From positions 39,680,001 to 39,744,000 of the forward strand of contig JAGIQG010000005.1 of NCBI GenBank assembly GCA_024679065.1: DNA of 64,000 nucleotides, written 5' to 3'. Both the position numbers and the translations under genes were made by a program. The notes beneath the pieces were generated by a model, which was not told where the DNA came from, searched no databases, and saw only the letters and a program-made list of their open reading frames with translations. Source of the DNA: Sphyrna mokarran. Taxonomy: Eukaryota. Positions 1 to 64,000 of the stretch are shown here, in pieces (the stretch's first letter is position 1; each line of letters starts with the position of its first letter).

Positions 1-300
1 TGTGATTGTGGCAAGAGTGCAAGAAGCTCACTTTTAAAATGTCACTAATTGCTCCTCTAACTCCATTAGGAGCAACTCACTAAGTGTATACACTGAAGAT
101 TTCTATAGATTTCAAAATACCCAGGTACCCATACGTAAGAGAATGTTACAATTCAGTCACATGATTTATGAATGATACTGCAGAGTATTTTTTTACTGAT
201 TTTTCAATGAACAGTTAAATAGATATTTTAATGTTTACTTAGACTTCTTTTTATTTTAAATTACTACACACACATACTGAGAATGAAGATAGGACTATAC

Positions 301-397
301 CAGTCTTTCTATAAATCACATGCGATGGTCTATCCTTCATAGCCAAGTCAAGTGTAGATAATCCTTCTTTATCCTGTATATTGAGACTACTCCCATG
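301..397 (-). CDS. IBTK: IBTK second coding exon (97 nt), ankyrin region
   Basis: The minus strand reads tttacag|CAT GGG AGT ... AAG ACT G|gtatag and translates HGSSLNIQDKEGLSTLDLAMKDRPSHVIYRKT. This matches human IBTK HGVSLYIQDKEGLSALDLVMKDRPTHVVFKNT as recalled, and continues in phase 0 from the previous exon. The gene continues beyond the window start. Confidence 0.93.
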
Positions 398-1459
398 CTG
401 TAAAGAGAGGTCAAACGGAAATTATAAACTTTATATAAACAAGATCATTTCAATCTACAAAGAAACTGCAATTTGAAACAGAAGTGCATGAAATTCTAGA
501 AATCAATCTACTTTAAATGGCACCACATGTGACTAAGATGTTACTCACAGCAACTAGCATATAAGAAGAGGTCTTTTTGCCAGAGTTAGTTTTGATTGGG
601 GTTACAGTCTCATTAAATTGTTCTTTGCCCATCTCTCACATTTTTCTATTGTAAATACCAATATAATCTTTTCTTCAATGTTCTTTTAGTCTATGCCTCA
701 ATTAGTGAAACAGTTCATGTTTCCAATAAATTTGTAGCTGCAGACATTTTGCCTAATCTCCCCTTTGTTCTTCCAATAACAATTGGAAGTTTATGTCTAA
801 CTGATTCAGTGAGAATAATAATGTTATTTATCCCTGCAAAGTCTTGCATTCTTTTGAAAAACTATTAGATCCTATATAAAGCTCCAATTTTAAGCTTTTT
901 TTCATATCCAAAATCACACATTGCTGATAAAATTCTCATGAATCTTCACTCTGCCCTTTTTATGGATACAAAAATGGTAAGACCAAACTGGTATTTGGTA
1001 TCCCAATTCTTGTTTGAACAGTAGCTTATATCAATATATCACTTCTGTGATAGAGTATTCAAGGCTCCATAATCTAAAACCTTGCTTTTATGTCCTCCTA
1101 TACAAGTTGAAGATCTGTTACAGATCACTCTGCAGCCTCTTGAACTTCCTTTTACTCCAAAGAATCTATTTTCAATAAACATTCCTTCACTATTATTTTT
1201 CCAAAATCATACTACTCTGCTAATCCATTCATATCTTCCAAATTCTCACTGCTATGTACCATATTACTGAACTTGGTGGTGTCAGCAAATTTCAATAGGC
1301 CATTGAACAGGAGCAATGCTACACACAAATCAAAACAGTGCTTGCACATATTACCGACACTCCTCCCTAATTTACGTTTTCGACTCTCCAAGAGATCTGA
1401 CTATCCGTGTACTCCTACTATTAGAAAAATCAAGCCTCTTTTGTCTTTCTTAAAGTAGA

Positions 1460-2236
1460 TGATGTTGGCTTGTCTGTCACTGTCAACGATGACACCTTAT
1501 GATTTGTCTCCAACTTAATACAGGCTGTGGGTTCTCATGACTACACATCGCCCCTCAAATACATCGTCCAAAAAGACAGCACCTGTTTCCCTATGTACAA
1601 TGATAACACCCAAGTCTACCTCACCGCCAGCTGTGACAACCCATCAATTTGTTTCTAAATTGTCGTTGCTTTCCAATATTCAGTACTAGAATGACAGGAT
1701 TGCCAACTGTGATTAAATGGAAGGTTCATCACATGATCTGCCTCATACTCCAGTCATTAGCCAGCCAATGCATCCATCTCCATGATGTACAGCCTTTCTG
1801 TGCCAAATGGAAAGCAGAAAGATTCATTATCCAACTGCATGATGACAGCCATTTTTTGTATTTTCAATATTATATCTGTTAAAGAATAACATTCAAAACA
1901 AAATGACAAAAATCAATCTTTTTTAGAGTTCTGATAATTTTTCGCCACGTCTCCACTCAATGGTGTCCTGGAGATTGATTTCAATTTCCTGGAGATGCTA
2001 GGTTAATCCTACTTCCAATTAAATATTTTAGTTACTCCACCACTGGCAATTGTGACTTCAGTTGCCTAGCCTCAAGTTGTGCAATTCCCTCCTTGAACCT
2101 CCCACATCACTTCAACATGCACCTTAAAATCTACTTCTTCTCACCAAGCTTTTGGCCATTGATATTGCATGAGGCTCTGCATCGATAAAACTCCTTGTGA
2201 TATTTCACTATGCTAAACAGGAAGTTGTTATTGTTG
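1460..2236 (+). mobile_element. Old L2-type LINE fragments (RT part ~1460-1790, 3' tail ~2040-2236)
   Basis: A degenerate YADDTQLY-like motif (atgtacaatgataacacccaagtctacctcacc) is present. The 3' end aagttgttattgttg is shared with the copies at 27.9 kb and 62.8 kb. Confidence 0.55.
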
Positions 2237-2471
2237 TAAAGTTCTAACTTTATAAATAATGTTTTCCCACCTCCGGTACTAGATGTCAAATTGACATGAG
2301 TGCTGATCTTTCAATTTTTTAAACCAGTCAACATATTTACAAGCAGTGATAATGGAACTTCCCTACCTAGAAAATCCAGAAACCATCCAGTACAATGAAA
2401 TAACTATGCAACTCCCACAACAAAATTAATTGGACTTTCAATATATGCACAAACAGAACAGCACACCATAC

Positions 2472-2795
2472 CTTGAGAAGAAATATTGCGCAATCAATAT
2501 GCCCATAGAACATACTTCTGTGCAGAGCTGTCCATCCAGATTCCTTATCCTTCACGGAATGATCAGCCCCTTTCTTTTCAAGAAGCCAATTCAAAACAGA
2601 TTTTTTACCACAAGACGCAGCCATGTGTAGAACTGTTCTGCCAAAACTATCCTTCAGGGAAGCCGCATTGTAGCAGTAAGATGAAAGGAAGGCTTTACTC
2701 TGACCTTCAGTTCCCTTAGTCATCACTGAAATCATGTCAAGGGCATGTTGCAGAGAGCGGCACTTTGGAGTGCAGTCAGCTGTCACTGAATTCAT
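2472..2795 (-). CDS. IBTK: IBTK first coding exon portion (108 aa, N-terminus and ankyrin repeats)
   Basis: MNSVTADCTPKCRSLQHALDMISVMTKG...GRTVLHMAASCGK...DKESGWTALHRSMFYGHIDC is the recognisable IBTK N-terminus. Donor AAG|gtatgg at 2472/2471; ATG context aggATG has A at -3. Confidence 0.95.
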
Positions 2796-3225
2796 CCTTT
2801 CTCCACTTTCGAGATCTTCAAAAGACTTAAATATCTGTTGAAGGCTATGGAACTAAGTTGCTTGGCAGCTGTACTATCAAAGTGCTAGATTTGTGCTTGT
2901 GTTACAAAAACACTGCACTCTAGCAATCTTCTAGCCTTCGTTACATTAGTTTAGTACATGAGCGCAGTGCTGGTTTAGTTCAAAGAACAGTTCTTTCAAG
3001 GTATAAAATGCTATCTATAATATATGGCACTTTGTTGCAATTAAATAGACAAAAATAGAAATTTAATTATAACATTTTTGTGGAAAATAGAAACTTGTAA
3101 ACTTTCAGTCAAAACACATCCATCACACTCTCCTGAATGTCATTTCTTCGAAGTCAGCCACCAGGGGAAGGGAAGCTCCCCCACTACTCTGTTCTTGCTT
3201 AAGCCTCCATAATTGTAAGTGCCAC
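2796..3225 (-). other. IBTK: IBTK exon 2 5' UTR with short uORFs and a stem-loop
   Basis: A strong acceptor ttcttttttcag|gtggc lies at 3226/3225 on the minus strand. Weaker AG alternatives near 3010-3014 and 2835 cannot be excluded. Confidence 0.65.
2879..2959 (-). promoter_or_regulatory. Translational control element: uORF M-Y-stop (2951-2959), uORF M-stop (2941-2946), then stem-loop (core 2883-2925)
   Basis: The minus strand reads ATG TAC TAA acta ATG TAA cgaaggctagaagat TGCTAGA GTGC a GTGTT tttgt AACAC aa GCAC aaa TCTAGCA, giving three helices of 7, 4 and 5 bp. Confidence 0.7.
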
Positions 3226-3379
3226 CTGAAAAAAGAATTTTAAAAAGTTCAGTGCACACAAAATATTCCCATGAGTTGTATTATTTAATTTTTGCTGATT
3301 TACAAGAGAAATTCCTAACTTCCCAACCCATTTTAAATTCTCACATTGAAGATCATTCTTTTCATTCCAATGAGTTTTC

Positions 3380-3668
3380 ATAGAATCGTAAAGTGCAGGA
3401 GGCTATTCGGCCCATCGAGTCTACACAGACCACAATCTCAACCAGGGCCTATTCCCATAACCCCACGCATTTACCATAGCTAGTCCCTCTGACATTAATG
3501 GACAATTTAGCATGGCCAATCCATCTAACCTGCACATCTTTGGATGGTGGGAGGAAACCCATGCAGACAAGGGGAGAATGTGCAAACTCTGCACAGACAG
3601 TGACCAAAGCCGGGAATCAAACCTGGGTCCTTGTGCTGTGAGGCACCAGTGCTAACCATTGTGCCACC
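3380..3668 (-). mobile_element. V-SINE (HE1-like tRNA-derived SINE with CR1-type tail)
   Basis: The reverse complement gives a tRNA-like head ggtggcacaatggttagcactggtgcctcacagc, a V-domain tctgtgcagagtttgcacattctcccc, and a CR1 3' tail gatgggccgaatagcctcctgcact. Confidence 0.8.
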
Positions 3669-3840
3669 TTAAAATTTCAAACGAAGTTGCAATATGAATT
3701 CAAGCAAACATAATCAAAGCATAATACAGTTTTTCCTGCATTATTTTTATTATATTCAGCATCTTCCATATAAAAAAGCAATGTGGTACAATCTGTCAAG
3801 AAGCAGAGGCAGTTTACAAGTAATTCATGTTTATATTATA

Positions 3841-3997
3841 GTGCCAAGTTTGGTGGCGTTTAAGAGGTTAGTTGATAAGTATATGGAAGAGAAGGGAATG
3901 GTTTAGTTTGGAGGGGCATTGCTTTTTATATTGGTCGGCGCAACATCGAAGGCTGAAGGGCCTGTTCTGTGCTGTAATGTTCTATGTTCTATATTCT
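3841..3997 (+). mobile_element. Short 3' end of a young CR1 LINE
   Basis: It encodes PSLVAFKRLVDKYMEEKGMV, identical to the end of the 9249-10112 ORF, and ends in ttctatg-type repeats. Confidence 0.85.
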
Positions 3998-4534
3998 ATA
4001 TTGCTGGATATTAAAAATAAGACAGATTTAAGAAAGTTAGCGTTTTGAATAAGAATGGATAAAAACTCTAGATCGGTCCATGTTAAACAAAGATTTTGCA
4101 TGTATGGGGGTTTAGGATCTCAGTTCAATGGTGACTGCATTGCACTTGGGGAGTTTACAACACGAAAGGTAAACAAGAACATTGGAGAAAGAATGAACCG
4201 TTACTTAACAACGAGGACCACTTTTTAAGTTAGGAACGTTGTGTGTGTTTAATTTTAAACTGAACCTGTTGCAGTCTTGGCTCTGTTAGAAGAGAAGCCA
4301 TACTAGGGAACAATGGACAAAAAAGCAATAAGCTAAAGCACAGTTTGTTCCAAAAACAAGAGAATGAAGAGAAGTTTCCAAGAAGACTTAAGTAAAAAGA
4401 AATAAAGCAGATTGGTAATATCTTACTATTGCCTGTTAAGTAAAAAATCGAAGCAATTGGTGGCTGGATTCCTGAAAGACCATGTGGAAGTTTGAAAGCT
4501 TTTAGTTTCAAAACAAAGGAATACTGAAGGGAGA

Positions 4535-5110
4535 ATCATAGTGCAGCAGAACCCCTTTGGCTCATCAAGTCCACACTGACACATCAGAACTCCCACCTAA
4601 TTCCATCCTCCAGCACTTAGCCCACAGTCCTGAATGCAATGATGCACCAAGTGCTCATCCGAATACTTCTTGAAGGATGTGAGGCAACACATCCCCACCA
4701 CTCTCCCAGGCAATGCACGTAAGGCCATCACCACCTTTTGGATAAAACAATTTTTTTCCCTTACATCCCCCCTAAACATCTTATCCCTCACCTTAAACCT
4801 ATGTCCCCTTGTGACTGACCCTTCAACCAAGGACAGTAACTGCTCTTTATCCACTTTGTCCATGTCTCTCAATCTTGTACACCTGAATCAGGTCGCCCCT
4901 CAGTCTTCTCTGTTTCAATGAAAACAACCCAAGTTTATTCAATTTCTCTTTATAATTTAAATGTTCCATTTCAGACAACATCCTGATAAATCTCCTCTGC
5001 ACCTTCTCCAACGCAATCGCATCCTTCCAATAATGTGGCGACCATACTGTACACACAGTAGTCTGGCTGTTGCCTCACCAAAGTTCACCAACTCCAACAT
5101 GACTTCCCTG
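4535..5110 (-). mobile_element. CR1 LINE 3' fragment
   Basis: Frameshifted ORF pieces WSPHYWKDAIALEKVQRRF, LFSLKQRRLRGDLIQVYK and TRGHRFKVR are typical of the CR1 ORF2 C-terminus. Confidence 0.85.
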
Positions 5111-5159
5111 CTTGGAAAACCTGGAGGAAGTTCCTTGCTGAAAACAACTAAGGGTAAGA

Positions 5160-5660
5160 ACTAGAATAAAAGATCAGTACGGCACAGAAGCAGGCCCTGC
5201 GGCCCACCAAGCATGCACTAATTACGTTGCCCCGTGTAGACTAATTACCAGTATACCTCTATTCCCTGCATGTTCATGTGGCCACATAGTAAGAAGTCTG
5301 ACAAAACGAGGTTTAAGTCCAACCGATTTATTTGATAGTAAACTCACAAGCTTTCTGTCTTTGTCAGGTGAGTCATGTTCATGTGTCTATCCAGATAAGT
5401 CTTCAAAGTCACTAACGTGTCTGCCTCAACCACCTCACTTGGCAGTGGAGGCCAGGCCAGGCAACACACCTCCCTCTTCCTCCCACCACACCCCACCCCC
5501 ACCCCATCTCTCTCTCTCACACACACATACAGTTAAAAATCTTCCCCCACACATCTCTACTGAACCTTCCCCCCCACCTTACATTGAACTTGTAATTGTC
5601 TTTTCTACCCTCAGAAAAAGCTTCCAACTATTTACCTTATCTATGCCCCTCATCATTTCA
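5160..5660 (-). mobile_element. CR1 LINE 3' fragment interrupted by a Penelope-derived insert
   Basis: LPSEVVEADTLVTLKTYLDRHMN is the CR1 C-terminus, and a CR1-type tail lies near 5160-5210. Confidence 0.7.
5281..5373 (-). mobile_element. Penelope pLTR 3'-end fragment (93 bp)
   Basis: It is homologous to 44225-44315 (aagaagtctgacaa...tccaaccgatttatttgatagtaaact) and is flanked by the 12-bp direct repeat catgttcatgtg at 5269-5280 and 5374-5385. Confidence 0.8.
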
Positions 5661-5689
5661 AGAGCATCACTTTAAAGAAAATTCTAACA

Positions 5690-6322
5690 TGTATCTGCTT
5701 GCAAGTGGAGTTTGGAAGCATAGGTGGCAAGCTAGACTCCAGTGACATCATTGGCTCAGTGTAATAGTCATCTGGGGGGGAATTTGAGGAAAAATCCACA
5801 GAAAATCAATTAAGTGGCATCTGCCACTTGGTTTTAGAGTGGGGTTAATCTGTTATGCTGTAGGGACTGTCTGTTTACTGAAAACCTGATAGCACAAGAT
5901 GTATTTTGTAGCTTATGTTATTGTTAAAATCTGTGTACATTTGTGGGAGTGAAGGAGTATCAAGTTTAAAGCTATTTTACTGGAATGAATTAAAATACTT
6001 ATCTACATAATGATTTCTAAATCCACATATTGCTTGCTATAATTGTTAAAAAATATATATTTTACTGGAATACATGGGTGATTATATGCCCTGTTTGACA
6101 GATTCCCTTAAACGGCACACATTCTGCTATAAATTTCAAAACAAATGGAAAATATTACTGCCATGTTTCACGTTTAATTTTTTTTGCTGTTAAAAGCTAA
6201 TTGGTAATCCTGTGACTCTGTTCATCCATCTTTTCTGAAAAGAAAGGTAACAATCTTTCGAGCCAGCATTCCTTTCTGGGACCTTGCTGTCCAATAGTAA
6301 CACCAACTGGGATCAGAATACA
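5690..6322 (+). mobile_element. Probable solo-LTR-like repeat containing an inserted inverted duplication
   Basis: Its end (gagccagcattcctttctggg...aacaccaactgggatc...aca) matches the reverse complement of 12394-12470, and internal parts resemble 50820-51000. The LTR identity is inferred. Confidence 0.4.
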
Positions 6323-7465
6323 TATAAAGAATTTCAATGCAATGTACTGAAAAAGTACTTATGAATTGACATCAGAAAAGGCTGAAATAAACAGATAAGA
6401 TGCAGGAAAAACTCATAAGGTCTAGCAGCATTGGTGGAGAAAGAGTTAAATTGAGTTGAATATAACATTTCTTGAAAATTTAGCTCTTTTCACAGATGCG
6501 GCCAGATCTGCTCAGTATTTCTAGCACTTTGTTTATATTTCAGATTTTCAGTACCTGCAGTTTTGTTGCTGTTATATCAGGTAAAGGTTGCTATGACATT
6601 CTGAAGGGAACACTGAACTTTTCCAAAAATGATACAACATTGGAGTCAACTTTTCTTGCACAGAGCATAAAATATCAGGGTGGTTTGATGACTAATAGTC
6701 TTTCATTCTGTGACAAGTCGCAAATTATGAAAGCTTTACTGTCAGTTTATTCTAACCATTCAAAGCTGCAACCCACGGGCATCTTACCTAAATTTAAAAT
6801 ACAGTGTACTGCATGCATTTGGTCAGAATCAGATAAAAACTGGCTGAAAAGCAATTGATGTGAGAAAACATAATTGGGTCTGTTGAAGCTTGCACAAAAA
6901 GTCAATTTGATCCAAGAGAATAAATAACCAAACCACGAAGCGCAATGTCCAGGGATTTGAGTAGAATACTGTTCCTCCGATAGAATTAATCACGGCCATA
7001 AGATAAAACTTCAGCCATTTCAGTAACCCTCTGGACACCAGCTTTGACTACTCCAATTGTAGTCAATATTTGTGTAATATTGTGTGTTATGGAACAACAT
7101 TATAGCCACATCCAGAGGAAAAATTAAATTAGATTTAGCGCTTTGCTTCTGCTGTATCAAAACTTGTCATTAGTTTGCTTTATTCAGAAACTCGGCCAAG
7201 TTTACCCTGAGCCCAGCAAAGTATTTCAGTTTTTATATTTACCAAATTCTGGCAGTAATATTTTCCATTTGTTTTGAAATTTATAGCAGAATGTGTGCCA
7301 TTTAAGGGAATCTGTCAAACAGAGCATATAATCAACCATGTATTCCAATAAATATATATTTTTGAACAATTATAGCAAGCATTACGTGGATTTAGAAATC
7401 ATTATGTAGATAAGTATTTTAATTCATTCCAGTAAAATAACTTTAAACTTGATACACCTTGCACT
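5948..7465. repeat. ~215-bp inverted repeat (5948-6163 versus 7250-7465)
   Basis: The arms align by eye over their full length, for example tttactggaatgaattaaaatacttatctacataatgatttctaaatccac versus gtggatttagaaatcattatgtagataagtattttaattcattccagtaaa. Confidence 0.9.
6383..6570. mobile_element. Degenerate fold-back short repeat (second, older Penelope-like pLTR family)
   Basis: The left arm ctgaaataaacaga...actcataaggtctagcagcat is inverted relative to the right arm atgcggccagatctgctcagta...tttatatttcag. It is the same family as 11430-11610 and 63823-63950. Confidence 0.55.
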
Positions 7466-7749
7466 TGTCAGGATTGAAAAAGTGCGCAGGGGAACAAAAA
7501 AGTCAGTTTCAAACAATTACCTTACACTTGCAAAGGACTGCATCAGCCCACAGAACAGCATCTGTAATTACGTTGGATTTGCAGGGCTCTAACTGAAGTC
7601 TGAACTGTTAGAAGGTCAATGCTTGTTGACATCACGCAATCAATGAAAACAGAACTCAGGACAATCCCATTTGCTCAGCTACCAATTATGTTGCTTTCTT
7701 TCTATTTGAAATGAACAATAATTGATTTTTGCACGTCGCAATGGGAGAA

Positions 7750-8060
7750 TTGGGCAAGAGCTATAGTGAGGGAACTGCAGAGCTTGACGCCTCCGTAACA
7801 GAAGGGATAGCCACCAATGGGGAACAATCATCACTGAGGATATGCAAGAAGCCAGAATTGGAGAAAGGGAGATATCTCAGAAGATTCTGGGGTTGGAACT
7901 GATTACAGAGATAGGAAGAAGCAAGGTCACAGAAGGATTTGAAAACTAGGAACAGAATTTTAAAATCAAGACATTGCTTGACAGGGAACCAATGTAGGTC
8001 AGCAAATACAAGAGATGATGGGGGAACAAGAATCATGGTAAGTTAAAACCAGGCACTTAC
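7750..8060 (-). mobile_element. L2-type LINE fragment
   Basis: ORF 7761-8036 contains LHWFPVKQCLDFKILFLVFK, an L2 ORF2 C-terminal motif. Confidence 0.75.
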
Positions 8061-8321
8061 TTACGGGAGTGCACAGTTTGCCAAAAATCAAAATATAGAA
8101 AAAGATTATTCAAAAAGATATTGAACACATCAAGAAACAGCTGAGGGGCAGAGTCGAAATGTCTGAGAAAACATAAATCTCCGACCACCTCATCAAATAT
8201 TGAATTAATAACTACCTCATTAAATTTCACATTAAATGAGAAGCAAATTATTCTCCATTCTGAGGAACGGTCCAAAATTGAAAAGACATTATGTGCATAA
8301 AGTGGAAAAGAGAAGTTAATA

Positions 8322-9055
8322 CAAGTTTTTCACACAGAGGGTTGTGGGGGTATACAATGCACTGCCAAGTAAGGTGGTGGAGGCAGGCATGCTGGAGTTA
8401 TTTAAAGGATACTTAGATAGGCACATGAGTGGAATAGAGATGAAGGGATATAGAAGACTGTTTTAAATAATGATCAAAAGGCTTGGGACGTTCCTGGGAA
8501 TCAACTGATTCCTACAGACCTTCCAACATACTCTTCTGGCTCATTTGCTTTACTTTTGAGCTTCTGGAGATTCCCTTGAATATGTGCATAAGATGTGCAT
8601 GTTATTGATGTTTTCTCTTTTATTCCACAGGCGTTTTGGCCCGCCATACATGCAATGGATCGTGCGAGGGCTGCTCTTGGATTTTGAGAGCAGCCTAGTG
8701 CTATACATCACTTAAACTGGACCAGTTGATGGGCAATACGACAGCTCAGTGACTATCACTGTTTGCTGTGCAGATGCATGGATTTGGGCCAGTATCTGTG
8801 GGAGTTTGCGCATTCTCACCGTGGTTGCGTGGGTTTTCTCCAGGTGCTCTGGTTTCCTCCTACAACTCCAAAGATGTGCTCTTAGGCTGACTGGTGAAAT
8901 AAATTGTCCCTAAATTGTCTCCCCAATCTGGTTTCCAATGTGGATTTCCATAAACATAGACAAGGGTCATGGGTGGAAGAACTCACGCTGTTGAAATGGC
9001 AGCATGGGCTCGTTGGGCTGAAGAGCCTGTTTCCCGTGCTGTGTTGTTGTTTGTT
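8322..9055 (+). mobile_element. 3' fragment of the CR1 family with a V-SINE-containing 3' UTR
   Basis: It is colinear with 25368-26038 through the ORF2 end, the unique UTR, the V-domain (~8793-8915) and the CR1 tail. Confidence 0.8.
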
Positions 9056-9150
9056 TCGAAATTCATCTCTTTCAGGTATGAGAAAGACTTACTTCAGGTG
9101 AGCCAAACTGAGTATTAAATAAGGATGAAAATAAAACTGAAGCTACTCCT

Positions 9151-10052
9151 TAGAAATAGAACATAGAACATAGAACAATACAGCACAGAACAGGCCCTTC
9201 GGCCTTCGATGTTGTGCCGACCAAAATAAAAAGCAATGCCCCTCCAAACTAAACCATTCCCTTCTCTTCCATATACTTATCAACTAACCTCTTAAACGCC
9301 ACCAAACTTGGCGCATCTACAACAGCTGCAGGCAGGGCATTCCACTCCCTAATCACTCTTTGAGTAAAGAACCTACCTCTGATATCCGTCCTATAACTCA
9401 TACCCCTTAATTTAAAGTTGTGTCCCCTCGTGCTAGCTTTCTCCATCCTAGGAAAAAGGCTATCACTGTCCACCCTATCTAAACCTCTAATCATCTTATA
9501 TGCTTCAATAAGATCCCCTCTTAGCCGCCTCCTTTCTAACGAAAACAACCTCAAATCCCTCAACCTCTCTTCATAAGACCTGCCCTCCATACCAGGCAAC
9601 ATCCTGGTAAACCTCCTCTGTACCCTCTCCAATGCCTCCACATCTTTCTTATAATGTGGGGACCAGAACTGCACACAATACTCCAAGTGCGGCCGCACTA
9701 GAGTTTTGTACAGCTGCAACATGATGCTGCGGCTCCTAAATTCAATCCCCCTACCAATAAAAGCTAAGACTCCATATGCCTTCTTAACAACTTTATCCAC
9801 TTGACTGCCTACTTTCAGGGATCTATTGACACATACACCAAGATCCTTCTGTTCCTCAACACTATTAAGAGCCCTACCATTAGCCCTATACTCTACACAT
9901 TTATTGTTCCTGCCAAAGTGCATTACCTCACACTTTTCCACATTAAACTCCATTTGCCACCTCTCGGCCCAGCTCTGCAACTTGTCCAAGTCACTCTGTA
10001 AACTAAAACACCCCTCTTCACTATCTACCACACCACCAACTTTAGTATCTGT
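9151..10052 (-). mobile_element. Young 5'-truncated CR1 LINE with an intact ORF2 C-terminal frame
   Basis: Uninterrupted DTKVGG...WAERWQMEFNVEKC...LVRPHLEYCVQFWSP...TRGHNFKL, with an (atagaac)n tail at 9156-9178. Confidence 0.93.
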
Positions 10053-10259
10053 ACCAACTGTAATGCTACTGAAATCATTCCATTCAACACTCAGATGACG
10101 ATTACAGTACATATCACCTACAACAACTCTAAGTTACTTTAACAAAATGTAATAGTTTTTTCTATCATTGCAAAAGGTAAGAGCCATAATGCTATGGAGA
10201 ATTTTAGCATACCCAGGTGACACACCATTTTGACTTTGCCATATAATCAGCAATTTTTC

Positions 10260-11066
10260 ATAAGGATGTAAGACATGGGAGCAGAATTAGGTAACTTGCT
10301 CATCAAGTTTGTTCTCTCATTCAATCATGGTTGATATTTTTCTCATCCCCATTCTCCTGCCTTTTCCCCATAACCCGTGATCCCCTTATTAATCAAGAAC
10401 CAATCTATCTTAAAGACACGCAGTGATCTGATCTCCACAGTCTTTTGGGGCAGAGTTCCACAGATTTACCACACTCTGGCTGAAGAAATTCCTCATCTGT
10501 TTTAAAGGGTCATTCCCTTTAGCCTGACGTTGTGCTCTCTGGTTCTAGGTTTTCCTACTAGTGGAAACATCTTCTCCACGTCCACGCTATCCAGGCGTCA
10601 CAGTATCCCGTAAGTTTCAATAAGATCCCCTCCTCATCCTTCTAAACTCCAGCAAGTACAGACCCAGAGTCCTCAACTGTTACTCATATGACAAGCTCTT
10701 CATTCAAGGATCATTCTTGCAAACCTCCACAGAATCCTTCCCAAGGCCAGCACATCCTTCCTCAGGTACAGGGCCTAAACCTGTTCACAATACTCCAAAT
10801 GTGATCTGACCAGAGCCTTATACAACCTCAGTACATCCCTGCTCTTGTATTCTAGCCCTCTTGACATGAATGATAACACTGCATTTACCTTTCGAACTGC
10901 CGACTGAACATGCACATTAACGTTAAAAGAATCTTGAACAAGGACTCCCAAGTGCCTTTTGTACTTCTCATTTCCTAAGCATTTCCCCATTTAGAAAATA
11001 GCCTATGCCTCCATTCCTCCTTCCAAAGTGCATAATGTCACACTTTTCCACATTGTATTCCATCTT
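10260..11066 (-). mobile_element. CR1 LINE 3' fragment
   Basis: GLEYKSRDVLRLYKALVRSHLEYC is present, with a CR1 tail near 10260-10330. Confidence 0.85.
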
Positions 11067-11429
11067 TCTAGATCAACATACTAATTTCCAATGTAAGATA
11101 ACATAATAAAAACTTCTGAGCATCAGGAAGACCTATCACTATCTACTCAGAAATTGGAGTTGGTGAATAAATAGTCTTATCAGCACGCAATCAAACCCCA
11201 AATTTAAAAAGCTGGAAACTGATCCATGAAAACAACATGAGTCCTTTGAGATTTAACAGGGCAAGTTAAATGCAAAATGAATATTTTGCATCTGTTTTCA
11301 TTACAGGTGAACTGGGGAAATGTGAATAAATTATGTAACTGTTTGAATTATGTTAGAATGGTTATGAAGAGACCTCTAGAAATTAATGCTAATAAATCAC
11401 TGAAGGTCCCAAAACAAGAGAAACAGATC

Positions 11430-11610
11430 AGGTTTCAGATACAAAAACAGGAAATTCTGGAAAATCTCAGCAGGTCTGGCAGCAACTGTGAAGAGACAAC
11501 AGAGCCAACATTTCAAGTCTGGATGACTCTGTTCCTCTGACAGGCCTGTTGAGATTTTCAAGCATTGTCTTTCAGATTCCAGCATCCACATTAATTTGCC
11601 TTTATCTCAG
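11430..11610. mobile_element. Fold-back short repeat (second Penelope-like pLTR family)
   Basis: The arm ctggaaaatctcagcaggtctg is inverted relative to caggcctgttgagattttcaag, and the element ends in tcagattccagcatc like 63823-63950. Confidence 0.6.
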
Positions 11611-12393
11611 GTTTCAGATAGCATTTTTGGAACACTACAATAACCAAAAAACATTAGAGGGTGTGCAAGCCATATCTGGAATAAAGTGGCTAGTTTCAAC
11701 GCGAACACAAAGTTATTCAAGTTTTAGAAATAATGAACAGAATCCATTCTGTCCAGTTTGATAGCTTATTTGCTGGATCAATGGGGAAACTCTCCATCAA
11801 ATGATTCAGGTAGATGCCAGAAAGTTTTTTTTAAAAAATCTCCTTTAAACATATTATTAAGCGTGCAGTGAACATGAATTCTCTACAGACTTTCTGAAGA
11901 GATCCGGGCGCGTTTCTGAATGGAATTTTCAAGTTCTAAAAAGTAGCTTGAAGCACAGAAAGCAAGATGAGAGATTTATAAACTGGCAATGGAGATAATT
12001 TTTTGGCTTCTCTTGGCCACTTTTAATCTTCATCTTTCACTGTCAACTGAATGTCTGTAGTATGTCTGTGGATCATAAGGAAGCATTTGTTTTCTATGAA
12101 AGCTGTTCATAGTGACTCTGTCCAGTCAAGGACTTTCACTTAAATGTTTCAAGACTATTACATAATAAAGCCTTTCAAGTCCTCTGGAAGCACTGTTTGA
12201 TACTTTCAAGAAATACTTACATTTTGTTAAACATCAAAATATAAACAAAATATTTCAATGTGCTTTGAATGTTATAAAACAACTGCTGCAAATCATTTTG
12301 AGCAAAAAAATGGAATTGAAAAGCAGAAAACTTTGTTAAACTTTTATAGACCATTGGTTAGATCACATTAGTGAACAGTTCTTGGCGCCATTT

Positions 12394-12990
12394 CGTAACA
12401 ATCCCAGTTGGTGTTGTAACTTGACAGTAAAATCCCAGAATGGAACACCGGCTCAAAAGACATAACTTTTACTGGAGGGACAGAGTCACAGTGCCATTAA
12501 TTAGTTTTAACAACAAGGAAAAACAACATTCATTACACGAGAGGTTGGATTATGCTTCAATACTTCTTTAGTTTACAATACACACTGATTTTAAGATTAA
12601 AAAGGACTACAAGCATATCTTAAATTACAATTACAGAAATATAAAGACCATTTAAGCACACAGATTGGCTGTGGACTTTTCAACACTCTGCTCCACCCTC
12701 TCTCCGAGATGAGGGTCATACGACAAGTTTCCAAAAAAAAAAACACTAAAATCTTCTTTCACAACAATACTTTCCATAAGCAGTATGCATTCCAAAATCC
12801 AGTTCAAGTTTTTCAAATTACTCTTTTAAACAAAGCTGCCACTCCACCTTTAATAACGAGTGCAGTATTCAGGTTTTACACCTCTACATTCAACAACAAC
12901 AATGTTGTTGTTACAATGTTGTAAACCCCTTACAGCTATTTTTGTTTTCCTAACAAGATTTTAACAAGAGAATATATGAAGCACCTGAGA
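12394..12990 (-). mobile_element. Probable solo-LTR-like repeat
   Basis: Its terminus is the reverse complement of the 6250-6322 terminus. The far boundary is uncertain. Confidence 0.4.
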
Positions 12991-13119
12991 ACGTGTGTTG
13001 CAAATTTGCAAGAGAGTGATACTATGAATGGTTGTGCCTATTGTGGGGACAGTGTGGGGATGGGGGGGGAGGGGGGGTGGCGGTGGAATAGTAGCACTGT
13101 ACGGAATTAAATTTTCTCT

Positions 13120-13500
13120 TTTCCATGTAAAAGAGAAGACTAAAGATTCATCTGATTAAGATCTTTCAAATTAGGTAGTGCAGATGCAAAGAAGACTTCT
13201 CCACTCAAGGTCGATCAGAACGAGACCATAAAATAAGACAGTCACTGGTGAATTAATGAGGAATTCAGGGAAAACATCTTTATCAATATGAACAGCAACG
13301 AGAATATGGAAGAGTTATCATGGGAAGTGGTTACAGAAAACAGCATAGATGCATTTAAGGGGAAGTTAGATAAACACGAAGAAGAAAATAATGGAAGATA
13401 TGCTGTTGGGTTAAATGAAGAAAGATTGTGGAGCCTTATGTGAAGTATAAACACTGGTATATATCATTGGGTTGCACAGTCTTTTTCTACATTGCAGACC
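13120..13500 (+). mobile_element. Old CR1 3' fragment
   Basis: Degenerate motifs agagaagactaaga...ctgattaagatctttcaaatt and gatgcatttaaggggaagttagataaacac correspond to the CR1 C-terminus. Confidence 0.6.
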
Positions 13501-15182
13501 CTACTGTACATTTACTAGCGATTCCCTTAATAAAGCAATAAAGAGAGGTTCTGAGGTGAGATACCTCATGATGCCACAGACGCCACAGACTTAACTTTGG
13601 GCTCTGGAGGTCTAATCAATTTTTGAATCATTTACAGTATCTTATAGTACTAGAGATTTAAAATAAATGAGATTTCAGTTGTAGGTTTTATTTGGATCAC
13701 TGAATCTTATATTCAGTTCAATATGTTTGCTTCCTACAAAAACCAAGGTGCCTAATGAACTTGCATCATTCGGCTCTAAGTCCCCATTTCAGCCCGTCAG
13801 ACAACGGCAGGTAAAATTAAGTTATTTTTGGAACTGTCCAGAATTGTCATCATTCCTACAAGACTGCTCTTCTGCTTGCTGTTCTATTCAAAAATGTAAA
13901 AATGAAAGCAATTCTGAATGACCTCCTGAAAAGAAAGGACTTCTTAAAATAGCAAAACCACAACTTAATATGGAAGTCAAGAGCAAAATAATGGTCTGAA
14001 ATATCATTTACATTTTCCTTCAGATTTTCCCTATTCTAGCATAGAACCAATCTGCAGCATCCCTGCCACCATTAGTGGCTCTTTGGCCGAGATAGCCAAA
14101 TAAGCCTGAAGCAGAGATTGAGCAACATCATAAGATATCTCTTCTCAGAACTTCTGATTGTTGCTTTATCAAGGGAATCGCTGGTAATGTAAACATAGAT
14201 GTAATAATGCTGTATAGTAATTTACAGTATAGAAACACTCAAATTCCATGAGAGAATTGTCAATGGAGAAATGAGAGGTCACAATGCAAATCTTTCAAAT
14301 ATTGAAAACAATATAATCACTGTACTTGAATTTCAATCACCGAACAAGCAAAACAAGTACAAATACAATAAGCCTCACAGCCCACACATTCTTCCTGATT
14401 CTTAATAAATATTTAAAATAGCCTGTCAATAACGGGAACAAATGCCACATCATGTTTTTGAAATTAGGTAAATAAAACCAGCAAAATTTAGGGTTACGGA
14501 GATGTAAATTCACCCAATGAGCAGAACGATACTAAGAAAGTCCCCAGTTTGATACTGAGTCTCTCCTGAGTTATCAACAATGTGATAGATCAGAAAATGC
14601 TACCATTAGCTTTGGTATCCAAAAGATTGTTATATATCAGAAAGCCAGGCAGGAAAGATGGAACTAAAGCCAATTTTTACCACTTTCATGAGCATTTATT
14701 TACAGCATTATGAATTATAAGTGTACATTTCCTAGCCTAATAGCTATGGTTTCAGTCGATTTATAGGGGTCCAAATAAGTCGCCAGTTGTGCCCATCACC
14801 TGCATATAGTTGAACAATAAAATATAAACATCAGGGATAAGCAATACAAATCAGCAATAAATGTTATTAAATTTATTCCCCTTGTATGAAATTGAATATA
14901 ATCAGCTTTATAAAATTTACAAATATTTACATTATTTAATATATTTTGTTATTCACCTCCATGTAGGAGATTACGTGTTTCAATATCACAAGTGATAGTT
15001 ACGCTGGTTGTGGGGAATTGTTCTTGCTCCTTTGTGATCTATATTGATGAAACAACAATTTATGTTTCCATAAGGCCTTCAAAGTAATTAAAAGGGCATT
15101 ATAAAAAAAAGTTTGGTATTGAGCAAGATGATCAAAAGCTTTATCACACAAATAGATTTTAAGAAATTTGTTAAAGGTTAAT

Positions 15183-15545
15183 CATATACCTCCCCCCACA
15201 TTCTTTCTCCTGAAATGCATCACCTTGCATTTATCAGGATTGAATTCCATCTGCCATCTATCTGCCCAAGCTACCAGCCTATTTATGTCTTGCTGTATCG
15301 CCTGACAATGCTCCTCACTATCCTCAAGTCCAGCCAGCTTTGTATCGTCTGCAAACTTGCAGATCACTCCACTTACTCTCTCTTCCAAGTCATTCATATA
15401 TATTACAAATAGAAGAGTTCCCAGTAATGAGCCCTGCAGCACACCACTAGTAACCGACCTCCAGCTAGAAAAACACCCTTCCACTATTACTCTGTCTCCT
15501 ATTACCAAGCCAGTTACTTATCCATCTAGCTACCTGTCCTTGTAT
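15183..15545 (-). mobile_element. Internal CR1 RT fragment, same subfamily as 23825-26038
   Basis: VTSGVLQGSLLG...KFADDTKL is present, and the DNA is a near-identical reverse complement of ~24500-24855. Confidence 0.85.
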
Positions 15546-15559
15546 TTCGTTAGTGGAGG

Positions 15560-17392
15560 ATTAAAAGATTGATTAAGAAGGGAAAAAAGGAGTATGAAAG
15601 TAAGATAGAAGGGAACATAAAAATTGACCGTAAAAGTTTCTATAGATACGTAAAGAAAAATGATTGACAAAAATGAATGTAGGCCCCTTACAGTTAGAAA
15701 AGGAAGAATTCATAAAGCAGAATAAAAAAAGGCTGAGGAATTAAATTAATACTTTGCTTCAGTCTTCACAAAGGAAGACATGAATAGTGTGACAGAAGTG
15801 CTGAAATGACATGTTTTAGTGAGGAGCTTCAGTAGAGAAATGGTTTTGGGAAATTGATGGGATTGAAGGTGGATAAATCTCCAGGTCCTGATAATCTTCA
15901 TCCCAGAATACTTAAGTGGCCCTGGAAATAGTAGATTCATTAGTGGTCATTTTCTAAGTTCTTTGGACTCTGGAATAGTTCCTATAAATTGGAGGATAGC
16001 TAATGTAAGCCCACTATTCAAAAAAAGAGGCAGAGGGAAAACACAGAACTATAGACAGTGAGCTTAACATCAGTACTGGGTAAATTGCTAGAGTCTATTA
16101 TCAAGAATTTCGTAATTTGGCATTTGGATAAAGTCAGCACAGATTTACAAAAAGAAAATCATGCTTGACGAATCTATTGGAATTTTTTGGATGTAACTAG
16201 TAAAGTTGATAAAGAACCAGTGGATGTCATTTATTTAGACTTTCAGAAGGCTTTTGACAAGGTCTTACGTAACAGACTACCATGTAAAGTTAAACCACAC
16301 GAGATTGCACATATTGTCTTGAGATGGATAGAAAGTTGGTTAACATGTAGGAAGCAAAGAGTTGCATAAATGTGTCTTTTCTGATTGGCAGTCAACAACT
16401 AGGTTGACTAGGGGTTCTGCAGGGATCAGTGCTATGACCCCAACTGTTCATATTATGTATTAATGATTTGGAAACGGAAACTGAATGTATTATCTCCACA
16501 GTTGCAGATGATACAAAGTTGGGTGGGAGGGTGAGCAGTGAGGAGAATGGAAAGATGTGTCAGCGTAATTTGGACAGGTTGAGTATGTGGGCATCTGCAC
16601 AGCAGATGCAGTATAACACGGACAAACGTGAGGTCACAATAATAGGAAGACAGATCATTACTTGAATGGGTGTAAATTGGGAGAGATGGATACTCAATGA
16701 GATCTTGGAGTCCTTGTGCACTAGTCACTGAAAGTAAGCATGCAGGTACAGCAGGCAGTAAAGAAGGCAAATGGCATGTTGGCCTTCACAGCAAGAAAAT
16801 TTGAGTATAGAGATAGGGATGTTTTGCTACAATTATATAGGGTGTTGGTGAGGCCACACCTAAAGAACTGTGTGCAGTTTTGGTCTTTATTTGATGAAGG
16901 GTGTCTGTCCTTGCTAAAGAGCAAAGGTTTACCAAGCTGATTCCTGGGATGGCAGGCCTGTCATATGAGGAAAGGCTATGTTAGTTAGGATTATATCCAC
17001 TAGCATTTAGAAAAGTGAGAGGGGGATCTCATAGAAACTTATGAAACTCTAACAGGATAGATTCAGAACGAACATTCCCAATTGTGGGGAAGTCCAGAAC
17101 TAGGGCCATAGTTTGAAGATAAGGGATAAACTTTTTAGAACTAAGGTGAGGAGAATTTCTTTACCCAGAGGATGGTGAATGTATGGAATTTACTATCAGA
17201 GTGTAGTTGAGGCCAAAATGTTGTCTGATTTCAAGAAGAAATTAGATATAGCTCTTGGGGCTTAAAGGATCAAGGGATGAGGACGAAGAGGGGATCAGGA
17301 TATTGAACTCAATGATCCGCCATGATTAAGCTGATCACGCGAAGAAGGTTCAAAAGGCAAAATAGTCTACACCTGCTTCTAGTTTCTATATG
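15560..17392 (+). mobile_element. Decayed CR1 LINE (RT to 3' end)
   Basis: Frameshifted VDVIYLDFQKAFDKV, ADDTKLGG and LYRVLVRPHL, with a 3' tail ending ttctatatg. Confidence 0.9.
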
Positions 17393-18291
17393 TAGATGGA
17401 TATTTAAGACAGACACTTTTTTTTGTCACAGATGGTCATTGTCAACCATTTGTCAGTCCACGTCCAGTTGCTCTCCCAAGTTCTATTACAGATTGGCTTT
17501 GGTGGTATCATTATCAGAATACTTGGGTTGGTGCTATTAATCACATCGTCATCTACACCAGTGACCTAATAAGAGGAAAAATTGCTTCAGGTTTTGCAGC
17601 CAAGATTGTGGGGGCTCCAGGTTTATCATGAACACAGTAAAACCAAAAAGATTAAATAAATTAAAATTTAAAAAAGACAATGCGATGGTTTTACTAATAT
17701 TGCAATAAAACCAAATGATGTAACATTTTTCTGGCGTTGTAACATTTCACGCAAACTGAAATTGCTTAACGGGATGATTAGACATTTTATTTTTCTAAAC
17801 TTAGTTTGTATCTGGAAAGGACATTTTGAGCTGTGTGCATTAGAAGATCTACTGGTTTTAAAGCCTGGTAATTATTTTAGCTTCGAGTAATGGAAAGAAA
17901 TTGAATAATGGATTTGTAATACAGAAATTAGGTTAATGGGGAAAATGGCTTTTTTCTCAGCTTTGAGTGTACTATTTAAGAAGCATATTGACAAAATGCA
18001 TTCGCATAAGATTCTTTTGCTAATGTCAACCCAGTAATAATTTGTATTACTTTGCTTTAGATTTTTCAAACTAGTCTCCACCTCTCTAGTTATCAGCCAT
18101 TTCCACCCTCACAATCAGCATAATGCACAAAAGGATTATAAGCAAAACATGCCCAATGATAGTAGAGAACTTCCTTAAACCAGACATGGTGTTTGACTTC
18201 TGTAATCCAAAAGAGTTTCAGTCAACTGCAACTGGTATTCCCAAGCAGTCTATCTAAACACTAAGCATGGAATTTGCTTCGCTTTTTAGAT

Positions 18292-19500
18292 CAGGGGTTT
18301 TCAAACTGGTTTGGCTGTCAGCAATTTGTACGGTATGTGGTGAAGAGAAAAGCTTTCCACCTTGGTGTAATAGTTTGTTTCTCATTTTAGCCTATACTGC
18401 TAGCTAGCAGCTATGTGAAAAAAGAGCAAAATGTGTCAGTTTCTTCCCATCAGTATACAGTCAGCATTTGTCAGCTATTCTCCCTCACTGAAACACCTGG
18501 AAACTTGGTCCTTCGATAAGGAAGTATTAGCGAGTTTGGCCTCCAGGCACCTAGTGTGCACTGGTACTTGGACACACCCTGAGACTCAGGAAGCAAATTC
18601 CCAGTTATGGCTGAATAGCTGCATTGCCTTTTGGATACCTCAGGAGAGTTGAAATCTTTGAGTAAATCCTGGCTAAAATCTGGAGTATAGCCCAAGAGCT
18701 TTCCAGCAACTCCTGCAAATAAGCTGGTACCAACATAGTGCTTTGCATTCCTTTGAACTCAACTGTGGCAATTAAAAGCAGGACCCTAATATTTCCCAGA
18801 TATGCATCCTGGAGAGGAAAATCTAATTTCACTGCAGAGCATGAACACAATACAGGAGACAGCACTCACGAGTAACAAGCCCAGCTTGGTTGAGATAGAG
18901 AATAGGTGCTTCAGGCATTCTCCAAAAGTGAAGAGGAACTATCACATCCCACTGGTCAGCCACCACCCACCTCACATCAGGTAGCCCTTGACGAGTAAAA
19001 TGCTGACCCACTATATATAACATGCACACAAAACTGCAGTGTCATGACCATGTGCATAGAGCTGGTTGATAATGCGTGCAAGACAGCCATGATTAATCTA
19101 GAATTTGATAGCCCCACTTGCAAATGTTCAGCTCAAGTCAGACACCAGGCCAACAGAGCAGATCACAGGAAAAAAAACACCACTTGTTCATCTAGCAGAT
19201 GAAGAGCGCAGAAAAAACCTATGAGCGAATTGGAGGCTTCGCTGTAATGAACCTACTACTTTCAATGATAGGACACCCCCTCCCACACACCCATAGTCAA
19301 GAATATTTTCTCTCAATCTGCCTCTCAACTCAACCAGAGCCAATTCATCTCATGAACGTCTATGCTATAACACTGTGCTCTACTAGAGGCAAAAAACAGG
19401 CTCTAGGAGGAGACTGATGATCCTATCTGGCTATTAAGCCAGAACATATTCACCCAGTGCTGTATTTCAAAGCAAGAGGGAGGTTATGGCTCTCATGCCT
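18292..19500 (-). mobile_element. Highly decayed hAT (Charlie-like) DNA transposon
   Basis: A TIR-like cagggGttttcaaact lies at 18292. The minus strand has remnants of HCIIHQ-, VRWLS- and AYL.DIF-like motifs (DVRWVV, AYLGNI, SLILPY). Confidence 0.5.
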
Positions 19501-20229
19501 CAGGCAACATAGCCTGGAAAAAATAAGTGAGAATGGACAGAAGCTATTTGAGCTTTGTTATGACAAGGTATGTGTAACTAACACCTTATTTCAGAACTAA
19601 CAGTGCAAGGTTGTTTGGAGTCATCCAAGATCAGGGCATTGGCACCAGCTGGATTTGATCGTCACCAGATCTCTCTAAATAGCATTCTAAATAACAATTT
19701 AAATAAGGTGTATTAATCCGTTTGCATCCTTTAAACTCTGAATACATATGCCACATTAATTTGTCAACTGATTTCATACTGCTATATATTGTGCAAAAAT
19801 CTACATTCACCAATTATACTGTGACAGAATTATTTTAAAAGAAACCAATTGCTTGAAGTATGAATTTTGGATGGATCAATCTAACTGAAAAGTTGAATTG
19901 CAAGGTACAATTTGTTTTTCTTATGCATATTTACTTGGTCAATTCGCACTGCCACCTTTAGTCATCTGAAACCTGAGAAATCTTTAAAAATGATTTTTAC
20001 AAGGATAGGAAACAAGTGAAAAAAAATGTCCAGAGCATTTCTAAGAACATAGAAAAACCATTAGTCAGACCCAACACTTCACCCAATCAAGATCCACATT
20101 CATAACACACTGACCATGTTCAATAGCGTCCCTGAGACATTTCATTACATTAAATGCATCATACAAATACAAGTTGCTGTTCATCCGTCCTGTAAGTCAA
20201 ACTCCATATTGCTTTACTCTCTGCTAAAC

Positions 20230-20540
20230 TCTTCATTCTCTAACCTTAGATTTCAAAAGAGAGCAGTAATGTGGAGAAGCTTACAGAAAAATTAGCCGAG
20301 CTTAAAGCCTAAGCAGCTAAAGGCATAGCCGTTCAATGGTAGAACAATGGAAACTGGAAATTTATATCAGACGAATGCAGAGCTTATGGAGGGTTGTAAG
20401 ACTTGAGGAGGTTACAGAGATCAGAAGGGATCTGAAAACAAAGATGAAAATTTTAAAACTGAAGCAGTCAGATTGGCCATCAACGTGGATCATAAAATAT
20501 AGAAGCAACGGGTGAAAAGGAAATCAATGCAAGTCAGTGT
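20230..20540 (-). mobile_element. L2-type LINE fragment
   Basis: It is similar to 7760-8040 (ggttacagaga...aaaattttaaaa). Confidence 0.55.
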
Positions 20541-21079
20541 ACGGGCAGCAGAGCTTTGGGCCTTAAATATCCTTTTTCCAGCTGCCATAAATTTGATCTT
20601 CCAGATTTAATGTTACCACATAAACACATTAAGATTTTTTCATTCACTGTGTTCCAGGGCTGACTAGACTACCCTTCTCAACAAAGCACACTGCTGTTTT
20701 TGGTAGTCTTGTAGCTCTTCTTGGAACTGCCTCCAGAACTTGAATGTTCACCTTGTTTCAGAGACTAGGACTGAGCAGAATTAAAGGTGTAGCCTGACCA
20801 AGATAACAAAGTTTGCATGACTGTGCAATTTGTAGCCTAATGCTTCAATTAAGTATTTCAACATTCCACGTGCCTAGCGATTGCTATTCCAGTCATTAGA
20901 ATCATAGAAAAGTTACAGCACAAAAGGAGGCCATTCAGCCCATCTGGTCCATGCCAGCCCAGGGCACACAGTTGCCCTTTCTAGTCCCACCTTCCTATAC
21001 CCAAATCATAGTCCTATAGTTTATAGCACTTAAAGTCTGATGTGATTCATCGTATACTAATAATTATGACCATAATGTA

Positions 21080-21880
21080 AGGTATTATTTCTTGCATGCT
21101 ATATAGATAAAACATACTATATATAGGGAAGGAAAGGAGGCAGTGCCGAATGTAGCATTACGGTCATAACTAGGGTGTAGAGAAAAATCAACTTAATGTG
21201 AGGTAGATGCATTCAAAAGGCTGATGGCAACAACGAGGAAGCTATTTGAGTTAGTTGGTATGTGTCCTCAGGCTTTTATAATTTCTTCCTGATGGATGAA
21301 GGTGGAAGAGAGTACGTCTGGGGTGCATCGGGTCCTTGATTATACAGGCTGCTTTTCCGAAACAGCAGGAAGTGTAGATAGTGGCAATGACCGGGAGACT
21401 GGTTTGAGTGATGCACTGGGCTTCGTTCATGATCTTTTATAGTTTCTTGCGGTCTTGGACAGAACAGGTACCATTCCAAACTGTGATACAACCAGAAAGA
21501 ATGCTTTCAATGGTGCATCTGTAGAAGTTGGTGAAAGTTGTGGCAGACATGCCAAATTTGTTTAGTCTCCTGAGAAAATAGAGGCGTCGATGAGCTTTTT
21601 TATCTGTAGCATCTACAGGAAGGAGCCAGGACAGGCTGTTAGTGGTCCAGACATCTAAAAATCTGAAACTCTTGACCACGTCTACTTCATCCCCATTGAT
21701 GTAGACATGGGTGTGCCCTCCACTACACTTCCTGAAGTAAATGACTATCTCCTTTGTTTTGTTGATATTGAGATACAGATTATTGTCTTTGCCCAGTTCA
21801 CCAGATCTTCTCTCTTTCCTGTACTGTGTCTCATCACTGTTTAAGATCTGATCCAGAATGGTAGTGTCATCAGTAAACTT
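21080..21880 (-). mobile_element. Rex1/Babar-like LINE 3' portion
   Basis: FKFTDDTTI...LNINKTKEIVIYFRK...RLYFLRRL...FYRCTIESILSGCITVW are Rex1-type RT C-terminal motifs. Confidence 0.85.
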
Positions 21881-22050
21881 AAAAATCCAGGTACTACCTA
21901 AGAGTTTAGGGGTCTCTGTCTCCACCACCAACTCAAGCAGTAAATTCCAGACACCCACCACCTTTGGCACAAAAAAAGTTCTTCCTCTTGTCCCCTCTAC
22001 ACCTACTATGAGCTACCTTGAATCTGTGCTCCCTGGTTCTAGAATTCTCC

Positions 22051-22194
22051 GTGATGTAGAGATGCCGGCATTGGACTGGGGTAAACTCAGTAAGAGGTCT
22101 GACAACACCAATTTTAAATCCAACCGATTTATTTGATAGTAAACTTGCTAGCTTTCGGTCTTTGTAGCCTTTGTCAGGCTACAAATTGGTGTTA
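22051..22194 (-). mobile_element. Penelope pLTR-end mini-insert with tail, mutated hammerhead and 11-bp inverted end
   Basis: A 13-bp TSD tctagaattctcc lies at 22038-22050 and 22195-22207. The insert is homologous to 44187-44312, and its terminal aaattggtgtt is the inverse of the internal aacaccaattt. Confidence 0.85.
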
Positions 22195-23824
22195 TCTAGA
22201 ATTCTCCACCAGGGGAAAACAACTTTATCCTGCCCACTCTATCTCTTCCACTTAATTTTGTAGACCTCTATCAAGTCTCCCTCAGCTTTTTTTGTTTCAA
22301 AGAAAATAGTCCCAACCTATCTGATCTCTCCTCGTAGCTACACTTTTCTAACCCTGGCTTGTAAATCTCCTTTGTACTCTCTCCAAAGCAATTATGTTCA
22401 CCCTGTAATCTGGTGAGTAGACTTGTACACAATTCTCCAGTTGTGGCCTCACCAGTGTTTTATACAATTCCAACACTGTATCCTTATTTTAAATTCTATA
22501 CTTCTGCCATTGATGGAAAGCATTTTATATGTCCTCTTTAGAAATGTTGTCTATTTGCTGCCTTTAGGGATCCAAAACATCTCAGTCCATCCACCCTTCT
22601 TAGTATATTCCTATTTATTGTATATTCCCCATAATTGTTTGATGTCCCTAAATGCATGACCTCACACTCCCCCCAATGTTAAAATCCATATCTGACACTT
22701 TACCACCCAAACTACCAGCCCATTTGTTTTATTTTGGAGATTTTTGCTGTGCTGTACACTATCCACTACTCAGTAATCTTTGTGCCATTTGCAAATTTTC
22801 CAATCAAGGCCCTTACATTCACATCCAAATTGTTAATATAGAACACAAATAGCAAGCATTCCAGCATCGAACCTTGTGGATCACCATTTGAAACAACTTT
22901 CTATTCGCAAAGGCATCCATCGACCATTACCCTTTGTTTTTCTATTATGAAGCCAACTTTTGATCCAGTTTGCCACGTTAGGGTTTTAGTTCAAATGAGG
23001 TAAAGTGCCTTCATCTTCAGCTATTTCAATACCATTCAGGAATTATTTACGTTACGTATTTCCCTTCCTATCCATGGCACTTTACAACTGCCTTGTTTAA
23101 TTTCACCTGGCATTGTTTCACATTATACCTTTTATCTAATTCATACTTGCTATGGTTCCTATTTGAGTACTCTTATTATTTTGAAGCATGCATAGAATTT
23201 CTGAACTGAAAACACTCATCTAAATCAGAAATAGAAATCCCAACACTGATCCCCAAGAATCCCTATGCACAACACATCTCATCATATCTGAAAGTATCTC
23301 AAGGATGTATCTGTTTCTTCCAGCCTTTATATTAATTTCTTCACGATGCTTCAATTTTATCTCAATTCCCACTACCTTTGTTTTGGTTTTTTTTAATGTG
23401 ACAATTCAAGACATCACATCAAAGTCAAAGAGTTAGTTTACACTGGATGATGTCTTCCTGTACTTAAGCTAGGAAGCTGCTGAACAAATAGATCATGCCG
23501 ATATCCTAATCGATTATGCTATTCTTTCCAATGCCAAATTAACACTACTGGATTTGTAGCTGCTTGGATATGTTTTTCTTTCCTTCCAAATTATGCAACC
23601 TCCTCAGCATTCCACTTGGACTGAAGCTTAGTATTAGAGTTACAAAACTAGAAAGCATCAGAATAACTTACTGTAATGTTATATATTTGGAAAAAACACT
23701 GCACAAATTAAAACAAAACTAAAAATATGTTTATAGTTTCTGTACATTACGCATTTAGATTTTAATTGGAGATCACTTTTATAGATTTAATAGATTTTCA
23801 ATACACTCCAAAGAGTTGTATCCA

Positions 23825-26038
23825 CCGAGGAAAAATCAGACCTCTTAGGGACAGAGGAGGGGAAGTGTGCTTAGAGCCCGAGAGAATGGCAGAGATCCTG
23901 AATGAATACTTTGCATCGGGATTCACAAAGAAGAGGGACTTGTTGACAGCTTCTGTCTCTGAGGGAGTTGTGGACCAGTTGAGGGAAATATTAACACCAA
24001 GGGAGGAAGTGTTAGAGCTTCTAGGTAGCATTAAAACTGATAAATCTCTGGGGCCTGATGGCATTTATCCCAGGCTGCTTAGGGAGGAGCGAGGTGAAAT
24101 TGCTGGGCCTCTGACGCAAATCTTTGTCTCTTCTTCGGACACGAGGTCCCAGAGGACTGGAGAATAGCTAATGTTGTACCATTGTTTAAAAAGGGTAGTA
24201 GGGATAACCCTGGAAATTATAGGCCGGTGAGTTTGACGTCAGTGGTAGGGAAGCAGTTGGAGGGGATTCTTAGAGATAGGATGTATAGGCACTTAGAGCG
24301 TTGCCATCTGATTAGGGATACGCAGCATGGATTTGTTAAAAGGGAGGTCATGCCTTACGAATCTGGTAGACTTTTTTGAGGAAGTGATGAAAACAGTCGA
24401 CGAAGGGCAAGCCGTTGATGTCATCTATATGGATTTCAGTAAGTCGTTTGACAAAGTCCCTCATGGGAGGTTAGTTGAAAAGGTCAAGGCTAATGCGATA
24501 CAAGGACAGGTAGCTAGATGGATAAGTAACTGGCTTGGTAATAGGAGACAGAGTAATAGTGGAAGGGTGTTTTTCTAGCTGGAGGTCGGTTCCTAGTGGT
24601 GTGCTGCAGGCTCATTACTGGGAACTCTTCTATTTGTAATGTATATAAATGACTTGGAAGAGGGAGTAAGTGGAGTGATCAGCATGTTTGCAGACGATAC
24701 AAAGATGGCTGGACTTGCTGATAGTGAGAAGCATTGTCAGGCGATGCAGCAGGACATAGGCTGGTAGCTTGGGCAGATAGAAGGCAGATGGAAATCAATC
24801 CTGATAAATGCAAAGTGATGCATTTCAGGAGAAAGAATGTGGGGGGAGGTATATAATAAGTCTATTCTTTATCAAGAGTACAGAAATGCAGAGGGATCTG
24901 GGGGTGTAGGTACACAAGTTTCTGAAGGTGGCAGAGCAGGTGGAGAAGGTTGTGAAGAAAGCATATGGTATGCTAGCCTTTATAGGAAGGGGTATAAAGT
25001 ACAAGTGCCGACCTTTAATATTGCAGTTGTATAAAACATTGGTTAGACCTCATCTGGAATACTGTGTCAAGTTCTGGTCGCCTTACTATTGGAAGGATAT
25101 GGAGACTCTGGAGAGAATGCAAAGGAGGTTTGCCAGGATGTTGCCTGGTAATGGAAGGTCTGAGTTACGAGGAAAGATTAGGCAAATTGGGGCTGTTTTC
25201 CTTAGAAAGATGTAGACTGGGAGGAAATCTAATAGAGGTATACAAGATTATGAGGGGTATAATTAGAGTAAACAGTGATAAGCTTTTTCCTAGATTGGAA
25301 TCAAATATCACGAGGGGTCACGGGCTTAGGGTGAGGGGGGTAAGGGATAATTTGGATGCTAGAGGGAGTTTTTTCACACAGTTGTGGGGGTATGGAACGC
25401 ACTGCCAAGTAAGGTGGTGGAGGCAGGCACTATGGAGTTATTTAAAAGATACTTAGATGGGCACATGAACAGAATGGGAATGGAGGGATATAGGAGATTG
25501 ATTTAAAATAGAGATCATGAGCCTTTGAGAGTTCCCTGGGAAGTGTGTAAATTGTCAATGATATTGATATATTTCGGTTTTATCCTACAGGTACTTCAGT
25601 CCGCCTTGTTGTCTAACAAGGGGCATACATGCAATGGGGCGTGAGAGGGCTGCTCTTGGATTTTGAGAGTATCCTAGTGCTTCACGTTGTTAGTGTACGC
25701 TTGACCTGGACCATTTGATGGGCAAAAGACAGCTCAGTGACTATCGCTGTGCTGTGCAGATACATGGATTTGGTCCTGTGTCTGTGTGAGTTTGTGCATT
25801 CTCCCCATGTTTGCGAGGGTTTTCTCCAGGTGCTCCAGTTTCCTCCCACATCCCAAACATGTGCTCTTAGGCTAATTGGCAGAACAAATTCTCCCTAAAT
25901 TGTCTCAAATTTGGTTTCAATCCATAGATCTATAAACATAGACAGGGATCATGGGTAGAAGTGGGAACATCGAGGTGGCAGCACGGGCTTGTTGGGCCGA
26001 AGGGCCTGTTTCCCGTGCTGTTTTGTTCTTTGTTCTTT
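23825..26038 (+). mobile_element. CR1 LINE (~2.2 kb, frameshifted ORF2) with a V-SINE-derived 3' end
   Basis: KSLGPDGIYPRLL, NYRPVSLTS, DVIYMDFSKSFDKVPH and LVRPHLEYC are present. The V-domain lies at ~25775-25905 and the tail is (ttctttg)n. Confidence 0.92.
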
Positions 26039-26194
26039 ATGCTGGAATTCAGATCAATAGCCACTGGCCACCTTCTGGGAGTTCAAAAAGTTGCTATTTT
26101 GCACACATTAGACCAAAAAGAGTACCAGGTAGACCTTTTGACTATATACCACATCAATGCAATGAGTGTTACCGTCATCAGACATTCAAATGGA

Positions 26195-26500
26195 GGTGCA
26201 TGGTGGCACAGTAGTTAGCATTGCTGCCTCACAACATCAGGAACTCAGGTTCAATTTCTGGCTTGGGTCTCACTCTGTGCACAATCTGCACGTTCTCCCC
26301 GTGCCTGCGTGGATTTCCTCCAGATGCTCCAGTTTTTCCCCCACAGTATGAAAGACATGCTAGTTAGATGCATTGGCCATGCTCAATTCTCCTTCAGTGT
26401 ACCTGATCATGCGCCAGAGTGTGGCAACTAGGGCGTTTTCACATTGCAATATTAATGTAAGCCTACTTGTGATATATATAAATAAACTTTAATAAATAAG
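26195..26500 (+). mobile_element. V-SINE with a non-CR1 tail (gtaagcctacttgtga...aataaact)
   Basis: The tRNA-like head ggtggcacagtagttagcattgctgcctcac and the V-domain are present, and the tail is shared with 60515-60765. Confidence 0.8.
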
Positions 26501-27399
26501 TAAACTTTAAACAAAAAACTTTAAGAATTTCACATTTTACAAGTGTAGTCATCAGCACTCAAGATTCCACTTGTGACTTACTTTTCGCCCTGCTTGCTTG
26601 GGCATTTCAAACCAATAGCAAGCCAACTACCAACCACTACACTGGCATTGATCCACTAATGCAGAATAAATCTAGGACTTTCTGATCTTTACAACTTAAT
26701 TCTACAATGGATAGTAAATGTATTCAGTCAATTATCAATTGGCAGGATGCTGTTTTTATGAAACATAATAAAACTTAGTTTAAATTTCAGACTAACCCAG
26801 CAACCTAATTTATTCACATTGATAAATTCATACTGTGTAAAACTGCATTTGGTGCAGTTAATTTTATTAAAAAAATTAAAACCTAATAAAACCTGAGAAA
26901 ACAATTTATACAACTTCCATGTAAAGAATTTTTTAAAAAGTGCTTTCTTGCAGCAACAAAACAATTCCAAAATTCAATAGGTACCTCAATCCAACTGAAA
27001 GTAAGTATCTCTAAATCCATGTATATAGATAGTCTATAATTAATGAACCTCAAATTACTCAGGGTGGACATTCTGTCCTCTTCTGTTACAGTTAAAACAG
27101 ATGGAAGGAGAACACTTATTCATCAAAAACTTTAAGGTTTCACAGTATCATTCAACTCCTGACAGTGTGACAGCCTTGATTCAGAAATGGACACAAGAGC
27201 TAAATGTCAACAGATAGTTAAGAGTAGTTGATCTTGAGCAAAGCAGCACTCAATTGTGTGTCATCTTGATGCCAAGTCAATGGGAGCTCTAAGGTCAATG
27301 TGTATGAAGATAATAATCCAGCAGATTAGAATAATATTCGGTGCAAATTTAAAATAACATTTTTAAAATGACTCAATTATGCTAAGCATTATTTTTATT

Positions 27400-27930
27400 G
27401 CAGCAATCACCTACCTCCAGCTCCACCCCAGGTCTTGACTTCAGCCCATTGCCATTAAACCTTCATATAAGCCTTTGACAGATTCAAACTTCATTATTCC
27501 AATGCTCTTGCAACCAGTCTTCATCTTCAAGTCACCACCACAAACTTGAATTCATCCAAACCTGAAGAACTCCATCCATGCTCACTGTTCTGCACTGGCC
27601 CACAAGTTCTTCAAAAAAATTAGAACTTGTATTCCTTTCTTTAAATGCCTCTCCATCCTTATGATGCCAAATGAACTCTTCATTTGCTAACTCCAATTTT
27701 CTGTGCATCTCTCTATCTCTAGCCACTAACAATTGCACTTGCAGTCACAAACATCCAACTGTAATTTTCTGTCCATTTCTCCCTACACTGGCCTCCTCCA
27801 AATCCACATCCTTGACCAAACTTTCAGTCAAACCCTGTTAAATGCTTCCTCTTTGGCTCATGACTCTAAAGCATTTTGAGATGTTTTTCTATGATAAATG
27901 GCACCATATAATTTAAAGTTGATGTTGCTC
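27400..27930 (+). mobile_element. Old L2-type LINE 3' fragment
   Basis: It shows degenerate similarity to 62170-62790, including the terminal aagttgatgttg. Confidence 0.5.
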
Positions 27931-29199
27931 AGCATTTAAGTACTGTTTTATCCTCTGTAAACAATTGGGAAACATTCTCAAGTTTAATCTACATTTAAAA
28001 CCATTAAACCCTTACGTAATTAAATAAGGCCATACTTCTTTGCAACAGATCTGATAAAGTAAAACTCTTGCATATTGTAAGACTAATATTGCCATTATGA
28101 GCTTAAACAATTATTGCAAATGATAAAAATGTAATTCACAAACAAAAATGAATGACTCCTCCAAATGTGAAAACCAGAAGATTATAAGAAAACATGGCCT
28201 GGATTTTTCTCTTGATTGTGTTGGTTTTCTTGGCACTATTGGTAGGGTTGCAAAAGATTGCAGAATTATGTGTGACTTGCATTCAGTGCAACTGAACCTT
28301 CAATGATCTTTCCCATTAGTTTTAAAAACATTGCACTATAACTAGGCCTTGATGTTGAACTGGTGATAGTCTCATGGTGAAGTGAACATCTTCAGAGTTT
28401 CTACAATTGTATTTGTTTGTAGATCTTCAAGGAGGGTCCAAAATTTATCTACAACTTACAGATAAAGGAGTTTAATCGGTATGTTACATTGAACACCACA
28501 GCACAAACAGGCCCTCCAGCCCACAAGTTGCGCTAATTATATCCATACCTACCAGGCCTATCTATAACTCTCAATCCCATTAAATCCCATGTATTCATCC
28601 AGAAATCTTAAAAGACCCCAGCAAGTTCACCTTTGTTCTAAATTATTTTGAATGATTAAAAATATACTGAGGCAATTAGTATGTTTAACAATTGTTCGTG
28701 GAATTTTATTGCCCATTCCTAATTGCCTTTGAGACAGTGATGGTGTGCTGCCTTCTTGAACCACTGCAGCCTATGTTTTGTGGGATACTCTATTAGAAAG
28801 TCAGTGCAGACTTGAGCAGATATCCTTTTCTGCACTGTAGGGATTCTATGAGCTGCAGGTATTTTCCCTGTTTTTTCTGGTTGGTGGGGGAAGAGTTGGA
28901 AAGAATCACCTCTCTTAATTTTCAGTCAGTGGCTATCCACTGGTCCCTAACTGAAAATGGATGGGGTAGAAATGCTCACATTAGAACAAAATCAAATTCA
29001 ATCACGATAGAAATTCATATTGGAAAAGCCCTTTCCAACAGTTGTGCATGAGGGACACCAAGGTGCTGGAGGAAAAAACTGCCAGGAAAAATCTTCAGCA
29101 GGTAATTCAAACGTTTTGGAGTAAGATTATAAAAGCTGAATGTGGAATGAACAGGATTATTGCACTGTCAAAGATTGCAAACGTGTGTTGTGCAGACAC

Positions 29200-29880
29200 C
29201 GAAAGATCAGGAATTACGGGAGGGGGGGGGGGGGGCGGGGGGGGGAGAGTTCACGCCGTTTATCGCTGTCACATTTCATTCTGGCCCTGGACGGTCACCT
29301 TTAGCTTTGCCCTTGCTCACAACAATCAAAGGCTTCCTCTATCCTGAGCCCTGACGTGGCACAAAAAAAAAACAACCAACACTCTCCTTGCACAGCCAAA
29401 GCAGCAGGACTGGAGCCTGGCCAGGAGCCTGGAGCCTCGCCTCGCCTGGCCTGGCCTGGCCTAGCCTGGTATGACCCGCCCCCCCCCTCCGGGGCCACAT
29501 CACAGTAAACTGCGAGGCCCCGGGAGACCGGCTGCCGGCAGGGAACAGGAGGGGGTTTCCAGGACGAGGGTGGGGAGGGTGCCTCCCTCCCGTCCCCAGT
29601 CGGGGCCGCTCCTTACCTCTCGCTAGTTGAAACGGACGCTGTAGAGGGCGGTGACAGTGCGCTGGACTGGGGATGGGAATGAGCTGCCGGGCACCATGAT
29701 CACTAACTCGGCTCCTTCTGCCTCTCCGCTCCGACTGGACCCAACAGCCCCTCCGCCCCCCACCCCCAACTTCGCCTGCTCCCATTGGCCCGCACGCTCA
29801 GCATTCCCAATGCTGATTGGACGGAGGTTTCCTAGCCCGCCCCCTCCCCTCTGTTTCCCTGTGTGCAGGAGGAGAGAACC
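29200..29880 (-). promoter_or_regulatory. IBTK: CpG-island promoter of IBTK
   Basis: There is a sharp GC/CpG enrichment, CCAAT boxes (ATTGG at 29784-29788 and 29816-29820, CCAAT at 29807-29811), a GC box at 29836-29843 and no TATA box. It lies upstream of IBTK on the minus strand. Confidence 0.8.
29617..29745 (-). other. IBTK: Putative IBTK non-coding exon 1 (TSS approximate)
   Basis: A consensus donor GAG|gtaagg at 29617/29616 lies just downstream of the CCAAT/GC boxes. Confidence 0.7.
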
Positions 29881-31645
29881 TGTCAGTCTGAGTGAGTCAG
29901 TCTGAATGTGTGTCTGTCTCAATCTGTCTGTCTGAATGTGAACATCTCAATCTATCAGTCTGAATGTGTGTCTGTCTGAATGTGAACATCTAAATCTGTC
30001 AGTCTGAATGTGTGTCTGTCTGAATTGAACATCTAATTGTCAGTCTGAATGTGTGTCTGTCTGTGTGAACATCCGAATGTGTCAGTCTGTCTGAATGTAT
30101 GTCTGTCTCATTCTATCAGTCTTAAATCTGTCAGTATCTCTGAATGTGTGTCTGCCTCAACCTGTCTGAATGTATCAGTTTGAATGTGTGTCTGTTTCCA
30201 TTGGTCAATCTGAATGTGTGTCTGTCCCAATCTGTCCGTCTGAATGTGTCAGTCTGTGTCAATCTGCCTCTGTGAATGTGTCAGTCTGAATGTGTGTCTC
30301 AATCTGTCAGGCTGAATGTGTCAGTCTGTCTGTGTGTCTATCTCAATTTGTCTGTCTCAATCTGTTTCAATTTGTCTGTCTTAGTGTAAGTCTGAATGTG
30401 TCAGTCTGTCTGAATGTGTGTCTGTCTCAATCTGACTGTCTGACTATGTCAGTCTGTCTAAATGTGTGTCTGTATCAATCTGTCTGTCTGAATGTCACTC
30501 TGTCTGAATGTCACCCTGTGTATGTATGTCTGTCTGAATGTGTCTGTCAGAATGTGTTTGTTTGAATGTGTTAGTCTGAATGTGTCAGTCTGAATGTGTT
30601 TCTGTCTGAATGTGTCAGTCTATTTGAATGTGTCTCTGTCTCAATCTGTCTGTCTAAATGAAAAGTTAGAGAGAGAGAGATAGTCAGAGAGCCAACCAAA
30701 CAGACAGACAGATAGTCAAACAGTAAGAGAGAGAGAGAGAGTGAAATTCAGGCACAGAACCAAACAACCAAACAGTCAGACATCCAGTCAAATAGAATGG
30801 ATAGACAGTCAAACAGTCAGATAGAGTTAATCGGTCAGTTAGACAGTGAAATGGACAGTCAGTCAGACTGAGTCAAACGCTCAGACAGTTATATAGAAAC
30901 AGTCAGTTAAGGAGAGAAACAAACATACAATCAAAGAGAGAGAGAGAAAAAAAATCAATCAGACAGATGGCCAGTCAAATAAACAGTCAGACAGCTAATC
31001 AACCCGACAGTCAAACACAGTTAGACAACATTGGTCGGGTAAACCAATTAAACATGTAGACATTCAGTTAGTCAGACACAGGAAAGAGTCATGTAGACCG
31101 TCAGTTAGACAGACAGTCAAACAGACAGTCAGATAGATAGACATCAAGTATCTATGACAATCGAGCAGATACTCAAAAAGTCAAACATATGTACAGAAAG
31201 TCAGACAGCTACTCAGATAGTCACCATGGAGACATTCAAACAGGCATGCATTCAAAAAGACATTCAAACACGCAAAAAATCTTTCAAACAGACATTCAAG
31301 TAGTCAGTCAGACAGAGGCAGGAAACAGTCAGCCAAGCTGTAAAATGCGGTCAGGCAGACAATCAATCAGTCAGTTAGGTAGACAGTCAGATAGATAGTC
31401 AAACCATCAAATAGGTAGCCAGTCAAGCAGATGTACAGATAACAAATATTCAGATAATCATCAGACAGACAGACACATTCAAACAGACAGGTGGGCTTTT
31501 AAGCATAGCAGACTTCCAAATAGACACAACTTTCAGACAGACTTTCAAACAGACAGACAGAGGCAGGAAACAGTCAGACACATAGCAAAATATAGTTAGG
31601 CAGACAGCCAGTCAGTTAAATTCCAGACAGTCAAATAGTCAGGCA
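29880..31645. repeat. Degenerate low-complexity satellite: TCTG/TGAATGTG-rich to ~30660, then CAGA/CAGT-rich
   Basis: Units such as gtctgaatgtgtgtctgt repeat, followed by cagacagtca units. The motif cagacagaggcaggaaacagtcag is duplicated at ~31310 and ~31554. Confidence 0.9.
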
Positions 31646-31679
31646 GACACCCACCTTTCGGCCTCCTTTTCCAAGCCAT

Positions 31680-32740
31680 TGATAAAAATCACAAATAGCA
31701 GAGGAACCAGCACTAACCCCTGTGGTACACCACTGGCCACTGAAAATTTTTACTTCACCACCACCCTCTGTCTTCTATGAGACAGCCAGTTACTTATCCA
31801 ATCGGCCAAATTCCCTTCTATCCCACACCTCCTTATTTTCTTCATGAGCCTACCATAAGGAATCTTATCAAATGCCTTACTATAATCCATGTATACAACA
31901 TCAACTGCTCTATCTTTGTCTACACACTTAGTTACCTCCTCAAAGAATTCAATCAAATTTGTGAAGCAAGACTTACCCCTCATGAAACTGTGCTGACTAT
32001 CCCGGATTAGGCTGCATCTTTCCAAATGATCATAAATCCTGTCCCTCAGGACCCTTTCCATTAACTTACGATCATCAAAATAGGACTAACTGGCCCATAA
32101 TTATCAGGGTCATTCCTATTTCCTTTCTTGAAGAGAGGAACAACATTCACCACTCTCCAATCCTCTGGCACAATCCCAATGGACAGTGAAGACCCAAAGA
32201 TCAAAGCTAAAGTCTCCGCAATCTTATCCTTTGCCTCCCAAAATATCCTAGAATGTATCCCATCTGGCCCTCAGATTTAGTGACCCTCAGGTTTTTCAGA
32301 ATTGCTAATATATCTTCCCTCAGAACATCTGTCTCCTCCATCCTATCAGCCTGTATCACACACTCATCCTCAAAAACATGGCCCCTCTCCTGAGTGAACA
32401 CTGAAGTAAAGTATTCTTTCAACGCTTCACCTATCCCTCCTGACTCCATGCACAAATTCCCACTACTATCCTTGTCTGGCTCTAACCTCACCCTGATCAT
32501 TGTTTTATTTCGCACATAAGAGTAAAAAGCATTGGGGTTTTCTTTTATCTGAACAGCCAAGGATTTTTCATGCTCCCTTCCAGCTCTCCTAAGCCCTTTT
32601 TTTTAACTCATTCTTTGTAACCCTCAAGCGACCTAACTGAACCTTGTTTTTTCATCCTAACATATGCTCATTTTTCCTCTCGACAAGACATTCAACTTCC
32701 TTTGTGAGCCATGGTTCCCTCACTTGGCTATTTCCTCCCT
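31680..32740 (-). mobile_element. CR1 LINE internal fragment
   Basis: IKENPNAFYSYV and SCFTNLIEFFEEVT...VDVVYMDYSKAFDKIP are present. Confidence 0.88.
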
Positions 32741-33085
32741 GCCTGAATTTTTAGTCTGGTGAGTATCAGACAAATCACAGACAGGATGGAAAAATTTAAA
32801 TCCTCAATCTTGGAAAGCAAGGTGGGAAGGAATGCCTCCTTCTTCTGATTGAGGCAGTTTCCTTTCAGGGACCAGACACCTCTAGACTTCCCTCCTCCCC
32901 ATCTAATCCAGAGATATCCCAATAACCTTGCCTTGTGATCACAACCCTCCCACCCCCCAAAGTTCTCTACCTTCTCTTTCCCAGAACTACTGTCCCTTTC
33001 CTGGCCTCCATATTTCAACACTTAGTCCTAGATACATTTGTACAGTGCCTCTTCCAGCCTCTGCAGTACTGTGCCTAGAGAACCA

Positions 33086-35440
33086 TTATTTAAAACAGTG
33101 AGCTCCAACATCTTTAAGCATGTGATTAGTTTTAGCATCAAAATGCAACACGAGATCTATTCTTAAACATTTGACTTTACTTAAAGTCCGCAGAATATCC
33201 TTATGCATAACATTCACATTTTCTTGGTGTGATACCTGTGCTTGCCCACTATCTGTGAGTGCTGTGAAGTCTGGGTCATAGTTTGAGATGGTCAGTCTCA
33301 CACAGTCCATTAGGTGGGCATTGGTGAGAAGTAAATATTTGGACTTGTTGATTTTCATCTGAGAAAAAGCCATTTCACAAAGGTCTGAGGAATCAAAGTA
33401 GGCCTTCACCTTGAGTGCACACAATGTCAGAAAACAATTTCTATCTCTGTTTACAAGTCCCCAAACTCTTTGTTCCTTGACCTAGCTTTTAGCTCCATGT
33501 CATTTTGTATGATAATTACTTGCATGTCAGGTCTATTGCTTTGTTCGAACATCTGTTGAAATTTTGTTGTCAGCTGCCAAAGTCCACTAGAAAAAAAGGA
33601 TTTGAGACAAACATAAATGATTTGTTCTATCTTGTCTAGAACCTGAAATCATCTGTTAAATTCATTTTCCAATTTGTTCGCGTGGCCACAGAATTTGTTT
33701 GGATGGATCCTTTTCTATTGGACCTGTTGTTGGATTTTTTCCAGATTTGGGAAATGCTCAGTAATTTAGTTCTTTATCTGGGAGGACCACAAACCCAGTT
33801 TCAACTTGAACACATTCACTGATCATGTGTGAAAAATCCCTCAGCCTCCCCTGCCATTTACAATTCAGCTCATTTAATTTTGCTCCAATGTCTATAAGAA
33901 ATGCCAAGTCTAGCAACCACACATTACGTGACAGCTCGCTGTATACCTCATTTCTTCATTTAAGAATTTTTATATATTCCGGGGAGCAGATCTAAAAATC
34001 TCTGGAGGACTTTTCCTCCACTTAACCACCCCACATTTCCATGAAGGATTAGCTCAACCTTGGTGACATCAAGCTCATCGTGTAACAATTTGAATAAGCG
34101 ATGTTTAAGATCTCTGGCATCAATTGAGTTGACTATCTCGATAACAACTATCATTGCGTGAGAAAAGTCAATAACCTTGCTTGCCAGCATTGTTAGTGGA
34201 TATCACAGTAATAATTGACAAAGGAGGGGAATTCAGGATCATTCTCACGGGAGCGACGGAGGTTGAGGGGAGACCTGATAGATGTCTACAATAGTATGAG
34301 AGGCGTGGATAGAATGGATAGTCAAAAGCTTTTTCCCAGAGTGGAAGAATCAATTACTAGGAGGCATAGGTTTAAGGTATGAGGGGCAAGGTTTAAAAGA
34401 GATGTATGAGGTAGATTTTTTACACAGAGAGTGGTGGGTGCCTGGAACTCGTTGTCCAGGGAGGGAGAGGAAGCGGATATGGTAATGACTTTTAAGGAGC
34501 ATCTTGACAAGTATATGAATGAGATGGGAATAGAGGGATATGGTTCCTGGAAGAGAAGGGGGTTTTAGTTAAATTGGGCAGCATATTCAGTGCAGGCTTG
34601 GAGGGCCAAAGGGCCTGTTCCTGTGCTGTAATTTTCTTTGTTCTTTGCTCTCTTTGTGCTTATTTCTGCAAAATGCAACAAAGCCTGCATTGATATCCAG
34701 TATGCACGATTAACTGTGACTGAAACCAACTTCTTGATTGAAATATTTTTTCAGTTATGTGTCTTTTAAATTTGTTGTTGCCATTCTAACCTCTTGTCCT
34801 CTCTTTGAGTGGCAAAAGAGTAAGGAAGTTCTCTTTTGTTGTAGCATCTTTGAATGCCATTTGAACAAAAGCAATCAGCTGGGCCATATCCATCACATCT
34901 ACTGACTCATCAAACTGCAGGGAGACACATTCATAACCTGATAAGTCTTGGTGTATTTGCTGAGACACATCCTCTGACAACAATTCCACTCTTCTGGCAA
35001 CTGTTAAAGCATTAAGCAGCACAGTCTTGATGGCTGTCATACTTTCATCTTTGTTTTAAAAAGTCTTTGGACAAAGTGTTGGCAGCAACTATCATAACCT
35101 CCTTGACAACTTTGCCATCCGTGAACGGTTTCTTATGTTCTGCCAGTGGATAGCTAATGCAAAAAGATGCCTCATTGCTAGTCTTGCCTTTAGCCAGATG
35201 CTTTGGAAAGAGTGATTGTGGAGCTTGCAACATTCCCTTTAACTCCCCAGCTTTCTTTCTCCAAATGGGAAGAGAGAAATTTAAAGGAAAATCTTCTTGA
35301 AATTTTCTTGCGCTGTCTTGTGATACTATTCCACGTGACCTCTTTTACTCAAGGCTACACTCTGTTGACAAATGAGACAAATGTCTTGCCTTTGACATAT
35401 GTAATAAGAAATTCATTTTCCCATTTCTAGTGGTGTAATG
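33086..35440 (-). mobile_element. Decayed hAT transposase (Charlie/SPIN, GTF2IRD2-like clade) interrupted by CR1
   Basis: SLQFDES...AQL...FLTLLPLKERTRG, IVNSI...HRLF...WLSGGKVLQRF and LCEMAFSQMKINKSKY (hAT dimerisation domain) are present with many stops and frameshifts. Confidence 0.88.
34212..34650 (+). mobile_element. CR1 3' fragment inserted in the hAT element
   Basis: cggaggttgaggggagacctgataga (RRLRGDLI) runs through to a (ttctttg)n tail. Confidence 0.85.
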
Positions 35441-37999
35441 ACTTCAACCAGGTTTGCCTATTGGAATATGAACTCTCTGATTAAGGAGTCACAAAAATGT
35501 CCCTGATTAAGAACTCAATTGATGGGCCAAATGGGGAGTATTTTTCTTGTATTCATCCAGGAGTGTCTATACCTCTGGCATTCCCAAAAGTAGAATATTG
35601 ATTGATAGCATTCTGTGTGCTGCTGTTGGAATTGTAAATAAAGGAATTTTGGTGAAGGGACTACTGCCTCTGAAGACTTATTATGGTGGAAATGGTAGGT
35701 TTTTTCGTCTTGGAGGTCTCAGGCTCCTTGCCCATCATTTTATCTTCACCCAGCTTGGTTCACGTTTTGGCAGCTGCTATTCAGCACTCAATGAGCTGAT
35801 TCGCTCGTCATCACGTGAAGTCTGTGTCCCATACATTTTCAGTAACAATTCAGCAGCCAATGATAATCGACTTCTGCAGAATCCAATATTGACCTGTCAA
35901 TCATGATCAACTATTTGGAGACAACAGATTTAAAATCAAGCAGAATAAAACATTTCTCAACTGATGGATAAATCTGATTTTTCACAAGTTGGCTAGAATT
36001 TCCCATTATATTGTTGCAAATGTGTCTGATTTGATGTTACTAAGTATGAGAACACTTGAAACTTGTTGCAGTTCACAGAGTAGTTCAAATGAAAGGCTGT
36101 CTTATGTTCTGAATCAAAAGACATAAAAGATATTTCTTTTGATAGGAAAGAGCAAAATAATCTTGTCAAGAGAAGAAGAAAAATTAACTAGAAAAGACAA
36201 ACTGTTGAGAGATAGAAATGACATGAGTCGAGAAAGGTTAAGAACTTCATTAGCTAGGGAAAGGCATGTAGGTGTATCACATATCCACAAGAGTTAAATT
36301 GCTGACAATAGAAGCAAGGTCAGTGCTACCAAGGGAGGATAAATACAAGAAAGCCAAACTAAAATGACAACAGTTGGAGATTCATCATGCTGACATTCTG
36401 AAGGAGACAAGACCAGCAATCTTCTTACACTGACTCTGAAGGATAGGTTGTATAACATCTATTAATCTTTGCCAAAGCAGCCAGCATTTCAATTATAAGC
36501 TGAACTAACTAACTTTTTCACATATCGGAATAACCTATTAATTCATCTGTTAAATTGTTCACTATACATAGAAGTGCAATTTTGAAGAGTATTTTTTATA
36601 CATTCATGGTATGTGGGCATCTTGGACAAGGAAAACATTAGTTGCCTATCCCCAATTGTTCTTGAGAAGATGATGCCAAATTTGACTGTTTCAATCCATC
36701 TGTTATAGACATTCCTATAATGCTGTTAGAGAAGGAATTCAATGATTTTGATAATGAAGGAATGCCAATATAGTTGCAAGTTAGAATGGTATGTGGCTTG
36801 AAGGGTAACTTACAGGTGTTCTCAAATGTATACTGTTTTATCCTTCCAGTCTATAGAAATCGCTGGTTTGGAATTTGCTGTTAAAGGAGCCAAGGTGAGT
36901 ACAAAGCATTTTGTAGGTGGTATAAACTGTTGTTGCTGTGTACCAGTAGTAGAAGATGTGAATGTTTAAATGGAAGAATGGAACATCAGTCAAGGGGGCT
37001 GGTTTGTCTTACCTAGATGATATTGACCTTTGTGAGTGTTGTTGAAGTTATACACATCCAGGCAAGTGGAAAATATTCTAACCTGACTTGTGCTTTGTAG
37101 TTTTAGCTCTTGAGACTAAGGGGATCAAGGGATGTGGGGGGGAAGGACATCAGGATATTGAATTTGATAATCATAATGAATGGTGGAGCAGGTTTGAAGG
37201 CTCAATGGCCTACTCTTGCTTCTAGTTTCGATGTTTCAAAGTCTGCACCTTGTCCAGACCTTGTTTCATGCAGGCAGAGATTGCTTCATTTTTTGAGGAG
37301 TCACAATTGACACTGAGTGCTGTGGAATCATCAAACATCCCCACCATTGTCCTTTTGATGAAAGGAAGGTCATTGATCAAACAGCTGAAGATGATTGAGC
37401 CATCCACCTTGATTTCTCTATTTTTGAAAATAAATGCTCTGCATTTTTGAGCACCCCCGACCCTCCATCTACCCCAGATAAGGAAGTGGTTTCAAACAGC
37501 AAAACATACAATGAATGTTAATTTAAAAAATAACATCAGGTTCTCTATAATGCTGAACAGGACTTCAATACCTCTCTGTCTCCCTTTCTTCCTGTATCCA
37601 GTATCCCTTTTGTCAGTATGTTAAATCAGAGGAATGTTCTCCTAACAACAACAAGCAAAATGAATCCTACTCGGATGTCCTAGAACAGAGGAAATTGTCC
37701 TCCAATAATGATATTTATGCAAGGTATGATTCCAGCTAATGAAAAGTTTCCCTTTGATACCCTTCAACTTCAATTATTTCTAATCCTCCTTCATGCCATA
37801 TTCTCTCAAATTTTGCACTGATTTTAAGGCAATCACTTTCACCTCACCTCTAAAATACAACTCTTTTATCCATGTTTCGACCAAGGCAGTAATGACATCT
37901 AGAGTCAAATGGTTCTGAACCCAAATTAAGTATTGGTGAACAGGTTATGAGTGAATAAATGCTGCTTGATAATACTGTTGATGACATCTTCCATCATTT

Positions 38000-38870
38000 T
38001 GTAGACAGTTTCAATGGATGGGAGGCTGTTTGTATGATGGACTAGACTTTGTTCGTGACCCTTAGAAGTTTCTTGCAGCTTAGAGAGAGATGGAGCCATA
38101 CCAAGCTGTGATATAACCAGAAAGGACACTATCTGTGATGCATCTGTAAAAGTTGGTGAGAGCTGGAGCAAACATGCCAAATTTCCTTTGCCTCCAGAGA
38201 AAATAGGGGCATTAATGGGCTTTCTTAGCTATAGCATCAGTGTGGAGGGACCAGGACAATCTGGATTTGAAGCTCTCACATTTCCACATTATCCCTGCTG
38301 GTATAGATAGGGGCATGTCCTTCACTACACTTCCTGAGGTTGATGACTGTCATTTTGCTGACATTGAGGAAGAGATTATTATCATTGTATCAGTTCACCA
38401 GATTCTTTATCTCTTTCTTCTACTGGGTCTCATCATTGTTTGAGATCTGACCCACTACGGTGGTGTCATCAGCAAACTTGAAAATTGAGGTGGAAGGGAA
38501 TTTAGCCACTGTCATAGGTGTATAAGGATTATAGTAAGGGTTGAGGACATGGCCTCTTGGAGAACCAGTGTTGAGGATAATCATGAAGGAGATATTGTTG
38601 TCTGTCCTTAACTGTTTGTGGTCTGTGGGTTAGGAAGTCTAGGATTCAGTTGCAGAGGGAGGAGCCAAGGCCTAGGCATGGAGTTGGAGAAGAGTTTTGT
38701 ATAAACAATGGTGCTGCAGGCTGAGCTATAGTCAATAAATAGGAATCTGACATAAATGTCTTTGTTACCCTGGTGTTCCATGGTTGAGTGCAGGGCCAGA
38801 AAGAGGGCGTCTGTCATGGGCCCGTTGCGCAATAGGTGAACTATATTGGATCCAGGCAATCTGGCCAGTG
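38000..38870 (-). mobile_element. Rex1/Babar-like LINE fragment
   Basis: YVRFLFIDYSSA and a KFADDTT-encoding segment are present, and the DNA is similar to 21430-21880. Confidence 0.8.
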
Positions 38871-38883
38871 TTGTAGTTGAGAT

Positions 38884-39086
38884 CATAGATTAACAGAATC
38901 CCTCCTGTGCAGGAGAGGCCACTCATTCTGTCAAGTCTGCACTGACTCTCCGTCTTTCCAGGCCTCTGCCTAGCCCTATCCCTGAAACCTCACACACTTA
39001 TCATAGCTAATCCACCTGACCTAATACAGCTTTGAACACTAAGGGGCAACTTAGCATAGCCAATTCACCTAACTTGCACATCTTTG
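38884..39086 (-). mobile_element. Partial V-SINE (3' half)
   Basis: It is similar to 3380-3545 (aaggggcaacttagcatagccaattcacctaacttgcacatcttt). Confidence 0.65.
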
Positions 39087-40769
39087 TGATGGAACAGCTT
39101 GGCTAGGGAAAGTTAGTTCTTGAGCGTTCTAGCTGGAATAGTGTCAGAAGCCATATCCTTTGATGTATCCAGTGCATTCAGCCATTCCTTGATAACACAT
39201 GGAGCAAATCAAATTGGTTGAAGACTGGCTACTGTGATGCTGGGGACCTGAGGAAATTTGCAGGATGGATTATCCACTCAGCATTTCTGGCTGAAGATTA
39301 TTGCAAATGCATCAGCCTTAGGCTTTGACATAATTGAGGATGGAATTATTCATGGAACATCCACCTCCTATAATTGTCCACCATCAGTTGCCCAAGAATG
39401 GATGTAATAGGACTGCAGAGCTTGGTTGTGGAATTGCTTAGTTCTGCCTATAACATTACAGGTTCCACTGTTTAGCATGCACGTGTTATAGTTTCATCAG
39501 TATTTGATTCCAGATTTATTGTGGGACAAGTGGAAGACGTCTGTAATCCAGATATTAATTCTGTCAATAATATGTATTTTGTAAATATCTTGAGCAGTCT
39601 CACTCTTTAATATTAAGAAATGGTTAATTATATCATCTTAAGTAGCTTATCCAAGAAATATCATGATTTTATGTCATAATTTTGTTTTTGACAAGAAAAG
39701 GTCAACTCAGATATTCAGTGGTTTATATAAATGCCAGTTGCCTGTTAGTATTGTTCATGTCATTTGAATTGGTTGATATTATAGTTACCCTAGGATGTCA
39801 TTGATCACTTTCACTGGAGTCATCTTAATGCTGTGGGCAATTTAGAAATCGCATTTGTGGGGTATAAGCAGAGTATTCTGGGGAGCTGGATGCAGACCTG
39901 TATGACAATGATATATTCAAAGACCTTTGATGAAGGATGGATTGAAGGCAAGATGGTGAACTAATTCAAGCAAACAAAATAATATTTATTGCAAACATTT
40001 TCGATTGATTCTTTGGCAAGGAGTTAATGTGAAGGTGTTCAGGATTTATTTGGTAGCTGTTGATTAACAGCCCCTTACAAGGTTTATTGGGAGATCAATT
40101 CCAGTGTTATTGAATTTTAATTTTCCCTTCTGCATGTCATTAATCAAGCCTTCTCCATTAGTTTGTTTTCCAAATCTCTTTTAAAATTGTTGCACCTCAT
40201 TGTCTTCAGAAATAGCAGTTTCTGTACTCATCATTCTGCCCTTAATTTCCTTGCAAAAGTATTGGAACATGTCGTCTTACGGTTCCACTTCTAGCTTCCA
40301 CGACTCCCTTCTCAAATCCCACACATGTGGGCGGGGAGAGGTGTGGTGATTCTCCCAAAAGTGCCGAATTAGTGGAAATTGTTCAACTTCTCACTCGAAT
40401 TTCCCCACTCTGTGCATTGCAGAGGTCACAATCGTAAATATCATTAAAAACCAATGGGGTGGGGCCTATTTGTGCCAAAGAGCCTGAAACCAACTGGATG
40501 AGCAGTAACCCATGCATGCACACATCACTGAGAGGTTGCTGAAAATACCTTCTAGCATCCAGATCATTGCCACCCAACGTCCACAGACATCACTGGCCTC
40601 ATTGCTGGCCCCCACAACCTTCCTACAGACATCACTGGCCCAACAACCCCTCCACATTTGTTATCAACAGGCCCTTGACCGGCTACACTCACTGCACCCG
40701 CACTCTTCTAATAAGCCCAAGCTGTATATAAGCTGCAGGAATGGACACACAGCCAGTGTCACCACAAAG

Positions 40770-41400
40770 ATGCCTGCGCAAAAACCAGCTCTCAGATTTT
40801 CAGAGGCCAAGAAGGAGCACCTGCTGAATGCTGTGGAAGAGAGGCATGATCGAGTGTTCCCCAGCCAAGGCCCTCACCCAAGAGGTATATCTGCCATGGC
40901 ATTGGGGGAGGAGGTGGCAGAAGCAGTGAATGCCAGGAGCCTGACACTACAGCCTGGCAGGCGGTATCACAAAAAACTGTACGATCTTCTGGGAGAAGCA
41001 AGAGTGAGTGAACGTCCCCCTTGGAACCCTGCACATGTTTGGCACAGATCACCAACCCTGCTTAGACACCTGAAGGGTATGCAACAAGTGACCATTCCCC
41101 CAGAATCAGATTCAAACTCCTTCCCCTCACCCTTCAACGAGCACCTTTCGTGGTGACTGATTTCCCCAAAAACATCAGCCCGAGACACAGGCACGCATTA
41201 CACACCATGCACTGCAATATGTTAATGCTTGCAATCCACCTTATGTTCCCACAGGAAAAGAATATCCACAACATACGGGGACAACACAGACTGTTGGTGG
41301 TGTACCTGATCAGCCATATGGAGTAGCATGTCATGGAGTTGGCAGGAGATGATGGGTCATCCCAAGTGGTCACAACAGCCAGGTCAGTGTCCACATGCAA
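40770..41400 (+). pseudogene. Harbinger Myb/SANT-like DNA-binding gene, exon 40770-41003 and degenerate exon 41255-41400
   Basis: MPAQKPALRFSEAKKEHLLNAVEERHDRVFP...EEVAEAVNA...KKLYDL is trihelix/Myb-like. The donor AGA|gtgagt is at 41004, the acceptor cccacag|GAA at 41255, a donor gtgagc at 41401 and a further acceptor tttccag at 41530. Confidence 0.75.
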
Positions 41401-41408
41401 GTGAGCAG

Positions 41409-41474
41409 AAGCGCGCCCTCAACCTAGGTCCTTCTCAAAGTAAGCGCGCCCTCAACCTAGGTCCTCCTCAAAGT
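41409..41474. repeat. 33-bp tandem duplication
   Basis: aagcgcgccctcaacctaggtcct(t/c)ctcaaagt occurs twice. Confidence 0.9.
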
Positions 41475-42304
41475 AAAAAGCGTGGAATGTTTTGTCTCCT
41501 TCCCCCCTAACGTATGTTTTTTTTTCCAGCTCTGGATACATAAGAACCCGGCCCTTTGGGTGTTGCTGTCACTCCTGCTGCTCTGGAGCAAACTGCCCAC
41601 GACATCCTGAATAATACCTTGAAGAGAGGCACTGAGGAATCCTGTGAGGACAGCACCATTAAAGAGGCACCGTCATGTACCACACAACCCACCAATCACC
41701 CACGGTGAGTACCTTTTGTATTGAGGCCACTGGGTCACAAACTAGTGAGCACACCAGGTGGAGGCGGGCATATCCAAGGGCTCAGACACACAGAGGCCTG
41801 CCCAAGGCCAGGATTCAACTGCCCTTAAGCCAGCTGCTGGGCCTCTGGGATTGTTCCTCCCAAGGCTGGTGTAGATGCACCACAAGATCCAGGGATTGGG
41901 GAACGGCTGTCAGCAACTGTGCTGCAACTGCAAGGCTGTTTGGAGAACAATTGCAGGAGGTGGTGCTGATACAGTGTGAAACCCAGGCCAACACTGCAAG
42001 AGTGGTGACCACAGTGGAAAGTCTGCCTTGGGTCTGTCCTTATGGGTGAAAGGGTCCAGGCCATCCTGGAGACTCAACAGGCCACGGGCTAGTGTATTTC
42101 CAGCGTCCAGGAGACACAGCGTTTGATGGCCATGAGTGTTGGGAGCATGGGGGAAACACTGCTGGCCATGGCTGGGACTCTTGCTGTGAGTGGCTGTGAG
42201 TCTCAATGAATTAGCCCAGACTACTTGCTGAGGGTCTCCAGAGCCTGTTTTGCTCATAGATTGCTGTAGCGGAGGGGCTCCAGAGCTTGGCCCAGTCTCA
42301 GAGG

Positions 42305-42535
42305 AAGTAGCCTGACAACACCAGGTTTAAATCCAACCGATTTATTTGATAATAAACTCACAAGCTTTCGACTCTATGGCCTTCGTCAGGCGAATGACGT
42401 TTTCACATTCGCCTGACGAAGGCCATAGAGTCGAAAGCTTGCGAGTTTACTATCAAATAAATCAGTTGGATTTAAACTTGGTGTTGTCAGACTACTTACT
42501 GTGTTTACCCCAGTCCAACGCCGGCATCTCTACAT
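42305..42535 (+). mobile_element. Palindromic Penelope mini-element with a hammerhead motif on each strand
   Basis: Arms 42305-42396 and 42406-42497 are inverted, followed by a ~38-nt tail. A 13-bp TSD ccagtctcagagg lies at 42292-42304 and 42536-42548. Confidence 0.92.
42407..42446 (+). ncRNA. Minimal type I hammerhead ribozyme motif (mirror copy on - at ~42356-42395)
   Basis: attcgc CTGACGA a GGC catagaGTC GAAA gc TT gcgagt has intact core boxes, a 6-bp stem I, a 3-bp stem II and a palindromic AAGCTT stem III. Confidence 0.75.
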
Positions 42536-44274
42536 CCAGTCTCAGAGGGCCAGGGCTGAGGAAACATGGGGCTGGCACATCTAGGCCTCCAGGGCTGGCA
42601 GAGTCAGGTGACGCTGAAGCTTTTGGAGCTCAGTCCAGCTACCCTAGCATCCTATGGAGTGCTCTGTGGGCCTCTGGTTACCCCAAGGGAGGAGGAAGGG
42701 CTTGAACCCATACCAGGGTTTTCCACCCAGGAGATCACAGATGTCCTAAGACCTGATTCCTCCTTTCCTCACATCAGGGCATCTCAAACTCAGTGAGATG
42801 AACTGGGTGGCATCAAAACAGTGCCATCCACAAGTCAGCCGGAGCCCTCCAGGTCCCAGCCACCCATTCATAAGGAACGGCAAGTCAACAGGGACAATGT
42901 AGCAATGGACCCACTCAGGGGCCTGCTTTATAAAGGACTTGGATACGAGCTCTACCTAATGAGTTAATTACTAATCTCTAGGGAGCTCTATTCAATAAGT
43001 CTTACAGGGAGGTCAATCAGTGATTCTCCATGTAAATCCTGGGCATTATCACATTTGTATTCTTAATTCTGTCCTGATGAGTGTGTTACAAGTCAGGTCG
43101 GATACTTCAAACTGGACACCTCCATCTCTGATGTACATTCTGGAGTAGCACTGAGAAGAAGCAGTAGACAGTACGAAGTTAGAAAGTTGTAGTTCACTAT
43201 AGAGGGTACGGGTGAAGATCAGCATTAGTCAGGGTTTGGTAATTATTTATGTTAAGAACACAATAAACTGTTAATTGCACATCACTCTATGACTAATGTG
43301 TCACTGATTCCCTTCCCACTGCCAACCTCTACCCAAACAGCTCAGTGTTCCTAACTCCCAAACATAAAGGTGCTGTTTGCTGAGCTTTGCAGAGTCAGCC
43401 ACACGTTTCAGAAAGCCTGCTCTACCTTCCCCAGGTGCAAGTGCCCTCCACCTCCTTGGCCAAAAAACATGTGACCCCAACCTTTACAGTATGTGGGCCA
43501 GGAAAGCAGCGTGCATTCAGAGTACAGATAAGAGTCAGACTTGAGTTGTACCACAGACAGGAACCCTGTGGCACAGCAACGAGTCATCATCATTCTCAAG
43601 CCTTCAACCATTGCCAGTCCAGGTACATTAACAGATTTGCATATTTCTTGGAGGGATAGGGTGGTGGGATGACAGAAACAGGAGAAGCATAAATTGGTGG
43701 TTTGAGGCCCAAATCAGTTTGGACTTGGAATAGCGGCTGTGCTTGCTCCTGGGTGTGGTGGATATGTGTTGTTTGCACCCCCTCTCATTGCACAGCACCA
43801 CCTAGGTGAAGCCATCTGCAATCAAGGCATCCCTCGCTTCCTTTTCCTGCCGGACACCTGCCATCGCCGCCCACCCTCTTTCCTCCAGCTCTTCGTATGG
43901 TGGGGCCTCTCCCTCTCGCTGCTTGTCCTCCTCCTCCTCCTCCTCCTCCTCCTCCTGTGCCAGCTAGTCTCCCTGTTGCTAGGCAATGTTGTGCAAAGTG
44001 TGGCAAATGGTAACGATGCGTGAAGCACATACAGGGTCAGATTGGAGAGCCCCCCAGAGTGGTCCAAGCAGCAGAACCGCATCTTCAGCAGGCCCAATGC
44101 ACCATTCAATAATGGACTGGGCGGCTGATGGGCCTCATTGGAGCGCATCACTGCCTTGGTCTCCGGCCTCTGCACAGGTATCATCATGATGTAGAGATGC
44201 CGGCGTTGGACTGGAGTAAACTCAGTAAAGTTTTACAACACCAATTTTAAATCCAACCAATTTATTTGATAGTA

Positions 44275-44316
44275 AATCCGCAAGCTTTCGACGCTATGCG
44301 CCTTCATCAGGCAAAT
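44275..44316 (-). ncRNA. Minimal hammerhead ribozyme motif in the Penelope pLTR
   Basis: The minus strand reads atttgc CTGATGA a GGCGC ata GCGTC GAAA gc TT gcggat. Confidence 0.75.
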
Positions 44317-46212
44317 GCAGTGTTCTGATCTGCAGAGGCACTCATATCCACACAGACAGTTACAGATTGCTGATTAGAATGCGAATCCTTACATCTAACC
44401 TGCTATTCAAGTGTTAAAGTGGCTAACAATGTGTGTGAAGGAAATCCTAAGCATTGGTTAGAGAATTGTGTATTTTCTCCAGACAGCACATTAAGTGAGG
44501 TTTTTTGCTAATCCAGGCAAGTTACGGGGGTTACAGATAGTGTGACATGAAGCCAAGATCCCTGTTAAGACCGTCCTCATGTGTGCGGAACTTGGCAATC
44601 AGTCTCTGCTCAGCGACTCTGCGCTATCGTGTGTCACGAAGGCCCCCTTGAAGAACATTTACCCGCAGGTCGGAGGCCGAATGCCCATGACTGCTGAAGT
44701 GTTCGCCCACAGGAAGGGAACTGTTTTGCCTGGTGATTGTTGAGCTATGCTCATTCATCCGCTGTCGTAGTGTCTGCATGGTCTCCCCAATGTACCATGC
44801 TTCGGGACATCCTTTCTTGCAACGTATTAGGTAGACAACGTTGGCCAAGTTGCAAGAGTATGTACCGTGTACCTGGTGAATAGTATCCTCACGTTTGATG
44901 ATGTCGTCCATGTCTATGATCTGGCATGTCTTGCAGAGGTTGCTGTGGCAGGGTTGTGTGGTATTGTGGTCACCGTTCTCCTGAAGGTTGGGTAGTTTGC
45001 TGCGAACAATGATCTGTTTAAGGTTGTGCGATTGTCTGAAAGCAAGAAGTGGGGGGGGTGGGGATGGCCCTAGCGAGATGTTCATCGTCATCAATGATAT
45101 GTTGAAGACTCCGGAGAAGATGTCGTAGCTTCTCCGCTACGGGGAAGTACTGGACAACAAAGGGTACTCTGTCCACCGTGTCCCATGTTCGTCTTCTGAG
45201 GAGATCAGTGCGGTTTATCGTTGTGGCACGTTGGAACTGTCGATCGATGAGTCAAGCGCCATATCCTGTTCTCACGAGTGCATCCTTCAGTGTCTGGAGG
45301 TGTCTGTCATGATCCTCCTCATCTGAGCAAATTCTGTGTATACGGAGGGCTTGTCCATAGGAAATGGCTTCTTTAACGTGTCTAGGGTGGAAGCTGGAGA
45401 AGTGGAGCATTGTGAGGTTGTCTGTCGGTTTTCGGTACAGTGAGGTGCTGAGGTGACCGTCCTTGATGGAGATGAGTGTGTCCAAGAATGCAACTGATTC
45501 TGGAGAATAGTCCATGGTGAGTCTGATGGTGGGATGGAACTTGTTGATATCATCATATAGTTGTTTCAATGATTGTTCACCATGAGTCCAAAGGAAAAAG
45601 ATGTCATCAGTGTATCTAGTATATAACCTTGGTTGAAGATCTCGTGTAGTGAAGAAGTCTTGTTCGAACCTGTGCATGAAGATGTTGGCATACTGAGGTG
45701 CAAATTTGGCCCCCATGGCTGTTCCATGTATCTGGATGAAAAGCTGATTGTTGAAGGTGAAGACATTGTGGTCCAAGATGAAGCGGATGATTTGTAAAAT
45801 TGCATCCGGAAACTGACAGTTGTTGGCATTGAGTACTGAGGCAGTTGCAGCAATACCATCGTCGTGGGGGATGTTGGTGTAGAGCGCCAAGACATCCATT
45901 GTGACAAGGAGTGTCCCTGGTTCAACTGCTCCATGCGTGTTGAGTTTCTGTAGGAAACTTCTGTAGGGATCTTGGCTTCATGTCACACTATCTGTAACCC
46001 CCCGTAACTTGCCTGGATTAGCAAAAAATCTCACTTACTGTGCTGTCTGGAGAAAATACACAATTCTCTAACCAATGCTCAGGATTCCCTTCACACACAT
46101 TGTTAGCCACTTTAACACTTGAATAGCAGGTTAGATGTAAGGATTTGCATTCTAATCAGCAATCTGTAACTGTCTGTGTGGATAAGAGTGCCTCTGCAGA
46201 TCAGAACACTGC

Positions 46213-46253
46213 ATTTGCCTGACGAAGGCGCATAGTGTCGAAAGCTCGCGGAT
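46213..46253 (+). ncRNA. Minimal hammerhead ribozyme motif in the inverted pLTR
   Basis: atttgc CTGACGA a GGCGC ata GTGTC GAAA gc TC gcggat has a UC cleavage site after 46247 and a 6-bp stem I. Confidence 0.78.
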
Positions 46254-47106
46254 TTACTATCAAATAAATTGGTTGGATTTAAAATTGGTGTTGTAAAACT
46301 TTACCAGGTATCATCAGCCATGACATTATCGGATAATCTTTGCCACCCAGTAGCCATTCCTGGGAGCCTGGGCTGGTTGTCAAACAGCCCAGGGATGTCT
46401 GACAGTGTGAGCATAAAGTGTCATGGACACTCTCTGGATGGCACGCATTGATCTGCATGATCTTGAGTCCATGGTCAGAGACAATTTGGACATTCAGGGA
46501 GAGGAACCCCTTCCTGTTCAAAAATTGCTGCGGATCTGCATAGGGGCCCCACAATGCGAGTGTCCCATCCACTGCTCCTTACACATTCGGGATCCTGGCG
46601 ATGGATACAAAACCGAGAGCGCGGGCCTCCTGCTGTGCACGGCCACATCAAAATTAATGAACTGCTCTGCCCGAGCATATAGGGCATCCATGACCTGACA
46701 CACAAGTCTGTATACGGAGGCCTGGGAGATCGTAGCTAGGCTGCCACTGGGAGTCTGGAATGATCCAGAGGCATAGAAAAGCAGGGCAGCTGTCACCTTC
46801 ACGCCCCCGCAGGTGTCAGATATGAGAGCATCCCACAAATGTGTTGCATTGTGCCTTGGACAGGGGTAGCCGGCGACGGCACATCTCCTCCGAGAGGGCC
46901 TCAAAGGAATTGCGAGGCCTGTACACCTTGCCATCAGCACCCTCTGCTTTCTGTGCAGCCTCTCGAGAGGCTTCCTACCTCCTGGAACCTCAGCAGCAGC
47001 CTTCTGCCTGCCTTCCTGAACGTTTAGTGCTGGCTGCTCTTGTGGTGGTCTCTTCACACCTGCCATCTTCTGAGATGCCACTCCTCAGCCCCTGCTGCCA
47101 CCAACA

Positions 47107-49010
47107 TGACGTGGAGATGCCGGCGTTGGACTGGGGTAAGCACGATAAGAAGTCTCACAACACCAAGTTAAAGTCTCTGTGTTGGAGATTTTTACTGCCT
47201 CCCGAAGATACACAAGGTCCCATCATACTGGGCAATGGAACCCTGTGCGAGAACCTGTACATCAAGGGCATCCTGAAACCCATTGTACAAAGAACCCCCA
47301 GCTTTTGTCGTTTCCTACAGAAACTCAGCACACGTGGAACAGTTGAACCAAGAACACTCCTCGTCACAATGGATGTCTCGGCACTCTACACCAGCAACCC
47401 CACGCCAATGACATTGCAGAAACTACCTCAATACTCAACGCTGACAACTGCCAGTTTCCAAATGCAATTTTACAACTCATATACTTCTTCCTGGACCACT
47501 ATGTCTTCACCTTCAACAACTAATTCTTCATCCAGACACACAGAACAGCCATGGGGACCAAATTTGCAATTCAACACGCCAACATCTTCATGCACAGGCT
47601 TGAACAAGACCTCTTCGCTGCACAGGACCTTCAACTGATGCTATACACTAGATACATCGATGACATTTCCTTCCTTTGGACTCATGGCGAATAATGACTG
47701 AAACAACATCATCAACAAGTTCCATCCCACCATCAGACTCACCATGGACTACTCTGCAATCTTGGACACACGCATCTCCATTAAGGATGGTCACCTCAGC
47801 TGTACCGCAAGCCCACAAATAACTTCACGATGCTCCACTTCTCCAGCTTCCACCCCAAACACATTAAAGAAGCCATCCCCTATGGACAAGCCCTCCTGTA
47901 TACATAGGATCTGCCCAGATGAGGAGGATCACAACAGACACCTCCAAATACTGAAAGATGCTCTCATAAAAATAGGAAATGGCACTTGACTCATTGATCA
48001 ACAGTTCCAATGCGCCACAGCAAAAACCGCACCAACCTCCTCAGAAGACTAGCACAGGACACAGTGGACAGAATACCCTTTGTCGTCCAGTACTTTCCCG
48101 GAGTGGAGAAGCTACAACATCTTTTCCGGAGCCTTCAATATGTCATTGATGAAGAGGAACATCTCACCAAGGCCATCCCCACACTCCCACTTCTTGCCTT
48201 CAAACAAACGCACAATCTCAAACAGACCATTGTCCACAGCAAGCTACCCAGCCTTCAGGAGAACAGTTACTATACACCACATTACCCTGCCACAGCAAGC
48301 TCTGCAACACATGCCGAATCATTATTACGGATGCCATCATCACACATGAGAACACCATCCACCAGGTACACGGTGCATACTCTTGCAACTGTCCAATGTT
48401 GTCTACCTGATATGCTGCAGGAAAGGATGTCCCAAAGCATAGCAAATTGGGGAGACCATGTATGTGCTACGACAACAGATGAATGAACACCACTCAACAA
48501 TCACCAGGCAGGATTGTTCTCTTCCTGTTGGGAAACACTTCAGCGGTCATGGGCCTCTGATCTTCAGATAACCGTTCTCCAAGGTGGCCTTCATGACACA
48601 CAACAATGAAGAGTCGCTGAGCAGAGACTGATAGCCAAGTTCTGCGCACATGAGGACGGCCTCAACCAGGATCTTGGGTTCATGTCACACTATCTGTAAC
48701 CACCACGACTTGCCTGCACTTGCAAAATCTTATAACTGTCCTGTCAGGAGACAATACATATCTATTTAATCTGTGCTTAAAGCTCTCCCGCTCACATTGT
48801 CCGTGTCTTTAAGACTTGATTAGCTGTAAAGACTCACATTCCAATCATTATTCATGTAAGTTGAATTTGTGTCTTTACATGTCTTGTTTGTGATCAGAAC
48901 TCCCAGTCACCTAACGAAGGACAGCACTCCAAAAGCTAATGGCATTTACTACTCAATAAACCTGTTAGACTTTGAAAAAAAGGTTGAACTTGAACCTACT
49001 GTTGTGAGAT
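47107..49010 (+). mobile_element. Older Penelope-like element: short tail and pLTR end in - orientation, long RT/GIY-YIG arm in + orientation
   Basis: LLVTMDVSALYT, yTRYIDDI-encoding DNA and PFVVQYFPG are present, with a decayed hammerhead at ~48910. An imperfect TSD caccaa(c/t)atg lies at 47099-47108 and 49011-49020. Confidence 0.88.
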
Positions 49011-50021
49011 CACCAATATGGCCAGCTCCAGATCAAGCAAACTGAGATCCATCTGCATCGTGGGGTTTGGAAAGAATGATACATTATTATCATTGGTTGC
49101 ATAGACCCAGCTCCATCGCAATCCCTCACTGGTCCAGAACTCTCACTTGTGGGAGCTGGAAACACCACACAATGCATGCTGCTATATGTGGCCCACTTAG
49201 GGTTGTGTGAAATTCCCATCGTGATAAATACTGGCACAGATTATGCAGGTCGGCGTGCAGCCATGGGCAATGTGCACCCTGTGTGTGCAACTGCAGCATC
49301 TGTTATGGCATGTGTTGCTGGTCCGTATCACAGGGCAAGGACAGACTGCAAAGCAGCACCAGATGTGTCCCTGACCACACCCCATGTAAGACAATACTAA
49401 TGCAAAGTGCTGTGGAGGGGGAGGATAAGCGAAAGTTCTCAAGGGTAGCTGCTACATTGCACTACAATGCTGCCTGATGGGGAGGGGGAAGCAGGAGCCC
49501 TTGAGGCTGCCACCCAAACTGTGCTACAGCACTGCCCAGGGGGCTGGAAGGGGATGGGGGGGCATGGAGGTGGTAAGCGGGACTCCTTAACAGAACCTCA
49601 CCAGAGAGCTGTGAGGAAATAGAAGACCCCACACCCCAGATATCACTGGTCCATAGGGCAATACCTAAGGCAGCAGGAGGAAGGTCACCAGGCATCTCCA
49701 GGGCCTGCCTGCAATATCCTCCCTGCTTTGTTAGTAGCGCTTACCTCTTCACGCCTGTTCAAAGCTGCCATGCCAGTTTGAGACTTTTAAATACCTACTC
49801 TGATTCTTGCCAAAGTTACATCATGTCATAGAGGTGGGAGATGCAAACATGGGTGGAGATTTTCATGTGGATCCTGATAATGGCATGTTGAGCTATGTAA
49901 AGTCATGCAAATCAGCAGCCCACTGGTTTTCTGTGGATATTGCATTGTTTATCACAAATGATAGTGGAAATTAGAATTGCAGACAGACAAAATTGTGAAT
50001 TTTTAGGAAAGCAAAGGCAAT

Positions 50022-51000
50022 TGTAAGGGATATATATTTATATTGGTAAACATAGGAAACAAAGTATAGTTTTAAGGAGGTTTAGGTTTAATTTGATGTT
50101 TACGTGGAAGGAAGGGTAGAATTCATGCTAGAGAAAGGTATTTGTAGGGGGGCTTCCATTATGTTTAGAAACTGTTCCAGTATGAAGATTAAATGAAGAC
50201 TAGCTGAAGTTGCAAACATTGCTTAACAACTAGAGACCCTTCTAAGGTAACAAGGCTTTATATTTTAGTTTTAGCAGAATTTGTTGGCAATTGAAGTAAG
50301 ACAGTTGGGAGAGAACATCTCTCAACTCTGCCAGGACAAGCTGGATGGGACAAGGGAGTTGCAAAGGGACAGACTTCCCAAAGAAACCGACATGGTCCAG
50401 ATAACCTGGGTATTGGGACAGAGAGAATGTCACAGAAAATCAGACTTGAGTGGTAAATCAAAGGTTTGATGCCACTTTGATCAAGACTGGGAGTCAAGAA
50501 TTAAAACAATTGGGTTAACAGTTATACAGCAATTAGGACAAATAAATTCTGGAGGGGGAAATGCAAAATCCTGGATACTGGATTTCTTGTTTCAAGAGGA
50601 TTAGAAGCTTGGTTCAAATGTGTATTTTGGAAAATCTGAACTGGAGTTTAGAATGCAACCTGCTGATGGAAAGCATTGTTATGAAAGAAAGTTTTAAATT
50701 GTGTTTTTTGCAGTGGAGTTTGGAAACTCTCATGTCCCAATCATGTGGAGGGATTTTCAGGAAGAATCCACAGACATTCACTTGGGCTCAGAGTGAAGAG
50801 TGTATTTGACCATAGCCAATCTATCTGCTTAAAGGGATTTTGTGTCACTGAGACTATCGTAGCTTTAGGCATATTTTGCAATCCTTGTTAATCTTAAAAC
50901 TGTGTGTATTGTAAAGCTGGGGGGAGTATTGTATTATAATCCAATTTTGTATGTTTAAAAAATTTTTTTTCTTATTGTTGAAACTAATTAGTGGTCTTTT
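50022..51000 (+). mobile_element. Probable LTR-like repeat
   Basis: It starts tgtaaggg, and its 3' part resembles 5780-6215. It is truncated by the Rex1 fragment. Confidence 0.4.
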
Positions 51001-51009
51001 GGGTCCCTA

Positions 51010-51282
51010 CTACCTTCTTCCTTTGGGAAAAAGATTCAAAAGTCTGAGGTCATGTACCAACCAACTCAAGAACAGTTTCTTCCCTGCTGCTGTCAGACTT
51101 TTGAATGGACTTACCCCACAGTAAGTTGATCTTTCTCTACATCCAGCTATGACTGTAACACTATATTCTGCACTCTGTTGTTTCCTTCTCTATAAACAGT
51201 ATGTCTTGTCTGTATAACGTGCAAGAAAAAGTGCTTTTCGCTGTATGTTAATAATGTGACAATAATAAATCAAATCAAATAA
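51010..51282 (+). mobile_element. Rex1-like LINE 3' end
   Basis: ctcaagaacagtttcttccctgctgc (LKNSFFPAA) is homologous to the reverse complement of 21080-21310, with an (aaatc)n tail. Confidence 0.75.
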
Positions 51283-51544
51283 TGTGTCAAAAAGTTCATT
51301 GTATGTACTTTAATAGCAGGCATTATTGAAAGTGGTTTTTTATCTTGTCTGGTTGGGAATTAAACATTTTCAGATCTTGAAAGGCTGTGTGAGATATTGA
51401 GATTTATTCATCTCAGTTCCCTGTAGGATTTCTTCTTGGAGACCTGTTTTCTATTCCAAAGAGGAAGTTCCTTCTCAATGTGACCTTTTAAAGCAACACT
51501 TCCATAATTTCATCTGAGTGTCATGAAAGCAAAGAATGATATAG

Positions 51545-52640
51545 CAAAGAACAAAACCATTCAGCCCATTACATCCGTGCCAGCTCTTTGAAAGTCTCTT
51601 GGGTCTGTTTTGTCCCCATAGCCATGTAATTTTCCACTTTAAGAATTTATCCAATTCGCTTTTATAAGGTATATTAAATCTGCTTCCAGTATTCAGGCAG
51701 TGTGTTCCAGATCATAACACTGTGTTATGTCTTATGTTGTTCCTTTTTTGTGTGTGTCACCTTAAATCCTCTGGTTACTGACCACATGTTCCTTTTTAGT
51801 GAGCGCCCCTATCAAATCTCCCCTTAACCTTTGCACTTCGGGAAGACCAACCCATGATTTTCCAGTTTCCACATATGAGTGAAGTCCCTGATCCCTGGTC
51901 CAGTCCTAGCGAGTGCCTTCTGCACTCTCTCTAAAGCCATGGCATTTATCCTGAAGTGTGTGCTGCCCACAATTGAACACAATACTCCAGGCAGTGCCTA
52001 ACCTGCATTTTCTAAAGGCTGAGCGTACCCTCCTTGCTTTTGTTGTACTCTTTACCTCTGCTTATAAAACAAAAAATCCCGTATATATTTTGAAAGAATT
52101 CTCAACGTGTCTGCTTCCCACCTTCAGGGGTCTGTGAGCACACATCGTCTCCATATCTCTCTGCTTTCGCATTTTTTTTCAAACTGTCCCATTTTATTTT
52201 CTGTTGTCTTTCCTTAATCTCGCTGTCAAAATGTATCACATCGCAGTGTTGTGTGTGAAGTTTCAGTTTTACCAATCTGTCTATTCCTACCCTCCTCCTC
52301 GTTAACCACATTTTTGAGTCTTAAGTCATCTACAAAGTTTGAAATTGTGCCCTTCGCACTCAGATCGGGGCCATTAACAGAAGAGCGGGTGATGCTCACA
52401 CTGCCACCCCCACCGCCCCCCCCCCTCCCCCGGAACAGCCACTGTACGCTCTCCACCAGTCTGAACAGATTCACCATGTCACTCTGCTTTCTGTCCTTTA
52501 AGAATTTAGCAACACCAATTTTAAAACCAACCGATTCGGTTGGATTTAAAATTGGTGTTGCTAAATTTTTACTGAGTTCTTACTACCCCAGTCCAACGCC
52601 GGCATCTCTACATTCTGTCCTTTAGCCAGTTTGGTATCCC
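51545..52640 (-). mobile_element. Old CR1 LINE fragment
   Basis: ISNFVDDLRL and CDVIHF remnants are present, with a CR1 tail near 51545-51590. Confidence 0.7.
52501..52612 (+). mobile_element. 112-bp hairpin Penelope mini-insert (35-bp arms plus tail, no hammerhead)
   Basis: agaatttagcaacaccaattttaaaaccaaccgat pairs with tcggttggatttaaaattggtgttgctaaattttt, followed by the tail ccccagtccaacgccggcatctctaca. A 12-bp TSD ttctgtccttta lies at 52489-52500 and 52613-52624. Confidence 0.9.
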
Positions 52641-52822
52641 CGCTGCTTAGGCTCCCATGCGTTTCCATTTTGTTAACAAGGTCTGTTCCGCGAAACCAGA
52701 GAAGCGGAAAACTTCCAGCCCAGCAGAGAATCTCTACCCGCCACTCTCTTTTCAAATAGAATTCGGTCAGGCCTTGGGCAGTGCGAAAATGAAACTGGAA
52801 CAGTGTCTAAACATTTGCAGGA

Positions 52823-52866
52823 ATGTACTCCCCGCCATCACCAATTGATGATGGCGGGGAGCACAT
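52823..52866. repeat. 44-bp near-perfect palindrome
   Basis: atgtactccccgccatcaccaattgatgatggcggggagcacat has 22-bp arms with 2 mismatches. Confidence 0.9.
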
Positions 52867-54399
52867 ACTCAGAGGAATGTGTAATATCTGGAGTGCAGTC
52901 ACAATATCTTAATGAAACCCAGTCTGAGAGTTACACCTGGCCCTAACGGCCACACTGGGAGCTCTGGGCGCAGGTTGAGCGGGGCAGTTAACAAAAACCA
53001 GAGGGAGAAAACCCTCTGGTTATTGTTAACTGAAGTGAAGAGACGGCGTTTTTCACCTGGTTGTTGCTTTTCACTTTATTGGGAGTTCTGTAAAATAGAG
53101 CTTTTTTTTTTATTTAAACTGTCAAAGCCATTTTTTAATTAATGTTCTATAATAAGTGGACAGAGATCAATGACATGTTCAAAAAATAGGTTGCGTTGCT
53201 GCCGAGGCTCCCCTACTGCTCATTCAGCATCGTTTGCAGCCTCCCCTTTCCCATTAACCAGGGATCTGCATTTAAAAAGGAAATGATTTGATGAGAGGAC
53301 AGAAACCACACATCCCAAAGAGCAAATATTAATATAGCCTGATATCATCTTGTGGGAGGTAAACGAACTTTGTGGAGCATTGGGGCGGGGGTGTGTGTGG
53401 TGGGGTAATAAATGAACTTCAAAATCTAATTACTTCGGCGTCTTAACCGCGAAATTATTCTTTCCAATCACTCCCGTCCAAATACACACATTCCTAATGC
53501 TTCCAGCAGTGCCTTTGCAAACTCCAACCTGATAACTGCGCCCGATCTGTTCACAGTTCTGATGGCCCCTTCGGCTGCTACACTCTGCATTAGATGTTCC
53601 AAAATTTTTCTACACGAGAATCCATCAGTAAGTATTAGAGGACTGCGAAAAAAATAGTGTGAACTCACACTTTCAGATGTTTTGGCTAATGGCAGTGATC
53701 CATTGTGGGGCTCAGAAAACGATAACAAAGCAAGTTTTCTTTTTTAAAAAAACTTATATAACAGTGGTTGAATTTGTAAAAACTGGGAAGGAGGCAGAGA
53801 GCGGGTTGGAGAGGTGTGTGTAGACAAATCTTGAAACTAAATCTGTACAGTGGATGGTGAATGACTTGGTGTTGGAATCAGATAGCTCCAGTCCCCTGCA
53901 CAACAATCGGAGCCACTCAAAACATTGGGTTAGTGCTTTGTAAATGCAGCCACCACATGTCGGTAGTACATCTCTATGGAGAAGTGTCTCTTTTATCATC
54001 GCTTCTACTAAGAAAGCCCACACCTATTCCAGTTAGCGGATAACGCGGTGAAAATGTGACAGTGCACAAATATAAAATCAAATTGAGTATTTTTGTAAGA
54101 ATATAGTGGTGAGATGATTATTATTCACTTCTGTTAACCCGACTAATATTGATTTCAAAGCTGGGTATTTCCCGAATTTAGGCTGTTTTGTTTTGTCAGA
54201 TTTTCTACATAGTGCTCTTTAAACATTTTTATTCATGTTTAAAAGGCGGGAGACGGGAGGTGGCGGGAGGATTGGAGTATATGATGACTCTACAGATGTC
54301 TCCCTTCCACTTATTAAATGTAGTATTTACCCAACTGATGAAATCTTTTTTTCTCTCCCTGATCCAGGAGAAATGTGCCCTCTGCTTCCGGCCTCAAAG

Positions 54400-55061
54400 C
54401 CCATGGGAACAGGAGGTGGTGTTAGCGAGCAGCAAGCAGCCCCTGCTCGGTGTAGTCCTGCCCATCACTCTGTGTGTGTGTGTGTGTGTGAGTGGAGCTG
54501 GCGGGCAGAGCCCAGCCACTCACTTTCTCTCACACTCACAGCGCCTGTGGGGAAGAACACTTTGAAAGTGTGGAAAGTTAGATCGAGGAGCCTTGGGGAA
54601 GGAGGAGGAGAAGGAGCAGGCTTGTGGGCGGGCTGCTCCGGGACGCCGATTGGAGTTTGGTTCCTGTGTTCTGATATATTCCTCTGCGAGATCTGAGACA
54701 GAGAGAGAGAGGAAAAGTGTGTAACCCGAGACCCCTCCATTCTCATCCTCCTCCTCCTCATCATCATCATCACCCGGAAGAGCTGGAAACAACGAGAAGG
54801 AGAGAGAAACTTGCAGCTCACTCTCAGACAACACAGAGAAAAGTGAAAGCTCCAAGTTGTTCTGGTTTGCAGAGAGTGAGGAGGGGGGGGGGGAGGAATT
54901 GATGGATTGAAGTGAGAGGTGAAGAAAGGATCCGGATTCTCAGCTTCCTCTTCTATTTCCAGTTACTCTCTCTCTCCCTTGCCGGCACCCACCCCCCCCC
55001 CCCCCCCCCTCTTTCCCAGCGAGGGTGGAGAGGAGGTCAAGCTTGCAAACTCCAGACCGAC
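54400..55061 (+). promoter_or_regulatory. TPBG: TPBG promoter and 5' UTR region
   Basis: The region is GC-enriched and free of transposons, with a GC box at ~54626, ATTGG at ~54649, and (GT)n and (CCT)n/(CAT)n tracts. Candidate acceptors are ctatttccag (54962) and ctttcccag (55019). Confidence 0.5.
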
Positions 55062-56192
55062 ATGCCTGGCCGGGGGCTACCTGCGAGTTTGAGCCGCTGG
55101 CCCGGGAGCTGGGCACTGCTGGCACTGCTGCTGCCCTGGGCGCGGGCGCTCAGCCCGTGCCCCAGCTCGTGCGAGTGCTCGGAGCCGGTCAAGACGGTGA
55201 AGTGCGTGAACAAGGAGCTGAGCGACATCCCGCCGGGCATCCCGGCCAGCGTGCGGACCCTCTTCATCACCGGCAACAACATCTCCAGCCTGCAGAGCGG
55301 CGCGTTCGGCCCGTCCCTGCGGCAGCTGCTGACCCTCAGCCTGAGCGGCAACCGGATCCGGGCGGTGGGCTCGCGGGTCTTCGCCTCCATGCCGAGCCTG
55401 CAGCAGCTCGACCTCAGCAACAACCGCATCTGGCGGCTGCAGGCGGCCGCCTTCGGCTCGGCGCCGCTCCGCCTGCGGGAGCTCGACCTGAGCGGCGCGC
55501 TGCTGAACGGCTCGGTGGCCGAGCAGCTGGCCGAGTGCCTGCAGAGCGGCGGCCTGGCCAACCTGCAGCGCCTGCGGCTGGCCGAGAACCAGCTGGTCTA
55601 CCTGCCGGCGCGCACCTTCTCCCGCCTGGCCAAGCTGCGGCACCTGGAGCTGGCCAACAACTCGCTGCTGGAGCTCGGCGGCGCCTTCCGCCACCTGAGC
55701 CTGCACACGCTCGACCTCAGCTCCAACTCGCTCAGGCGGCTCGCCAACAGCACCCTGGCCGAGCTCGGCTCGCAGCCCAACATCAGCATCCGGCTCCGGG
55801 ACAACCCCTTCGCCTGCGACTGCGGCATCGAGCCGCTGCTGGCCTGGCTGCGGGGCAGCGGCAGGGTGGTGGACCGCGAGAGCCTGCTGTGCGCCTCGCC
55901 CGAGAGCCTCAGGAACACGCCCGTCCTCCAGCTGCAGCCCTCCGAGCTGAAGTGCGCCGCGCCGGGGGACATGGAGAGGGTGCTGCAGACTTCTTACGTC
56001 TTCCTGGGCATCGTCCTGGCCCTGATCGGGGTCATCTTCATGTTTGTCCTCTACCTGAACAGGAAAGGCATCAAAAAGTGGCTTTACAATGTCAGGGATG
56101 CTTGCCGAGACCACATGGAAGGCTATCACTACAGATACGAGATTAACTCGGACCCCAGATTGACAAACCTTAGCTCCAATTCGGATGCGTGA
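55062..56192 (+). CDS. TPBG: Trophoblast glycoprotein (5T4/WAIF1), LRR single-pass membrane protein, 376 aa
   Basis: The protein has a signal peptide, LRRNT (CPSSCEC..C), LRRs, LRRCT (NPFACDC), TM (YVFLGIVLALIGVIFMFVLYL) and the tail RDACRDHMEGYHYRYEINSDPRLTNLSSNSDA, nearly identical to human TPBG. The first in-frame ATG is at 55062 and the gene neighbours IBTK as in human. Confidence 0.96.
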   Translation: MPGRGLPASLSRWPGSWALLALLLPWARALSPCPSSCECSEPVKTVKCVNKELSDIPPGIPASVRTLFITGNNISSLQSGAFGPSLRQLLTLSLSGNRIRAVGSRVFASMPSLQQLDLSNNRIWRLQAAAFGSAPLRLRELDLSGALLNGSVAEQLAECLQSGGLANLQRLRLAENQLVYLPARTFSRLAKLRHLELANNSLLELGGAFRHLSLHTLDLSSNSLRRLANSTLAELGSQPNISIRLRDNPFACDCGIEPLLAWLRGSGRVVDRESLLCASPESLRNTPVLQLQPSELKCAAPGDMERVLQTSYVFLGIVLALIGVIFMFVLYLNRKGIKKWLYNVRDACRDHMEGYHYRYEINSDPRLTNLSSNSDA

Positions 56193-56446
56193 AAACAAAA
56201 AAAGGGGGAAAAAGTTCGACTTGCTTGAGACTTATATATAAAAGAGAGAGAGAGAGACAGAGACAGAGACGGTCTGGTTGGATTTTATTTTACTATTCAT
56301 TCTTTGTAATAGCTATGCATGATGACCCATCCGCTCGGAGCAATGGGCTTTTAACGCTGCCTGTCTCACTCTCCCCAGCAGTGGAACCCAACAGTGACAG
56401 AAAAAGAAAGGTTTGATTCTCAGTGGGAAGTGCTCCATGTGCAGTG

Positions 56447-56481
<35 letters not shown>

Positions 56482-56490
56482 TGTGTGTGA
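56447..56490. repeat. Compound (GT)n(GA)n microsatellite in the TPBG 3' UTR
   Basis: Directly visible. Confidence 0.9.
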
Positions 56491-58462
56491 TCTTTCTGCC
56501 CCCTCCCCCGTATCCATGACCCGCTGTGTGGTAGTGCCAAAGTAGAGAGTGCGTTTTGGAGAGAGCTTGAAGGTCCTTCAGCAAGCCTGGCTGTAATAAT
56601 AGGAGTACTTCTTAAAACTCACCGAGGATTTAAGCCCTCCCGTGTACTATAAGGCGGGGAGGGGGGAGGGGGGAGAAGAGGGGATTAATTGCTACAGTAA
56701 CCGTTTTTGCCATTCCATGAGCTGAACCAACACTAAATAACGATCCAAGCGATGCTGGTAGGGCTTTCTTCACCGACTCGAAGTTTTATCATCGGTCCCC
56801 AGGCGGTGCATTAACACAAAGCAACCCATTGGTTTTCATGCATTCCTCTGAAGTCCCAGTGACTTCAATCAGATTCCAGTCACTGAATGAAAAATGCGCT
56901 TCTGACCGTAATGTTATTTTAATGCTATCTTAATGGGAAGGAGGGGGGGGGGCGGAATTGTAAATAAGTCTACCTTTCTTCCACGAACAAGTCGAGGTAA
57001 AGTGACAAATGAAATAAGCGGTTTATTTGTTTTCTTGTCCTCTCTTGTTTGTTGGTCCCCCGAGTTGTATTGGGTACAGAAAAGTTGGTCGTCAGCCTGT
57101 CTGCCTTTGTGAAACCCCGGGGTTTGGAAACATCTGGATCGACAAAGATCAAGGATTCTCTCTCCCCACTCTCCCCCCACCCCCTTTTTTTAATCTTAAA
57201 AGAATTGACAGACTGCACGGAGAGTGCTTCTATTGATGTTGCCCGCAGGCCTCCCTCCGAGTGTCACAACATACAAGGGACTGTGAAGTGGCCGCCTGAC
57301 AGCTGAGTGTTTCCCGGGTGGACATGCGGGTGGGAAGAGCAACATTACATTAATGGCGAGGCTCACAGTTTCTGTCCATTCCTCTTTTTTAAGGCGGCGC
57401 TTTCCACCGCCTTTGCGAATCCACCGCTTTGTAACATTTCAAAACTCCTAGTTGGTATGAACTTAACTATAGTTACTAGGGCTATAATGAATAATATTAA
57501 TCCATCAAATTTGAGAATTTGCATTGAAGAACTGTAACTTGCAGCGAGCTTCATGCACACACAGACAACACTGCTGGAAAATAACCGTGCAAAGTGGAAC
57601 TGTAAATATCACTAATTGTACTGGCGACCCTGCATTATTTAGCAAACTAGTCAGTCAGATTCCCCCAATCTATAGTGAAATTTAATTTTAAAAAATTGAA
57701 TGCTTAGCATTACTTGATATAGTGCATGGTATTTCTCGGGAGGGATTGCACTGGGGTTATTCTAGAAAATTACTAGCCAGAGAATGAATCCAGAGCTCAT
57801 TTGACATTTGTTCAGCTTCTCAGCATGAATGAGCCTTGCAACATCACAGAATCCAAACGACTTGTTTGCCTTTCATCTGCAGTGATTTCCATCTGAACAG
57901 AATAGATGACAGTCAGGATCATTTCACCCTCTGTCATCCTTTCCCCTCACAATACATATGACACACATCATATGTGAGGCATTGAGAACATTTTGGTGCT
58001 TGTGCTGTGGAAAAGTTTGATAATTCTTTTCTGTCTAACGTATGGTATGAATCAGAGGATTAACTTTACCCCACATACTGTGGAAGGTTTGATGGAGTGA
58101 TCTACTTTGATGGGACAAAATAGAAAAATGAAATAGTGTAGGGCAAATGTTTATAACTGCCTCCAAATTTATTATTACACATCAGTTTAAATTAATTGAA
58201 TATTTTATCAATAATTTGGTAAGAGGCCTGTACATATCGGCATCTAGACACATGTCATTTGTTTCCTAGTATTGCTGAAGGCTAACTTTAGCCTCAAATA
58301 GCAGGGAGTCCTTTAAATGCTGTGATTGCAATAGCATTCCAGATTGTAGAATATGTACAGCCTGATGTTTCAGAGAGACCCAATTGCAGGCAGTTACAGA
58401 AACCTAGCCTTGCATTTGTCCTCATGGAAGGAGAAGAAATCAGACAAGTTGAATTAGACAAG

Positions 58463-58752
58463 GGGCGGTACAGTGGTTAGCACTGCTGCCTGGCAGCACC
58501 AGACACCTGTGTTTGATTCTGACCTTGAGTGACTCCATGGAATTTGCATGTTCCCTCTGTATCTGCATGTGTTACCTCCGGATGCTCTGGTTTCCTTCCG
58601 CAGGTAGATTAGCCATGGTAAATCTGTGGTATTACGAAAATTAAGATGTGAGGGGTGGTGGTGGGCTGAATAAGTTGCTCTTTCAGAGAATTGGTGCAAA
58701 CTTGATGGGCCAACTGGCCTCCTTTGGCACTGGAGGGATTCTATGGTTCTAT
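58463..58752 (+). mobile_element. V-SINE with CR1-type tail
   Basis: The head gggcggtacagtggttagcactgctgcc, a V-domain and the tail gatgggcc...ttctatggttctatg are present. Confidence 0.8.
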
Positions 58753-59904
58753 GGATCTAATAAGTTAAATATAGCAAGCCTTCACTGGCAAGATCTTGGC
58801 GAAAAGGGTGATGGAAACCTCCTTAAATCCTGACCAGTTGCTTCTTTTTGTAACAAAATACAACCTGAAACCATGACTGCTGGAAATCAGCTCATCTCTT
58901 TATGTTCACAGGCATTTGTCCTTTTTGTAAATCGATAATCTGATTAAAAAAATCTTCTCAACAATGTTGACCATTTGAATTTCTAAAGCATAGTGGGAAA
59001 CATAAATTTCCACATCATGCAGTGAACCACTTTTATCTGAATACTTTCTTCGAAAAATATACATTTACATAAATATATATGTTATGAAATCAAACTTAGG
59101 CATGGAGTAGGTATCCATGGATATTTTACAGTGCGAAGTGGCAGCCTGTTTCTTGAACTTCACACCAAAATGAGATGTTTTGCCCCATCACTTGTAATGG
59201 TATAAAGAAAGCAGTATGGTCCCATCCTAAGCGAACCTTCTTAAGGAGTTTCTATTTTTCAATGTTATTTTCCTCAGTGTCAGGTGCTAACATTTGCCCT
59301 GACTGTCATTTTCAAAAACTTCTGTAAATTGCACTCTTATAATTTTCTCCAAGGGATTATACACAGGTGTGATATTTTATTGACTGAACAAAATAAAAAG
59401 CACAGATAGAAATCTAGGTTAATGCCATCTGGAGTGCATTTTGTTCTGATCTATATATAGGTTTGCACCAGTGAAGTGATGGCGTGAAATGTGCTGAATA
59501 GAGCTTTTTTTGCCATGTCACACACTCAACGAATGTCATCGGTCTAATGAATACTGGAGACATAAATAAGGTCATGAGGGGTAGATTGGGGAATGGAGGC
59601 CAGTGCACCTATTTATCAGAAGGCCTCATAGTGTTTGATCATTAAATCATCAAAGAATAATGGTGTCAGTTAAAGAATCATTGCATGCAAAAGAAAGCAG
59701 TATAATGGAAGCTGGAAATAAAGAGGAAGTAGTATTCTTAGAGCCCTGAAAAATGTTAACATATTCAAGCTGTATGTTTTCTGCTTAACAGTGGCTTTGT
59801 TAACTTTTATTAAGAAAATAAATAATATTGTAGCTACTTTTTGGTGTTAATTGAATGTGGCCTTGATTACTAACATTGATTACTTTCATAATGTTTGCGT
59901 CTTA

Positions 59905-59927
59905 GTGTGTTTGTGTGTGTGTGAATA

Positions 59928-59977
<50 letters not shown>

Positions 59978-59985
59978 CATGTATG
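59905..59985. repeat. (GT)n microsatellite
   Basis: Directly visible. Confidence 0.92.
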
Positions 59986-60514
59986 TGAGGCAGACATGGT
60001 GCTGGATATAGTTATTGATATCTCCATGTGCTGTGAACGTCAATTGCATTTTCCTCACAGCGAATACATTCATTGCAAGCTATTCATTTTCATAAACAAA
60101 AGAAAACCACATCAGTGAAGAACAGATAGGATTTGTTTTGATTCATTAGAGAAAAAGTCATTCACCGTCCAAACAATAATGTCCAACCATGCTAGGTGAT
60201 CAGATTTCATTTGACTTCTCTGTCACTGTCGAGTTATGTTGGGTTATAGCAGCAGTCCTCAGCTTCTCACTGTATATTAATACATGTGACAGTGATAAAT
60301 CAGATCAAGTCAAAAACTGCACTCAGCAAGCTCTGCAGTGTTCACTGTTTCTGTCACAGGCAGATGTAACCTTCTGGTGGCAAAGTTACCAAAATCAAAG
60401 CTAGCTTGACTGCAAGAGTGACAAAGCCAAGACTGAAAGCATATTGGTAACTCAACAGCAGCAACAACACCCATCTACATAGTGCCTTTAATACAAAATA
60501 TCTTCAGGTACTTG

Positions 60515-60765
60515 AGGGTTCGATTCCCTGCTTGGGTCGTTGTCTGTGTAGAGTTTGCACATTTTCTCCGTGTCTGCGTGGGTTTCCTCCGGGTGGTCTG
60601 ATTTCCTTCCACAGTCCAAAAGATGTGCTGGTTAGGTGCATTAGACATGCTAAATTTGCTCTCAATATACCCAAACAAGAGCCAAAGTGTGGCAACTAGG
60701 GGATTTTGATAATAACTTCATTGCAGTGTTAATGTAAGCCTACTTGTGACTAATAAATAAACTTT
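60515..60765 (+). mobile_element. 5'-truncated V-SINE with non-CR1 tail
   Basis: A B-box ggttcgattcc, a V-domain and the tail ttgcagtgttaatgtaagcctacttgtgactaataaataaact are present. Confidence 0.8.
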
Positions 60766-60789
60766 ACTTAAGTTCCAAGTAGAAGAGAT

Positions 60790-61255
60790 AACTGAAAGCG
60801 TGAACAAAAAAGATTGGATTAGAAGGTTTTTAAAGGCAGAAACAATGAGATTAAACCAGTAGCTGGAGGATTTATTCCAGTTTTGGAGTAGGGATGTGGG
60901 AGCTGGAAGGTGGCAGAGTATGTGCAGGAAGTCAAAATTGTAGAACATAAGCTGGAATAAATGTCTGGAGGAGGCTGCCCCGTTTGATGGGATGAAGCCA
61001 TGGTAGAAGAATTTGTAAGTGAAGACAAAGACTTTGAATTGTGTGTTGGGGACACAAACCAGTGCAAGTCTGATGACAGAGATGATGAGTGAACAGGACA
61101 TAATTCAGGACAGAGCGTATTTGTTTTGAATTTGTTGGAGTTTTTATATGTTGAAGCTCAGAAGGCTGATATACAGAGCATGATAAAAGTTAATTCTGAA
61201 GTTGATAGACGTCTGGACAATGGTTTCAGTGACAATGGGGCTGACTCAGAGCTGT
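60790..61255 (-). mobile_element. L2-type LINE fragment
   Basis: LALVCVPNTQFKVFVFTYK is a degenerate form of the LHWLP...FKIL motif. Confidence 0.55.
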
Positions 61256-61499
61256 AGTGGCCTCTCTCATTTTCTTTCCTTTCTTCCCTCATGCCCTCTC
61301 TAAGGTTATCACACCATTTGGTTCAACTACACAATTCCCTTTAAACTGCTGACAACCAACTCTGTTTTCCGAGTTCCCAAGTTAACTGCTATTGTTGAGG
61401 GTTCTCTTATTTCCGATACTGTCTCCCTCTCTTTCATTCTGCCTTTATTATCACTATCCTAAAAAAATCTTTATCCCTCTGTCCTTGCAAATTACTGTC

Positions 61500-62790
61500 T
61501 CATCTTCAACCTTCCCTGAATGCACTATATCTCAAAGCTGCACTCACCTTCCCCAGATCTCATTGTCTGAACCCTTCCAATCCAGTTTTTGCCCTGACCA
61601 TTGTACCAAAACCATTCTTATACAACTCACAAATGTGACTGCTGGGTGACCATGGTAAACTTGTCCTTGTCCTTTTCAATCGTTTTTCAGCATTTTACAC
61701 GTTGACCGTACCAACTCCTTTTCCAATGACTTGTCATCACCTGAATGAGACTGCACTCACTCTGTTGCATTCTTAACTACCTAGCCAGGACATTGCCTGC
61801 AATGGTTTCTTGCTCTTGCACTAGTATCCCTAAGTGTTTATCCTTGGCCTTGTTCTTCTCATCTACATGCTGTGCTTCTACAACATCATCCTGAAACAGC
61901 AGCATTACTTTCACATGTCTGCTAACGTCACCCAGCTCTACCTAATTGACTCCTTTACTGACGAGCCTGATTGCTTGTAGACATTGAGTGCTGGATGAGC
62001 AGAAGATTGTTCCAATTAAGACTAAAGCCATTAACTTCAGTCATATTATAAATTCCTTTACTCCCTGACCACTGACTCCATCTGAAAACTTCGATGATTA
62101 AACCAGATTGTTCGCACATCCTTGGGGGTCATATGTAACTGCAAGATGACCTTTTGATTAGGCATTTGGACTGTTGCTAAGATCACCTCAGCTCATCTGC
62201 TGCCTAAATCCTCATCCATGTCTTTGTTATTTCTAGACTCTGTCAAATCCTGTACATTTCTGGCCAGTCTCCCAAGTTCTATCCTCCGTAAGCAAGAGCT
62301 ACTCCAAAACTCTGTTGCTTGTCTTAACTTGCACCAGGTCCCATTCAGCTATTATACCTGCGCTCACTTAACTTTGTGGGCTCTCAATTAAGCAGTACCT
62401 CAATTTTAAAATTTTGATCCTCTTTTTCAAATCCCTCCAGGATTTTGTCTCCCCACCTGAACTACCGTCGCCCCCTTCCCACCTCCCCATCCCACTCCCT
62501 GTCCCAGCAACCCTTGAACATTTCTGTAATTTCCTTCAAGTCGCATAATTCTACAAGATATCTGCACTCTTCTAATTTTAGCCTCTTGAGTGGTGATAAT
62601 TTTAATCATTCCACTATTGATTGTTTTCAGCTGAAAAGGCTCCTTAAAACCTACCTCTTTTGACCAAGGTGTGTGCTCTAATATCTTCTTATTTGGCTTA
62701 GCTTCAAATTTTGCTCCATAATGCTTCTGCGAAGCACTTTGAAATGTTTTGTTACGTGAAAAATGCTACACAAATGCAAGTTATTGTTGC
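61500..62790 (+). mobile_element. Decayed L2-type LINE (RT to 3' end)
   Basis: Remnants of QS.F...H.T.T.L and SANVTQLYL (YADDTQLYL) are present, and the 3' end is aatgcaagttattgttg. Confidence 0.7.
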
Positions 62791-62959
62791 AAAAATAAGA
62801 AATATTGATGCTGGTTAGGATATGGAGATTTACAAAATGCTGATGATCAAACAGAAAATTGAAGTTTCACACCATTTGATTTAGACAGTGAATAAGTAGG
62901 TAAGAGAATAGCATCAGCCGCAGAAGATTTGAAGTGGGAGACAAGCAATTGATTCATAC

Positions 62960-63032
62960 ATAACATCGGGGTGACGGCATGGGCTCGTTGGGCCGAAGGG
63001 CCTGTTTCCCGTGCTGTTTTGTTCTTTGTTTT
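62960..63032 (+). mobile_element. Extreme 3' tail of the V-SINE-containing CR1 family
   Basis: It is near-identical to 25967-26038. Confidence 0.75.
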
Positions 63033-63822
63033 TTATAACTTTGTGTTGGATAAGCAGTGTTACACTACTGAGATGCTCGTGGAACAAGACGGATCTTGCT
63101 AGCACATATTTTTTAACAAGTCCACAGATAATGTCACAAAAGAATTGCATGTAAAAAGAGAAAAGAAGAGAACTGAGTACAGATTTGAGGAGTGTGAAAC
63201 ATTGCTGGAGATGTTCTGGCTACATTGTGACTGGTAGAAACGTACACATTTTACTTGTGTAGCCCACAAGAGCTTGAGTCTATATTAAGAATGGTATAAT
63301 ACTGAATCAATCAAAGCAGCCCATAATCACAATTTATACAGTTACCTATTCCCATCATGGGCAAGAATGGGAGCATTAATATTAGTTACAAGGATAGATA
63401 CAAAAATAATCTGGTTTCTCATTTGAGATTGTTTTTCATTGATCTCATCTTAAAAGTTAACGTGTAATCATGGTTTACAATAAGACCAAGCTTCCTCACT
63501 GGTATTATAGTCTCCGTAAACAGGGAGCCAAATAGCATCATCGCATAGTTGTACTCATGTAGGAAGGAAAGCTGACAAGGTACTGGACAGATATTCCATA
63601 TCCAGGGAGCTGTACTGTAATCATCAGCAAAAGAAAAAAGGGGAGAAAATTACAATAAAAATGATATATGGTTGCTTAATGCTTAAAGTAAAATTTGTTT
63701 GCAAAGTGGACATTAGAAAAAAATGTTCCCTTGGTCATTTTACATTAAACACTTTCAGAATTTCTGGCTCTGCATTCTGGATTCTAATTAAAATGAGGAA
63801 ATAGTGAACAGAGAAACATGGG

Positions 63823-63950
63823 ATGAATGAAGAGTCTTCTAGACTCGAAATATTGCCTCTGTTCCCTCTCAGATGTTATCAGACCTGCTGAGATTTTCCA
63901 GGATTTTCTGGTTTTATTTTAGATTCCAGCATCTGCAATAATTAGCTTTT
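63823..63950 (+). mobile_element. Penelope-like pLTR remnant with decayed hammerhead (second family)
   Basis: tgaatga a GAGTC ttcta GACTC GAAA tatt shows a perfect stem II and a damaged CUGA box. The downstream gacctgctgagattttccag matches the arms at 11430-11610. Confidence 0.6.
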
Positions 63951-64000
63951 CTGCATTTGAAATTGCACTAGCTAGGTTGGGCTAAATTTCCCACTAAAAT

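Follow-up and report, generated by a model that had tools for sequence, protein, structure and literature searches.

A 231-bp palindrome flanked by a target-site duplication

Does a palindrome that carries a hammerhead ribozyme motif on each strand represent a small retroelement that copies itself, or is it the remnant of an insertion that ended prematurely? The question is raised by the element at 42305-42535 of a 64-kb window (the whole stretch of DNA analysed here), for which the first-pass annotation had offered both options: a minimal non-autonomous ribozyme retroelement, or an abortive insertion that could produce silencing small RNAs against its parent family. We consider it very probable that an endonuclease-positive (EN+) Penelope-like element (PLE) inserted here in a single event, leaving two truncated copies joined head to head that are now inert.

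The two 92-bp arms (42305-42396 and 42406-42497) pair with 5 mismatches, all of which are transitions, and the inner 36 bp of the duplex are without any mismatch (p about 0.08). The arms enclose a 9-nt loop (42397-42405), and a 38-nt tail (42498-42535, + strand) follows the right arm. Flanking the whole is a 13-bp target-site duplication (TSD), the copies of which (42292-42304 and 42536-42548) are identical at 13/13 positions (chance about 2e-5 over the positions searched); the first base of the right copy fits the family end too. The hairpin fold has an energy of -149.8 kcal/mol (z = -25.9), which 0/200 shuffles equal. The palindromic anatomy described earlier is therefore borne out by pairing and by the exact repeat. 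In addition, a public contig, from a run that is possibly the window's own source, matches 42512-42696 with 0 differences, so the junction between tail, TSD and flank is real. No part of an ORF is present in the 231 bp, and the element thus lacks the RT-EN ORF of its own that would make it an autonomous PLE.

Arms and tail belong to a Penelope-like parent family

A search of the window with the element returned five other sites and two chance rows. The right arm (+ strand), a 5'-truncated pLTR copy, matches 44189-44317 together with the tail at 88.5% identity over 131 nt (E = 8e-43). The left arm (- strand) is a second 5'-truncated pLTR copy, inverted and untailed, with its 3' end at a putative inner start site of reverse transcription; the tail occupies the interval between this site and a putative outer one and stops just before the ATG seen in other copies. 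The matching sequence at 44189-44317 is part of a kin copy 1.7 kb away (44187-46304) with a broken reverse transcriptase (RT) and GIY-YIG ORF (RVT_1, E 7.6e-9; GIY-YIG, E 5e-5). The earlier annotation was right to assign the element to a Penelope pLTR and to describe the hammerhead as minimal and of the dimer type; the module is common to this RT- and GIY-YIG-encoding neighbour.

The neighbour's ORF also contains a CX4CxxC linker that is nearly invariant among its relatives and that conforms to the CX2-5CxxC motif, described in PMC8557442 as common to Neptune and Nematis. By its sequence, the parent is an EN+ PLE with a Neptune/Nematis-type linker, the clade being read from the motif alone, and the neighbouring copy is a sister subfamily. 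Among 116 RT homologues, the best identities across most of the query length (83-88%) belong to shark proteins, with turtles at about 50%, which points to a shark as the probable host. All features expected of an EN+ PLE insertion were found, i.e., kin with an RT plus, at the C terminus, a GIY-YIG domain, an inverted truncated copy at the 5' end, a tail, a TSD and a pLTR hammerhead. A 21-nt pattern from the tail yielded 0 loci in viral contigs and 0 in metagenome contigs; 4 matches in prokaryote genomes each comprise only the 21-22-nt word and are due to chance. Our literature search gave no paper on this shark PLE family (Repbase and Dfam lay outside the comparison) and no confirmation of UCON13/Chompy as palindromic PLE precedents.

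Six insertions of the same module in 64 kb

Including the element, the window holds six insertions of the module, each with its own TSD of 12-13 bp. A single untailed arm at 5281-5373 (- strand; 12-bp TSD) has lost stem II of its hammerhead. The copy at 22051-22194 (- strand), which lies beside or inside a LINE-like repeat, has a tailed arm of about 125 nt with a 12-14-nt inverted stub, a 13-bp TSD and a damaged hammerhead core. In the RT-encoding neighbour at 44187-46304 (- strand; 12-bp TSD), a tailed 1.8-kb arm carries the broken ORF and is joined to a 340-bp inverted untailed arm, with a hammerhead in both pLTRs. An older copy at 47111-49010 joins a short tailed arm (- strand), in head-to-head orientation, to an untailed arm of 1.8 kb (+ strand), and its TSD matches at 10/12 positions. 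Finally, 52501-52612 (+ strand) is a palindrome with 36-bp arms, a tail and a 12-bp TSD. It carries no hammerhead, which shows that the palindrome is independent of the ribozyme motif. A further, 44-bp palindrome at 52823-52866 is unrelated to the pLTR module. The copies at 44187-46304 and 47111-49010 are about 80% alike, lie in opposite orientations, and are both inside a decayed DNA transposon.

All five two-armed insertions are head to head and have a tail on exactly one arm, at five different junctions. Tails measure 36-50 nt (38, 38, 41 and 50 nt, and about 40 nt at 47111), inverted arms range from 12 to 340 bp, and 3/5 of these copies are strongly asymmetric. These values bear on whether the element could be a DNA transposon of the MITE kind, with long inverted repeats at its termini, an idea invited by its being short, palindromic, TSD-flanked and non-coding. 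The 38-nt tail, however, lies outside the repeat on one side only, whereas a MITE would have inverted repeats at both termini; the arm lengths of the kin are far from uniform; and the module ends RT-encoding copies, a link that refutes the reading unless the kinship (E = 8e-43) is due to chance. We regard the chance that the element is a MITE as negligible.

The layout has clear precedents. PLE copies are described in PMC8557442 as generally combining an inverted 5'-truncated copy with a 30-40-bp tail, and the rotifer copies of PMC3846280 have the same inverted-copy layout. The element shares with the EN+ PLE insertions of these two papers the head-to-head inverted copy, the single tail (38 nt here), the TSD, the 5' truncation and the pLTR hammerhead; it differs in that both arms lie inside the pLTR and no ORF is left. 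The TSDs of 12-13 bp are also longer than the 8-10 bp of the rotifer examples. Arms plus tail reproduce the insertion signature published for PLEs and are not a special design. The element has an already-known insertion shape and is unlikely to be a new self-copying ribozyme element; of the two options given above it is the abortive insertion that the signature, the kin copies and the differing junctions support. As one of six such insertions in 64 kb, the single locus matters little. More generally, it shows that palindromes with hammerheads in shark DNA are to be annotated as stumps of PLEs rather than as MITEs, miRNA precursors or new ribozyme elements.

Parent sequence and copy age from public contigs

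Contigs from 4 of 19 listed sequencing runs were aligned to 42397-42696 at 88% likeness. In one of them (X1), 33,415 pieces aligned, with unlike flanks behind one 3' end, and the family is therefore very abundant. Loose ends pile up at 42530-42536 in 4/4 runs (177, 128 and 1140 contigs, the 1140 contigs ending at 42536). Beyond this pile-up the sequences are unlike each other, except for a short consensus starting with ATG, which we infer to be the start of the ORF. The best 24 of 593 loose-end rows have no peak at the inner start; most untailed arms are shorter pieces or fall outside those rows, which makes this absence uninformative. Upstream of 42406, 106 contigs run on into parent sequence, and their consensus, compared by eye, agrees with the loop at 6/9 letters when read from the left arm (7/9 for a listed variant) and at 2/9 when read from the right (p about 0.01). 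The loop (42397-42405, - strand) thus appears to be a decayed continuation of the left arm into the parent.

At 42494 both arms have an A, while T makes up 94% of the depth and at most 6% of the family depth has A; that the arms share this rare letter fits an origin from one source. At the 5 mismatch sites, the right arm has a minority letter at two, and the left arm has a rare letter at two others and a common variant at the last, a split of 2 right to 3 left that amounts to even decay. The element retains 11 CpGs (observed/expected 1.07 versus 0.32 for the window). Together with the perfect inner 36 bp, this indicates that the copy is not very old.

A different possibility is that the PLE enzyme re-inserts transcripts of the complete 231-nt palindrome as single units, i.e., that the palindrome forms a self-propagating non-autonomous family, as the first-pass annotation had proposed. 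Non-autonomous PLE derivatives do exist (10.64898/2026.07.22.740005; PMC8557442), and the element carries a tail with start sites and a clean TSD. However, its junction is found in 0/4 of the other two-armed copies in the window, and the arms decay evenly. In X1 the summed depth of the loop is at most 0.085% of that of the tail, a rough figure given that contig depth is not copy number, and one that position 42406 alone could explain. The 3 opposite-strand joints listed all lie away from this junction, with one contig per run; since the contigs listed lack even the locus's own loop junction, this junction test is insensitive. Tandem units are absent, and an RNA of the palindrome would form a 92-bp duplex over the inner start. 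A self-propagating family is thus very improbable. Two of the opposite-strand joints (42402/42470 and 42437/42479) each occur in two different organisms and may be shared old insertions or recurrent junction sites.

Non-LTR retrozymes provide a related comparison, as they are non-coding, PLE-related, present in a chondrichthyan and equipped with a type I hammerhead (PMC7229834; 10.64898/2026.07.22.740005). Retrozymes as described there consist of units in head-to-tail tandem, an arrangement that permits cleavage as dimers and the formation of circles, with at least two consecutive hammerheads on one strand, whereas the element is head to head and has one sense ribozyme motif per strand.

Hammerhead motifs in the two arms

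A strict minimal-hammerhead descriptor matches only 4 sites in the 64 kb, namely one in each arm and one in each pLTR of the neighbouring copy, compared to an average of 0.03 sites per simulated window (30 simulated sequences). Both motifs in the element are of minimal type I. The plus-strand motif (42407-42446) has a 6-bp stem I (42407-42412/42441-42446), a 3-bp stem II (42421-42432) and a 4-nt palindrome as stem III (42436-42439); its core consists of 42413-42419, an extra A at 42420 and GAAA at 42433-42436. The cut after 42440, predicted earlier, is correctly placed in this motif. In the minus-strand motif (42356-42395, C3 at 42389), stem I has 6 bp and one extra G-U pair and stem II again 3 bp. 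The claim that an intact hammerhead is present in both arms therefore stands as far as the pattern goes; intactness is another matter, with a 3-bp stem II (5 pairs in the neighbouring copy), a 4-nt stem III palindrome and no Rfam hammerhead match. Rfam gave 0 matches over the element at the gathering threshold, and none of the 10 obtained at E<=10 is a hammerhead; a motif that lacks stem III would be expected to escape it. Seven hairpin-shaped Rfam miRNA matches, all far below gathering, are shape matches, and we reject a miRNA precursor.

Across the 6 arms in the window, 49/51 cells of the hammerhead pairing are paired (6-41% in slid controls), with non-significant covariation (50/500 shuffles as high). 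Among 79 related RT loci from metagenomes, several of which are near-duplicates, 18 carry the same minimal hammerhead type on the ORF strand and 1 has it on the other strand, suggesting that the hammerhead is a routine part of the pLTR. One metagenome contig (L069:50-90, - strand) combines a 60%-identical RT fragment with a shark-like minimal hammerhead on the opposite strand, and four other loci (L066, L067, L072 and L077) have U3-A8 core-variant hammerheads beside related RTs, three of them with a longer palindromic stem III. The hammerhead variant of the element (42397-42426) has contig depth in two organisms and none in a third that has the rest of the module; judged by this depth across the three organisms, turnover is more rapid in the ribozyme region than in the tail.

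A U17 at the hammerhead cut makes for slow cleavage. According to one published study CUU sites are cleavable, and no ranking of CUU as a cleavage triplet was found in the literature. The motifs resemble the minimal PLE hammerheads of Cervera and de la Pena 2014 (PMC4209133) in being type I, in the extra base between 9 and 10.1, in G10.1-C11.1 and in the palindromic 15.2-16.2. The differences are a stem II of 3 bp versus 7-8 bp in the schistosome motif and a spacing of only 24 bp between the two cores, versus pairs 100-700 bp apart on opposite strands in that study. No shark hammerhead example was found in the parts of that study compared here; its supplements, and those of the preprint, may list shark motifs.

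Predicted folding, cleavage and small RNA

The first-pass annotation envisaged an RNA that folds either as a hammerhead or as a hairpin that blocks it. Due to the head-to-head geometry, the antisense arm is transcribed before the ribozyme arm whichever strand is read, and a transcript of either strand holds only one sense motif. In equilibrium predictions for the + strand, each of the 11 bases of the core has a pairing probability of 0.999 at every one of 6 chain lengths from completion of the hammerhead onwards, and forcing stems I and II has a predicted cost of 69 (+) or 73 (-) kcal/mol, which argues against a two-state switch. Folding prediction gives stem probabilities near 0 for a single arm plus tail too. 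Single minimal motifs are described as inactive in PMC4209133, and the hammerhead motif of PAc, the Poseidon element of Anolis carolinensis, needed protein (Frangieh et al. 2024, PMC11167929). With the antisense arm coming first, the core occluded and one sense motif per transcript, the ribozyme within the element probably does not work.

The predicted duplex has unbroken runs of 26 and 36 bp on the + strand and, with G-U pairs included, of 19 and 72 bp on the - strand, which suggests that a hairpin RNA, if transcribed, could be diced. Might the locus then matter as a source of small RNAs against its own family? Apart from these long predicted runs, the idea draws on a Drosophila precedent: inverted-repeat Penelope copies able to form dsRNA, as the element is, with siRNAs matching the inverted regions of the rearranged copies (PMC3681739). 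Those siRNAs, however, did not silence efficiently (PMC3681739). Moreover, the arms decay by ordinary transitions with no selection seen, a very large number of similar copies exist besides this one, and the surroundings are repeat DNA in which no coding exon was found, with a trophoblast glycoprotein (TPBG)-like gene starting about 12 kb further downstream. We consider such a role improbable. A run marked 'RNA?' has family contigs and no depth at 42547-42586, and is uninformative on expression.

How the insertion may have arisen

In the scheme that we prefer, the GIY-YIG nuclease would cut both target strands 13 nt apart, and the staggered ends would serve as two primers, each priming its own cDNA on element RNA. 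The tailed cDNA would start at the outer site, next to the ATG of the ORF, and run to -7 of the hammerhead core. The untailed cDNA would start at the inner site, 38 nt upstream of the outer one, and run to -15. Both would stop after 100-130 nt and be joined head to head with one extra base, producing the arms, the loop, the single tail and the TSD. The two hammerheads would be pLTR passengers, locked in the hairpin if the locus were ever transcribed. The insertion of L1 by twin priming is an analogy for the use of two primers. The order of events, the end joining and the inertness of the product are our reconstruction; cleavage and extension of both strands and the two internal starts are transferred from in vitro work on another clade. 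In vitro, the PLE protein of Anolis cleaved both strands of the target and extended them; it initiated reverse transcription internally, at two neighbouring sites with a spacing equal to the tail, and insertion did not depend on hammerhead cleavage (PMC11167929). The element resembles PAc in having two adjacent putative starts that define the tail. It differs in that the shark neighbour has the CX4CxxC linker, which Poseidon, a member of another clade, lacks, and in that hammerhead and starts lie upstream of the ATG here but inside the 5' end of the ORF in PAc (PMC11167929).

That the arms were made by two primings from opposite target strands seems to us reasonably probable. Each arm holds sequence that the other lacks, here (8 loop nt versus the tail) and at 47111-49010 (1.8 kb versus the tail), which favours two primings and is not what copying of one arm from the other would give. 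Some observations weigh against the scheme. The in vitro start sites are the same for both strands (PMC11167929), leaving the one-tail rule without an explanation; the arms are nearly equal in length here and at 52501-52612, as fold-back copying would give; and the loop agrees with the parent at only 6-7/9 letters.

Could the mirror arm of the same dead PLE insertion instead stem from self-primed fold-back copying of a single cDNA, followed by nuclease resolution? PMC3846280 puts forward self-priming, and PMC8557442 a resolution of the tail by the nuclease. The 5' ends of the arms are no more than 8 nt apart here and no more than 2 nt apart at 52501-52612, with the rare variant at 42494 common to both arms. 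Under fold-back, everything in one arm should also be present in the other. This fails weakly here, where the loop reads as part of the untailed arm and that arm could not have served as template for the tail, and clearly at 47111-49010, where the tail is on the short arm and the ORF on the long one; in addition, 3/5 two-armed copies are strongly asymmetric. Fold-back is thus unlikely, and we retain two primings as the preferred origin of the arms. PMC8557442 and PMC11167929 still treat the way in which PLEs form inverted copies and tails as an open question, which gives the class some value: short insertions that are complete preserve, within about 200 bp, the two start sites, the two stop sites and the stagger of the cut.

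Arm 5' ends near the hammerhead

Four of the nine non-ORF arms start at -2 to -15 relative to the first base of the hammerhead core, and 0 start at the cut (+27/28); for two of the nine the position was determined by eye. This cluster has a probability of 0.0004-0.002 for a fixed window of -16 to -1, which was chosen after seeing the data, and 0.03-0.37 for any 14-nt window. The cluster would weakly fit run-off at the 5' end of the RNA. The D. virilis intron ends at helix I (PMC4209133), and no report of 5' ends clustering at a hammerhead was found in the literature. A tentative reading, to which we assign somewhat more doubt than belief, is that the stumps are unresolved PLE integrations in which a dimeric enzyme on one RNA would prime both target strands from a fixed pair of starts and so leave one tail, and in which the short arms would be run-off cDNAs. 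Their 5' ends would then mark the beginning of the template RNA, at 2-15 nt upstream of the core rather than at the hammerhead cut. If true, the PLE mechanism and the dispensability of hammerhead cleavage in vivo would become testable from DNA alone, via the very many shark copies.

Genomic surroundings

The element sits in a GC-richer block with a decayed DDE_Tnp_4 transposase, and its right flank is itself repeated. The block contains a decayed Harbinger-like DNA transposon (43800-47100, - strand, and about 40500-42700; DDE_Tnp_4, E 8e-8 at 46282-46578) and holds three of the six PLE insertions. An N-terminal ORF near 40800-41153, which presumably resembles Myb, has no Pfam match. ORF fragments at 9249-10133 and 21437-22012 (both - strand) are taken to be LINE reverse-transcriptase ends, and self-comparison revealed two diverged tandem arrays (29877-30663 and 31058-31638) that are about 70% alike. 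An ankyrin-repeat coding exon at 2367-2852 (- strand) presumably resembles the first coding exon of IBTK, the neighbour of TPBG in other vertebrates. The TPBG-like gene itself, starting about 12 kb downstream of the element, is a single-exon leucine-rich-repeat gene in a CpG island (54903-56192, + strand), with trophoblast glycoprotein as its best solved match (E 3e-56).
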